Assembly (NCBI GenBank): GCA_001179505.1
Contig: CDMY01000091.1
Coordinates: 124,001 to 188,000, forward strand
Direction of reading: 5' to 3'
DNA length: 64,000 nucleotides
Source of the DNA: Vitrella brassicaformis CCMP3155
Taxonomy: Eukaryota; Protista; Chromerida
The position numbers were made by a program, and so were the translations under genes. The notes beneath the pieces are model-generated. The model had not been told where the DNA came from, ran no database searches, and was given only the letters and a program-made list of their open reading frames with translations. Positions 1 through 64,000 of this stretch are shown here, in pieces (position 1 is the stretch's first letter; each line of letters opens with the position of its first letter).

Positions 1-3000
1 GAGAGAGAGAGAGAAACCGCCGCTCTCTCTCTCTCTCTGTGTGTGTTTGTGTGTGTGTATGTGTACGTGGATGTAGAGGTGTGTCTTGATGCGGACGTCC
101 TTGTGCATGTAGCGCAAAGCAGCGCGGATGCATGACCGCAGAAAGGGGTCATCCGACGGGCAGAAACCCATCTGCAGGGCCTACACATCACACACACACA
201 TACGACGACCATGCATCACCACATGCCTCTCTCTCTCTCTCTGTGTGTTTGTATGTGTGTGTGTGAGGGTACCTGAACAATGGTCTTGCGAAAGGAGTGC
301 TGTGTGCCGATCCTCTGGATGAGCCGCAGCGCCGCCCCCTTGTGTCTGAGGGCGTTCAGCCCGTCGCGCAGGTTGTCCTTCAGAATGGCGACAAACATCT
401 ACACACCACACACACACACACACACATAACCACACGAACGCTACTAAAGGTGGGTCGCTGTGTGCCTGGTGCGGTATGCCGCGAGTGTCGAGCATCATGA
501 TGATCTCGCGGTTGAGGTTCTCGGGCAGGAAGCGGCTGACACACCCACACACACGCACACACACCCACACACACAGAGAGAGAGAGAGAGAGATACACGC
601 GCGTGTNNNNNNNNNNNNNNNNNNNNNNNNNNNNNNNNNNNNNNNNNNNNNNNNNNNNNNNNNNNNNNNNNNNNNNNNNNNNNNNNNNNNNNNNNNNNNN
701 NNNNNNNNNNNNNNNNNNNNNNNNNNNNNNNNNNNNNNNNNNNNNNNNNNNNNNNNNNNNNNNNNNNNNNNNNNNNNNNNNNNNNNNNNNNNNNNNNNNN
801 NNNNNNNNNNNNNNNNNNNNNNNNNNNNNNNNNNNNNNNNNNNNNNNNNNNNNNNNNNNNNNNNNNNNNNNNNNNNNNNNNNNNNNNNNNNNNNNNNNNN
901 NNNNNNCCCCCCCCCCCCCCCCAACACACACACTCACAAGTCCATCTGCCGTGCAGTGCAGCGGATTCTGCGCACCTGAATTGCGCACGGTTTGTCGGCC
1001 AGGTGTTCGGCCTCCCATATCTCACTCATCAGCGACGGGTGTATCACGCCACAGCCATCTGCAGACACACACACAGAGACGACTGCTCTCCCTCTCTCTC
1101 TGTCTGTGTGTGTGTGTGTGTGTGTTTGTGTGTGTGTCGAGAGACTGACCAGTAAACTCGTAAGTGCCTTTCTGTGGGAAATCGGGGTCGATCGGTCGTG
1201 TGACGTCGGCTTCAACGAGCACCTGACAGACAGACACCACATGTGTGTGTGTATCTGAGGGTCTGTGTGTGTCTGTGTGAGGGTGTGCTTGCCTGTTCCA
1301 TCGGGACATGGATGCCGCTGCGTGTCGACGAGAAGGGCAGGCCCTGCGCCTTGACGTACTTCCCTGCACATACACACACACACCTCACACAGATCGCACA
1401 GACACACACACACACGCACGCACCGGGCGTGTCAATGCCGCTGAAGTCGCCCAGGAACCTCTCGACATCTTCCAATGACAACCGGCCTGCATGGCAGGCA
1501 GACAGACAGACACACAGCCGCCTGTGTGTGGAGGGGTGGGTGTGAGTGGATGTGGCTTACTGCTGCTGGCGAAGAACCAGGAGGCATTGGTCCGCAGCTG
1601 TGAGGAGCTGCAGCCGAGGAACCTGTAAGTGTGCTGCAGGCCGGGGACGCGGATACCTGCACAGACACACACGTTTTCTCTCTCTCCCTCTCTTTCTCTG
1701 TGCGCGTGTGTGTGTGTGTCCGTGTCTGTACCGGCCTCCAGCACGTGTCTGAGCCTCTTCTGCGCGAAGATCATCCACTGCGGGTCGTCGCCATAGATCG
1801 AGCCGAGATCCTCATCTGCACCATCCACACACACACACACACACGAGCATATCTGTCTGCCACATGTAGATCTCTGTGTGTGTGTTTGTGTGCGCAGGTA
1901 CCGACGAAGCTGACGCGCATGAACTGGTCTGTGTGTGTGCAGAAGTGCCTGAGCACCCTGTTGCTCTGCTCGATGTACTCGCCGCCCACTACCACCTTCA
2001 ATGGGGTCACCTGCGGGCATGTGTGTGGGTGTGGTGTGTGAGGTGTGTGTGGTGTGTGCTGCACACCTGCACGTGAATCACGCGCACGCAGTGGTCTGGG
2101 CACTTGATGGGGGTGCTGATCAGACCGAGACTGCATTCCAGCCACACAAAGGCACACACAGACGGAGAAAGAAAGATGGACACACACGGGGTTTTCCCTC
2201 TCTCTGCTACCTACTTGGACCGCGCCCATCTGGCAGCCTTGTCGAAATCTGTAAATCACATACGAATCCACACACACACACACACACAAAGGCACAAACA
2301 CACAAAGGGATTACGAGAGATGCAGAACCTTGCTTTGGGTCGGTAGAGGGCCGGGCTCGTCTGAACATGCTCTGATGGATCGAGGTGCACAGCACATGCT
2401 CGGTGTCCCTTGTTGCGTGTGTCAGTCACTGGCTGGCGTGAGTGCGTGTCCTCGGCTACGTACGTCAAGGGCGAAGGAGATGATCTGGGAGGAGGTGTCC
2501 GGCTCGAGCAGGCCCTCCCTGACAAAGGAAGGCTCCACCTGCACACATAAATGACAAAAACCTGTGTGTGGATATGCTGTCATGATGGTGTTGCTACCGC
2601 GTTGCTGCCTTGGAGGATGCCTAGACACACAGACACACACACACACACAGAGGGAGAGAGAGAGAGAGAGAGGGAGAGTTGCACGGGTGTGCAAACACAG
2701 ACCCACAACGACAGACCATTCGTAATAAGCTGGTGGTACTGCGCGAGCAGCACAAAGCCGTCCTTGCGCTTCAGAAGCGACTTGGACACCCTAACCGACT
2801 CAAAAGTGTGTGTGTGTGTGTGGGTGGGTGGGTGAGTGTACCTGTGTATTTCCTTTGTGATCTGCTCCACTTCCGACGCTCTGTCGACCACACGCACCAC
2901 AGGCGATGGATCGACGGCATACCGCAGCCGACCGTCCCGACTGCATCATCAACGCACACACATGGGTGTATGTGGTGGGGGTGTCTGTGCTTCTTGTGTG

Positions 3001-5120
3001 TGTGTGCGCTGTGTGTGTGCGTGTGTGTCGAGACCTGTCGTGTGTGCCTTGCAGCAGGCCTGCCTTGAGGAGGGAGGGGGCGATGTGGCTCTCAAAGTGG
3101 GCCTGACGGACAGACATACACACACACACACACACGCATTGGCTGTGGATTGTAAAAGTGTGTGGTTTGTATGTGTGTGTAGGTGTGTACCTTCTTGCCA
3201 GGGCAGACACACACGACGCACCAGGAGACCTCCAAAGCCTACAATCAATCAATGGATGGATGGATGGACACGTGTCACGTGTGTGATGTCAGCTGGCGTG
3301 GTGCACAAATCAGCCAGCACCGACCGTCACACCATGTCGACCATGCCCGCCACCCTGCAACCACACACACAGAAACAAAGACAGGTCTGTCTGTGGGTTT
3401 GCGCACAGCACACGCATCCACCGCACCGACCTGTGGCGCCTCATCTGCTCCGCCGATGTGCCACGGGTCCGTCACGCGCACCCACTCCACTCGCCGCCAG
3501 TCCTTCGCGTCACTCGACAAGGTCAAGTCGACGTCGCTTGGGTTTAAGTCGCGGTACACCTGCGCGGCCATGCGAATGACACACACACACACACACACAC
3601 ACATCTGTGTTTGCGGTGAATGAGTAGGCTCACTTTGGGCGGGCATGTGTACACGATGGCCAGGTGCAGATCGTTGTCAGTTGCTGTGGTGGTGGTGGTG
3701 GTAGTGGTGGTGTTGGTGACGAAAGGCCTCAGCCGCACCTGGTGGAACTGCCACTCCAGCTTGTAGGTCCGGTGCGTGTGCCGCTCCCTGCTCATTTACA
3801 CACACAGAGGGAGGGAGGGAGAGGTGCGCACACACACACACACACAGGGTGGCCTAGTCACTTGAAAGCGATGCGCAGAGTGCGTCTGGTGAGGCAGAAG
3901 AAGACGGCGATCCGCCCAGAGGGGTCGGGGGCACCCACTGAGAAATCGCGGGACTGCACGTGTGTGTCAGTCAACACAGGCAGGCACATTGTGGGTATGG
4001 TATGTCTGTGGGTGCCTTCTTGTGTGCAGGGATTGCGTGTCGTTACATTCTCATCCTCCGGGTGGATTGTGTGGTAGGTTTCGATGGTGTCGGGCTTCAC
4101 CTGAACACACCCACACACACAGTCAAGGCCACACACAAGCACCTACAGCTGCCTACCATGTTGCCAATGAGCAGGTGGGCGCCAAACACGGCCGCTGTGC
4201 GCTGAGACCTATAGGAGAAGGAAAGATGAGAGCAGCAAGATTCGTTCACACAGGCGGACACACACACACACACCTACACAACTGAGCACCTGTTTCTGTC
4301 CGGCTCTTCGTCAGCCAGCCGCACGTCGAGAGCCCCGAAGGTGCCCACACTGGCGGACCGCAGCTGATGCACTGCATGCTGTGCGCTGTCCTTGCTGACA
4401 CACACACGGACACAATCCCTGTGTGGTGTGTGTGTGTGTGCCTGCCTGTAGTATCTGATGGCGGCCGTGCGGCGGCCCGACAAGTAGATCCTGAAGCAAA
4501 GACACACACACACACACAGCAGAGCCGCTTGAGCACACACACACGCCCTCAACAACTGTGTTTCGTGCCTGTACGTGCCGACTCACTCATCAATCTCGCC
4601 AAATGACCCAAATGCTGCAGCCAGCCTCACACAAAGACACGCCTTGTCTGCCCTTGTGTGTCTGTGTGTGGGTGTCGGTATCTGTGTCTGTGTCTGTGTG
4701 TGTGTGTGTGGTCTGCCCACATCGTCTGCCCTCGACGGCCGTCTCCCTCAGCTGCTGCACAAACACATCCGACGGCAAGTCGCCCACCAGCACAGTCCCA
4801 GAACTCTGCTCAATGCCCTGCAGTGCACAGCCCATCACCACATTCTCTCTCATGACATTCATCACGACCATTGTCCTCCCTGTTGTCTGTCACCTCATAG
4901 GCGAGTTCAGATCTCTCCGTCACGCCGTGCTGCCCATCCTCCTTGACGAGCCCGCTGATATCGGCATACTCGCGCCCCCGGGACACGCGCTGCTGTCTGC
5001 GCGCGGCCATCGCCGCCAACGCCCGGGGCCGCCTGGCCTGAGCGAATGCAGAGATCTGATCAGTGCAGGAAGGGCCGGGACCTCACTCTCTGCCTGGGCG
5101 GCTGAAACGGCCAGCAGCAT
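1..5120 (-). CDS. RDR: Eukaryotic RNA-dependent RNA polymerase (RDR1/2/6-like RNAi enzyme); multi-exon, 3' end runs off the window, one exon hidden in gap 607-906
   Basis: Spliced exons give the RdRP motif series in order: VQ|VTPLKVVVGGEYIEQSNRVLRHF..DQFMRVSFV, FLGCSSSQLRTNASWFF, FLGDFSGI, KYVKAQGLPFSSTR, DGCGVIHPSLMSEI..KPCAIQ, NLNREIIMMLDTRGIP, DPFLRSCIRAALRY. The N-terminal TVLVGDLPSDVFVQQLRE is RRM-like. Start codon uncertain (ATG 4871 or ORF start 5120). Confidence 0.93.
607..906. other. Assembly gap (300 N)
   Basis: Run of N. Confidence 1.
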
Positions 5121-5789
5121 CCAGCACCCTGTTGCAGGAGCTGCAGACGCGCCACAGCTCAGGGTGCCGTCGAGATCAGGACATTCTGATTTTTGCTGTT
5201 ATTTCGCCTCTGACTGCTTGGAAATCACTGTGTGGTGACGGAAAAGAGCCGAAATGAAGAAGAAGAAGGCGGGGGATAAGAAGAAGGCGGGGGATCACTT
5301 GCGCGCTGTAGCTCGCGACGGCCGGGAAGGCGCGCGCCTCCATCCAGGTTTTCTGCTGCAAAGCACCCCCCCACAGCCGCGTCCGTACGCCACACGCACA
5401 CTCCTATCTATCCACCGAGTGGTCGGTGTACGCTGTGGTCGTGTCCGTCCGTACAGCACCACTCCTCCCGTCCCTCCGCTGGCGCAGTCACCGTCGTCAC
5501 CCAAGCCGTCGTCGCCGCGTCACAAGAAGCCCCACATCACGGCTGTGAGCGGCGGCGACGTCGCCCAGCGCACCTTTGCGCTTCCCCTCTCCCGACCAGT
5601 CGGCCGCGGCGCCAGGGGGTTCCTTCGTCCATTCGTCGTGCGGTCGTGGAGGACGCGGCGCGGCGCACCTCCAAGTTTTCTGCTGCAAAGCAGCCAACCA
5701 CAGAGCCCCCCCGACAAGTGCAGCAACACGACAAGATGGTGGTGAGGTCGGTAAGTTTTGTGGCTAGTCCCTGCTTGCCTCTGCTGGAG

Positions 5790-7817
5790 ATGCCAAGAGA
5801 TTATGCTGCCCTGATAGAAAGGCACCGCGACGGAATAGATGAGGTGCGGTGTCTGCTGCAGCGGCGCGGCAAGTCGTGTCTACCGAAGCTGCCGGAGGGT
5901 CTACTACCCTTCAGCATTCTCGACGACAGGGTGGTGGTCAGGTATTTGCTGCAGTTCCCCAGCGCACAGAAAGCGGGTCCGTACACGCCGAAACACTCAA
6001 GCACCACCCCATCCCACCTGCACGTGCTTGTGTGTGTGTTTGTGTGTGGGGGGTTGCAGCCAATGCGATGGAGAAGGCGATGAAGTGGCGGAACGACAAC
6101 AGAGATATCGTCAAGGTCAAGACGACACAGACAGACGATCAGAGACCATCAGCCAGCGGTGCATTGGGGTATGAATCTTGCACTGTCGCAGGCTGCGCTG
6201 GACGGCGTGCCGCCCCCCATGTCGCCGGAGAAGGCCGCTGTGGTGGCGCAGTACTTTGCCGTCGGGCTCCACCCCAACAGACGCAGACCGCACAACATCC
6301 TACTGCTGCTCAGGCTAGGTACAGCAGCCACACACAGAGACGCCCGTACAGAGGGAAAATTTTTGGTCTCTCTCTCTCTCTCTGTGTGTGTGCGTATCTG
6401 TCTGATTCCTGCGTCTGTGTGTGTATTTTGGCAGGGCTGAGCACCGTGCAGGCGGTGCATTCGAAGCTCACACACGCAGGTGGGCGAGTGGTCACACACA
6501 CACACACACACAGAGGGATGGTGTGCACTTTGTGGTTCTCTTTCGCCAGAGCTGCGGAATATGTTTCTGTGGAGCATGGAGAGTCAGTTCTGGTGGGGCC
6601 TGACCGAAGGGGCCACCGACAAGATGCACTCCGGGTCTTTCATGATCGACCTCAGTAAGACGGACGCCCTCACACACGACACGACAAGACACGCACAAGT
6701 GTGTATATACCATGTGTGTGTGTGTGTTCGTGTGTGCCGACAGGTCATTTCGCGATGCGCAACATCGACCAGTGGTTCGCGCGGCAGCTGTTGGTGTTTG
6801 ATGACGTCGTTGCGACAGGCCAGTGGCTGCACCCGCTGCTCGTCGGACAAGTGGTACGCTCACCCTCCCACACCCCCTCCCTCCCTCCCTCCCTCCCCTC
6901 CCTCCCTCTCTATGTCGCTGTGTGTGTCGAATGCCGACTGTCTGTCAGGTCGTGTGTAACCCGCCGTTTTGGATCCGCACGCTATGGAACTTCTGCCGCA
7001 TGTTCCTGAGCAAGGCCATCTGCGACAAGTTCGTCTTCCTCCCCCCCTCACCGCCCATCGACATCCCCACCCCCACGACCTGCAAGTCGGACACCACACT
7101 CCCATCCAGACCCACAAAGCACAGCAGTGCACATCATCGGCAGCCGCCCGTCAGCCCTTCATGCGCGCCGCAGCAGCACCAACAGCAACAGCAAGACTGC
7201 GCGAGTGGGTTTGGGAGCATTGCGGTCTTCGACCCCATCCTGGAGCTGGTCGATCCAGAGGTACCCACACACACACACAGTTCGGTTGTCTGGCTCGTGT
7301 GTCGCATAGAGAGAGGAGGCCACCTGCATCCCTTTCTTGTCTGCAGGACCTGCCGCTGTGGCTGGGGGGCAACTGCGACTGTGTCGGCGGGTGCATCAAG
7401 AACTACGGCGCCTTCCAGGCGCACCCACACCCCTTCAAGAAGGACGCCCCCCACTCCCACAACATCACCCTCGACCCCGCGCAGATTCGGGCGCGGTTCC
7501 TCTCACTCAACGCCTTCCACGCACTCAAGACGGCCGACATCCGATCGCCATCGAGCTTGTCCAGCCGATGTTGCAACGAGTCATCTGGCAGCGAAGAGCA
7601 GAGCTTACTGACGACGGTGCCGTCCTCACCGACGGTGTTGTCTTCCCCGACAATGCCGTCCTCCCCGTTGGTGCCCTCCTCCCCGACTGCGAGTGATGGC
7701 GTGGATGAGGCTGCCGTCGTGGCCCGGCAAAGGCGGGGCGTGTGGCGTGCGTCGAACAGCCTGGCGGACTGGGAGATGCTCAGGCAGGTGCACGAGGAGG
7801 TTTTCTTCAGTGTGTGA
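5790..7817 (+). CDS. Sec14/CRAL-TRIO lipid-binding domain protein, multi-exon; possible additional 5' exon at 5254-5745
   Basis: CRAL-TRIO-N-like DDRVVVRYLLQF..A|ANAMEKAMKWRNDN, then MIDLSK, CNPPFWIRTLWNFCRMFLSKAICDKFVFL, and DPE|DLPLWLGGNCDC; stop at 7815-7817. Confidence 0.85.
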
Positions 7818-10296
7818 CTCACTCACCTCTCTGTGTGTGTGGCTGCTCGTGAGGTGAGGCAGCTGGCTGGCTGCTGCGTGCATAGGTACTGCATGGCAAT
7901 GCGTTTTTGGCGTCGTGTGGTGTGTTGTGGTGTGCTTTGTGGTGTGCTTTGTGGCGTGCTGCTGGGTGAGGGTTGTGCGTGTGTGGACGGTAGGTACCGC
8001 TGCTGATGGTATGATGGTATGGGTGGAGAGATGTTTTGCACAATGACTGACTGACATTGGTGGACGGGTGCTCTCGCGAATGTGCGTGAGAGGCACAGCA
8101 CCCGTATACTGGTTGGATGAATGGCTGCTGAAAGGATGGCTGCCACCCACCCCACTGCCCACTGCGCCCACTCCTGTGTGTTTGTGCAGATGTCTATGTG
8201 TGTGTTTGCCTGCGGGATGGATGGATGGAATGGCGAATGGCTTTTCTGTGCTGCCCCGATCTCTGTTGGTGTGATGTATGCTCTGTAAGGTGTCTTCATC
8301 CGTCGACATGTGCCTGTGGCGTACAATTGCTGGAGATTAACTTTCTCGCGTACGCAGTGGCAAAGGAGGAAGGAACACACACGCGGATGCATGGCTGGCT
8401 GGATGGATGCATGGCTGAGTGATACATTGGTTCATGCATTTAACATAACCCTCACACTACCTCTCCGTCTGTCTGTCTGTCTGGCTTGGCTGACACTGCT
8501 GGCTGCCAATGTGTATTGACTGGTGTTTCTATCAGCCCACCCATCTACTTATCCAATATATCAACTTTCTTCTGCACCGCCGATATGCCTTGGTATTTGC
8601 TGGCTGCCTGTGGGGACCATGCCTGAGGGGCGATTGGGCTGGCTCCTGCCCCAACTGGTTGTCATTCTCAATCCGTCCGCTGTGCTCCCGTCACCAGTTC
8701 GTCTCCAGCGACCGTGGGCCAATGGTGCGGTGTCACTTCACCGCTCCGTTGCACCACTCTCGCCAAGCACGCATTGGTGACGGGAGGCAAGGCGAGCGTG
8801 AAGACGGTCACGCCTGTCTCGGACAGTGAGTGCACCTGCGTGTCTGTGTGGTGAGATTGCATGGGGGTTGGCTTCGGTGCTCAAGCCACACAAGAGGATT
8901 TGTGCTGGTGTCTTTTCTGGTCCTCCTGTTGGTGTTGGTGTTGGTGTGTTTGTCTGTGCCATTGCACTGCATTGCACTGCATTTGTCGTGAATGCGTTTT
9001 TCGTATTTCCTCATAACATGTCCATCTACTCATGGAGAGGCGCTTTCTGCCAGCCTCCCATACGCTTTCTACGCTACTTCCGTCCCTCTCGCTCTCTCTC
9101 TCTTCGCTGCGTACAATGTGGGTGCCGTAATTAGTAGTCCCGTGTGTGCGCGCACACGTGTGTGTCCATGTCCTCACTGACAAACAAATGCGGCTGTGGA
9201 CATTGGATGCGATGGATCGCCGGCTGCCCTGGCTGCTCTTGGCTGCCTGGCTGTCGATGCTGTCTGTGGGTTTTCTGTCGGGTGGGTGCTGTTCGGGTGG
9301 GTGCTGTTTGCGTGGGTGCTGCGGGCATGGACGCACAGACACTGCTGGCACATGCATTGAGAGCAGTCTACTGACGCGCCCATTTCTCCCTCACTCAATC
9401 CCCGCAGCTGTTCATCCATGGAGGATTGAAGGAGTGGCTTTTCTGTGCGTGTGTGTGTGTTGTTTGATGCTCACGGCTGCCTGGGGCTGGGGTGGGTGGG
9501 GAGGGAGGGAGGGAAGGGCGATTTGTCTTCCTGCTGCTCACCTGCTAAGGTGTGTGCAGTATATCGTTTTTGGCTTTTGGCTCATCCATCTGTGCTGCAA
9601 TGTAAGTACTCAAAGACAGAGAGGGGAGGGCGAGTGGGGGGGTGGGAGGGGGGATGTGTGATGGGTACATTGGAAGGCAGGGCTGGTAGGCTTTCAGTTC
9701 GATGCACGCACTATGCTGCACGGACGGCGACGTGTTTTTGCCGAGAGCCCTTCCCTCGTCGTAGGTATACACAGATGTTCATTCCTTCATCCGGACATAC
9801 ACACAGACAGAGACATTGCTTGACGTGCTATAACTGACTGCTGTGTGGGGCTGTGTGCGATGGGCCCGCGAGGCGACGTTCTTTCAACTGTGCCTACCCT
9901 GCATGGGAGAATGGGGAGGTGTCTGCACGGGCGCAGTATGGTGGCGGGTGTCTCCGGGCACTCAGGCGGTGACTCACGACATGGTGGTTGAACACACTGA
10001 ACATGTCACACAACCCTGACAACAGCACAATCTTCGCCAGTCGGACAGAATCTAACCCAACGACGAGAACCAGGTAGCTTGTGAGTCGAGTGGCAGCAGT
10101 CAAACAAATATAAAATGTACACAGCGATGACTGAGGGCTGGCTCCAAATCACACACCGGGCCGGCGTTGTGCATAAAAAGGCACTGAGAACTTGCCGGCC
10201 TTTGCTCCTTGCCATTTCCCTCTGTGTCTCTGGATGGGTGGTCGACGGCCGTGCATTCCGGCCCCCCACCACCAGCTATTCTCAACGCCACATGCA

Positions 10297-12280
10297 CTAG
10301 TCGCAGATGCTCCAGCCGCAGCTTGCCCTCCTCTTGTCTTGGGTCTCGCCAGACCAGTCGACCGCCTTCCTCCCGTCGTGGTGGGTGTACACCCACACCG
10401 GCCTCGGCGGCACGTGCCGCTCGACTTGAACCACCCGCCATCCCCCCGTCCCATCGGGCACCTTCGTATGTGTCTCGACGTGGTAGCCGCGAGCAGGCCG
10501 TGGGGCTGAGGGGCAGGGGCAAGGCAGGAGGACGCTGGTGTGCTCCGAGGGAGGAGGGGCGATGTGCGTGTAGAGAGGGGGGCCGACATAGTGTGTGCGG
10601 ACGAATGGCCGACGGGATGTGGGGGCTGCAGACTGTGGGGCGGGGGGAGGAGGGAAGGCAGCCGCAGCACCCTCAGCCTCCTTCTGCTCTTCTTCCTGCC
10701 GCCACCAATGCTGCAGTGCCTCGTCGGCTATTGATGCACAATCAGCCAAACATGAAAACATCGTGTGCACGTGAATGCGTGTGCATGCAGATCGATCACC
10801 TACCGGATGGTCGGTCGTCCCATTGGAACGTCTGCAGCTTCTTGGTCAGGTCGACGGCGCCCTCCCATCCCTCTGGCAGACAATCATCAAGGTTCGGAGG
10901 GTCCTGAGAAAAACAGCCCATCCATCACACTGGTGTATCAGTCCTCTGTTAACGCGTACCGCATCTATCGCGACGCGACGGGCGAACAGGTCCATCGACT
11001 CGTCGAGGTGGAAGGGGAAAACTTGTTGTATAGCAACACGTACCTCCACACACAATGATGCCGACAATCGACCTACACATTTGTCATATGGATGGACTGC
11101 GGGTGTGCTTACACGAGGCCACCAACCGCCCACGTATCAGTCTCTTCAGACTGGCCGCTTATGACTGTCTCCGGGGCCTGCTTGCACACCACACGGCAGT
11201 ACACACACACAGAGAGAGAGAAAGGCTCAATCCCAGAGATCTCTTGTCGCCCTCATGTGCGATACGATCACCGTGTACTCGACGGTGCCTCCTCGGTCAA
11301 CGATGTTCCCCCCTGCTAGCTCCAGCAGCCCTCTTCTGGTGATGCACGTGTCGTAGTCGATGACCTTCAGCTGCCTCCCGTCGAATATGCAGTTTTCGGC
11401 CTTGATGTCCCCGTGGACCAGCTGAGTTCAAGAAGGACGCATCCACACATCACACGCATCTCACACACAGGCAAGCGAATGGCATTTCTTATTGAATACG
11501 GTACCCACCTGACTTGCGTGAAGGTGGCGGACGGCCAGGAGCAGCTGTTTGATGAGCTGCCGGCAGGTGCTGTGGAATATGTGGTGCTCCTCTCTCCACT
11601 TGGGAAGGTCGACCCCGTCGCACCTCTCCATGGCCACATACACCCACCCACCCGCAGCATAATCAGGCCCCGGCTCGCTGACGACGTCGATGACTCTGGC
11701 GAGATGTGGGTGGTTGGTGACGTCGCGCAGCAGGCCGTACGCCTCGGTCATCTCGCCGCTGTGAATGACAGGCAGAACAAGCAAGAGGGCATACAATGCA
11801 GTCGGGAAAACACACTAGATCTTTTCTCCTGCTCACGTCCAGTGCCGCCATGCCACCTTCTTGACGATGCACGCCCGGCCCGTCCTGGTGTCCGTGGCCT
11901 CGTGCACGGCTGAGATGAGCCTGAACACACGCACCACCACGACCGATAGTCAGCAATGAGGGGACCAATGGGATCTTGGTGTGCTTGTCGCTTACTCCTC
12001 ATCGATGCGCCTCTCGTGAATCAGTTTACCGATGTTGTACTCGTGGCTGATGTCAGCCACTTCTCGAAGGTCCTTGATCAAGGACACTGGGGGAAAGAAC
12101 CAAAGGGGGGGCTATCACCCTGTGCACAGCGCCGACGGGGTTGGGGTTGCGCGAAGGATGGCTGAGGCGGGGCTGCAGACTGTGGGGCCGGGGGAGGAGG
12201 GACGGCAGCCGCAGCACCCTCAGCCTCCTTCTGCTCTTCTTCCTGCAGCCACCAATGCTGCAGTGCCTCGTCGGCTATTG
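10297..12280 (-). CDS. Ser/Thr protein kinase (CAMK-like fold, atypical Gly loop), multi-exon; 5' end uncertain
   Basis: Spliced motifs: EYNIGKLI, GRACIVKK, HPHLARVIDV, VYVAMERCDG, LIKQLLLAVRHLHASQ|LVHGDIKAENCIF, KVIDYD, GGTVEYT|APE, ETDTWAVG, AVDLTKKLQTFQWDDRPS|ADEALQHWW. Confidence 0.85.
10621..10800. repeat. Direct duplication, copy A (kinase C-terminal exon plus intron); copy B at 12169-12347
   Basis: About 180 bp nearly identical by eye to 12169-12347 (gctgcagactgtgggg...gcagatcgatcacc). Confidence 0.9.
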
Positions 12281-12347
12281 ATGAACAATCAGGCAAACAC
12301 AAAAACATCGTGTGCACGTGAATGCGTGTCAATGCAGATCGATCACC
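12169..12347. repeat. Direct duplication, copy B
   Basis: Matches 10621-10800; both copies encode ADEALQHWW(L/R)QEEEQKEAEGAAAA(V/F)PPPPAPQSAAP on the minus strand. Confidence 0.9.
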
Positions 12348-13359
12348 CGCTCCAGCCTCCCCTGTACCACCGCTCGTGTGTGCGGGCAGGTCCCCTGTGA
12401 CGCCCAACAGCAAAAACAATACTGCGGCACGGGCTGCTGCGGCTGCATGTCAATCCACCACGGACCTGACCACGCAACACACAGACAGCGACTGCCTTTC
12501 TGCTGCGTTGAGGGACGTGCGGCCATTCGTATGGGTGCATGTGTGTTGACGGTGTACCTGTGTCGTCTTATGTGTTGGTGTACTTGGTTCTATCTACCGC
12601 CGGGCAGACCGGGCCCACCTGTGGACCTGAGTGCACCATCGACAGCCATGTGCTGCGGTGCTCACATCCGTCCACACCCACTCCATCCATGCGCACCTTT
12701 GCCTCCGGAGTGATGTCTGCTGCTGCCACGATGCGATGGCCTCACCGAGCTGCCCATAAATCGGCGAATTGCTCCCAGGTCCTCCTCCGCCTTCAGTGAA
12801 AAGCTCCCTGACCCGCTGCGCCCTCTCGGATCGACGATGCCCGCAGACGGAGATGGCCCTCATTCCCAGCCAAGTGGCGATGAACACAGCTGGCAGTGAA
12901 AACTGTGCGGCTGAGAAGGGCAATCATCGGAAGGGGCACAAGAATTGAGGGTTTGCGGGGTTTCGTCTCCGATTCACGACTGACGAAAAAGATGCAGTGG
13001 AACCTCGCAGATGACGCATCTGCAGGAAATTCGCAAGATCTGACCCAAGACGATGCGGCTGACCATCAACCAAACAGGCGAGCAAACAGACAGGCTGAGA
13101 AAAGCAAGCAGACAGCCGAATGAAAGACAGGCAGAGAGGGCAGACGAGAAACAAAGAAAACAACGTTTGAAAGCAAATGGCTGTGTCTGTTTGATGTTTG
13201 TCACATGATGTCTGATGCAGAGCGGCTCCACTCGGCAACGAAGCAGCCTCCACTCCTCTCTCACCTGCAAAGCGTGAGCAGCACGGCGCACCAACACACC
13301 GCCAACACCTGCATCTCTCTCTTCTTTTCCGTGCAGATGGGACGGTGATCTGTTAATTC

Positions 13360-14163
13360 ATGGACACAAGTAGCGACGGCCCGGCCGCCTCTGCTGCAGG
13401 TCAGCACCGTACACGCCTGATGGACAGCCCCTTGTGTGCGTCATGCCCTGTGTGTCCTGACGACGTGCTGCAGCTGGGCAAGGTGGCGGTGGGAGCTCTT
13501 CTCGTGATCTTTTGCAGCAGATACATTCGGTGGGCGGAGAGAGAGCTCCAGACACGCAGCAGGGATGACGTCACTGTGTTGTTGGTTCTGGCTCACAGGT
13601 TGCCTTGCAGCTTGCCTGTGATGCTGGGCGGGCAGATCACGTCATAGCCTTACAAACCGACAGCACCACGCAGGTCCGCACGAAAGACCACATAGCCGAG
13701 CAGCAGCACTCAGTTGATCTTAATGCCCCTGTCGGTGCAGGCTGGTGTGTCGCTGGCTGACAGTCTGGCAGCCATTCGGAACGCTCTCACCGACGCCCAC
13801 TCGGCCCTCACCAAAAAGTTGGCGGTAAGAGTGGGATGACCGCTGGGAATGAATGGCTCACACTGGCCGCTCAACCTCCTTTACGTGTGTCCATGTCAGC
13901 GCGTTGGCGGCAAGGGTTTCCGTTGGTGTTGCAATGTCAACTACAGCGGGGTGGGCGGTGCTGTGACGTCGAATAAGACCGTCACCAAACCACACCGATC
14001 CATGGCGGTACGCACACACAGACATGCAATGCACTACCAGCTCATGGTGATGGCATCTTTGCTGCTTGTGTGGTGTGGTTTGATGTCCATCCAGGTGCCT
14101 GGTCGTGACGAGGGCAAACGTAGATGTGTAGCTATCGAAGCGGCTGATGCTGCCGCTGCTGGA
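13360..14163 (+). CDS. Possible exons of an unidentified gene, or 5' exons of the downstream gene
   Basis: AG/GT-bounded segments read AGVSLADSLAAIRNALTDAHSALTKKLA and RVGGKGFRWCCNVNYSG; no family recognised. Confidence 0.3.
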
Positions 14164-14263
14164 GGTACACCAACCACACACGCATACACACACTGATAGA
14201 TCGACCGCATCTTGATGGCCCTGTTGTCTTGTGTTGTCTTGTGTGGTGCTTTCAGGTGAGGCG

Positions 14264-16397
14264 ATGGATGTGGGCGGTGCTGCAGCAGCGACACAGCAGC
14301 AGAGCACCGAGCCAACGGTGACACACGAGAGATATGACCATCTCTGCACGCACTTTCGACGTGTAATGCTTAATTGTGTGTGTCAGAAGGAGTACGGCGA
14401 TCCGTGTCTGTCGGGTCTGCCCATGGACGTGTTTGCCTACATGGGCTCCTTCGTCACCACCAAGACGGCAATACGTCTGTCCAAAGTCGACAAGGAGATC
14501 CGCACGATGGCCACCGACGAAACGTCCGGTATGTTCCGCAACTTTAGCGTGACGTTGGACGAGGAGGATAGCTACAGAAGGATGCGGGACGTGAACCAGC
14601 AGATGAGGCGCATGGTGAGAGGGAGAGGTGACGTGGGCACATGGGTGACACACACATGCTTTGACGCGACCCGTCGTGTGTGTGTGTGTGCATTCCAAGG
14701 TCAAGACTGCGTCTGTGCGGGCATCGGACGCGATGCCGCGTTTCGTGTTGTCGAAGTGTGTGGAGGCATGCACGACGACACTCGAGAAGCTCACGCTGGA
14801 CATCGCCGACTATCCACAGGAGCTTCGCGCTTCTACCCGCGACGTGGTGGTGTTCCCCAAAGTGACATGCCTCCACATCCACAACGGAAGCACCATCGAA
14901 CACATCAGGTGTGTCCAAAGGCAAGTGGAGGCGACCGATGCATCCACTCATCCCTATGATCGACATGTCATGTGTGTTTATCTGCAGGAGGCGTCGGTGG
15001 GTCTTTCCAGCCCTCACCACCCTCCGACTGAGTGTGCGCTTCTTCGAGTTTGACAGCGTGCTAGTCCCATCCTTCGAGTCCATCCTCACCACATCGCCCA
15101 TGATCGAGCGGCTGGAGGGCGACCGCATCGAAGTCGACGACGGCCAGTGGGCCTTCTTCACCGCCGCCCTGGGTCGCTGCCCCAACCTCATCACCATCAC
15201 CGGCCTGAAGATCGACATCCCCAGCCACTTCGGCTGCCTTAATCAGCTCAAAGCCGCCCTCAGCAAGCAATGGAGCAGCACACCAGAGAAAATGGGCACG
15301 CAAGAAACCCACGAGCACCCGCATCTTTACGCTCTCATACGCAACATACTCATATCCTCTGTGTCCCTGCTGGACTACAGATTTGCGCAAGAAGCTGGGC
15401 TTTGTCGTGGTCAACGCGTCGATCGGTGGTGACTACGGCCAGCAGGGGGCTCCCGACTTAGAGGCCTTCCGTAGGTGGGCAGCCACCGTCAATTGCAAGC
15501 TCGATTGGCGGCCAGCCGGCAGGCCGCTGCTCGTCGAGTGCAGCAGCGGCGCTGCCACTGCCCTCCCTGCACCAGACGGCCTCTACGGACAGATCGCCAC
15601 GCGGCTGGCGGCCAATGCGACCAATGTAAGGAACGGTACAGACAAGAAAAGCGAGAGGGCAACATGTATTCGCGTATCGGTGTGGGTGAATGTAGGTCAA
15701 GTTGGGGCTCGGCAACACCCCGCTGCACAAGTCGTGGCGTGACGAGCTGATTTTCACCAAGGCCAAGACGCTCATCGTCGACTTCAAGGCGACCGCGAGT
15801 GCCTCACCTGTGGCCCACATCATCCCCGAGTGGCTGGCCGAGAGGAAGGGAGAGAGGAGCGGCCCCTTTCCCGCTGTCGAGGCTGACTCGCTGTCCTTGG
15901 CTGACATGCGTGCCGCCCGCAGCAAACACACGCCGTTTTTGGGCGGGCTGAGGTCGCTGAAGAGTGTCACCTTCAGCTCTCTGTCTAGCCTCACTGTCGC
16001 ATACGAGTTTCTCTGCCACCTGTCCGTAGACCAGCTAGATAAGGTAGAGATCGAGGAGGGCGAAGACCCCCTCGTGTGCGACAGGCCGGCGGACATCCCT
16101 GCCATACGGGGCGTCGGCTGCCCTCACATATACCGCCTGGTTTGTGGTGGCTTGTCCTCTAAGGCAGGCGTGACTGACTCCATTAAGCTAGCCCTAGTTC
16201 TGCGACCGGCACATGTCGAGTTGGAGGCATGGTTGGATGAGAATGAGCTGGAGGGAGAAAGTGAGGATGATCGGCTAGACGACCTCCACTCGTTTGCGGA
16301 TGAGTGCGCCGAGCAGGCCGCACCACACTACACTGTCAAGGAGAGGGAGTGTAATGAATACTCAGCTTCCCTTACGCTCAAATTGGCAGCCAAGTGA
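14264..16397 (+). CDS. F-box-like protein with degenerate LRR-like repeats (lineage-expanded type), multi-exon
   Basis: N-terminal LSGLPMDVFAYMGSFVTTKTAIRLSKVDK fits the F-box pattern. It is followed by LRR-like strands (LEKLTL, FPKVTCLHI, FPALTTLRL, CPNLITITGL, LRSLKSVTF). Confidence 0.6.
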
Positions 16398-16496
16398 GAG
16401 TGGCGGGGAGGCGGCCGGGCAGGGAGGGAGGGAGGGAGGGAGGGAAGACAGACTCTTGTACATACAGGTCGGCTGACTCTGTCTCACTCGCTCTTG

Positions 16497-16527
<31 letters not shown>

Positions 16528-17063
16528 ATCCCATGGCGCCTGCCATGTACTCACTGGTGTGATGGTGGGTCGGTCGAGGGAGGGCGGGCAGAGCGTCGTG
16601 GGCATGGGTAGCTGGAGTGTATCGATGTGTTCGCCTTAGCATGTCGATGGACTCTGGAAGGCTGACTGACTGTGCACTGTGCGGCGTGCTGGATGTGTCT
16701 GGCGAGAGAGAATTATCCCCTTGCATACCGCTGTTATGAAAGTCCGTCACACCCACACCCACAACACATTCACACACAAGCAGGCAGTCTGCCAACACCA
16801 ACCCCCACGCGATGCCCACTCTGATCACATCCATCGCTGCCTGTCATCTGCGGCCCTGGCCAGAAAGAGGCAGACAGAGAAACAGACAGGAATGCTGTCG
16901 TAACTCTCTCTGTCCGTCTGGTGAGGAAATTTGCGGCAGAGGGCATGCGCATGCAGAGGGGGCATGCGCATGTAGCCCCCAGTCTCTGCGTCACGACTCA
17001 CGAGCGGCAGCCCCGTGAGTGTCGAGTCCCCCTCTCGCACCTGCCTCTCTCTCACCCACCAGG

Positions 17064-18986
17064 ATGACAAGCCCCGCCGTCCTCACGATCTTCAAAGATC
17101 CGGAGAAGCAAGAGGTTGAGAAGCAGCTCTCCCTCACCAAAATCAAAGACAGTGGTTTCTCCCACATCTTTCGCGGCCAATACACCAAGGAGAACTGCCA
17201 AACACTCGACGCCGCCTTCAAAGTTGTGCTGAAGGAGAGCAGCAACCAGATGTCAGCCCTTATCGCCGAAAACAAGTGCCTGATAGCGGCCGCCAAAACG
17301 CTGCGGGAGGCAGAAACAGCCGGCACGCTCTCCGCCGATGAGTGGCCGTTTGTGAAGTCGGTTTGCTTCCGTGGCGGCAGGAAGCCTGCCAGCATCACAA
17401 CCACCAACGGGGAAGGGCAGCAGGAGACACATGATTGTCTCGTCCTCGTACTGCCATGGTTGCAGAGTAAGACATAGCGGAAAAATCCGTCATTCACGTC
17501 TCAACTGTCACTGATCGGTGTGTCTTATTTCAACGTGTGTTTTGCAGTCGGCGGCGATGGATTGGATGGCACGTATGTGGACATCTACAACTTGGTCGCC
17601 CGCTTCAATTTTGGCGCGATATACCGCCGCCACCGGCCTCCCCTCCCAGCCACTGACATCGCAGCGATCAAGAAAGACATGATTATCGGGTTGCGAGGCG
17701 TATACCACTTTGGGCTTGCCCATTTGCGTGCCGCAACTGCGATGAAAAGGCTGGGAATCGACAACTTCACCAACGACGTCGAGATCAAGTGCGACGCGCT
17801 GCTGCAGGGGCTTGAAGGGCAAGAAGCCGGCAGCACGGCCTCTCCACAACCGCCGTCGCCTCTGCCCTCTCCCCTCCCCGCCATCCTCCCATGCAGCGGC
17901 GCCACCTTCCTGGATGTGGGGAGCATGATGCCAGGCGACGGTGACGAAGAGGGCGTCACTGTGAGGCTGCCACTGGAGTACGAGGAGCAGCTCAAGAGTC
18001 TGAAGATACCTGCTTTTGCCTACAACTGCATTGTGCCAGAGATGGCGGTGGTGTTCATGAGCGGGTGCATCGAGGACACGACGGGCGAGATATGGCAGGA
18101 GATGCTGGGCCTCAACCCAGCAGGGAGGGAGAGCGAGAAGGAGGAGATCGAGCAGCTCAAGAGGCTGTATTGGACAGCGGTGGAAAAGTTGGCGGGGCGA
18201 GGTGTTGTCGAGCTGGAGGAGGGACAGCCGAAGGCGATTTATCTGCGAGACACGGCGGTGACCTTTGCGCTTGGCCAGATGCTGCGGCATCTTGTGTCTG
18301 GGGACCCATATGAGGACATCTATGTCGAGCGCATGAGGGAGGAGTGGGAGAAGAAGAAAGAGGAAAGCGCGTCCGCTGGCGAGGACATGACAGTGGCCTA
18401 CTCATTCAAGAAGGTCAGAGAGGAGGTCAAGGGCGCCCTGAACTTCGAAAACCGGCGACAATTCCTCTTCGACAGCGACAACGGCACAGCCACCCCCAAA
18501 TCTCTGCCATGGATGATACCGCCTCTTGCTCTGCGATCCGAAACTGACCTGACCTTCGCTCGCCCAATTGGGCAAGATCTAGGTCAACTTGCCTACGAGG
18601 CATTGGACGCCGAGCCATGGAAGCGCCCATCATTGGAGGCGTCAGTCAGGCGGATCGGCAATGTGCTGGAAAAAGCCATTGGGGCTGAAGGGGCAGAGAA
18701 GCGGGAAGAAGAGGAGGTCTCAGCACTACCAGCCCCAACAGCCGACAAGGGCAGCCCCACGGCAGATGCTGACACACCTTGCCAGTACCAGAAAGGACCA
18801 CCTTCCGAATCTCGGCACACAAGCAGATGGCGGGGCCTCTGGAAGTGGAATCCTTTTCGTGCAAAGAGTGAAGAGCAGATGAAGTATACGATCAGTGAAG
18901 AGGATGGCTGGACAGTGGTGGAGGAGTTCAAGAGCGAGTTGAAGGAGTGGGAGATTGTGAACTTTGCTCTTGGGAGGGATTTTTGA
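17064..18986 (+). CDS. Divergent protein-kinase-fold protein, probably a pseudokinase; two exons (intron 17468-17547)
   Basis: Kinase subdomains in order: DSGFSHIFRG, AAFKVV, AENKCL, LVLVLPWL, TNDVEIKCDALL, FLDVGS, CIVPEM, DTAVTFALGQML, ALDAEPWKRPSL. The intron joins the two ORFs in frame. Confidence 0.7.
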
Positions 18987-20576
18987 GGTGGTGGAGTGGT
19001 GGAGTCGTTTGGATTGTCTGTCGTGTATTGTGAGAGGAGAATTCTTTGCTTGGTCTTGCCGCAGTGGCATTCAGGGGCCGCCTGCTGCATCATCCGCTGA
19101 TGCAGCGCGTGAACTCTGAATGGTCACTTGCGGCGGCTGGCTGGCTGGCCTTCCGACGGGCGCATTGGTGACACACTCGGTCATTGCGTGAACGGCGGAA
19201 AGGTCAGTCAGGCGGCGAGACATGGGCTACAGGCAGACAGATGGAGGAGGGAGGGAGGGAGGGAGGAAGGGAGGCAGTGGCTGTAGTGTGGGTGTGTGAG
19301 GGTGGATAGTTGGACGCGGAAGGCGGAGGGTCGCCGCATGGAGTCGTGCTGCCAGTGTCCTTCCACGGGGCGCTTTGTCGCATCACTTGTTGTTGTGACG
19401 AGTGAACTTGGATGGGCATCGTGGCGGCTGGCTGCCTGGCCTTTCGATGGGCGCTTGTGTGATATGCAACTATCGCCGAGTGAACTTGAGATGTGCCAGT
19501 CAGTCAGCTGGATGTTCAGGAGAGACACAGACGGTTATGGTAAGACAAAAAGACTGACACGACGTCGGATGACCTATTGTGATGACACCACACGCACGCA
19601 TTCTAAGCCACTTGCAGGCAGCTGCTGCTGACTGGTACGAACACCAGTTGGCCATTCAGCCACCGAAAGATAGAGGGAGTCGATTTGACATGCCTGCTCT
19701 CCCCGTTCGTCAACTTGACGCGTCTCTGCCAGCAAGAAGTCGTCTGGTCGATGAGATGTACTTCTACCTGTCTTCCCGCTTCCCCTCTCTTCGTTCCTGG
19801 ATCCCAATTAATGATGGCAGCAACGTCTCTCTCTTGGCGTGTCTGCACCACCCTGCACCCAGAGGATGGTGCCATGGATGAATCTGACATGCCTCCTCAC
19901 TCTTGTGCTTGAGAGAGTGTGTCGGTCAGAAAACTGCTGTTGCGTCATGATCAAGATTCAATCATTAAATGCGGCCACAAGTCCATGATTGGGTTCGCAA
20001 GAGAAGGTGACGTGCATCTATCGCTCAGATGACAAGACAACAAGGCAGTCATGTGTCACGACATATCGTAGCTATGGCAGAGAGCTCCAAAACACTACAG
20101 ACAGACAGTCAGCACGCCAATGTCAAGTCTCCTTTCCTTCCGCTGTGTGAGTTTCTGTCTGTCTGTCTGTCTGTCTGTCTGCACACAGCTCGCTTGCCGT
20201 ATATAACATGTCCATGTACAAATACAAATACAAATACAAATACACACACCTACCTTCCCCCGCCCTCGCCCTCGCCTGTCGACTCTCCTGTGTGGTTGCT
20301 GTGCCCGTGTGTGTGTGTCCATACTGACGTTCTGGCTACGGGTGTGCTCTCGTGCGTGCGTGTGTGTGTGAGGGGGTGGGCGTACGTTGCCTTTAGTGTC
20401 TATCATGATGTCTTTTGGTTGTGTTTGGACAAAAATGATGATTGGAAAAGGACATAACAGAATAAGGCAGGAAAATATGTACACACGGACGACACAGAAG
20501 CCGTCAGTCCGTTCGTCTGTGTCGCCCTCCCCTCTGTCTCTCCTCCCTCTCCATCTGCTTGCTCGCCCATCTTCCC

Positions 20577-21649
20577 TCACTCGTTCTCGTCTGTGTTTTC
20601 GCCCTCCTCGTCCTCGCCGATCAGGCCCATGACGTCGACGGGCTTGTCCTTCTTGAAAGGTTTCTTCTCACCCGAGGGCGGGGGTGCGGAGGGAGCGCCG
20701 GGCATCAGGGTGATGCTGAAGTCGGGTGTGTCAGCCGTCACCGTGAGGCTCTTGATGCTCCAGCCGCCCTCGTTGGTCTCCTTGATGAGGTGCGCCACGC
20801 TCGCCGAGAGCTCAGCCTTCCAGCCGTCCTTGGTTTTCGTCGCCAGCACGGTGGCCGTGGTGGTAGTGGTGTCGATGGTGGTGCTGGTGTTGGTGTGCGG
20901 GAAGAGGCAGCCCTCCTTGAAGATGTCCAGCGCCACACCACCGTCGTCCAGCCACTGGAGGTTGCTGAGCACACACGCACGCACTCCCACATACGCCTCC
21001 ATGCGTCGCCCCACCAATGCATGCAGTTTTGCATTACCTGCCGAGCTCCATGTGACCGAAGGCGCACTTGACGTCCAGGCTGCCGGTGTCGGTGCCCGCC
21101 TTGGTCAGCAGTTCCTCGACGTGCTTGAGGGCCAGCATGTTGTCGTGCATGCACACTTGGAGCTGCTCCTGTTTGTCGCCGAGTGCCAGCAGCAGCTCCT
21201 TGGGCTCACAGTTCACGTCAGCAATGAGTATGTCGCCAGCCTCGATGCCATCCTTGAGCGAGATGCTGCCCATCTGCACCACTTGCAGCGCATTGTGGAT
21301 GTCGTGAGGAGGGCCAAAGGCCACCACACACAGGCTCTTGGAGCTGAGGGCAGCGTGGACGTAGCGCATGCCGCTGACGAATGTGCTGGTGTCCGCCGGC
21401 AGCAGTGACGGCTGCGTGAGTGGTGTGGCGCTCGCTGGGCTTGGCGGCTGCCGCAAAATGCGTCAAGCAGCTCCCGGAAGGAGGGCGAGGACGCGCGTTG
21501 CTGACTGACGCGTTCAGGAACTCGCGGACAAAACGGGAGATCTGTGGCAGGATGCTTCGACGTATGTTGATGCTTCGTCCCCAATTCTCGACGGATAGAT
21601 GTCGATCTGTCACTTTATAGAGCACGATGCCGACTGATACAGGACGCAT
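20577..21649 (-). CDS. Hypothetical protein, multi-exon
   Basis: Three long coding-like minus-strand ORF segments with a Thr run and an acidic C-terminus; no family recognised. Confidence 0.5.
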
Positions 21650-21710
21650 GTGTCAAGACGAGCTGAAAAGTGGATGATGTTGGTGATGTCGGTGCGGCAG
21701 TAGCGTAGCC

Positions 21711-24700
21711 ATGAGTGGGCGAGGGCGAGGGCGGGCCCGCGGGGGAGGCCAGAATGATGCCGCAGAGCCGCGGCGGTCCCGTCGCTTCACCAACCCCATC
21801 AAGAACACCCCAATCAACACCACCATCCGCTTCAGGCAGCTGCCGCAACACAAACTGGACGAACTGGAGCAGCTTGAGCAGGGCACCTCGCTGTCGACAG
21901 AGGAGGAGGAGGAATTCGAGGAGCTCAAGGCCCTGTGGGCCAAGGGGAGGTGGAGCTCCGCCGAAGGGAGTGATGGTTCGGCACCACACACACACACACA
22001 CTCTCTCTCTCTCTGTGTGCATGTATCGGTGCGTGTCTGTTGCTTGGTCAGGGAAGGCGATTCTCGACATGAAAGGCTGCTAGAAAATCAAAGTGAGCAC
22101 ACCATCTCTCTCCTTTAGCTCTCTTCTATCATGTGTGTCATGCAGGCCGAGTATCGGTTCTGCATGAGGAATGAGTACCCACGCTGCGCCCTCCTCCTGC
22201 TGCGACGGCTCAAGTGAGCGCCCCTCTGCTTCTTCACCCACTCGCCACCGCACACACGACACACGAACACCTGTCGTTGTCTGCTCCCTGCGGTTGATGT
22301 TTTCAGCGAGCACCTTATTATGAACACGCCCCTCCGGGTCTGCTCGACGAAAAGCGTAAGGCTGCTGCACAGGCTGCTGCACTGGAGCTACAAGAGGATG
22401 GCCTCCAGATCGACGATGCCGGCCCAGCATCGGCCATCGCCGACGTCATCGATGTCGATTCGCTGATCAACGACTGGCTATGTGAGGTGAATGTCTGGAA
22501 GGTGCCCAAGCCAGAGGGCGGGCAGCCGCGGGCGGAGGGGGCTGGCGATGTGGTCAAGAAGGAGCCGACAGAGGGAGAGGAACACGGGGAGAGGCTGCCT
22601 GGCGCTGAGGATGGCTACGATGGGGCGAATGGAGAGGTAGGGGGGACACACAGGCAGGGTGCGTGGATCTGATGAGTGTCTGTTTATTGTGTGTGTGTAG
22701 TTGGGTGACTTGATGGGCGAAGATGCCGTGATGGAGGACAATGAGGAGGAGCAAGTAGCTGATGAGCTCATGGTGAGCGACGCAATGACAACAGAGACAA
22801 CACACACATGAGGTTTGAAACTCCCTCGCTGTTCTCATCTCAGGCGGATGCGGATGGGTCTCCCGGCGAGCAAGGCCACGATGAGGACACTGACCAGCAA
22901 GTAAGATGGACAATGCACCATGCGGATGTGTCAATATACCCACGTACTTCTATGTGTGTCAATATCAGGATGGCGCGTTTGTAGCTGATGACGGTCCTGC
23001 TGCTGCTGTGGACCGAGTGCCGCAGAACGGGGTACACACACAGGCAGGCACACAGATGGTTGAGCACCCACCGGACGGACATCCCTCTCTCCCTCTCCCT
23101 ATATGTGCTCTAGTGTCAGGCTAGTGCTGCCGCTGCTGGCGAAGCGCCCGATTCGCCGGTAGATGTGGACATCGTGCCCACCGTTGCCAAGCAAGAGACC
23201 GACGCACACATGGTGACCCCCCATACATGAGTACAATATGTACCCCACAGACGCACATATGCCTCTCTGCGTGCGTGTCACCCATCAGCCACCTGCCGGT
23301 GAGGAGTCGACCGTCCACGTGTTGGCCACGATGCGATCCGACCTCATCAGCCACCCCTCCAGGCACCCACACCTTCCGAGGGTCAAGACCGAGGCGGACG
23401 GCACCACCACACCCATCCCGTCTCTCGCAGAGTGCCACAGAATCGCCAAGGACATCTACCAGCAGCAGATGGCGGGCAAAGCGTTCAAGGCGCTTAAGTG
23501 GCGGGTGGCGCGTGAGATACAGAGGTGCCTGCTGAGCGCCGAGAAGTACGGCTTTCACGCTTGGCGTTGGGCGAGGTGGTGCGAGCGGGCGGTGCCTGGC
23601 TCTGGGGAGGTGCCGGACTGGTGCCAGCTGGATGTGTTTCGCCAGGTGGGTGGGTGTCCCTCTCACACACACAGACACATTAATGCTGCAATCCTTGTGT
23701 GTGTGTGTATGTGTGTGTGGTGTGTGCAGGTTGAGGTGCGGCTCCCGGGCGGTGACACTGAGGTGTGGCAGATGAACGGGGCGGAGCGGGTGTACATGCA
23801 CAGCCAGGGAGGCGTGGAGGAGCTCATCGACATCACAACCACACAGGACCAAGTGAGACCACACACCGCTCCGCTCCGTGCACCATCTGTGTCATGGGTG
23901 GGGTGTTGTGTGTATTGCTCAGGCCGACGCGCCAGTGCACATCAAAGAAGAGCCTCACAACGAGGGCGAAGAGGATGAGCACAACGACGCCCTTGACGAG
24001 GGCGAGAATGACGTACGTCAGAGTGGCAGAGTGGCTGTGTGCATCTCTCTCATTGTCTTGTGAATGTGTGTGCGCAGGGTGGCGCGGGTAGTGATCAAGT
24101 GCCCGACAATACGCCCCCTCCTCCAGACACCATGCCACCTGCCGACCAAGGTAAGCCGCACATACGCCCCACCGCAGAAGCACAGAAACATGCATCTGTC
24201 TGTCTGTCTGTCTGCGTGCGTGTGTGTGGGTCTTTCAGGTGCCCCTGCCTCCCCTGTGCGCCGCCCAGCTGCCCCTCGTCCGGTGATCAAGCTCATCACC
24301 ATGGAGGAGTGGCAGACGACGCACCGCCAGGCCATCTACAAGACGTTCGTCGACTTCTGTCGCTCCAAAGGTGAGTGACGGCAGCAGATACACACGAGCA
24401 TGTGCTTATCTATGGCCGGCCGTGTGTGTATGTCCAGTGTCATCGTCGAGCAACGCCCAGGGCGCCTACAAGGTGGCCAAGTACAATGACCCCGGCATCT
24501 GGCGCATCGAGCCACGAGAGCTCAGGCCTGGAATGGCCCACCCACACGTTATCAAGGTCACCTTCGCACTCAACGAGACCGCGACCATCTCCACCGACTG
24601 GCTGAAGAAGCGCGCTGCCGAGCCGAGCTTCGAGCGGCTCTTCCGCACGTCCTTTGATCGATGGTTCCGTCTCCACAAGGCGGTCATACTGCGTCAGTTG

Positions 24701-27023
24701 GGCGAGAACCTGCTCCCGCAGATGCCGCGTGACTCGCAGCTGACCCGCAATGTGCCTCAGAGGGCGAGGGATGGTCTGCAGGAGGCCCCTGCTGCTGCCA
24801 CGGCTGCTGCTCGTGTTGATGCGCCTGAACTTGGTCATGGCGAGGCGACGGGGACCGCCGAGAGGATCCGAAAGCGCAAAGAACGACGACGGATGGAGGT
24901 CAGAGCACGACACTTATGCAGGGGTCGGTGGGTGGGTGGATCTCTCTGTGTGTGTGTGTGGGTGGGTCCATGTGTCATGCTCAGAAGGAGCGTGCCAGCG
25001 CTGCTGGACGTGGTGTGGCGCCCCTGATTGCGGTGAAGACGGAGCCAGGAGTAGAGCAGGCAGCACCGGTAAGAAAGGCGCACACCTGTCTGTGCAGTGA
25101 TTGCACCCATCGCTCTGTGTGCATTCAGGCGGTCTTCAGGCCAGTGCCGATCAAGCAGGAGCCGACAGATGAGCCGACGGACCCACAGCCGCCATTTATG
25201 CCGCGCGATAGCGATGTCATGCCGCTTGCAGGTGACGCCAACACACACACACACACACATCCGTGGCATCATCTCGTTTGCCCATTCTGTCTCGTGATCC
25301 ACTCAGCGGTTGACAACGGCGTCCCCCCACTACCCCCGCCAGCAGCACCAGCAGCAGCCAAGCGCCCGCGCCCGGGGCAAGGAGAAGGAGACCTGGCGCG
25401 TGGCGTGTCGCTGCTCAAGAAGAGGAAGAAACGCAAGACGGCCAAGAAGAAGGGCGCCGACACTTCGGCCAACGAGGTGGCGCCGCGACACGACGACGGC
25501 GAGGACGAGGGCGAGGAAGAGGACATTGACGCCATGTGGGAAGAGGCGAAGAAGGACGACAGTGCGCCGATCCCGCACCCTCCTCTGTCGCATCACCCCT
25601 ACTTTGCCATGGCGCCGTACGGACAGCCGCCACCGCCCCCCTACCCCGGCCCTCTGCACGCGCACGACATCGCTGGCTTCTACTCGCATAACGGCTGGAC
25701 GCCGCCCTCCATGGCCATGCCGCCGCACATGCCGCATACCGTCGAGCCGCCGCCCCCCGCAGAGCTGGGCGACGGACACATGGACCACAGCAGTCTCTTC
25801 GACCAGGAGATGAACGAGAGCAGTGCGTCAGCATCGGTGGCTGGCGCTGCCGCTTCTCGGATGTGGCAGGGAGGGTCGGAGGCTGCCAAGGGCGGTGGTG
25901 TTGATGCGGCCATGGTGGTCCAGTCAGTGGGCGAGAAGAAGGACTCGTCGGTTGATGAGGCCAAGATGGAGGAGGGGGAGGTCACCTTAGCCCCCCCGCA
26001 ACAGCAGGCCGCCGACAGTGTCACGCTTCGCGTCACGGCTGAGGCCAGCAGCGATATGTGGAGCGACTTCCCGCCATTCTGCTGGAACAACCTCGTCGGC
26101 GAAAACGGGGTACTCGGCCATATCGAGCGCTCGGAGAACTTCCATCCTGTCGACGAGAGCATCGTCACAACCGTCACGCCCCCAAGCCGGCAAGACGGGA
26201 GATTACGGTGAGGGGATGGACGGTGTCGGGGAGGGCAGATGGATGGAGATGTGCGTGTCTGTGTGTCTGTCTGCGTGGATGCATCCAGGTGACGATGAAA
26301 GGGGCGGTCAACAAGGTCGCACACGAGGCCATCAACCTCTTTGGCGCTTTCCGGGCCGGCGTCAACAACGAAGACCACCCCGCCCTCAAGGCTGGGAACA
26401 CTGCAGACATGGCAAAGACGAGACACAAGAACATGAAAAAAGAGGGAGGGCGCGTCATGCTTGACACCACCTTCCAACAGCTGAGCCGCGTGCAACTGCA
26501 GCTTGAGGGGAATGCCGGTGCGAAGCTGGGCGGCAACGGCTATGGCAGGCAGTACGTGGACACGGCTGGTCGCGCTATCGGCAATTACGCAGAGGCCACG
26601 TCTGGCGGCCAATCGACCTTCTCATGGCTCCCGCAGGGCAGCCCTCTCTATGTCAAACTCCCGGCGGACCATCTTCCCGACTTCAATCCCTCTGAGCTGA
26701 TCGGCGATGGCTTCGACGGCCTCCCGTGTGTCGTGCGGTACTACACTTTCGGCCACCGCGAGTGCCAGCGTGTGCTCCGTGCGGCCAAGCACATGGGCAG
26801 CGGCCGCATCGAGGTCCGTTATGGCCTGTCGAACCCCGCGGTAGAAGGCAATGTCTGCTCCACGCTGTTCGTGCGCGTGAGGGGGCGGGATCTGCTGGCG
26901 TTTCTGCGGGAGACCTATGCGACAGTGAATGGGGAGGGGGGTGGGAGTGGTGTTGTCAATGTTGAGATCGCTAAGGCCCACAACTGGCCAGTCCAATCCC
27001 ACAGGCGGTGGGGCCAGCGTTAG
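21711..27023 (+). CDS. Large hypothetical nuclear protein with repeated SUMO-consensus motifs, a basic NLS and a KH-like domain, multi-exon
   Basis: Consecutive spliceable exons. Motifs: VKKEP, VKTEA, IKEEP, VKTEP, IKQEP; KKRKKRKTAKKK; NLVGENGVLGHIERSEN..RLR|VTMKGAVNKVAHEAINLF. It is assumed, not proven, to be one gene. Confidence 0.6.
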
Positions 27024-27813
27024 TGAGGGTGAGCGAGTCGTTAGCTGGCTGTGCCTCAATAGCGGGCAGGCAGATGGACAGTGAATGGGGATGAATGGCA
27101 CTTTTTCGGATAACGTGGGTGGCTGCGATCGGTCAGCACACTCGCAAATTCAAGACCTATTGCATGTACCAGATGTCCGCGTGAATGCCTTCGTGTGTTT
27201 TGGCTCTCGTAGAGTGGCCCTCTATCACGCACTAGTCATGTATGCACGAGACACACACGCGAGACACACAAATGCATCACGCGATGGACATGCACATGAT
27301 GACGAGACCGCACTTGCGATTATTTGATCGTAAACTACCACACACCGCCAAATGCAGTGATTGATTCGTCATTCGTCCACTCAAGGCCTATCTGTTTGTA
27401 CTAAGCAACCACCGACACATAATAATCACACAAATCGAAACTACACGGCACCGCATACTTGTGACTCTCTCTGTCCTCTACCAGCCAGGCACTCGCCTCT
27501 CACAAATGTGTGTATGCGCCCAAGTAAGGCTTTCAGATGACCGAGCCAGCCACAGAAAGCGGCGCATTTGCACACCCACTACAAAGTACACCCGATCGAT
27601 ATCGATCCGATTGTGCGCGCAGCCACCAGGCACACATGGACGTGTTGATTACACGTCGTGTCTGCCTTGTGTTCGTCCGCTCACAGCAGATCGAGTGTAT
27701 TGATTGCCTTCGGACGACGCACGAATGACGGACGGCCCGACACAAAAATACCCACGGCGACTCCACATATAGTACACACACACGATAACTGCGACGTCTC
27801 CGGCAAAAAAACA

Positions 27814-30800
27814 TCATCCAGCATCAGTGTTGGTCTCCATGGCCGCCACGGCATCATAGACGGCCTCAGCCGACACCGACAGCGCCACGCTGTCCTTCTC
27901 GTCACTGCTCAGCCGATGCCAATCGACACGCATGAGATGGCTGGGGGGCGTCAGGGCGGCGGGGTTGGCGTCGCTTCGCCGCGATTTGGTGGAGCTGACG
28001 GGCGACGACCCACCACTTATGGGCACCTCATCTGTTGCATGGCCACATGGGGTCTCGATCACTGTGGGCGCCAGACTCGCGAGAGCCTCCGGGATGGCTT
28101 CCTGCGTGCAGCAGAACGACAGCACAGATAAGAATAGCATTCTCATAGGCACACATGGCCGTGAATGTATCTCTGTCTTTGTCTGACCAGCGGGCTGCCT
28201 TTCTCGATGAGTCTTCGTTTGGCCTTGCGGAAGGCCTCATAGAGCCCCCGCCACCCGCCGCCGCTGTGCTGCTGGTGGTGGTCTGTCGATGCCTCGGTTT
28301 CGGCCTTCTCGAGGTCACTGTCTCGCGCCGTCCGCTTGAGGGCCGCCTGGTGCATCTGCTCTCTGCTGACGAGCTCGTCCACCACATAGCACAAGTTGGC
28401 CTGGAGGTCGTGCAATGTGATGCCCTCAGACACCTCAACGCTGACATAGTACCCAGGCAGGCAAACAGGACATGGGAGATCGGTCTCAATGCCCGTTGGC
28501 GAACCTGTCTGCCGGCTGTGTTTGGATGACCGACACGCCACTTGGTCCATCACCGGATAACTTGCCGGCCTCCAATCGAGTCGACACTGCACGAACCACC
28601 GCGACACGGCAGCATGAAGCGGTATGTCAAGTATGCGTCGATATCGGGCAAGCGAGCTGACCTTCGCTAGAGCACTGAATATGTAAGACCTTAGAGAGGT
28701 CGGCAGTCCGCATGTCCCGCAATTTCTGCCCAACCGAGCAAACACACATGCAGCCACGGACGTCCTGATTCGATCCTCCCTTGTTGTCTTGCTCACGATG
28801 GCGGTGCTGTCGTCGGGTTTTGGCAAATAGACAACCACGTCGCCCTTTCGACGGCCGTGCATCTCCACTCGCTGTTGCCGCAGGCTCTGCACCAAGAATG
28901 CATGGCTCCACAGAAACTCATGGCTGGACAAACCACCAGACACGCATACACACAGACAGGAGAAGGCATCGACGAGCATCTCGTCAATGGCGTGTATGTG
29001 CTTACAAGTCGCTGGGGACGTGAGTCAGTTCGAGTCTCTCGATAGCATCCTGCATGGCGGCTGACGTCAGCTGTATGGCCGCCACCACACGATACACCGG
29101 ACGGCCGACACACGGACGGCACCGCCCTGTTACAGCAGAGGGGTCGCCGATGGAGAGGGTCGCGCTGGACCAGTCATAAATGACCTTCGGTGAGACTCGC
29201 CGCCTGTTCTCCTCCCTATGGATCAGCCACGATAGCAAAGGGCCCGTCACACAACCCGACATCATACGAGCTGAATAGACGACATGAGTGAAACATGCAG
29301 ATGGGAGAGAGAAGTACATGTGCTATTTATGCCCACCGAAAGCGTTTTTGCGGTCTGTGAGGGTCGCGTATCTGTAGCCCACTTGCAGCAAGCCATACCG
29401 ACATATCTGCGCCACCAGGGTGCCATAGTGCATCAGATTGGCCACAATGACAACCACCACGAGGCCGATCGTCAGCTCCAGAGAGGTCCCCTCAGACAGC
29501 ATAACAAACTGCAATATGAGTAGCGACATGAGCCACACCAGTAACCCACGCAGCTCAGACAAATTGAGAATGTCCATGCTGCCTCGGTCGAATGGCCACA
29601 CGGCGAGCTGCAGCACCAGACACACAGCGGCGACGACCGTCCAGCCCAGCAGCTGTTGGCGGGGCTGAGCCGTTAACTGCTGTGCGATGAGCAGCACCAA
29701 TACACGTCTCATGGCCAGCAGAAAATCCCAATAGTAGAAGCTTTTGCGATACCCAGCATACAGAAAGCCAACCCTTCTACGCATGTGATAGTCCTGCAGG
29801 CCCTCTCTGTGCCGCGACAGAAACGCCACGCCACACACCACAGGCGCTAGTGTCCACAGCAGTAGACCAGTACGGCAATCCACATGAATGGGCCGTGCTC
29901 GGGTGACCCGCAGAGGACATGTGAGTCCAGGTCCATCCTGGGACGCATGTCATCCATCGGGTCAACCGGCAGCAGGCTGACGCTCTCGCCTGAGGCGATA
30001 GGGATGACATTGTCCACATAAGGGTAAGGCCGACAGCGCAGAAGGGCTAGCATGTTCTTGGTGACGGTGGGATGGATGAAGGTGAGGATGATGACCATCA
30101 TTGTGCCACGGTTCTCGAGCCATTGCCGCGATCGGCCGCTTTTGCGGGGCTCCGCTAACGAATGCTGGCAGCATGGCGGCGTCACTGGCTCGCTTCGTGA
30201 GTCCTCTCGGAAGATGACCGATCGCTGACGAGGGCCGTGTGTAGCTGTGTCTGCCTTGCCATTGGTCACGGATGGGGGCGCTGAGGTCGACTCGTCGGTG
30301 CCGCTGCGCCACGTTGACTTGAAGGCATTCCGCGCTTTGGCAAGCCCACTCGCTGCGACCACGACACGAGCCAGAAATCACCACAAATCGTCGACCTGTA
30401 GAATGTGTGTGTGGGCTTACCAATGAGGGGCACAGCAGTGAGCCAGATGAGTGGCAAATATCTGGTAGCTTTGTGCAAGCCCTCCATCCCAGGCAAAGAC
30501 GCTGCCGATCAGTGAGGATATCTGATCACCCCAGAGGGAGTTGTCGAACACGAGGAAGGCCAAACCACACACCTACACACACACACGATCACACACACAC
30601 GATAACAACGTAAAGGCGATGGAAGATGAGTGCATGTCTCTCTCTGCCTTTCCTCGTACAGCGGTGATGTGTGAGAGTCCGATTTTGGTCAGTTGGGACG
30701 GCACCTCGGCGCGCGGTGATGCTGCCGCCCTGAACACAGAAACACACAAGCAGAGAGAACGATCGATTGGCGCCCTTTACAAATATACGGCTGCATTCTG

Positions 30801-33800
30801 ACCTCTCTGCAAGTGCAGTAAGGATGAATATGGCCATCAAAGTGGCGGCCACAAGCAGAACGTTGATGATAACAATCAGCCACAGGGAGGCACATTCGGT
30901 GCACGGCTGCTGGGGCGTCTGACGCGAGAACCCCGCCTTGCACCGATTGCACACAAACCCCTCATGCCCCTCCTGACACAGACGTACATTAAATAATGCA
31001 GACAAACATAAGACTGGCGACTCTCAGATTCATGCACTGGCCTCCTACCGAGCATATGTCGAGTCCATTGGTCTTGTTGGTGCCGTTGCAGGACGACGGC
31101 AATGGACAGCCCATGACGACGGGCAGCAAAGTCAGGCCAGAGCCATACCTGAATAGAACACACCATGCCTGAATCTACTCAGTCGCGCCACTCCCTTTTC
31201 ACACTTTACGTCGTCACTTCTCGCGTGGCGTTCTCGAATGAGCCACCCGACTGCAGCTTGACAGTCAGTTGGTAGAAGCCCGGCAGCACACTCGCATTGT
31301 AGTTGACGGGAACAGGGCAGTTCAAGCCGTCGAAACAGTCCAGGCAGGTCCATATGACGCGACTTCCGTCATCGCCGCCCTTGCGTACGCCGACAGATCC
31401 AGAGGTACACGGCTCACACGGTTCGTCGCCCCGCTTTTCGTGACCAAGACGGCAAAAACATGTGGTTGAGCCTTCATCAGAAACTGCACCAACACACATT
31501 CATAGACCAACAGACCAACAGTGAAAGTCGCAAGAGTCATCGTCATGTGCCTATCATGTCTCTCACCCGCATCATCGGGGCATTGTTTGCACGTTACAGT
31601 GTCTGTGCTATTTTCTCTGTTGCTGTACGAGCCTGCAGGGCATTTTGTGCAATTGGTGCCGGTGCCGTCATAGCCAGGCAAGCACCGACAGAGTTTCTGC
31701 TCAGCCACACTCTAGTCGACAACTATCCACGTGTTGCATAAAGTCGTGCACTCGAAGGCGGAGTTCTGCGGGATGTAAGCTGCGACGAAGGACACAGCGG
31801 CGGTCCTTTGTGATCATACCCATTTGTGTGCCGTCCTACCAGCTGGGTTTGGCACCAATGTGTCGGGTCCGACATTCCCGAGGCTCTCCAGATCCTCACA
31901 GCTCTACGAGCAGAACAAAAAAGAGATTCAAACACCGTGATGGTTCTCTGATGACCTTCAGGCCCACCTGTACGTTCAGGCTTGCATCGATGCGCTCGTC
32001 AAATCTAAGATGCGGGTTGCCGTCCAATCTGATGTCCAGGCTGCCAACTCTCCCCCACCACCCGCCGACTCTGAGGTTCGGAGTGTCCGAAGAGTTCTGA
32101 ACCTCAGAGAATTGCATGGGGATGCCGAGAAAGTGTGTGTTGCGGGCGGCGGATGGGTGAGCAGGGGTTGCCAGGGAGACAAGTGCGTTGGAGCTGAGCC
32201 AGACGGTGGTGAGAGACTTGAGTACGACCGCAGGGGATAGCTTGATGGCGCGGATAGCATTGCCGGAGAGCTCCAAGCGGCTCAGTTGCTGGAAGCCCTG
32301 CCAATACGTTGGCACTCCGTCTGACAGCACAGATACGCACACAGGGTACATGCATTCATGCATTCATCCAGTCATCCATGCCTCTCTCTTCCTGCAGACC
32401 ATTATCTTTGTCGATCGCCCAAAGACTTCCCTCCTCCAGAGTCCCCGTCAGCCCACAGTTGCTGGCCTGCAAGATCCGCAGCTTTGGAGCGTAGGCAAAC
32501 GGTAGGAAGAAGGCGTTGACGTCCGCCTTTAGCAGAGGATTTTCGCTGATGTCCACGGAGGCGAGCTCCTCCCAATTGGGGCCCTGGTCCATGGACTCGA
32601 GCATGACGCGCAAGTTGGCCAGCTGAGCGACGACGAAGTCGCCGTTGCGGAACCAGTCGGCGGGGTGTCTGCCCCAAGTGACCCACTCCTTGATCCGGTT
32701 GTGGTCGAGCCTGAGGCTCTGCACAGACCCCAGAGACCGCCACGACCGTGAGAACTCCTTGAGGCTGTTACGGCTGGCTGACACCTCCTTCAACTCGCAG
32801 CAGGGCAGCTCGCCGTCGAAGTCTTCAAGTCGATTTGAGGAAACATCCAGGAACCTGCGTTTATTAATGGGTTCATTCATTCATTCATTCATCGGGAGAG
32901 GGGCGGAGGTACGTACCTTAGATTTGTGAGGTTCGTGAGTGGCGGGACGGCTCCCTCTAGGAGATTCCCTCTCAGGTCGAGCTCCTCCAATGCAGTCTAA
33001 ACGCAGGAACAGCCAAACAAGCAGCCCAACCAACAAAATATACTATATATTCAAAGCCATTCATCTATTCATTCATCCATTAATCCATCTGCCTCCATCT
33101 GTCTTCACCATTACCGCACCAGGTTGTTGATAGTCGTGGGCATACTGCCTTGGAGCTGGTTATCTGCCAGCTTCAGCGACCGCAGTAACCGCAGATTCCC
33201 CAGGGACGCGGGAATCCTCCCAGCGAGGCCGTTCCCGCTCAGGTCCAGCGTTGTCAGGCTCGTCAAGTCCCCAAAGCACTCCGGGATGCTGCCCTTAAGC
33301 CCCGCGCGAGCTATGTTGAGGTCGTACAAGGACGTGATGTCACAGAGGGCTTCGGGGATGCCGCCTTCAAGGGATGTGTCCTGCAGCTCAATGAGTCCGA
33401 GGCTGGTCAGCTTCTTCCACTCGGGAGGAATGTGCCCCGTGACGTTGCGGTTGCCCTGGAGCTTCACAGTCCACAGGACGGGGGACTGGCTGAGCCGCGG
33501 CAAAGGGCCTGACAACTGGTTGCCCTCCAGGTCGAGAGTCTTCAGCTTCGGCAGCTGGCTCTCAATCAGAGGGAGCGGGCCAAATAGTCTGGTGTACTTG
33601 AGCCGCAGGGTCACCAAGCTCTGCATTGAGGCTATAGACGGGTCCAGGGTGCCGGTGATGGGCGTCCAAGATATCGACACGCGCTCCAGGGAGGTCATGT
33701 TGTCGAAGGAGCGGGGAAGCGGCCCATCGAACGATGTCAGATGTGCCAACGTCAGCAGATTGAGCTTGGAGAGCAATCCGATAGACTCCGGCAGCCCCCC

Positions 33801-34639
33801 CTCCAGGTTGGGGCACTGGAAAGCCTCCAGACTGCGCAGCTCCGGCAGCCTGGTACCAAAGTCGTCAGGGAGCCGCCATCGGATTCGCAGATTGCGGAGG
33901 ATGAGCCCTCTGAGTTCGGTCAGCTTGGTGACGGTGGGCGGCATCTCGCCTTCGAGCTTGCTGAGTAGAGAGAGGTAGAGCCACCGCATGTTCGTGAAGT
34001 TGCCGATTTCTGGAGGAATCTGCCCAATGAAGTGGCAGTCTTCGATGAAAAGAGCCATGATAGTCTTGAGGGAGAAGAGCTCGGGCGGCATCTGCGCCTC
34101 ATCGACCCCACACGTCACCGCCTTGTCATCAAAGCCCCTTGTGTGACAAACAAACAGCACAACCACGCATCGTGTCGTGCTCAATAGCGCGGGCCCCCGC
34201 CTGCTTACTTGACAATCGTTCCGTAGCCCCTCCGGAATGTCAGCATGAGCCCCTCCTTTGGATTGTCGTCGCCGACCTCATCCCACCTAATGCAGAAGGC
34301 CCACCCCAGATCTGCCTGCTCGCATATCGACTTGCCCTCCTGCGGTCTGGGGATTCCCAGCGCCTTGGCTATCGCCACCAAAGCACCACGGTCCTCCTCA
34401 CACTCGGGACAGTCATCGCGGCCGTTGAGGAACATGTAACCCGACCCCCCGGCCAGTCTCTGCCCACCCGCCGACGCCGAACCAGCCTCATCGTCTTCAC
34501 CGTCCTCTTGGAGAGCGCGGGACGGTGCCGCCGCAACAGATGGGGACGCCGTGTCTGATGAGTGCTGCCCACAGACGATGGCGAGCGGGGAAACCAGGAG
34601 GAGGTACAAAACCAGCCGGATTTGGTGGTGCTCCATCAT
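27814..34639 (-). pseudogene. Receptor-like gene (signal peptide, plant-type LRR array, Cys-rich GCC2/GCC3/EGF-like repeats, about 9 TM helices, cytoplasmic tail) carrying stop and frameshift lesions
   Basis: Signal MMEHHQIRLVLYLLLVSPLAIVCG; LRRs such as LTSLTTLDLSGNGLAGRIPASLGNL; CRCLPGYDGTGTNCTKCPAGSYS; GHEGFVCNRCKAGF; TM block with GFLYAGYRKSFYYWDFLLAMRR. In-frame TAG at 31712-31714, in-frame TGA at 30378-30380, and a 1-nt frameshift at about 29872. Confidence 0.8.
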
Positions 34640-36080
34640 CACATCACGTCACCCCTCGTGACTCAATTTTCGGGATAGAGAGCTGGATCTGCCACAGCAG
34701 ACACTCGAGGAATGAATCTGCCGCAGCATCAAATAGCAGATCTGGACTCGGAATCTTCGTGTAGCCGCACAGTCTGCAAAGCAGACAGAACAACACACAG
34801 CGTCGCACCGATGCCCTCGTCCCTCCCTCTCTCCCCTTCTCGCACCTCAATCAACTGGTCGGAGCAAGCGTCCCTCAGAGATGGTGATGCTGCAGTTGGT
34901 GCGATCAACAGTATCTCGACAGCAGCTGGCACGTCGGACCGTCCCTCACCAGGCCCTGCACTCAGACAGATCAACGTGGGATGCGCACCTCAGTGGGCCG
35001 TAGGCAGAGAGATGATCTGCAGTCAGATCTTTTCAGATTTCTCTTGCATGACGGCCTACCTGGAATGCCTCCGCGCTGACAATCCGCGAATCGGGCTGAC
35101 ACTTCAGCACGGTCGTCGTCTTTCTCAGACGGAAGGCGTCCGGTCAGACAAAACGGTCGATCACGGTCGAACTAAAAAAACAAAGGGTCATTCCACACCA
35201 GTGCTGTGCTGGCACCCCCACTACTCACCCAGCACGTTGAAACCTCGGAACAAAAGGGAGGGAGTTGACACCATGGGTCGTTCCCGCTTGGCTGCCTAGG
35301 GTAATCCTTGAAACCGCTGCATGCTGCGGATCTTTGCTGCGGATCTCTCTCTTGAGCGTCGAGAGCGAAGACTGTAAAGATCAAGATGACAAGTGGAAAG
35401 AAGAGGCAGAGAAGGTGTTTCTTCTGGCATCACAAGAACAAACACATTAGGAAGGAGGCAACTGATGCATGTTGCTGGAATGGTACGTATGTGTGTGGAT
35501 ATATTGTGCAGATGAAGATGGAGGTCCAGCTCCAGATGTCAAGGTGCCTGTGCGTCATCCCTGTCGTGTGCCACATTGAGCGACGCACAACATGGTGACC
35601 ACTCCAGCACACGTTGTTGGTGTTGGTTTGTACATGACAGGTTCTCACATCACATGCAGTGACAGCAACACACAACTCGGCAGCAGTGTTCGTCCATGGC
35701 TGTCTGATGCTGTGGCTTTTCAAGCTTTGTGGAGGGTGAGAGGAAGTACATCACGCATCGTGTTCGACGTGGACATCTCGCATCGTGTTTGTCTTTGTGG
35801 ATCTGTGTCACGAGTTCCGCCTATCCCTCCGACAAGGTAGGTACGAAGAGGAAGGTAGAGCAGACAGACAGGAGGACGTTGACATGGAGTGAATAGATGT
35901 GTATCGACCGTCTGCCGCACACACAACCGACCTGTATGTGGGTGTTCCCGCAACCCAGTGACCACCGCCTCCGCGTGTGTGCGCAGCTGACGTTTGTGTC
36001 CATTGTATGTGAGCACAAAGTGTTTGTTATGCTCGTCTAGGGTGCGCTCGCACTTGTCGGCCGCCAGTCGTCTGCACCAC

Positions 36081-36130
<50 letters not shown>

Positions 36131-39100
36131 TGTGTGCGTGTGTGCGTGTGTGGGCATCTCATCGTGCCCATCTGTATTTCGATGGATGTATTGCGTGTCC
36201 GTCGATGGGTGCGTACGACTGCCCGCCTGCCTGCCTGCCTGGATGGATGGATGTGTGTGTGTGTGTATGGATGGGTATGGGAGGAGAAGTGAGCCCTCAC
36301 ATGACATGAGTGGCGCTGTCTGTAGCCATTAATGGTGCAGCGTGTCATTGGAGCAGTCGAAGTGCTGCAAGCTTAGACGTATTGACTGTGTGTCCCTGCC
36401 TGTATGCATGCATGTCTATGGATATGTTTCAATCCATCCCATCATGCATTAGTGTGGGTATATCATTAGGTTCAATCTGCATTATTGTGTCTGATGCTGT
36501 GGCTTCGTGTGAGTTGGGAGAGGGCACATACATCCTTCACGCACATACTTCACACGCATACTCCATGCACTCTCGGACTGACCGCGTGTCTCACTCGCCT
36601 GCCTGTCTCCATAAGTGTAATCCTACCGACTTCCTCCTTGCAGTTGACACGCCCGCTCCTTTTTCATGCATTGCGGACCTGACCATATGAGATGAAACGA
36701 TGATACCTCTCGACGGCCACTGGAGCCACTCGTGCCAGTCACCATCCATCGTACTGCCACTGCAAGCACCACTGCCGCCTTCCCCGCCCGATTCGCGGCT
36801 CTAAGGGCTCCCGCTTGCGGGGGCCTTTAGTTGGAATGGGAGATAAAGCCGAAGGGACGCCTGTTTCAAGCTCGCACAGGCTAAGCTTGCTGAGGGCACG
36901 AGAAGGAAGAGGGAAGGGAGGAGAGGCAAACGGCGATGCATTGCTGCGTTCTCTTCTTTACTCTGTCGTGCAGGTCGTCTTGAGAAGAAGGGAGAGGACG
37001 GGCGTGTGATAGACGCCTCCCCCGAGGCCACTCACGTTCATATGCGACTTAATTCGGGCGGTGCATGACTCGCTTCCTACCCCTTGACGGGCCCACACAT
37101 CAGGCGCAGCGATGGACGCATCGATGGGCTCACACAGGTCGGTAGTGAATGCGCAGAATGAGTTGGGGCTGTCATTCAGTCATTGGATGGCTTCCATATG
37201 GATGTCACATCTGCAGGTTAATGAAGACGGCGAAAGGCCTCGCCAGGATGAGCGAAATGCATTCCATCCAACGGCATCCGTCATGGTGTGCTCAGGACAG
37301 CCGTGCACGCCATGTGATGACTTCTGTGATCGCATGTGTATCCGCTACCCTTTGCAGGGTGGCCAGCAGGCAGTGCGTGAGGACTGATGGTTCTGTCCTG
37401 TGTCGGCCGGTGTCAACAAGTTAACACACAAGAAGCACAATGAACGGGTAACCAAGCATGAACACACAAGCGGAACACACAGACACTCTCTTTACCCCTC
37501 TCTCTTTGTCTGTGTCAGGAGAGGTGCGGCCCATGCGAGTGGTGTTCACAAGACAGTCATCATCCCCCGAATGTGGCTTTTGGTCGGTGTGTCCCTATCG
37601 ACTGAGCCAACGTGGGCACAAACGCATAACATAGAAACATGTGACACTTGCCAGCCAGTGTTCGCTTCTTTCCATCTTCCATCTTTCGTGCAGGGCGTAT
37701 GTGAACCCACCGATGTCGCTGCTCTCACGTAAGCAACATGACACGCACGTGCAGCGTTCGTCGAATAGCCAGAGGCAGCTTTTATTCTTGTCTGTGTGTC
37801 AGGAGTCCGTGTGAGGGGGAGTGAGTGATCGGTCATCGAGGATGGGGAGTGCCTGTCGGTCGGTCCGTGTGGCTTCTTCCTGGCGCCTTGTGATTGATGT
37901 TACCCAATCGATTGAGCCACTGTAGCCTCACCACAATGGATGGGTACAGACACAAGTGGGGCTCGGCCGCTGGCCTTCACTGACTTACATGTCATTTTTC
38001 GTGCAGGGCATATGGGTAGACACATGAGGGAGAGAAGGGTGTGGATGTCACTGCTCTCACTGCTCTTCTGTCGTGGCTTTGGTGGCTAATCTATCTGCCT
38101 GGCGCCGGCCATGCCATCGCTGTGTGCCAGGTGTTGAGTGGCAGGATCGGTGCATGTGCGTCTGGGCTGTTGATTTCAGTGAGGCGATGCGGTTTTCGAT
38201 GCCATTCCATGGAGCTTGAAGGCATCCACTCAGTGCCAATGAAGGTGAACAATATCTCTCCATACACACACTTGCAAACCATGACGTGAAAAGGTCAGCA
38301 AGAAACGCAAGCCATTCCGGTCCACAATGGCTGGCTGGTCGAGTGCTTTGAGCCTTGCTAAGGATCCACTAGAGGTCAATTGAAAAACCTCTGCAGACCC
38401 ATCCGGCCAGGCGAAAAGTGAGAGATCTCATTAAGGTGAGCGATTTCACCCAATCTCATCTGCGGCAGCAGCCATCCTCTCCGCCTCTGTCTGCCTTTAA
38501 TGGCCTCCTCTTGTCCGCAGAAAAGCGAAATTCAAATTTAAAGCGGCGAGAGTTTTGCGAGCTCGAGACGGAGACAAAAGATTTACGAGTTTACAGCAGT
38601 TTCTTCAATTTTCCGTCCGCGTTCGGCTTTCCAGCCTTGTTTTAGCCACAGATCCTCCGTTTCTTTCTCTTTTCGGCTGGCTGTTGACTTGTGTTGTCCG
38701 CCGCATCTCCCTCTACCCTTCCCAACTCGTCCGGATTTCATCCGCCACTTTTTTCCTCCACCGCCGTGCCCCGGGCGAGGCCTCGTCTGGTGGCGCCCTG
38801 ACTTCTGTGAAGCGGCTGGCGACTGCGCGGCATCAGCTGAGTGCGCAGGCGCCTTCTTTGCGCATAGACCGATCTCCAGCAGGTGAGTACATATGAATGT
38901 GGCCTAGTGCGTCATGTCTCTTGGGTGTGGCGATGATTTGGTGTGTGGATGATGTGTAGGGATGAAGGCATGGTGCATTTCGTTGCCATGGGTGTGCTGA
39001 GATGCCTCCTGTTGTCGTGTTTGTGCGTGCAGATGAAATGGTGGTTTGTTCTTTTCATTACCGTCTCATGTTCTCGACGCATTTGTCTGAAGGTTGGTGA

Positions 39101-39785
39101 GGTGGGTGAGTGCCTCACTCAGTCTCATGTTCATGTTCACGTCGGGTTTCCTCTCTGCTGCTTTTCAGAAACGCGATCCTTTGGCCCGACGAAAAAAGCG
39201 AGAAAAGGAGACAGATTCAAAATTGTATCTGATTCATCGTTGTCTCTTGCAGCCGGCCGAGAAGCTTTCCCAATGACGACAACCTCCTGACCAACAGGAA
39301 GCATGCGTATGGAAGCCACAAAGGTAGTCGTTTATCCACGTGCTGATTCCTTCACTAGAAAAACGAGCTGTGTCTTCAGACAAAGGCGGAGCTTCTGAAT
39401 AGGCCAGTCGCCTCATTCGCGTGACGAACACTCGACATCAGTCCCTTTTGCCTTCTCTTTCAGCTCAGCGAGAGAAGTCTGGCGGTGGCATTTTCTTCTT
39501 CCCCTCTCCCAGTGGCCGGAAAGGCAGGTAAGTAAGGCAGAAAAAAGAGGACAACGCACAATTTGCTCATGTCTCCTCTGTGTTTCCCGCACATTTGGCC
39601 GCTTTGGCGGCCATCTACCGGCCCCAAGCTGCAGCACCGACTGGTAACCCCCGAATATGACATCCATCCATACATGTGCAGACCCTCGTGTAACTGGCTG
39701 CTCCCCCCGGTCATCGCCGTCATTCCAGGCCGTCAGGAGTCCTTCACTGGGGGCCTGTTGAAGACCTTTTGTCTCTCTTCTTGTC

Positions 39786-40861
39786 TTGTGGGGGCGGCAG
39801 CGTCTCAAGCCCATGTTCTGCATCGCCAAGGATTTGGGTGACCTGTTGAGCGGCAGCAACAGCTTTGTGCCATTCGGTCGCTTCCGGCGGTCTTTCCATC
39901 TGCCCGACGAGTGCCATCGCACTCAGATGGGCCTGGCGCGGGGGCTGGGGACTTACGACTACCTGAGGGCGCCACAGTTTGACCTCGAAGACGTCCACAA
40001 CGACAGCTACTCCCGCACGTACTTTGACCTGCCCGAGAAGTACAAGTACGACCAGACCACCCAGACGGGCATTGGAGCCGCCGACACGTTCTACTTGCCG
40101 GCGCAGCGCAAGACCACCCACCCCCAGGACACCACCTGCTCGTCGCGCAAGGATGGGCTCGGGCAGCGCAGCAGCCTGACGGAGATGGGCACCTGGAGCC
40201 CTCATAAAGGGCTCGACTAGGATGTCCGTGGTGCAGCGGCAGGTCAGGGTGCTCGAGAGGGCCGAGTGGGAGGGCATGAGGCACTTTGCCAGGCTGAGGG
40301 GGGTAAGGAAAGACAGCACAATGGGCGGGGAGAGGACACACATACATACGCTACGCTCACTCACTCACTCGACCACACTCGATCTCTGTGTGTCTGATGT
40401 GGCCATCTCCCTCCAGGTCTATCATCAGCATGACGTGTCGTTCTTCGAGCTCGAGGATTTGGGCAGCCACACGTCGCTGCACGGACGCCTCTTCTCCCGG
40501 AGTGCGCCCAGCTAGAATGCGGCCCAACGGCAGCTCATCGAGACGCTCAAAAAACTCTGCGTCTATGTGTGTATGCCAAGAGACACACCACACACGACAT
40601 GGTGCAACACAGTGGATGACGTCGTCTGTGTGTGGCTTTGTAGGTCATGGGACCTGAAGGACTACTTAGTCGACGGCAGCGGCACCGTCAAGATCGCCGA
40701 TATGAATGGGGGCCGACACTTCCATCCGTACAGTCAGGTCCGACCCCCCACCCCCCAACAGACATCACAGCGACACACACGATATCTCTTGGTGTGTGCA
40801 GGATGGGTCAGTAATGTACTGCCGAGATGTCTGTGGCGAGCAGCACATCAAATCGCCTGAG
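39786..40861 (+). pseudogene. Degenerate kinase-like gene, tandem copy 1 (internal stops, truncated after ...HIKSPE)
   Basis: Homologous to copy 2 (HPQDT..SSRKDGLGQ, VLERAEWEGMRHFARLRG, SWDLKDYLVDGSGTVKIAD); TAG stops at 40218-40220 and 40513-40515. Confidence 0.7.
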
Positions 40862-40937
40862 GTCTGTCGCGCCCACACACACACAGACAGACAGACAGAC
40901 GAGAAGGCACTTTCATGTGTGTGTGTGTGTGTGTGTG

Positions 40938-42157
40938 TTTCTGCCGCGAGGCGACTACGACCAGGCCAGCAAGATGGGCGTCGGAGCGGCCAACGGGGAC
41001 TACTTCCCGGCGGAGAGGCTGGCCAACCACCCCCAGGACACCTGCCGGTCCTCACGCAAGGACGGCTTGGGGCAGCACAGCACCCTGGCTCAGGTGCCTA
41101 ACCGGGGGCAGGTCATGGGGGATGACTGGATGGGGCGGGTCCAGCGGCAGGTGGGAGTGTTGGAGAGGGCTGAGTGGAAGGGGATGAGCCACTTCGCGAA
41201 GCTGCGCGGGGTAAGCGCAGCACCACGGATGGGCGGTGCACAGCCACCTTCACTCGTGTGTGTCTGCTGTGGCCATCCCTTTGCAGGTGTATCATTATCG
41301 GGAGTGGTCGTTTTGCGAGTTCGAAGATATGGACAGCTACAGCACGCTCCACGGGCGCCTCTTCGCACGAAAGGCGCCCATGAGCGAACACGAAGCCCAC
41401 CATTGGACAAGGCAGCTAGTGGAGACGCAGCAGGAGCTCAAGAAACTCCGCGTCTATGTCGGGTATGCCCTCAGATACACACACGACATGGTCCAACGCA
41501 CTGAGTGATGTCACCTGTGCGGCTTTGTAGTTCATGGGACCTGAAGGACTACTTAGTCGACGGCAGCGGCACCGTCAAGATCGCCGATATGAATGGGGGC
41601 CGACACTTCCATCCGTACAGTCAGGTCCGACCCCCCACCCCCCAACAGACATCACAGCGACACACACGATATCTCTTGGTGTGTGCAGGATGGTTCAGTA
41701 ATGTACTGCCGAGATGTCTGTGGCGAGCAGCACAGCACACCGCCTGAGGTCTGTCGCGCCCACACAGACAGACAGACAGACGAGAAGGCACTTACATGTG
41801 TGTGTGTGTGGTTTTTTTTGCCGCTGCTGATGTCCAGATTGCCGCCAGGCACGCCACCTTTGACCCCGACAAAGCCGCCGTATGGATAATAGGGTGGTTA
41901 CTCGACAACTTCGACACACACACATACAGACAGACGCCATATTCTCTCGCGCTGGGTGCGGCAGGTGTGTGCTGCAGAACATCCTGTTCCACCCCTATAG
42001 CCAGGGCACCCACAACTGCCGGCTGATCACCAACGAGGCCGCCGACTTCATCCAGACAGCCACAGCCACCGGCCCCCAAGAGCGACCGACACTGAATGAG
42101 TTGCTGCGCCATTCCTGGTGCGCTGGGAAGGACACACCCGCCACGCTGGTCGGCTGA
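40938..42157 (+). CDS. Degenerate CAMK-like kinase-fold protein, tandem copy 2 (open frame, but no in-frame 5' acceptor or start found)
   Basis: Spliced: KMGVGAANG, VLERAEWKGMSHFAKLRG|VYH, WTRQLVETQQELKKL, VG|SWDLKDYLVD, KIADMNG, CGEQHSTPPE|I..FDPDKAAVWIIG, AADFIQ..PQERPTLNELLRHSW. Confidence 0.65.
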
Positions 42158-42529
42158 TTGACATTGTCCCTTTATGTGTGTGTGTCTCGGATTGATCAGG
42201 GTCCTGTTTCCACCGCCCGGCGCCGTCGCTTCTACGCTACCACCACTGTGCACGGGGAGGGCAAGGCTTCGAGCGTGCGACGGGTGGGTGACGTATAGGA
42301 CCGAGACGGTCGAACAGCAGCTCACGCCGGCTTCGAGATCGATGGATTGCCAACAATGAATGATGAGGTTAGTCCGGCAAGCAGAGCTAAGTTTCGCTTC
42401 TTCATGCAGTCCTTGATGTGTCTCTTCTGTGTCTGCAGCACTTTCTCATCGCTGGCTACATTTTGTATCTTCTCGAAGGGGATCAACATATTCACTCGCG
42501 CGCTGCAATGGTATGTGGCATCATCCCAG

Positions 42530-43090
42530 GGAGAGACGTAGGGCGGCGATGGGCGATACATCCCGGACTTCGACGTCCTCTCGGTGCCCCAATACGATCT
42601 GCAGGATGGCCCGCACTTACTTCGACTGGGACGGCCACCATCAGGACACACATGAGGGCAGCCGACTGTCGAGGAACGGGCTCGGGCGGCGCAGCACGCT
42701 GCTGTGCGTGGACACGGCCAACGAGGAGCCTGGCAACGCCATGCAGGGGGTGCAGCTCAAGACTGCAGCGGGTACAGAAGGAGGGACGAGAGCACTTCGC
42801 CCGCATCCAGGTGATAAGCCAAATGTGGTCATCGCCCCTGGTGGGGGGGAGGGGGCGAGGCGTTCAGACATACATGTATTTCTCTTGTCTGTAATATGTA
42901 GGCGTATCATCATCGAAAATACACATTCCTCGAGTACGGAGACCTCCGGGGGTGGACTACCCTGCAGAACCAGCTCACCAGCTCGACGAAGGAGGGGCGG
43001 TCATGACTGAGAAGGCGGCGAGCGGGTGGGCAAGGGAGCTTCTGGAGAGGCACAGGGAGCTGAAGCAGATGGGCCAATACTTCGGGTACA
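42530..43090 (+). pseudogene. Degenerate kinase-like gene, tandem copy 3 (several frameshifts, N-lobe only)
   Basis: Homologous pieces fall in different frames: VLSVPQYDLQD / ARTYFD..HQDT..SRNGLGRRSTL / LQRVQKEGREHFARIQ / YHHRKYTFLEYGDL / MTEKAASGWARELLERHRELKQM. Confidence 0.6.
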
Positions 43091-43462
43091 CACACATAGA
43101 CACACAAGAGGATTGATACACACTCCACTCAATGCACGGAGGTAGGCTTTGCGAGGGTGCCACCAGCAAGCAGGTGGCGTCCTGTGAGAGAGCAACCTCA
43201 ATCGCGTGAGAAGTTGAGAGAACAGCCATATTGAGCTCGTGAGTACCTCTTGGTTGGAGTCGGCGGATATAGGTGGGCGAGCAAGTATGACAGGAAGTTA
43301 TTCGCACTCATGCGTGTGATGTCTGTGGATTCCGATGCTCTTCGTTGTTGACGCAGTGACGTGATAGCCGTCGGGCGAGAAGGCATGTTTGGATACGGTC
43401 TTGAATGTGGCCCAGCGCCCTCCGAATGAGACGCCTTCAACACCACCAAACTACGCCAGCGT

Positions 43463-45564
43463 ATGCCCATGCTGAACTATAGCTCAACAGCGGCTGAGGT
43501 CTTCTTTCCTGTGTCTCCAATGAATGCATTCACACCCACCGAAACACCCGTCGTCCGCCCATTGAACAAGCGCACCAGCCGAACCTCATCTCTCTGGGCG
43601 CCGGCCGTTCAGCAGCACGGCGCTGACGGTGTTGGTGTGAGTGCGCTGGGTGGTGGGCTGGGGATGGGCGTGGGTATGGGTGGTGTTGCTGGTGCTGGTG
43701 GCGAGAGCGTGCCGAGCGGTGGTGCTGGCGTAGCTATCAACGTTCCTGCCATGAGGTACGCAAACACCAACACGTCACACGCCATCCATCGCCTGCCGCG
43801 TATTCGTGTGTTGTGTTGTCTTGTGTTGTGTGGTGTGCTCTTTGATGCAATTCGGAGCGTTTGGGACTTCGTTCGCGACGATAACACCACACTGCCAGAG
43901 GTCCGCGCAGACAATCAGAAGACTCGGGCGTTTTGCGTGTGTTTGCAGGTGTCATCGTTGCCTACATTTTATATCCATTAGACGGATGGCATCGATCCTC
44001 ACAGACACACACAGAGACACACAGCACATCGACACACACAGAGGCGCAATTTGTCTTGTGTTGTTGTGTGTAGGACGGCTCATTAACGAGCTGCATCGAC
44101 CTTCGTGGCGAACAGGACCGCACACCATTCGCCACATTAGCAGACGAGATGCTTCACTCGCCCGCATATGTTTGTGCTGTGTACCTGTTGCTGATGTCCA
44201 GGTATTCGCAGAGAAAGGGCTGATCCGCAAAGTGGCTGGACTCGGGACTGCGAGACAGACGACCACCCGAGATACTCACATCAACAGGCCGAGACACAAA
44301 ATGACCGAAGTGATGGGGCGACTGCCATTTGCATCGTTGCGGTGAAGCCGGTCTATGGGGTAAGCGCCACTGAGTGATCACATTACATCAATCTCCCATC
44401 TCTGTCCATCTCTCAGGCGGCTGGGGAGGGCCTCCACGACCCGTGGCAGGACCTGGATTACGGCCAGCTGCGTGGCGCCGACGACGGGCGCAGGCTCGGC
44501 TACAGTGTCATACCACCCGCGCCCAAACCCATCGGCAATCGCACAAGTATGAAAGTTGCCCACAACACGCACCTCCCTCTTATCGTGTGGGTGACCTTTC
44601 ACTCATCGGTCTGTTGATGTCCTGTATGTCACCTTCAGCGACGGATCGCAAGCCGTTGGAGGAGGCTTGTGCAAAGGTTCCCACGCCACAGCGATGAATT
44701 GATGGGGCACAACACATCAGAGGCATCGATCCATCGTTCGTGTGTGCGCTACTTGTGCAGTGTGGTGCCCGGGTACTACGGCGCCCCTGCAGCTGCCGCT
44801 GCCGTGCCCGGAAGACATCTCTAGCCAAGGCGCAGCAGGGCTCGACGGTGGACGAGTTGTGTTGGATATACGATGGCATTCCCGAGTGGGTAAGCGATCC
44901 AGTGCATTGAGAATGAGATGCATGAAGGGCGGCTCATTCATGGCGCTGCATTGCATGGCGGTCTCTCTCTCTCTGTGCAATGGACTGTGTGTGCAGACTC
45001 GTTTGTGTGAGGAGGGTCGGCTGAGGGCGTCGCAGCTCCAGACGTACCGGAACATCGAGGCCCAGGTTGTTGCCAAGAAGAAATCAGAGCTCAAGAGTGA
45101 GCACTGGATAGACGAACAGAATGCCATTGAATGGACCCACTCGACTCAAATCGTCCATCTTGCCTTGCCTCTTTCTCTGTCTGTGTGTGTGCTGCTTGTG
45201 CCTCAGGCTGGTATGGGTACCCCACGTACTACAGCCCCACCCACAACTACGGTGCATCGACGGCCATGTGAGCGGCATCCACACACACATTCACACACAC
45301 ACACACACATTCACACACACATTCACACACATAGGCAGGCGGATGGATGGATGCACCACTTGCCCTTGCTCTCTTGGTTGGTGCAGGACCCTGGGCGTGC
45401 CTGCAGCGGCTGCCGCTGGCAACTACTACGGCTATGGCTACACCAACATACCGGGCATGGGGGGCGGTGCTGCCGGCGGTAGTGGCGGGTGGGAGTGGTA
45501 TTCGGGCGCGCCAGGGCCTCCCCAGCGGCCCCCCCACTTCAAGAAGAAACCCTGCTGCGGCTGA
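43463..45564 (+). CDS. Hypothetical multi-exon protein ending ...PPHFKKKPCCG
   Basis: AG/GT-bounded coding-like segments (FAEKGLIRK, STVDELCWIYDGIPEW, QLQTYRNIEAQVVAKKKSELKSEHW) and a Gly/Tyr-rich last exon. The exon chain is not fully resolved. Confidence 0.45.
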
Positions 45565-45598
45565 TGAAGAGCTAGACACATACATACTCACAGGGGGG

Positions 45599-45898
45599 NN
45601 NNNNNNNNNNNNNNNNNNNNNNNNNNNNNNNNNNNNNNNNNNNNNNNNNNNNNNNNNNNNNNNNNNNNNNNNNNNNNNNNNNNNNNNNNNNNNNNNNNNN
45701 NNNNNNNNNNNNNNNNNNNNNNNNNNNNNNNNNNNNNNNNNNNNNNNNNNNNNNNNNNNNNNNNNNNNNNNNNNNNNNNNNNNNNNNNNNNNNNNNNNNN
45801 NNNNNNNNNNNNNNNNNNNNNNNNNNNNNNNNNNNNNNNNNNNNNNNNNNNNNNNNNNNNNNNNNNNNNNNNNNNNNNNNNNNNNNNNNNNNNNNNNN
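45599..45898. other. Assembly gap (300 N)
   Basis: Run of N. Confidence 1.
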
Positions 45899-47248
45899 CC
45901 CCCCACGCTCACACACCCCACACACAGCCATGAGTTTTAGTGTCACCCTCTCTGTCTGCAGTAGCACCAGAAACAGCAGCCAGCAGCAATCTGTACATTT
46001 CGCACATCCAAACACCAGCAGAACCACAGGCACACCCACCCACCCACCCCTCCTTTCATTCGAGCATACCTATGGCTGAATGAGCCACTTATAGTAGCCA
46101 GTTGGAAAACACCCACACACACGCACACACGTGTGCTGCCCTTCACCAGTGCGCCAGTGCGTGTTGTATGGGGCGCACACAGAGGTCTCTCTGGTCTGTG
46201 TCAGGTCGGCAGCCATTCCTCGCAGAAGAAGAGCAAGTAGTCTGTCTGTTCGACGCCCTTGGCATTAGAAAACAGTTGCCCGCTCTCTCCCTCTCTGCGG
46301 GGTGTGTGTGGGGGGGGGAAGGGTGGAGAAGGCGGTTGACAAAACCGAAAGGAGAATGAGAATACGACGCCACATGAAGAGCAAAAGCAAAAGCAAAATC
46401 AGATGCAGAACGGTCAATAGGTATCCACGAGTCTCTCTCTCTCCCTCTCCCTGGTTCGCTTAAACGCCAGCCATCGACACGACGCCATCGGGAAAACGAC
46501 ACACAGCCAGACGGACAGAAACGAGTCGACTCCACCCATCCATCCATCCATCCAAAACGGTTGCATACACACACAGCCAGGCAGGCAGGCAGGCAGGCAG
46601 GAAAACAGGCAGGCACCGCACATTCGCTTCGACTCGACAGACAGACAGACAGACGGACACAGGAAAACCAAAATCACTCCAAACCATGTGGCACCAAAAA
46701 AAAAAACCCATGTAGCCATTCAGTCGGCCATCCATCCATCCAGAGAAGTAGGTCCGCAGAAAGGGGGCAGGGCATGGCGGGGCGGGGCGTACGGACAAAG
46801 CGGGGAGGGGAGGGGAGGGGAGGGAGGGGGGCCGATTCACGCCCTCCCTCCCTCCCTCCAGTAGTCTTTTTACAGACTTACTTACGACGTACGTGTGAAT
46901 ATTCTTCGCAGGCAGGCACGTGGACAGGCAGGCAGGCAGGCAGAAAGAAAGACAGTCATAGGGCAGAAAGACAGTCATAGGGCGCGGCGCATACTCACAC
47001 ACACAAACACGCCACGCCCCTCTCTCTCTCTCTCCCCTGCACGACGTAAGCAGGTGTGTGTTGGTGGCACCGCCCTGATGCATCCCCCCACACCACACCA
47101 CACCACACTACACCACACCACACACATCCCTATAAAAGGAATGCGACCCCTCCCTCCCTCCCTCCCTCTCAGTCTCCTCTCCGCAGACCACACTCAGCCA
47201 CGCAGAGAGAGAAAAATCAACCCAAGCCCCCCCCCCACCCCCACTCAC

Positions 47249-48753
47249 TCATTGTATCCCCAGCTCCTTCGACTTGCTGGTCTTGACGACAGGCTGCTGC
47301 TGTGGCTGCATCTCGGGCGACGAGTCGCCATCCTGCGTCGTCATCGACGGCGAGTCCAGCTCGCCCCCTTGGCCTGGGCCTGGTGGGGTGGTGGAAGCCT
47401 TCTGTGCGGCGGCGCTGTGTGCCGCGTGTGACGGCGTGGGCACGCAGCTTATCGTGGCGAGCCCGGGGTACCACATCTCCACGAGCTCACAGAGGGTGGC
47501 AAAGGCGGCCTCGAGGTCGTCGTTGACGAGGTTGTAGTCGAAGCCGACCTTGTCGGCCTCCTCGATCTCCTTGATAGCGTTGGTGAGGCGCTTCTTGACT
47601 TTGTCCTCACTCTCGGTGCCGCGGCCGCGCAAGCGCGTCTCGAGCACCGAGAGGGAGGGGGGCCGGATGAAGACATAGTGGGCCTGGCTGGCCAAGGCGC
47701 TATTCTTCACCTGCAAGACTCACACACAGACACACAGGGAGAAATGGGCGTGTGTGAGAGAGTGGGAAAGGGCAACGGCCGGACCTGCTTGACGCCCTGG
47801 ACGTCGATCTCGACGATGCAGACCTTGCCCTTGCACCTGACGCGCTCGACGGCCTCGATGGAGGTGCCGTAGACGTTGCCGTGCACTTCGGCGTGCTCCA
47901 GGAACCGGCCCTCCTTGACGGCCTTCAAAATCCTCTCCTTGGTCTCAAACAGATAATGCACACCATGCTCCTCACCTGCACACACACAAGCGCCGTGCCC
48001 AACACCTCCTTCCACCTGTCAATCTGTCTGTCTGTGTGCGCGTGTGTGTGGTGGTGTGTTGCGCATGCTCACCAGTCCTGGGCGGCCTGCTGGTGTGGCT
48101 GACCGAGAAGCCGAAGGCCTTGGGGTACTTCTCCCTCAGCTTGGCCACCAACGTCCCCTTGCCCACCCCAGACGGCCCCGCCACCACCAGCAGCGGCTGC
48201 TGCTGCTCCAGATGCATCCCCTTGGCCCCACCCGCAACCTCCCCCCCATAGCCGCCTCCGTACGACGCCCTCGTCGACGCCAGGCTGAGCGTCGACTGGT
48301 GCGGCGAAGAGGGTTTGCCAAACTCGCTGTCAGGCTCGCCGCCGCCGCCGCCGCCGCCATGATGGGCACGCTTGACCCCGACCGAGATTGAGGGTTCGAG
48401 CAGTCGGAGGCCCTGCTGCACAGCGGGATTGTAGAGAGCGTGGTGGTGGAAAGAGGCTTTGACGGGGTAGGCACTGGGGTTGCGGGGCGGGGGGAGGAAG
48501 GACGAACCGGACAGAGCGCCCGACATCGACAGGTTCGACGCGGAACGGGCCGCAGCTGCCGATACTGATGCCGCCGACGCCGCCTGGCTCTCCATCAGCA
48601 CGATCCCGCCAAGAGCAACAGCCCTGCCGGTCGCCAACAAGACCGCTGCTGCTGAGAGCACCGTCCGCACCCCACTGCTGCCGGTTATTCTGCCGACAGA
48701 CCGACAGACGGGGTGAAAACGACCAAGGTCAAACGCTATGCTGACAACCTCAT
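47249..48753 (-). CDS. gmk: Guanylate kinase with a long N-terminal, organelle-targeting-like extension
   Basis: [29 protein letters not shown]|[74 protein letters not shown]. The start is inferred (ATG at 48753 plus a short intron); the ORF tool's GTG is at 48670. Confidence 0.95.
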
Positions 48754-48900
48754 GTCAGCCTCACACACCCCTGCTCCCGCGCCGAGGTGTTTTCTCCTCT
48801 TCTGTTTTCTTCGAGTCTTGCGAGCTCAAATCGCCTGTGAGGAAAGGATGCCGCGGGGGAAAAAAGAGAGAGATTTGGAGGTTGAGAGGCCCAGCGTGTA

Positions 48901-50378
48901 ATGCCGTCACGCGCATTCAGCCGATGGGCGTCATCGCTTGACGCCCACTCATCCGTCCGCTTCCCGGGGCTGCAGAGCTGCGCGATGGCGATGGCCAGGA
49001 GCGGCAGATCTGGCAGATCTGCGCTTCCCTTGACGGCAGCGATCCTTGCGGGCGGCGTGGTGGCCGGCTGTGTGGCGTCAAAGCACTTCCAGCACCTGCT
49101 GCTCATGCACACGAGGCAGCGGCAATCCTGTTCATCAGCAGCCAGATGTGAGAGCCCCCAAGACAGCACCAGCAGCACCAGCACCCCGACCAGCACGACA
49201 AGCAGCATCTTCCCGTTCGCTTCTTCTGCTAAAGAGCGGCTGATCATCTTTTGTAAGTACCCTCGCCCCGGCTTCTCCAAGACCCGGCTGGCGCCCGCCT
49301 TGGGGCCGGGGGGAGCCGCCCTGGCGCACAAGGAGATGGCGGAGGACACATTTCGGCTGGGCAGGGCCTTCCAACTTGACCGCAGGAAGGCCTCTAGCTC
49401 TTCATCTGACGGTGTGCCTGATGTGGAGATCTTCCTGGTGGGCGAGAGCAAAATCAAATTCAGGCGGTGGCTGAAACGGGCGCTGATCGACCCCTCTGTG
49501 TCTGCCGCTGCCGCTGCTGGTGCTGGTGCTGGTGGTGGTGCTGGTGGTGGTGATGCTGGTGGGAAAAAGGACAAGCACGAGGTGGCGGCGAAATGGGAGG
49601 ATCGGCTTGAGGCGGCCCAGGACTTCTACGACGAGCGGCGCAACATCTTCAGCGGCTTCACGCTCCCCGCCGTCCCCATCAAGGACGCCCTCATGCCCCT
49701 CGTCCACAAGGCCCTCGGCACCGACAAAGACACAGACACAGACAAGGACAAAGACAAAGAGGGGAAAGAAGCGACAGAGAAGAAGCCATTATCCCCCGCC
49801 CAGAAGCAGAGGAAAGAAGAGCAGCAGCTGGCATTTCGCCTCGAGCCGCAGCCTGACGGCGATCTCGGCCAGAAACTGCGCCAGGCGTTCGTGCGGGCCT
49901 TTGGTGAGGGCAGACAGAGGGTGGTGTCTGTTGGGACGGACTGCCCGGATCTCTCTGTCGATCTGCTGCGAGAGGCCTTCGACCACCTGAAGAAGGACAA
50001 GACCGTCGTGGTGGGCCCGGCGACCGATGGCGGATACTACCTCATCGGTGAGCGCCCGTCTGACCTGACGACACACACACTGCACTGCGCACAATGGCCG
50101 GCGATGCCAGACCAGATGGATGGATGGATCTCTGTGTGTGTGTGTGTGTGTGTGTGCAGGTCTGTCGGAGCGGTGTGACGCCCTGTTCCAGGACATTGAC
50201 TGGTCGACGAGCAAGGTGCTCTCGCAGGCCCTCCAGCGCGCCAAGGATGCCGGCTTCAAGGTCCACAAGCTGCCCACACTCAGCGACATAGACACACCTA
50301 GCGACCTGCCCGTCTTGGAAAAGGTCAGCAATGCCGGGAAAAGAACAAAAAAGGGGGCTGCACGTGTGTATAAGTGTC

Positions 50379-50410
<32 letters not shown>

Positions 50411-52013
50411 GTGGTTTGTTGGCAGGCTCGTGCACGTGCAGGTCGTGTGCCGTCGCGGGCTATCAGAGAGAGGACGTGCAGCATCGGTAGGTCAGACAAG
50501 AGAAACTACACACACACACTGACATCTGTCTATGTGTTGTGGTGTGTTGTGCTGCGTGTGTTTTGTGCAGGTGTAGTGATCCCGACGCTCAACGAGGCGG
50601 CGACCATCGCGACCACCATCCACACGCTGCTCTACCGCGCCTCATCGCCCACCGCACACAACATTCAAGTGGTCGTCTCAGGTCAGCCAGCATCCCAAAC
50701 CTCTCCCTCTCACTCACACACACACACACACACGCAGAGAGATTATCGGTCAGAGAAAACGCCCCGAATGCGCGTGTGTGCAGATGCTGGCAGCACCGAC
50801 GGCACGTACGAGAAGGTCAAGCAGCTAGTGCGCGACCACCCTAAGCGCGTGAGGTACGTCTGGGGCCGCCGGTCGAGGGCCGAGCAGTTCAACAGGGGAG
50901 TGGACGCTTTCGACACGCCACCAGACATTCTCTTCTTCCTCCACGGCGACACCACCATGGCTCACGTGCGTCAGGAGAGACACACACGCCTCTCTCTCCC
51001 TCTCTCCCCGTGTGTGGGCCCCCCCTCTCTGTGTGTGTGTGTGCAGGGTTGGGACAGAGACCTTGTTGACGCGCTCCTCTCCGACCCTTTCAATGTCGCC
51101 GGCGCATTCCGGTTCAAGGCAAGCCTCGGATCGCCAACACATGAGCTCACAGCATCTGTGCCATGGGCTGTGTGTCGTGCTGCTGCTGTGTGTGTGTGTG
51201 TGTGGTAGGTGGATTCGCCTCGCTGGCTGCTGCGTGCGATTGAGTGGAGTGTCTTGAAGCGGTGCGAGTGGTTCCAGTTCCCCTACGGCGACCAGGGGCT
51301 CTTCATGGCTCACAGCACATTCCAACGGGTGTGTGTCCCTGTGCATACCCACACACATCATCTCTCTCTCTCTCTCTCTGTGTGTGGGTCTCTCTCTCTG
51401 TCAGCTTGGCGGCTTCCGGACAGACCACCCCATCATGGAGGACTTTGAGATCGTAACCATCCCCCTCACAAACGACACACACATCTGTCTCTGCAGTCAA
51501 GCTCCTGGTCTCCCCCTCTCTCTCCCTCCCTGTTGGTTTGTGCAGGTGCAGCGGCTGCGCAAGATGGGCCGCATCGCTTTGACAAAGGAGGACGCCACGA
51601 CGTCAGCCCGGAGATGGGACCTGCACGGCGTACCAAAGGTGGGCATATCTTACCCTCACCCAGCACACAGTGGTACTTGTGTCTGTCTGTCTGTCTCTCT
51701 GTGTGTGCGCCAGGTGACTTTTCTCAACTGGTTTTTCGCCCTGGCTTACCTGTGGGGCGTCTCGCCCAAGACCATCTACAAGTGGTCAGCATAGATAGAG
51801 TCATGTGTGTGCCCATCCATCCATCCATCCATCAGGTATTACGGGCGCCCCGCAGCTCGTGAGGACCGGCCGGCCGACGCGGTGCCGGCGGACCTTCCGC
51901 CGACGGAGAAGCCGCCGCCGATCGTGCCAAGGCCCGCCAGGGTGCCCAAGATCCCCGAGTTCGGCAGTGGGGCTGGCCCCGACTTCCAAGACCAGCTGAG
52001 ACCACCTGAGTGA
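48901..52013 (+). CDS. Fusion of a DUF2064/TIGR04282-like transferase and a TIGR04283-like GT2 glycosyltransferase, with N-terminal leader; multi-exon
   Basis: DUF2064 motifs: IFCKYPRPGFSKTRL, QPDGDLGQKLRQAF, VGTDCPDL, VGPATDGGYYLIG, LFQDIDWSTSKVL, LPTLSDIDTPSDL. GT2 motifs: VVIPTLNEA, DAGSTDGT, RAEQFNRG, FFLHGDT, PYGDQGLF, GGF..PIMEDFEIV|QRLRKMGRI, TTSARRW..GV, IYKW|YY. Confidence 0.93.
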
Positions 52014-52125
52014 TTGACGTGAGCTGGCTGAGCATGTCGGCGTGTCCTTTATTCCTTACGATTGACCTGTGTCTAATGCACGTCTGCAGCAGACGTGACA
52101 TGCTTTGAGGTGTGTGGTATTGTGC

Positions 52126-52222
52126 GTGTCTCGTGTCACCTGGATCTCCGTCACGACGTGCTGTGGCTGTTGGCAAAGCAGCCGTGGCGTGGCGTGACGG
52201 CAAGGCTGACGACATGCGACAC
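52126..52222 (+). ncRNA. Candidate structured-RNA hairpin, copy 1 (97 nt)
   Basis: Outer stem gtgtc..gacac; inner stem ccgtcacg/cgtgacgg plus about 13 bp with G-U pairs, around loop ttggcaaag. Confidence 0.45.
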
Positions 52223-52663
52223 GGACAGGCGACGAGAGAAAGAGAGAGAGGGGTTCGGATTTTGTTGTGTTTGGGGTGATGTGAGCTGAGAGAGATGGGC
52301 CTTATGCGCTTCTGCGTGTGCGTGTGCGTGTGAGAACGGTTTGATGCTGTGACACACAGGCTGCTGGTGGATATGTGTCGGTGTGAGGATGTCATTCAGG
52401 CCCTTGGGGTCAACATCGACACAGCGTGTCATGAGATATGTGAAGTACCCATCTACCCACACCTACCCTCATCCATTCACGAGAGAATGTATGGATGTGA
52501 TGCCGATGTGTGACGTTTGATGTAGTAAGAGGTGACAGGGAATCCACCGGCACCCAGACGCATTAAATGTGAGAATCCATCCATCCATCCGTCAATGAAT
52601 TCACCACCCACCGATCCACACACACACACACACACACACAAACCTCTCTCTCGTCGCCTGTCC

Positions 52664-52760
52664 GTGTCGTGTGTCGTCAGCCTTGCCGTGACGCCAGGCT
52701 GTGGCTGCTTTGCCAACAGCCACAGCCTGCCGTCACGAGGTAGCCCTCGACACACGACAC
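52664..52760 (-). ncRNA. Candidate structured-RNA hairpin, copy 2 (97 nt), inverted relative to copy 1
   Basis: Perfect 13-bp outer stem gtgtcgtgtgtcg/cgacacacgacac; 21-bp inner stem with one mismatch; same 9-nt loop as copy 1. Confidence 0.5.
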
Positions 52761-52886
52761 GCACAAGCGACCAACCGACCTCACCACAACCAACACACCA
52801 GACCTCATGACAACCTGATAGTGATCATCATCAGCAGTAGGAAGATGCGCACACAACACAGAGCCACCTGTCTGATGCCCGCGCCA

Positions 52887-52982
52887 TGTCGTGTGTGCGA
52901 CGCCTTGCTGTGGGGCCAGGCCGGGGTGGGTGTGCCGCGAACCGCAGCTTGACACTCTAGCAGGCCGTCTCACACGCGACAC
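52887..52982 (-). ncRNA. Candidate structured-RNA hairpin, copy 3 (more diverged)
   Basis: Outer stem tgtcgtgtgtgcgacg/cgtctcacacgcgaca is retained, and flanks resemble copy 2 (gcgaccaacc). Confidence 0.35.
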
Positions 52983-53124
52983 GCATAGGCGACCAACCTT
53001 AGAAGACAGCACAAAACAAAACGATGCGGCAGCACACAAACGAAGAAGCCCCCCATGACACACGAAAGACCTCCCCCCTCCCCCTCCCTCTCTCTGTCGC
53101 ATCACGGCGCCTGTTGTTGCACTG

Positions 53125-56074
53125 CTACTGCTGCTGCATCGTCTTTATGTGTGTCAGCCGCTTGTGCGCCAGCCTCAGCACCTTTTGCAGGCGGCTCTGC
53201 TCGCCACTCAGCCTGTCCTGCTCCCCACTGCACTCGTCAATGAAGGCCCACGCCTCGTCGGCCGTCCCGAAGCCGGCGTCTGGTAGGGAGAACCTGTCGG
53301 GGCAGGTGCTCTCGAGGTAGGCGTTGTGCTCTTCTAGGTGCTTCTGCCGGCTCTTCTCCAGGTTGAGGCGGTAGAGCAGGTCGTTGGTGTGGTCGGCGAG
53401 TGCGCGGACGTGACGGTCGACGTCGTCGCACACCGAGATGGCCGCCTGGATGATCTGGGGGGCCGGGGAAGGCCTGCACAGACACAGACACAGAGAGGCA
53501 GACAGCAGACAGGGATAGGTGTCGAGTTGGCCGCTCGCTCTCTCTCTTGTGTAAATGTGTGTGGCGTGTTTACGTGTTGGTTGGCGTGTCTGCCTTGTTC
53601 GTGCTGCTGTTGTTGCTGTGGTTCTTGCCGGGGTGTGTCTTCGTTTTGGGGACCTGTATGGGCGTCTGTGTCTGCGGCTGTGGCTGCGGCTGTGGCTGCG
53701 GCTGTGTCTGCTGCGGACGCGCCGCCTCCATCCCTCTCCCCGTCTGCATCTCCCCCTTTCCCTCTCCCATCAGGCCGTCGCCATCCTTGGGTGGGCTTCG
53801 CTGGGAGCTGATGCTGCTATGTTTGCTGGGTGTGGCGAAGGGGTCGTTGGCCCCATCATGAACATCATCCTCATAGTAGTCGCTCACCGACTCCCCCTCT
53901 CCCCGAGAGAGGCCGTCGTCACTCCCAGGAAACAGACAGCACCCGCCGTCCTCGTGCTGATGCTCATGCTCATGTTGGCCATGGTGCCCGCGGTGGCCTC
54001 TGGGGCCCAGAGTCACGTTGACATGCGCGTGGGCATCCTCCCACACGCCAATGCCGCCAACAGCGGTACCAAGCGACCCGCCCGCCGAGAGGGAGGGGTA
54101 GTGCGTGTCGTAGACCTCGATGCTTTCGGCCACCTCCCGTGTGGGGGTGAGGTCGGTGATGATGGGAGCTGGGGGCGGGGTGGCCTGGTTGTGGCTGTGG
54201 TCGTGTGGGCTGGCTGATGCTTGTCGGGGTGTGTGGGTGAGAGGGGCGTCAGGCTGCAGCAGGGAGGTGGCTGTGTGCCGGTGGGTGGGGTCGTGGCCGA
54301 GAATGACGACATAGCGGGGAGAGTAACTGAGGAGACAGAGAGAGAGAGGGATGACAGTGTGTGTCACTGTGAGGGTGTATTTGTGTGTGTGTGTGTGTGG
54401 CTGACGACTGACCCCCTCCGCCAGTTCATGCAGAATATGTCCATGTCCAGCTGCTCGATGTCCGAGAGGCTCATGGCTGGGGGCGATGTCGTCTCGAGGA
54501 TGCTCACGTCATCCCTACACACACAAACCAGAGAGAGAGAGCGAGATGGCCGCAATCATATCATGCCCTACCCCACTCACCACCTACCTGTTCTGCAGCT
54601 CCTTGACGTCCTCATCCGTCACTCCCTTGCTGTTGCTGATGACACGGATGCACAGGTCGGCGTAGTACCTCCCTCTGGCCCGCTCAGCCTTGGTGCCTGC
54701 AAGACCCCATCCCCCCCAATCCCCCCACAATAGGCGGCTGGGGGGCGGGGGATTTGTGTGTGGGGCTACCGGCGAGAAGCAGCATAGTATCGCCGATGTT
54801 GTTGATGACGCACCGGGCGGCCCTGCCGACTTGCTCCCGGTGCTTCAACACACAGCCGATGTCTTCGGGCACTACATACTGCGTCCATCCGCACACCCAC
54901 ACCTCTGAGTGTTCTCGTGTGGTGTGGTGTGGTGTGGTGTGCTGTGCTGATGGGCTGACCTTGTCGACGGCGAGCCCATCGATGTGGTCCAGCAGCTTGC
55001 TCTCGCGGATGTACTCAGTGGCGAAGTACTTGCCGGGGAAACACTTCTGAGACACACACACATGCATATGCCTTGTTAGGGGTGTTCGCACAGCTGCATG
55101 AGTGCGTGTGGCTGTGTTTGTGCCCTTGCCTCGATCATGCTGTAGATGTGGAACTCCGCCCCAAGACGATGGAGACTGCATCACCACACACGCATAGAAC
55201 AGACCATGCACCCAACCGAACACCCACCCTCCCTCCGTCTGCTTACGGCTGTCCCCACAGGACCAGCAGCTGACCAGCACCAGCACCCTCACACGCCGGC
55301 TTCCCAGGTATCTCCGGCTCCCCAAGCTGCTCAGCCAGGCCCCGTCTGTCCCGCGAACGGGCTCCCTTGACGTTGACGAAATGCCCCACGACGGTGTGGC
55401 TCTTGCTGATCTGCCGGAGTGTCTCGCCGCGCTTGCCCATGACCAGCCCGACGGCGTCATTCGGCACTGGGATGAGCGAGACGTCGTCACGCCTGCACCG
55501 TCAGCAAAACACATCACACCTGCGCGTGTCTGCGGTGCTGCGTACGGAGGTACCCGGTGAGCTTGGAGATGTGGAGGGTGTGGCTCAGCTGGTTCTGCTG
55601 CTGCTGGTTGTTGTTGTTGTGCTGGTTCTGGTGTTGGTACTGCATGGCAGCTGCGTTGTCCAGGAGGAACAGCAGGTAGGTCCGCGCCTTGTCCACCTGA
55701 TCGTGGCCGTCGCCGCTGATCACAAGCTCAGAACGGCCTGCACACACCACACAACACACAGCAAACCACACATTCAGGCACATGCCGTATCTCGCCACCC
55801 CAGATCTGGAAGCGTGTTGATCCCTCGCTCACCTCGCCCGGCGAAGTCAATCTTTGCCCCGCCAGCCATGGTTTCCAGCACCGGCAGCATCTCGTCCTCG
55901 TCTCCCAGCGCTCGGGCGAGGGTGTGCGGGTTCCTCACAGGCACACGCGCGACGCAAGGGACCATCGGCGTGCTCTTGCTGTTGCTGTTGCTGCTACAGC
56001 GGCTGCTGGAAGGCTGCTGCATCGCTTTCAGCCGCAGAACCGCGCCAGGAAAGATCTGCCTCTTCTCGGCTTAG
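53125..56074 (-). CDS. KH-domain RNA-binding protein with low-complexity linkers and a C-terminal coiled coil, multi-exon; 5' end slightly upstream and unresolved
   Basis: IPVPNDAVGLVMGKRGETLRQI is a KH domain with GXXG. Further KH-like segments are ELVISGDGHDQVDKARTYL and VVPEDIGCVL..MLLLAG..ERARGRYY. Confidence 0.75.
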
Positions 56075-56284
56075 CTCGCAGTAAGTGGATCGGCTGGGTG
56101 GCAAAGGGGAGAAAGAGGAAAGAAAGCGGCTGTGCAGTGACCGCAGAGAGCGCAGGTCGTCAGCGTTGAGCCCTTCGTCGCTTCTGATTGCCGCGTGACG
56201 TGGAGATCACCTCGGCATCTGTGCGATTGGTGCGGCCTGGGCGGTCCTTAACGGGCTTGTGTTGGCCTCTGTGTGCTGCTCGTC

Positions 56285-57498
<1,214 letters not shown>

Positions 57499-58771
57499 AT
57501 GCATGCGTCAGATGTGTCATGTCAGTCATGTGTGGCGTGTACCTGACTGCCTGCCTGTCATCCTGCCTGCCTGCCTGTGTGTGGTGTACGTTGCTGCCTC
57601 CTCCCTCCCTCCCTCCCTGTCTGTCTCTATCCATCCCACTGTCCATGTGCGGTGTGTGCGGCTTTCTCTTTCTCTCCGTGTGTGTCGTGTTGTGTGCGTA
57701 TGGGTCGGTCTGGTGGTTGGTTTGGTCAGTGGGATGGGGGGGGTGGGGATGTCATGTTTGCCTTGTACAATTGCGGGCCGGGCGGAATGGGGCGGCTGGG
57801 TGAGTGAGTGGGTAATTTAGGGGAGCACACGGGGGGTTTCTTTCCTTGTTCCTGCCTGCCGGCCTGCCTGCCTGCCTGCCAGTCACATCAGTCGATTGTG
57901 CAAATCACAGTCAGCAGGTAGCCAAGGCAGGCAAGGCACCACACCACACACCACACCACACACACGAGAGAACACAGCGCGTGTGTGTGGCATTTTTGTC
58001 CCTTCCGTCTTCTGTCTGTCTTTCTGTCCACTGGCCATCGGTTCCTTCGTTTTCTGGCTCATTGGCTTCTCGTCTCGTGTGTACACTAAGACCGACCAAA
58101 CCTCTTGCCCAGCTTCCTCTACACGCACACATCCACACACACACACGCGCCTGTCTGTCTATCACTCAGGGAGAGGTAGGGACGTTTTCTCAAACAGACG
58201 AGGAGAGAGGATGCATACGCTTGTTCGTTCATCGCTGCTGGCTGGCTGGCTGCATGCTTTTTGCGCAATTTTGAATGGGTCTAGGTGGGTGGGTGGGTGA
58301 GCCGGTGGGTGGGTGGGTGATCGTTGCAGTGGGGGACTGTTTGTGTGTACTATGGTGCGCGTCATGCGTGGCGTGTGCATAGCACGGCATATGGGTGTGT
58401 GTGTATGTGTGTGTGTGTCTATGCAGTACTGGGTGGGTGAGTGGGTTGGCGGGCGGGCCGTCCTGAGACTTTACAGCCGCCGTCGCCCCTCCCTCCCTCT
58501 CTGTCCATGAAGGTATCTGTGTGTGGTTGTGTCCGTGCTATGCTACGCTATGCTGTGCTGTCCATCGATCCATGTGGTGCTTTGTTGCGTGCTGACATCC
58601 CTCTCTCTGCCTGCCTGCGTGTGTCTCCCTGAATTCAAGTACGTGTTTCAATCCATCGCCTGTGAGGTAATCACACAGACGGTATCATTCCCTTGAAGGC
58701 TCGTTGCCACTGCGAGCGGCAGCGGCGAACGGCGCCACGACCAGAACAGTGACAAGAATCGAGACTCTTTG

Positions 58772-58997
58772 CAAGGCAAGCATCTTGGTGGTCCAAAACT
58801 GACTGCGAGCCACGAAAACCGACCTCTGAGCCCAAAACCAGCTTTGCACAGTGCAAAACCGGTTTTGCGACAGAGAAAACCGGTTTGCGATAGAGAAAAC
58901 CGGTTTTGCTTGTTTTCAAAGCCCGGTTTTCCCTGTTTGAGTGCCGGTTTTATAGAGACACGACCACAAATAGATGTCTCCGCAAAAGTGTGGCCCG
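58772..58997 (+). mobile_element. Foldback/MITE-like element, copy 1 (runs into gap)
   Basis: Matches the left arm and core of 63433-63818; starts CAAGGCAAGC. Confidence 0.8.
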
Positions 58998-59297
58998 NNN
59001 NNNNNNNNNNNNNNNNNNNNNNNNNNNNNNNNNNNNNNNNNNNNNNNNNNNNNNNNNNNNNNNNNNNNNNNNNNNNNNNNNNNNNNNNNNNNNNNNNNNN
59101 NNNNNNNNNNNNNNNNNNNNNNNNNNNNNNNNNNNNNNNNNNNNNNNNNNNNNNNNNNNNNNNNNNNNNNNNNNNNNNNNNNNNNNNNNNNNNNNNNNNN
59201 NNNNNNNNNNNNNNNNNNNNNNNNNNNNNNNNNNNNNNNNNNNNNNNNNNNNNNNNNNNNNNNNNNNNNNNNNNNNNNNNNNNNNNNNNNNNNNNNN
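58998..59297. other. Assembly gap (300 N)
   Basis: Run of N. Confidence 1.
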
Positions 59298-60343
59298 GTG
59301 CTGCTGGTGGTAGTGGTGGTGGTGGTAGTGCTTGGGCTGGTGGTGGTGGTGGTGGTGGGGCTGGTGATGTGGCGGCGCCAATGGATGCGGGAAGGGGGCG
59401 GCCGCGTGCAGCAGGGGGGCGGGGGACGGTGGCTGGAGCGGAGCGATGGGAGCGACGGTGGGGACGGGGCCAGGCACTAGGGGGACGGGGCGGGGGTGTG
59501 CGTGTTGGGGAAGGAGGGGAGGGAGGGCGGCGGCGCTGTGCTGCTGGACAGGGGCGGCTGGGGGGGCCTGAGCGGGCTGACGACAACACACAGACAGCCA
59601 CACAGACATCAAATTACTGCATCAATCACAGTAAGTGCCTGCCGATCCCTCCCGCCCTGCACACATGGTGCAGCCATGCCTACCTGCTGCTGCTGCTGCC
59701 GGGCGCGCAGCTCCTCCAGCTGACGGCGCAGCTCCTGCACCTCCCTCTCGGCCGCCAGCTGCACAAGCCAGACAGAGAAGGCATCGAACACCAGGATACA
59801 CACACATCCACTGATCAGCGTGTGTGTGGATGTCAGTCAGTAAGTCCCGGATAGATAGGGCTGACCAGCCGTGTGCGCTGCACTGCAAATCGGTCGCCGC
59901 CCGTCCGCAGATACTCCTCAGCCTTCAGCAGCTTCCCTGCAAGGAAAGCATTCAGAGGCACATGAGTGATGACCCCTTTCATCACATCATCGCGGCGGCG
60001 TACCGCCCAAGTAGTGGTGGTTCACGATGAGTTCGAGCAGGTCCATCTCAAGTTGGCGGCGCGTGATGCGGTCGAGCACTGCAGTCAGTCATCACAGACA
60101 CCAAGAGAGGACACACAATGACGGAGAAGAAACGAGCATGCAGTGAGAACGGCCTTTCGGCGCCCCGCCCTCCCTCTTGCCCCGTCTGTCCGTCTGTCTG
60201 TCTGTCTGTGTGCTGGCTGGCTGCGTGGCTATCCATGTGTCCTCCTCACGCTGACGGAGACGTTCCAGCCTCTCGTGCTTCGCCTTCGGCCATTGCTCGA
60301 ACTTGCACGCTTCGATGAAAAGGTCGGGCCGCTGGGTCGCCAT
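59298..60343 (-). CDS. Hypothetical multi-exon protein with a coiled coil and Pro/His/Gln low-complexity tail (3' end in gap)
   Basis: Spliceable exons MATQRPDLFIEACKFEQWPKAKHERLERLRQREED, AVLDRITRRQLEMDLLELIVNHHYLG|GKLLKAEEYL, LAAEREVQELRRQLEELRARQQQQQ. Confidence 0.5.
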
Positions 60344-62369
60344 GGCTGCTGGTGCTGCTCTGCTCAGCGACGGCCCAATATCACCTCAGGGGCGGGGTAT
60401 TGTCTGGTGTTGACGACGAGAGAATCACACTCCTCCTCAAACCTTGCCCCTCCGAAATCTATGACTGAGACACAAAACGGGCATCACACGAGTGATGAGT
60501 GGTGTGGTATTTGACATGTCTTGCATGCACTTTTGATATCAGCTTTGGCCGGGCGGACGAAGTGATCGCCCAGAGGGGCGCCGGATATCTGCAGTAGGGA
60601 CACACAAAGGCCATTGATCGTGGTGGTCCTATCGTATATGCGCGGGTACGTACCGTGACGGTGGCACGGTTGGCGCTATGTCCGGGTCAGCAAACAAGAC
60701 ATTCTTGTGCTGCATTAGGAGAAAGACACATAGGCTTGCCGTCTCGTCTGTATGTGCCTACTTACCAGTGTTGACTCCTCAGTGCGTGAGGTGAGTTTCA
60801 TGGTGTGTATGAAATCCAGGCCGTCCAGCACTTCTCCTGCACTCACACACACAGCACAAACAGGTATGTGGGTAGGTCATCGATTAAAAGACATCAACCG
60901 AGCGGCGTAGCCCAAAGCATTGATCCATCTCCATTCACTAGTAGGATCACTCACTCACCTGACAGGTACTTGACCTCGTCATCGGAGTGCTCCTCTAACG
61001 CCGCTGAAGGCATCCAGCACCATAGTAACCAAGGTCTACATCATGATGGATGGCGTTCGTGATGTGTCGGCGTTGAACTTGAGTGTGATGGACCTACTGA
61101 AAAGCAAAGGAGAGGGCCACACCATTGGATTGCCGTGCGGATGCAATTCGTAAGCGTGGCAGCCAGCCTTGGTTTTGTACCGCACCTGTGAGGCGTACTT
61201 GACGCTCTTGGGTTGATTCGCCTAGTGACTGAAGGTGCAATCCTGACATCCTGACGAAATCCTCTCATCCGTTGCAGGAGCAGCCTTTGACGGCAGCATG
61301 GCTTGAACTTGAGTTGCATCCTGACGCACACACACATCCCGCACGTGCACGCGGCAGGCACGCTGATGATGAGGTTTCATTATTCTCCTTTCTTTCGAAG
61401 AGAGAGTGGGGGCGGAAGGGGGCCGAAGAGCGAACTTGAACTTGGAGAACCTGACGAAAAAGCGAGAACGAAAAGAACACTCCGTCTCTCGTCGAGAATA
61501 CTTTCTCATGCCAACCCACGGCACCAGGCGGTCAGTCCTCGTCGTGTGCTGGCACTGCTGGCACTGCTGGCAACACAAGACAAGTATATGTGCTCAAAAA
61601 GTCCCAAAAAGTCATCTGCTCTCACATGTCCACACACGGGCACACAGTGACTTACCTCAATTCGAAATAAAACACCGACGAGCGCAACGGACAGACAGAC
61701 GGGAGCCCTGGCCGAGAGCAGCTGCCCCGGCTGGCTGACGCCGCGCTGGCGGCAGGCGCGGGCCAATAAGGGCGGCGAGGTCATTGGTTGCCGCTGCCAC
61801 GTACGGGAAGGAAGGGAGGGCGGCGAGGATGGTGGGCGGGGCGCGAGGGAAACCACCCAGAAAAACAAAACCGAGCGAGATGCACCCGATGAGCTGGAAA
61901 ACAAGGGAGGACAACACGGCAGCTGGTGGTGTACGTGTGGTTTGTTTTCTTCTTTGAACGACGTCCCCGTCTCCTGCCGTCTCCCGACGAGAATTCTCGC
62001 CAATTTCACAAACTAAGCCATCCGGTTGGTGCAGGTGACGTCGACAGCATCGGAGGTATGGGGTACAACGAAGCTGTCGACTGCTGGCCTCGCTGGCAAC
62101 ATAAGACAATTAAATGTGCACAACAAGGCATGTCTCCTCTCACATAACATCATTTTCACAAAGCGTACCTAAAACAAACAGCGACGGGGGAGCGACGGGG
62201 GAGCGACGCGGTGGACAGACAGACTGCAGCCAGGATCCTTGGCCGGGAGCAGCTGGAGCGCGCGGCTGATGCCGCGTTGGCTAGCGATAAGGGCGGCTGG
62301 CCCCCAGTTGCCGCTGCCGCCACAGGAGGGGAGGGAGAGAGGCTGAGGCGGGTGGGACGCGATGAATTC

Positions 62370-62627
62370 CAAGGCAAGCGTCTTGGTGGTCGAAAACTGG
62401 CTGCGAGCCACGAAAACCGACCTCTGAGCCCAAAACCAGCTTTGCACAGTGCAAAACCGGTTTTGCGACAGAGAAAACCGGTTTGCGATAGAGAAAACCG
62501 GTTTTGCTTGTTTTCAAATCCCGGTTTTCCCTATTTGAGTGCCGGTTTTCGAGCCACAGTTTTGTGGAGACATCGATTTGTGGTCGTGTCTCTATAAAAC
62601 CGGCACTCAAACAGGGAAAACCGGGCT
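62370..62627 (-). mobile_element. Foldback/MITE-like element, copy 2 (opposite orientation, runs into gap)
   Basis: Same terminal arm; the unique core (atagagacacgaccacaaat..gatgtctcc) is reverse-complemented relative to copies 1 and 3. Confidence 0.8.
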
Positions 62628-62927
62628 NNNNNNNNNNNNNNNNNNNNNNNNNNNNNNNNNNNNNNNNNNNNNNNNNNNNNNNNNNNNNNNNNNNNNNNNN
62701 NNNNNNNNNNNNNNNNNNNNNNNNNNNNNNNNNNNNNNNNNNNNNNNNNNNNNNNNNNNNNNNNNNNNNNNNNNNNNNNNNNNNNNNNNNNNNNNNNNNN
62801 NNNNNNNNNNNNNNNNNNNNNNNNNNNNNNNNNNNNNNNNNNNNNNNNNNNNNNNNNNNNNNNNNNNNNNNNNNNNNNNNNNNNNNNNNNNNNNNNNNNN
62901 NNNNNNNNNNNNNNNNNNNNNNNNNNN
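62628..62927. other. Assembly gap (300 N)
   Basis: Run of N. Confidence 1.
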
Positions 62928-63432
62928 GGGGGGGTGCAGTGTGATATGCGTGTGTGCGGACGCATTGATGGAGAAATGTGTGTGTTGGTGTGTGTGTGTG
63001 CGCACTGACTGTCGGTTGCCGTCTATGGGGAGAGAGGGACGGACGGTGGGCGAGAGAGGAAAGGCCAACTTGTCTGTGTGTCTGCCTATCCATTTTGCGC
63101 ACAGTGCCGCAGGCACAACGACTGTCTGTGTTCATCCACTCACGTGAGGCGGGTGAGCCGTGTGCGGGCGGACAGACAGCCCAGACAGACAGAGAGACCG
63201 ACCAGATAGCCAATAGAGAGCACTACGCCGCCCTTCGGTGGCCCTTTCTATCTCTATGTGAAGCGCTGCGTGTCGATGAATGAGTGTGCAGACAGACAGA
63301 CAAACAAACAGACAGACAGACCGACAGATGGACGCCTGCTGAGCGTGTTTGACTTAGTGTAGATTGGCTGGCTGGCTGGCTGTGTGTCTGTTTCGGCTAC
63401 TCGTATTGCCATCGGTGCCTGCATTTTATATT

Positions 63433-63818
63433 CAAGGCAAGCGTCTTGGTGGTCGAAAACTGGCTGCGAGCCACGAAAACCGACCTCTGAGCCCAAAACC
63501 AGCTTTGCACAGTGCAAAACCGGTTTTGCGACAGAGAAAACCGGTTTTGCTTGTTTTCAAAGCCCGGTTTTCCCTGTTTGAGTGCCGGTTTTATAGAGAC
63601 ACGACCACAAATAGATGTCTCCGCAAAAGTGTGGCCCGAATACCGGCACTCAAACAGGGAAAACCGGGCTTTGAAAACAAGCAAAACCGGTTTTCTCTAT
63701 CGCAAACCGGTTTTCTTTGTCGCAAAACCGGTTTTGTACTGTGCAAAGCTGGTTTTGGGCTCAGAGGTCGGTTTTCGTGGCTCGCAGCCAGTTTTGGACC
63801 ACCAAGATGCTTGCCTTG
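63433..63818 (+). mobile_element. Complete foldback/MITE-like element, copy 3 (386 bp, long terminal inverted repeats)
   Basis: CAAGGCAAGC...GCTTGCCTTG termini; arms of roughly 150 bp containing repeated AAAACCGGTTTT palindromes; short unique core; no ORF of substance and no clear TSD. Confidence 0.85.
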
Positions 63819-64000
63819 TGATTCAAGAGAGAGGGCACCCGTCATCACCGTGTCCTGTATATGAAGAAGAGTGCAGAGTGCTGGTGATGCAGCGAACTCT
63901 GACTTGGCGCTCCCAACGGCCGAATGTGTAAGTGTAAACTCTCGGTTCGAATTCGCGCGCATCCCTGCGTACTACTTGTTGCGTGTTGCGTGTCCGTGTT

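What the first reader, a model, noticed from the sequence alone, without database searches (positions are those of the whole stretch)
48901..52013. Intron-containing eukaryotic DUF2064 + GT2 fusion: candidate arsenosugar-pathway enzyme in an alga
Seen: one spliced gene encodes a complete DUF2064-type domain (KYPRPGFSKTRL, GDLG, GTDCP, GPATDGGYYLIG, WST, DIDT) fused to a GT2 with the PYGDQGLF / MEDFE / TSARRW signature. Numerous microsatellite-bearing spliceosomal introns show it is resident, not contamination. Established: these are the TIGR04282/TIGR04283 transferase pair. In bacteria they co-occur with the radical-SAM enzyme ArsS (TIGR04167) and are annotated as arsenosugar-biosynthesis-associated. 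Marine algae accumulate arsenosugars, but the steps after ArsM/ArsS are poorly defined. Inference: this is a bifunctional downstream enzyme of algal arsenosugar or arsenolipid synthesis, acquired from bacteria or a plastid ancestor. The N-terminal leader (Arg/Ser-rich, then LPLTAAILAGGVVAGCVAS) suggests an organellar or membrane location.
Basis: partly seen in the sequence, partly recalled or inferred. Interest (0 to 1): 0.82.

Follow-up and report, generated by a model that had tools for sequence, protein, structure and literature searches.

The report
Two-domain transferase gene in Vitrella
A real, spliced and expressed gene of the marine alga Vitrella brassicaformis encodes a membrane-anchored fusion of the two bacterial-type transferases that annotators link to arsenic-sugar synthesis. 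The same fusion also occurs in Chromera, a diplonemid and many marine animals, but its chemistry has never been tested.

Summary
Window 48901-52013 (+) holds an 11-exon gene. Its 748-aa product is letter for letter the public Vitrella brassicaformis protein CEL92626.1, which is uncharacterised. All ten introns, one of them GC-AG, are backed by transcript contigs, and single transcripts span both domains. The protein passes NCBIfam's curated cut-offs for TIGR04282 (174.6 against 134) and TIGR04283 (194.9 against 182), and every other family scores below 30 bits.

The fusion is not an algal invention: DUF2064 followed by GT2 is the usual bacterial architecture. The gene is also not alga-specific. 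It sits in a eukaryotic clade (UFBoot 97) with Chromera, Diplonema and ten named marine animals from sponge to amphioxus. That does not favour a plastid origin, although an AU test did not reject one. It also makes the N-terminal hydrophobic segment a shared membrane anchor.

In 80 bacterial genomes, ArsS lies within 10 kb in 14 and ArsM in 12. DedA/VTT (30) and a flavin disulfide reductase (23) are commoner neighbours.

The arsenosugar role is plausible but unproven. I did not verify Vitrella's own ArsS and ArsM; they are known only from earlier notes of this scan. This is a new member of a known kind.

The parts
48848..48901 (+). Upstream ORF of 17 codons in the 5' UTR; its TAA stop overlaps the main ATG (TAATG)
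   Evidence: Read from the sequence. It lies inside transcript contig L001, which starts at 48846. A regulatory role is not tested.
48901..50047 (+). Exon 1 (aa 1-382): N-terminal leader plus most of the DUF2064/TIGR04282 domain, including a Vitrella-specific insert
   Evidence: contiguous in the transcript at 100% identity.
49021..49080 (+). Only strongly hydrophobic segment (aa 41-60, ALPLTAAILAGGVVAGCVAS): predicted membrane anchor or signal
   Evidence: Kyte-Doolittle peak of 2.0. Ten of 14 eukaryotic orthologues have an equivalent N-terminal segment, with positive charges on the domain side.
49081..49230 (+). Ser/Thr-rich (40%), acid-poor spacer (aa 61-110) between the anchor and the first domain
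   Evidence: Composition. It is absent from bacterial homologues. Reading it as transit-peptide-like is inference only.
49231..50323 (+). DUF2064 / TIGR04282 CofC-like nucleotidyltransferase-fold domain (aa 111-437; exon 1 and exon 2, with intron 1 between them)
   Evidence: TIGR04282 174.6 bits against a cut-off of 134. PF09837. PDB 3cgx: phmmer E 1.4e-23 and Foldseek E 3.5e-14. Invariant K127 T128 R129, G345 D347 P349 and D376-Y380 are kept.
49441..49830 (+). About 130-aa low-complexity insert (aa 181-310; Ala/Gly and Asp/Lys/Thr runs encoded by in-frame microsatellites) inside the DUF2064 domain
   Evidence: Gap in all 19 bacterial rows. Kept in the mRNA. Low to moderate pLDDT. TRF arrays at 49502-49562 and 49723-49760.
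50160..50323 (+). Exon 2 (aa 383-437), end of the DUF2064 domain
50426..50486 (+). Exon 3 (aa 438-457), Arg-rich linker between the domains
   Evidence: joint 50485>50570.
50477..51842 (+). GT2 / TIGR04283 glycosyltransferase domain (aa 455-692; exons 3-11 with introns 3-10)
   Evidence: TIGR04283 194.9 bits against a cut-off of 182. Invariant H548, D550, T551, G606, D607, E631, D632, S655 and R657 are kept. GT-A fold like 6yv7, TarP and WrtF.
50571..50681 (+). Exon 4
50784..50965 (+). Exon 5, ending just after the HGD (DXD-type) motif
50966..51046 (+). Intron 5 (81 nt, in frame, no stop), seen both spliced and retained; retention adds 27 aa inside the GT2 domain
   Evidence: Retained in P0001 and P0080. 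Spliced in P0082 and in joint 50965>51047.
51047..51118 (+). Exon 6, followed by the GC-AG intron 6 (51119-51208)
51209..51328 (+). Exon 7 (PYGDQGLF motif)
51405..51452 (+). Exon 8 (MEDFE motif)
51546..51638 (+). Exon 9 (TSARRW motif)
51714..51784 (+). Exon 10 (amphipathic C-terminal helices of the GT2 domain)
51785..51835 (+). Intron 10 (51 nt); retention gives an early stop (719-aa isoform, P0001)
   Evidence: Retained in L001. Spliced in P0080 and P0082. The KW|YYG junction matches the bacterial ...RWYYG and amphioxus ...EWYYG ends.
51836..52013 (+). Exon 11: end of the GT2 domain, a 56-aa Pro-rich tail (aa 693-748) and the TGA stop
52019..52089 (+). 71-nt GT..AG intron in the 3' UTR, starting 5 nt after the stop codon, spliced in some transcripts
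   Evidence: Joint 52018>52090 in runs X1 and X6. Unspliced in L001.
52014..52459 (+). 3' UTR as far as transcript contigs reach
   Evidence: L001 ends at 52459. X1 and X6 contigs also end at 52459.

Best explanation
This is an ordinary nuclear, spliced and expressed gene of the chromerid alga Vitrella brassicaformis. It encodes one polypeptide built as follows: an N-terminal hydrophobic anchor, a Ser/Thr-rich spacer, a CofC-like nucleotidyltransferase-fold domain (DUF2064/TIGR04282), a short Arg-rich linker, an inverting-type GT-A glycosyltransferase domain (GT2/TIGR04283) and a Pro-rich tail.

It is the eukaryotic orthologue of the bacterial TIGR04282-TIGR04283 fusion proteins. It belongs to an old eukaryotic lineage of that fusion that is also kept by Chromera, a diplonemid and many marine invertebrates.

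The most likely mechanism is inferred, not shown. At a membrane surface, the first domain uses an NTP to turn a phosphorylated intermediate into an NDP-activated donor. The second domain then transfers the activated group, with inversion, to a hydroxyl acceptor.

The best candidate pathway is the part of arsenosugar or arsenosugar-lipid synthesis that follows ArsM and ArsS. ArsS makes 5'-deoxy-5'-dimethylarsinoyl-adenosine. Phosphorolysis of that product would give the alpha-ribose-1-phosphate analogue. The DUF2064 domain would make the NDP-alpha-sugar. The GT2 domain would make the beta-riboside of glycerol, a glycerolipid or another acceptor.
For: Shown:
- The gene model equals CEL92626.1 and is supported by transcripts across both domains.
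- Both NCBIfam models are passed above their curated cut-offs, and no competing family exceeds 30 bits.
- All invariant residues of 19 bacterial fusion homologues are kept, at 36-44% identity.
- A confident AlphaFold model (pLDDT 88.9, pTM 0.82) has two alpha/beta domains. The first matches the DUF2064 crystal structure 3cgx, and the second matches GT-A GT2 enzymes.
- There is weak but specific similarity to the guanylyltransferase CofC.
- In a planctomycete, ArsS lies immediately upstream of the fusion.
- ArsS is within 10 kb in 14 of 80 species genomes and ArsM in 12 of 80. Many contigs are short, so these are lower bounds.
- The eukaryotic clade has UFBoot 97 / SH-aLRT 85. All its named members are marine by my own knowledge.

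From papers:
- ArsS adenosylates DMAs(III) to give DDMAA (PMC13598754).
- ArsS is the first committed step and is co-transcribed with arsM in Synechocystis (bioRxiv 10.1101/2022.09.23.509062).
- Natural arsenosugars are beta-D-ribofuranosides (PMC10456119, Table 3), which fits an inverting transferase acting on an alpha-linked donor.

Earlier notes of this scan report an ArsS gene and a NAT-ArsM fusion gene in the same genome. I did not test them.
Against: - No biochemical or genetic test of TIGR04282 or TIGR04283 was found. The 'arsenosugar' name rests on co-occurrence.
- In bacteria the commonest neighbours are a DedA/VTT membrane protein (26-30 loci) and a MerA-like flavoprotein disulfide reductase (23-25 loci), together with DUF547. 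ArsS is not the commonest.
- Several loci have these partners and no ArsS within reach.
- In the Thermopirellula locus the neighbouring radical SAM enzyme is not ArsS (43 bits against a cut-off of 300).
- The family occurs in animals that are thought to get their arsenosugars from food.
- Nothing arsenic-related lies near the gene in Vitrella.
- I could not confirm Vitrella's ArsS and ArsM myself.
- No phosphorylase for the proposed first step was found as a recurrent neighbour.
Confidence: 0.5

Rival explanations
1. The enzyme pair is not arsenic-specific. It belongs to a membrane glycoconjugate or glycolipid module built around a DedA/VTT flippase-like protein, DUF547 and a flavoprotein disulfide reductase. 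This module may handle another metalloid or chalcogen such as selenium or sulfur, or make a redox-linked lipid head group. ArsS and ArsM would be only occasional add-ons. In Vitrella and the marine animals it would then serve that other function.
For: - VTT is a neighbour in 26-30 loci, the disulfide reductase in 23-25 and DUF547 in 9-14, against ArsS in 14.
- Loci L006 and L007 have VTT-DUF547 and the reductase but no radical SAM gene.
- Three-domain variants add a polyprenyl-phosphate-type GT2 (AglJ model, 166 bits). A GT-C of the MptA/B family lies next door.
- Rhodanese occurs as a fusion and as a neighbour.
- A fatty-acid hydroxylase is a neighbour in 6-7 loci.
- The family was first named 'rSAM/selenodomain-associated', a name JGI still uses.
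- It is present in animals not known to make arsenosugars.
Against: - ArsS or ArsM adjacency in about one locus in six is far above chance for 20-kb windows. In places it is immediate, for example ArsS 46 nt upstream in L005.
- NCBI curators chose the arsenosugar name.
- A lipid-linked product is compatible with arsenosugar phospholipids, so the two readings overlap.
- No alternative substrate is indicated by any evidence.
Confidence: 0.3
2. The chromerid gene came from the cyanobacterial ancestor of the plastid. The leader is a bipartite plastid-targeting signal (signal peptide plus a Ser/Thr-rich transit peptide), so the enzyme works in the plastid.
For: - Cyanobacterial fusions (Prochlorothrix, Elainellales) are among the best-scoring and nearest rows.
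- The leader has a hydrophobic segment followed by a 50-aa acid-poor stretch with 40% Ser/Thr.
- The AU test does not reject chromerids plus cyanobacteria as one clade (p 0.187).
Against: - The ML tree puts the chromerids with non-photosynthetic animals and Diplonema (97/85). The nearest sister is an uncultured bacterium, not cyanobacteria.
- The constrained tree is 39 log-likelihood units worse.
- The N-terminal hydrophobic anchor is shared by animal orthologues that have no plastid.
- No targeting predictor could be run.
Confidence: 0.1
3. The stretch is bacterial contamination or a dead, unexpressed relic of a transfer.
For: The nearest non-eukaryotic relatives are bacterial, at about 40-46% identity.
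Against: - Ten spliceosomal introns are all removed in transcripts.
- The frame is intact and all invariant residues are kept.
- The flanking genes are eukaryotic: a guanylate-kinase-domain gene, a KH-domain gene and an Arf GTPase.
- An orthologue exists in Chromera.
Confidence: 0.01

Closest known systems
Bacterial TIGR04282-TIGR04283 fusion proteins ('arsenosugar biosynthesis glycosyltransferase'; formerly 'rSAM/selenodomain-associated transferase 1 and 2'), e.g. Thermopirellula anaerolimosa P0010 and Prochlorothrix P0207/P0211
   Same: Same two domains in the same order. All invariant residues are shared, at 36-44% identity over about 420 aligned positions. Both NCBIfam cut-offs are passed.
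   Different: The Vitrella gene has ten introns, a 110-aa leader with a hydrophobic anchor, a 130-aa low-complexity insert in domain 1, a Pro-rich tail, HGD instead of HAD at the DXD-type motif, and no operon partners nearby.
Eukaryotic orthologues: Chromera velia Cvel_23659 (A0A0G4GW69), Diplonema ambulator, and uncharacterised proteins of Branchiostoma, Ptychodera, Sycon, Lingula, Tubulanus, Owenia, Priapulus, Haliotis, Mizuhopecten and Solemya
   Same: One clade (UFBoot 97 / SH-aLRT 85). They share the HG..KVT signature. Most have an N-terminal hydrophobic anchor. The two animal genes examined (amphioxus, Sycon) lie between ordinary host genes.
   Different: The best of them, Chromera, is only 44% identical. 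The large insert and the long leader and tail are Vitrella-specific. All are uncharacterised.
DUF2064 crystal structure 3cgx (Desulfovibrio desulfuricans G20, structural genomics)
   Same: Same fold and family for domain 1: phmmer E 1.4e-23; Foldseek E 3.5e-14, TM 0.73 on the target.
   Different: 3cgx is a single-domain protein with no assigned function. It lacks the insert.
CofC (2-phospho-L-lactate guanylyltransferase) / MobA-like NTP transferases
   Same: Distant sequence similarity. In the alignment, domain 1 has an N-terminal K-T-R-L motif and a G-x-D-x-P motif; that such motifs are typical of these NTP transferases is my own knowledge. This is the basis for the proposal that domain 1 works like a nucleotidyltransferase.
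   Different: Not a member: 26 bits against a cut-off of 105 for TIGR03552, and 14.9 against 27 for PF12804.
Inverting GT-A family-2 glycosyltransferases with solved structures (PcManGT 6yv7, TarP, WrtF)
   Same: Same fold. A DXD-type acidic motif and an ED motif are present, and C-terminal helices follow the catalytic core. That these helices suit a membrane interface is inference.
   Different: Only 14-24% identity. Donor and acceptor are unknown here.
ArsM-ArsS arsenosugar pathway of Synechocystis sp. PCC 6803
   Same: It supplies the only characterised upstream chemistry, DMAs(III) to 5'-deoxy-5'-dimethylarsinoyl-adenosine. ArsS and ArsM are neighbours of the bacterial homologues in 14 and 12 of 80 genomes.
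   Different: The steps after ArsS are undefined. No paper ties TIGR04282/3 to them experimentally.

Membership tests
TIGR04282 (DUF2064, PF09837) | Whole-protein HMM score at or above the curated cut-off, and better than related families | tested here: met
   174.6 bits against a cut-off of 134. CofC is next at 26 bits. PF09837 scores 82.5 against 25.8 on exon 1 alone.
TIGR04282 (DUF2064, PF09837) | Conserved motifs (K-T-R-L, GDLG, G-x-D-x-P, DGGYYLIG, W, D-x-D) | tested here: met
   All are invariant columns of alignment A1 and are kept in Vitrella.
TIGR04282 (DUF2064, PF09837) | Fold of the solved family member 3cgx | tested here: met
   phmmer E 1.4e-23. Foldseek E 3.5e-14 on a model with pLDDT 88.9.
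TIGR04283 (GT2 subfamily) | Whole-protein HMM score at or above the curated cut-off, and better than other GT2 families | tested here: met
   194.9 bits (197.8 for residues 440-748) against a cut-off of 182. The next GT2 family scores 28.5 on the whole protein and 31.9 on residues 440-748. The isoform with intron 5 retained falls to 175-180.
TIGR04283 (GT2 subfamily) | Conserved motifs (IPTLNE, LFLHxDT, PYGDQ, MED, TSxRRW) and GT-A fold | tested here: met
   Invariant H548, D550, T551, G606, D607, E631, D632, S655 and R657 are kept. Structural matches to GT2 enzymes.
TIGR04282/TIGR04283 pair | The two families occur together (fused or adjacent) | tested here: met
   They are fused in Vitrella. 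Of 258 units, 244 are fused as DUF2064 then GT2, 7 are reversed and 7 are adjacent genes.
Arsenosugar pathway (ArsM, ArsS, downstream transferases) | ArsS (TIGR04167) and ArsM present in the same genome | not tested
   Only earlier scan notes s1-215897 and s1-235832 say so. My ArsS search returned bacterial hits only. Neither gene is in this 64-kb window.
Arsenosugar pathway (ArsM, ArsS, downstream transferases) | Physical linkage of the family to ArsS and ArsM in prokaryotes | tested here: inconclusive
   ArsS is within 10 kb in 14 of 80 species loci and ArsM in 12 of 80. VTT (30) and the disulfide reductase (23) are more frequent. Many contigs are short.
Arsenosugar pathway (ArsM, ArsS, downstream transferases) | The organism makes arsenosugars, and the enzyme acts on an ArsS-derived substrate | not testable with these tools
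   This needs arsenic speciation and enzyme assays. No paper links Vitrella to arsenic metabolism.
CofC / MobA-like NTP transferases | HMM score at or above the cut-off | tested here: not met
   TIGR03552 scores 26 bits against 105, and PF12804 scores 14.9 against 27. It may work like them but is not a member.

The most novel reading that the evidence does not exclude
The DUF2064-GT2 fusion is an old eukaryotic gene kept almost only by marine lineages: chromerids, a diplonemid, and animals from sponge to amphioxus. If it does work downstream of ArsS, then many marine animals and heterotrophic protists make arsenosugars or arsenosugar lipids themselves rather than only taking them up from algae. 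The enzyme would be the missing post-ArsS step in all of them.
Probability: 0.2. Interest if true: 0.85.

Novelty: new member of a known kind. Interest (0 to 1): 0.58.

Why it matters
Arsenosugars and arsenosugar lipids are the main arsenic forms in marine algae and seafood. Only the first two enzymes of the pathway, ArsM and ArsS, have been characterised.

This gene gives a concrete, expressed, single-polypeptide candidate for the next steps in a eukaryote. It also suggests a chemically coherent route: NTP activation of an alpha-ribose-1-phosphate analogue, then inverting transfer to give the beta-riboside.

The more unexpected result is the distribution. Orthologues sit in the chromosomes of marine invertebrates of many phyla and in a diplonemid. 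Either those organisms have an unrecognised arsenic-sugar metabolism, or the 'arsenosugar' label on two NCBIfam families is too narrow. Either answer would correct current annotation, and both can be tested with existing genomes and simple assays.

Tried and rejected
1. I looked for pathway partners in the window. A tblastn of bacterial ArsS, ArsM, another radical SAM enzyme, VTT, DUF547, the disulfide reductase, rhodanese and MptA/B against all 64 kb found nothing at E below 1e-3. The public gene models within 10 kb are unrelated.

2. I tried to find Vitrella's ArsS with a planctomycete ArsS query. All 8000 scored candidates passed 1e-10, and the 120 listed are all bacterial-type, about 345-380 aa, with every named one bacterial. 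The search says nothing about Vitrella. The Atlas search showed only bacterial clusters. A look-up of earlier findings by sequence was blank. I found no stop-free reference long enough to exclude bacterial-length ArsS through the length filter.

3. I tested the plastid-origin idea with an AU test. It was not rejected (p 0.187), so I only call it disfavoured.

4. I looked for recurrent ArsR, LMW-phosphatase-type ArsC, nucleoside phosphorylase and thioredoxin neighbours using single BLAST queries. Each was found only in its own locus. This is a weak test for small, divergent proteins.

5. I considered that the 130-aa insert in domain 1 might be an unrecognised intron. I rejected this because it is contiguous in the transcript contig and in frame.

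6. I rejected the 187-aa minus-strand ORF at 51832-52395, which was called as a gene on the transcript contig. It has no family hit and lies antisense to exon 11 and the 3' UTR.

7. Paper searches for DUF2064, TIGR04282/3, DUF3641/TIGR04167, arsenosugar with glycosyltransferase, and Vitrella with arsenic gave no functional study.

8. I left the third word-search (search for homologous proteins) unused. No query I could form would have answered the open question.


Full report
**The observation**

I read window 48500-52500 and translated all three forward frames. I then joined eleven exons at GT-AG boundaries, plus one GC-AG boundary at intron 6. The exons are 48901-50047, 50160-50323, 50426-50486, 50571-50681, 50784-50965, 51047-51118, 51209-51328, 51405-51452, 51546-51638, 51714-51784 and 51836-52013.

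A word search with exon 1 returned a 719-aa JGI protein (P0001) at 100% identity. Its cluster holds CEL92626.1 / UniProt A0A0G4EBG7 of Vitrella brassicaformis CCMP3155, named only 'Glycosyltransferase 2-like domain-containing protein'. That 748-aa protein (P0079) is identical to my model. So the organism is the chromerid alga Vitrella, and the gene is already in public records, uncharacterised.

**Expression and splicing**

- P0001 is encoded on a 2880-nt transcript contig (L001). This contig aligns to window 48846-52459 at 100% identity with introns 1-4 and 6-9 removed and introns 5 and 10 retained.
- MMETSP product P0082 equals model residues 265-748 exactly, so all ten introns are removed in it. 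P0080 keeps only intron 5.
- Contigs of three presumably RNA runs (X1, X2, X6) show GT..AG joints for introns 3, 4, 5 and 8. One contig runs from exon 1 (49565) to exon 5 (50966) across the domain boundary. A DNA run (X3) is unspliced.
- Microsatellites lie in most introns.

**Family assignment**

Single exons already hit TIGR04282 and TIGR04283 and PF09837 and PF00535. The whole protein scores as follows:

| Model | Score (bits) | Curated cut-off |
|---|---|---|
| TIGR04283 | 194.9 | 182 |
| TIGR04282 | 174.6 | 134 |
| Next GT2 family | 28.5 | - |
| CofC | 26 | 105 |

The isoform that retains intron 5 drops just under the TIGR04283 cut-off.

In an alignment with 19 bacterial fusion proteins, Vitrella is 36-44% identical and keeps all 57 invariant columns. 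Its differences are:

- a 110-aa leader;
- a 10-aa and a roughly 130-aa insert in domain 1;
- HGD in place of HAD at the DXD-type motif;
- a Pro-rich tail.

An AlphaFold model of residues 105-700 is confident (pLDDT 88.9, pTM 0.82) apart from the insert. Domain 1 matches the DUF2064 crystal structure 3cgx. Domain 2 matches GT-A GT2 enzymes such as PcManGT, TarP and WrtF.

**The fusion is not an algal invention**

Bacterial proteins of 430-470 aa with DUF2064 followed by GT2 are common. Of 258 units I extracted, 244 have that order, 7 the reverse and 7 are adjacent genes. Some cyanobacteria, such as Nostoc, have the GT2 gene alone at the locus. Variants add an AglJ-like GT2 in front or a rhodanese behind.

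**Relatives and origin**

The exhaustive search found no protein above 44% identity other than the protein's own cluster. The best hit is Chromera velia Cvel_23659, and among the next is an amphioxus protein.

A FastTree of all 258 units, built on HMM match columns of both domains (421 columns), gave a 14-member clade with support 0.988. Its members are named as Vitrella, Chromera, Diplonema ambulator, Branchiostoma, Ptychodera, Sycon, Lingula, Tubulanus, Owenia, Priapulus, Haliotis, Mizuhopecten and Solemya, plus one unnamed row.

I then built a careful IQ-TREE tree with LG+C20+F+G4 (PMSF) on 92 rows:

- Rows kept: all 62 taxon-labelled bacterial units, the 14 eukaryotes and 16 chosen representatives.
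- Rows left out: the other 166 unlabelled rows.
- The eukaryotic clade has UFBoot 97 / SH-aLRT 85.
- The chromerids have 100/99, and the animals plus Diplonema 100/99.
- The sister (98/91) is P0251, a 433-aa protein on an intronless metagenome contig next to a B12-radical-SAM gene.

Forcing the chromerids together with 13 cyanobacterial rows costs 39 log-likelihood units, but the AU test does not reject it (p 0.187).

The amphioxus and Sycon genes span 6.8 and 11.6 kb between ordinary animal genes on chromosome-scale records, so they are not contaminants. Most of these proteins also pass the NCBIfam cut-offs.

I conclude that the gene is ultimately bacterial. It entered or arose in eukaryotes long before Vitrella and is not alga-specific. 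A plastid origin is disfavoured though not excluded.

**The leader**

The only strongly hydrophobic stretch is residues 41-60, followed by a 50-aa acid-poor spacer with 40% Ser/Thr. Ten of the 14 eukaryotic proteins have an equivalent N-terminal hydrophobic segment just before domain 1. In most of them positive charges are concentrated on the domain side: net +3 to +8 on that side in eight of the ten (Chromera +2, Mizuhopecten 0), though in Vitrella both flanks carry +3.

By the positive-inside rule, the segment would be a membrane anchor with the catalytic domains facing the cytosol. This is inference. The 'organellar' option rests only on the Vitrella-specific spacer.

**What the bacterial context says**

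- In one planctomycete contig the order is ArsR-type regulator, VTT/DedA, disulfide reductase, rhodanese, ArsS, then the fusion. Methyltransferase genes (Methyltransf Pfam families; not checked against ArsM models) lie on the other side. The ArsS identity is confirmed by 90%-identical proteins that NCBI names ArsS.
- In Thermopirellula the fusion follows an ArsM-like methyltransferase and a radical SAM enzyme that is not ArsS (43 bits against a cut-off of 300).
- Two other loci have VTT-DUF547 and the reductase but no radical SAM gene.
- Across 80 species-level genomes within 10 kb, tblastn finds VTT in 30, the reductase in 23, ArsS in 14, DUF547 in 14 and ArsM in 12.
- An unbiased all-against-all clustering of neighbouring ORFs gives the same ranking and adds a fatty-acid hydroxylase in 6-7 loci.

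The link to ArsS and ArsM is therefore real but partial. The most constant partners point to a membrane-associated, redox-linked process.

**Mechanism (inferred)**

Papers establish three points:

- ArsS transfers the 5'-deoxyadenosyl group of SAM to DMAs(III), giving 5'-deoxy-5'-dimethylarsinoyl-adenosine (PMC13598754; PMC12159101).
- ArsS is the first committed step of arsenosugar synthesis (bioRxiv 10.1101/2022.09.23.509062).
- Natural arsenosugars are beta-D-ribofuranosides (PMC10456119).

Domain 1 has the fold and motifs of CofC-type NTP transferases. Domain 2 is an inverting-type GT-A enzyme. A coherent route follows. Phosphorolysis of the adenosine derivative, by an enzyme not identified, would give the alpha-1-phosphate. 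Domain 1 would add NMP to form an NDP-alpha-sugar. Domain 2 would transfer the sugar with inversion to glycerol or a lipid acceptor.

By my own knowledge, GT2 enzymes are known to use NDP-furanose donors; GlfT2 is an example. The fusion and the membrane anchor would favour channelling at a membrane, which would fit arsenosugar phospholipids. None of these steps is shown.

**What I could not settle**

Earlier notes of this scan report an ArsS gene with an in-frame UGA and a NAT-ArsM fusion gene elsewhere in this genome. I could not verify them. The paper library holds no functional study of either transferase family and nothing on arsenic metabolism in Vitrella.

**Verdict**

The gene is a new (eukaryotic, intron-bearing, membrane-anchored) member of a known and still uncharacterised enzyme pair.

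The arsenosugar role is the best available hypothesis, at about 0.5. The main rival, at about 0.3, is a broader membrane glycoconjugate function linked to DedA, DUF547 and the disulfide reductase.

The most interesting by-product is the clade of orthologues in marine animals and a diplonemid.

Noticed in passing
window 48848-48901: A 17-codon upstream ORF lies in the 5' UTR. Its TAA stop overlaps the main start codon (TAATG). It lies inside the transcript contig, which starts at 48846. It could allow translational control by reinitiation.
   Followed up: no
window 52019-52089: A 71-nt GT..AG intron starts 5 nt after the stop codon. It is spliced in contigs of runs X1 and X6 but retained in the JGI transcript contig.
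   Followed up: partly
window 50966-51046 and 51785-51835: Introns 5 and 10 are each seen both retained and spliced. Retained intron 5 adds 27 in-frame residues right after the DXD-type motif. Retained intron 10 ends the protein 59 residues early. Three transcript products result: 748 aa, 748+27 aa, and 719 aa with both introns retained.
   Followed up: partly
window 51119-51208: Intron 6 has a GC donor (AAG|GCAAGC ... TAG) and is removed in transcripts.
   Followed up: yes
window 52160-52242 versus 52644-52726: An inverted repeat of about 83 nt at 90% identity links the 3' UTR and the intergenic region before the convergent KH-domain gene. A DNA-run contig also joins 52239 to 52600 on opposite strands.
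   Followed up: no
window 49502-49562 and 49723-49760: In-frame coding microsatellites, (TGCTGG)n and (GACAAA)n, encode the Ala/Gly and Asp/Lys/Thr runs of the Vitrella-specific insert in domain 1.
   Followed up: partly
P0208, P0215, P0233, P0241, P0267, P0277, P0290, P0297, P0319, P0343 (animals) and P0308 (Diplonema): Uncharacterised orthologues of the DUF2064-GT2 fusion exist in marine animals of eight phyla and in a diplonemid. In amphioxus and Sycon the genes contain introns and lie between ordinary host genes. No paper on this was found.
   Followed up: partly
L002:8907-9917 (Thermopirellula anaerolimosa): A radical SAM gene lies between an ArsM-like methyltransferase and the fusion gene but is not ArsS. 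TIGR04167 scores 43 bits against a cut-off of 300, and the best match is the Rv1681 family at 104 against 380. It may be a different arsenic- or metalloid-directed radical SAM enzyme.
   Followed up: no
L006:8001-10127 (P0022) and similar proteins of about 700 aa; P0046: Bacterial three-domain variants place an AglJ/dolichyl-phosphate-hexose-transferase-like GT2 in front of the DUF2064-GT2 pair, next to an MptA/B-family GT-C. Another variant carries a C-terminal transmembrane stretch and a rhodanese.
   Followed up: partly
L008-L087 (80 bacterial loci): A DedA/VTT-domain protein, a MerA-like FAD disulfide reductase (PRK06370 type) and DUF547 form the most constant neighbourhood of the transferase pair, more often than ArsS. 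The function of this module is unknown.
   Followed up: partly
window 51832-52395 (-): A 187-aa ORF antisense to exon 11 and the 3' UTR was called as a gene on the transcript contig. It has no family hit and is probably spurious.
   Followed up: partly
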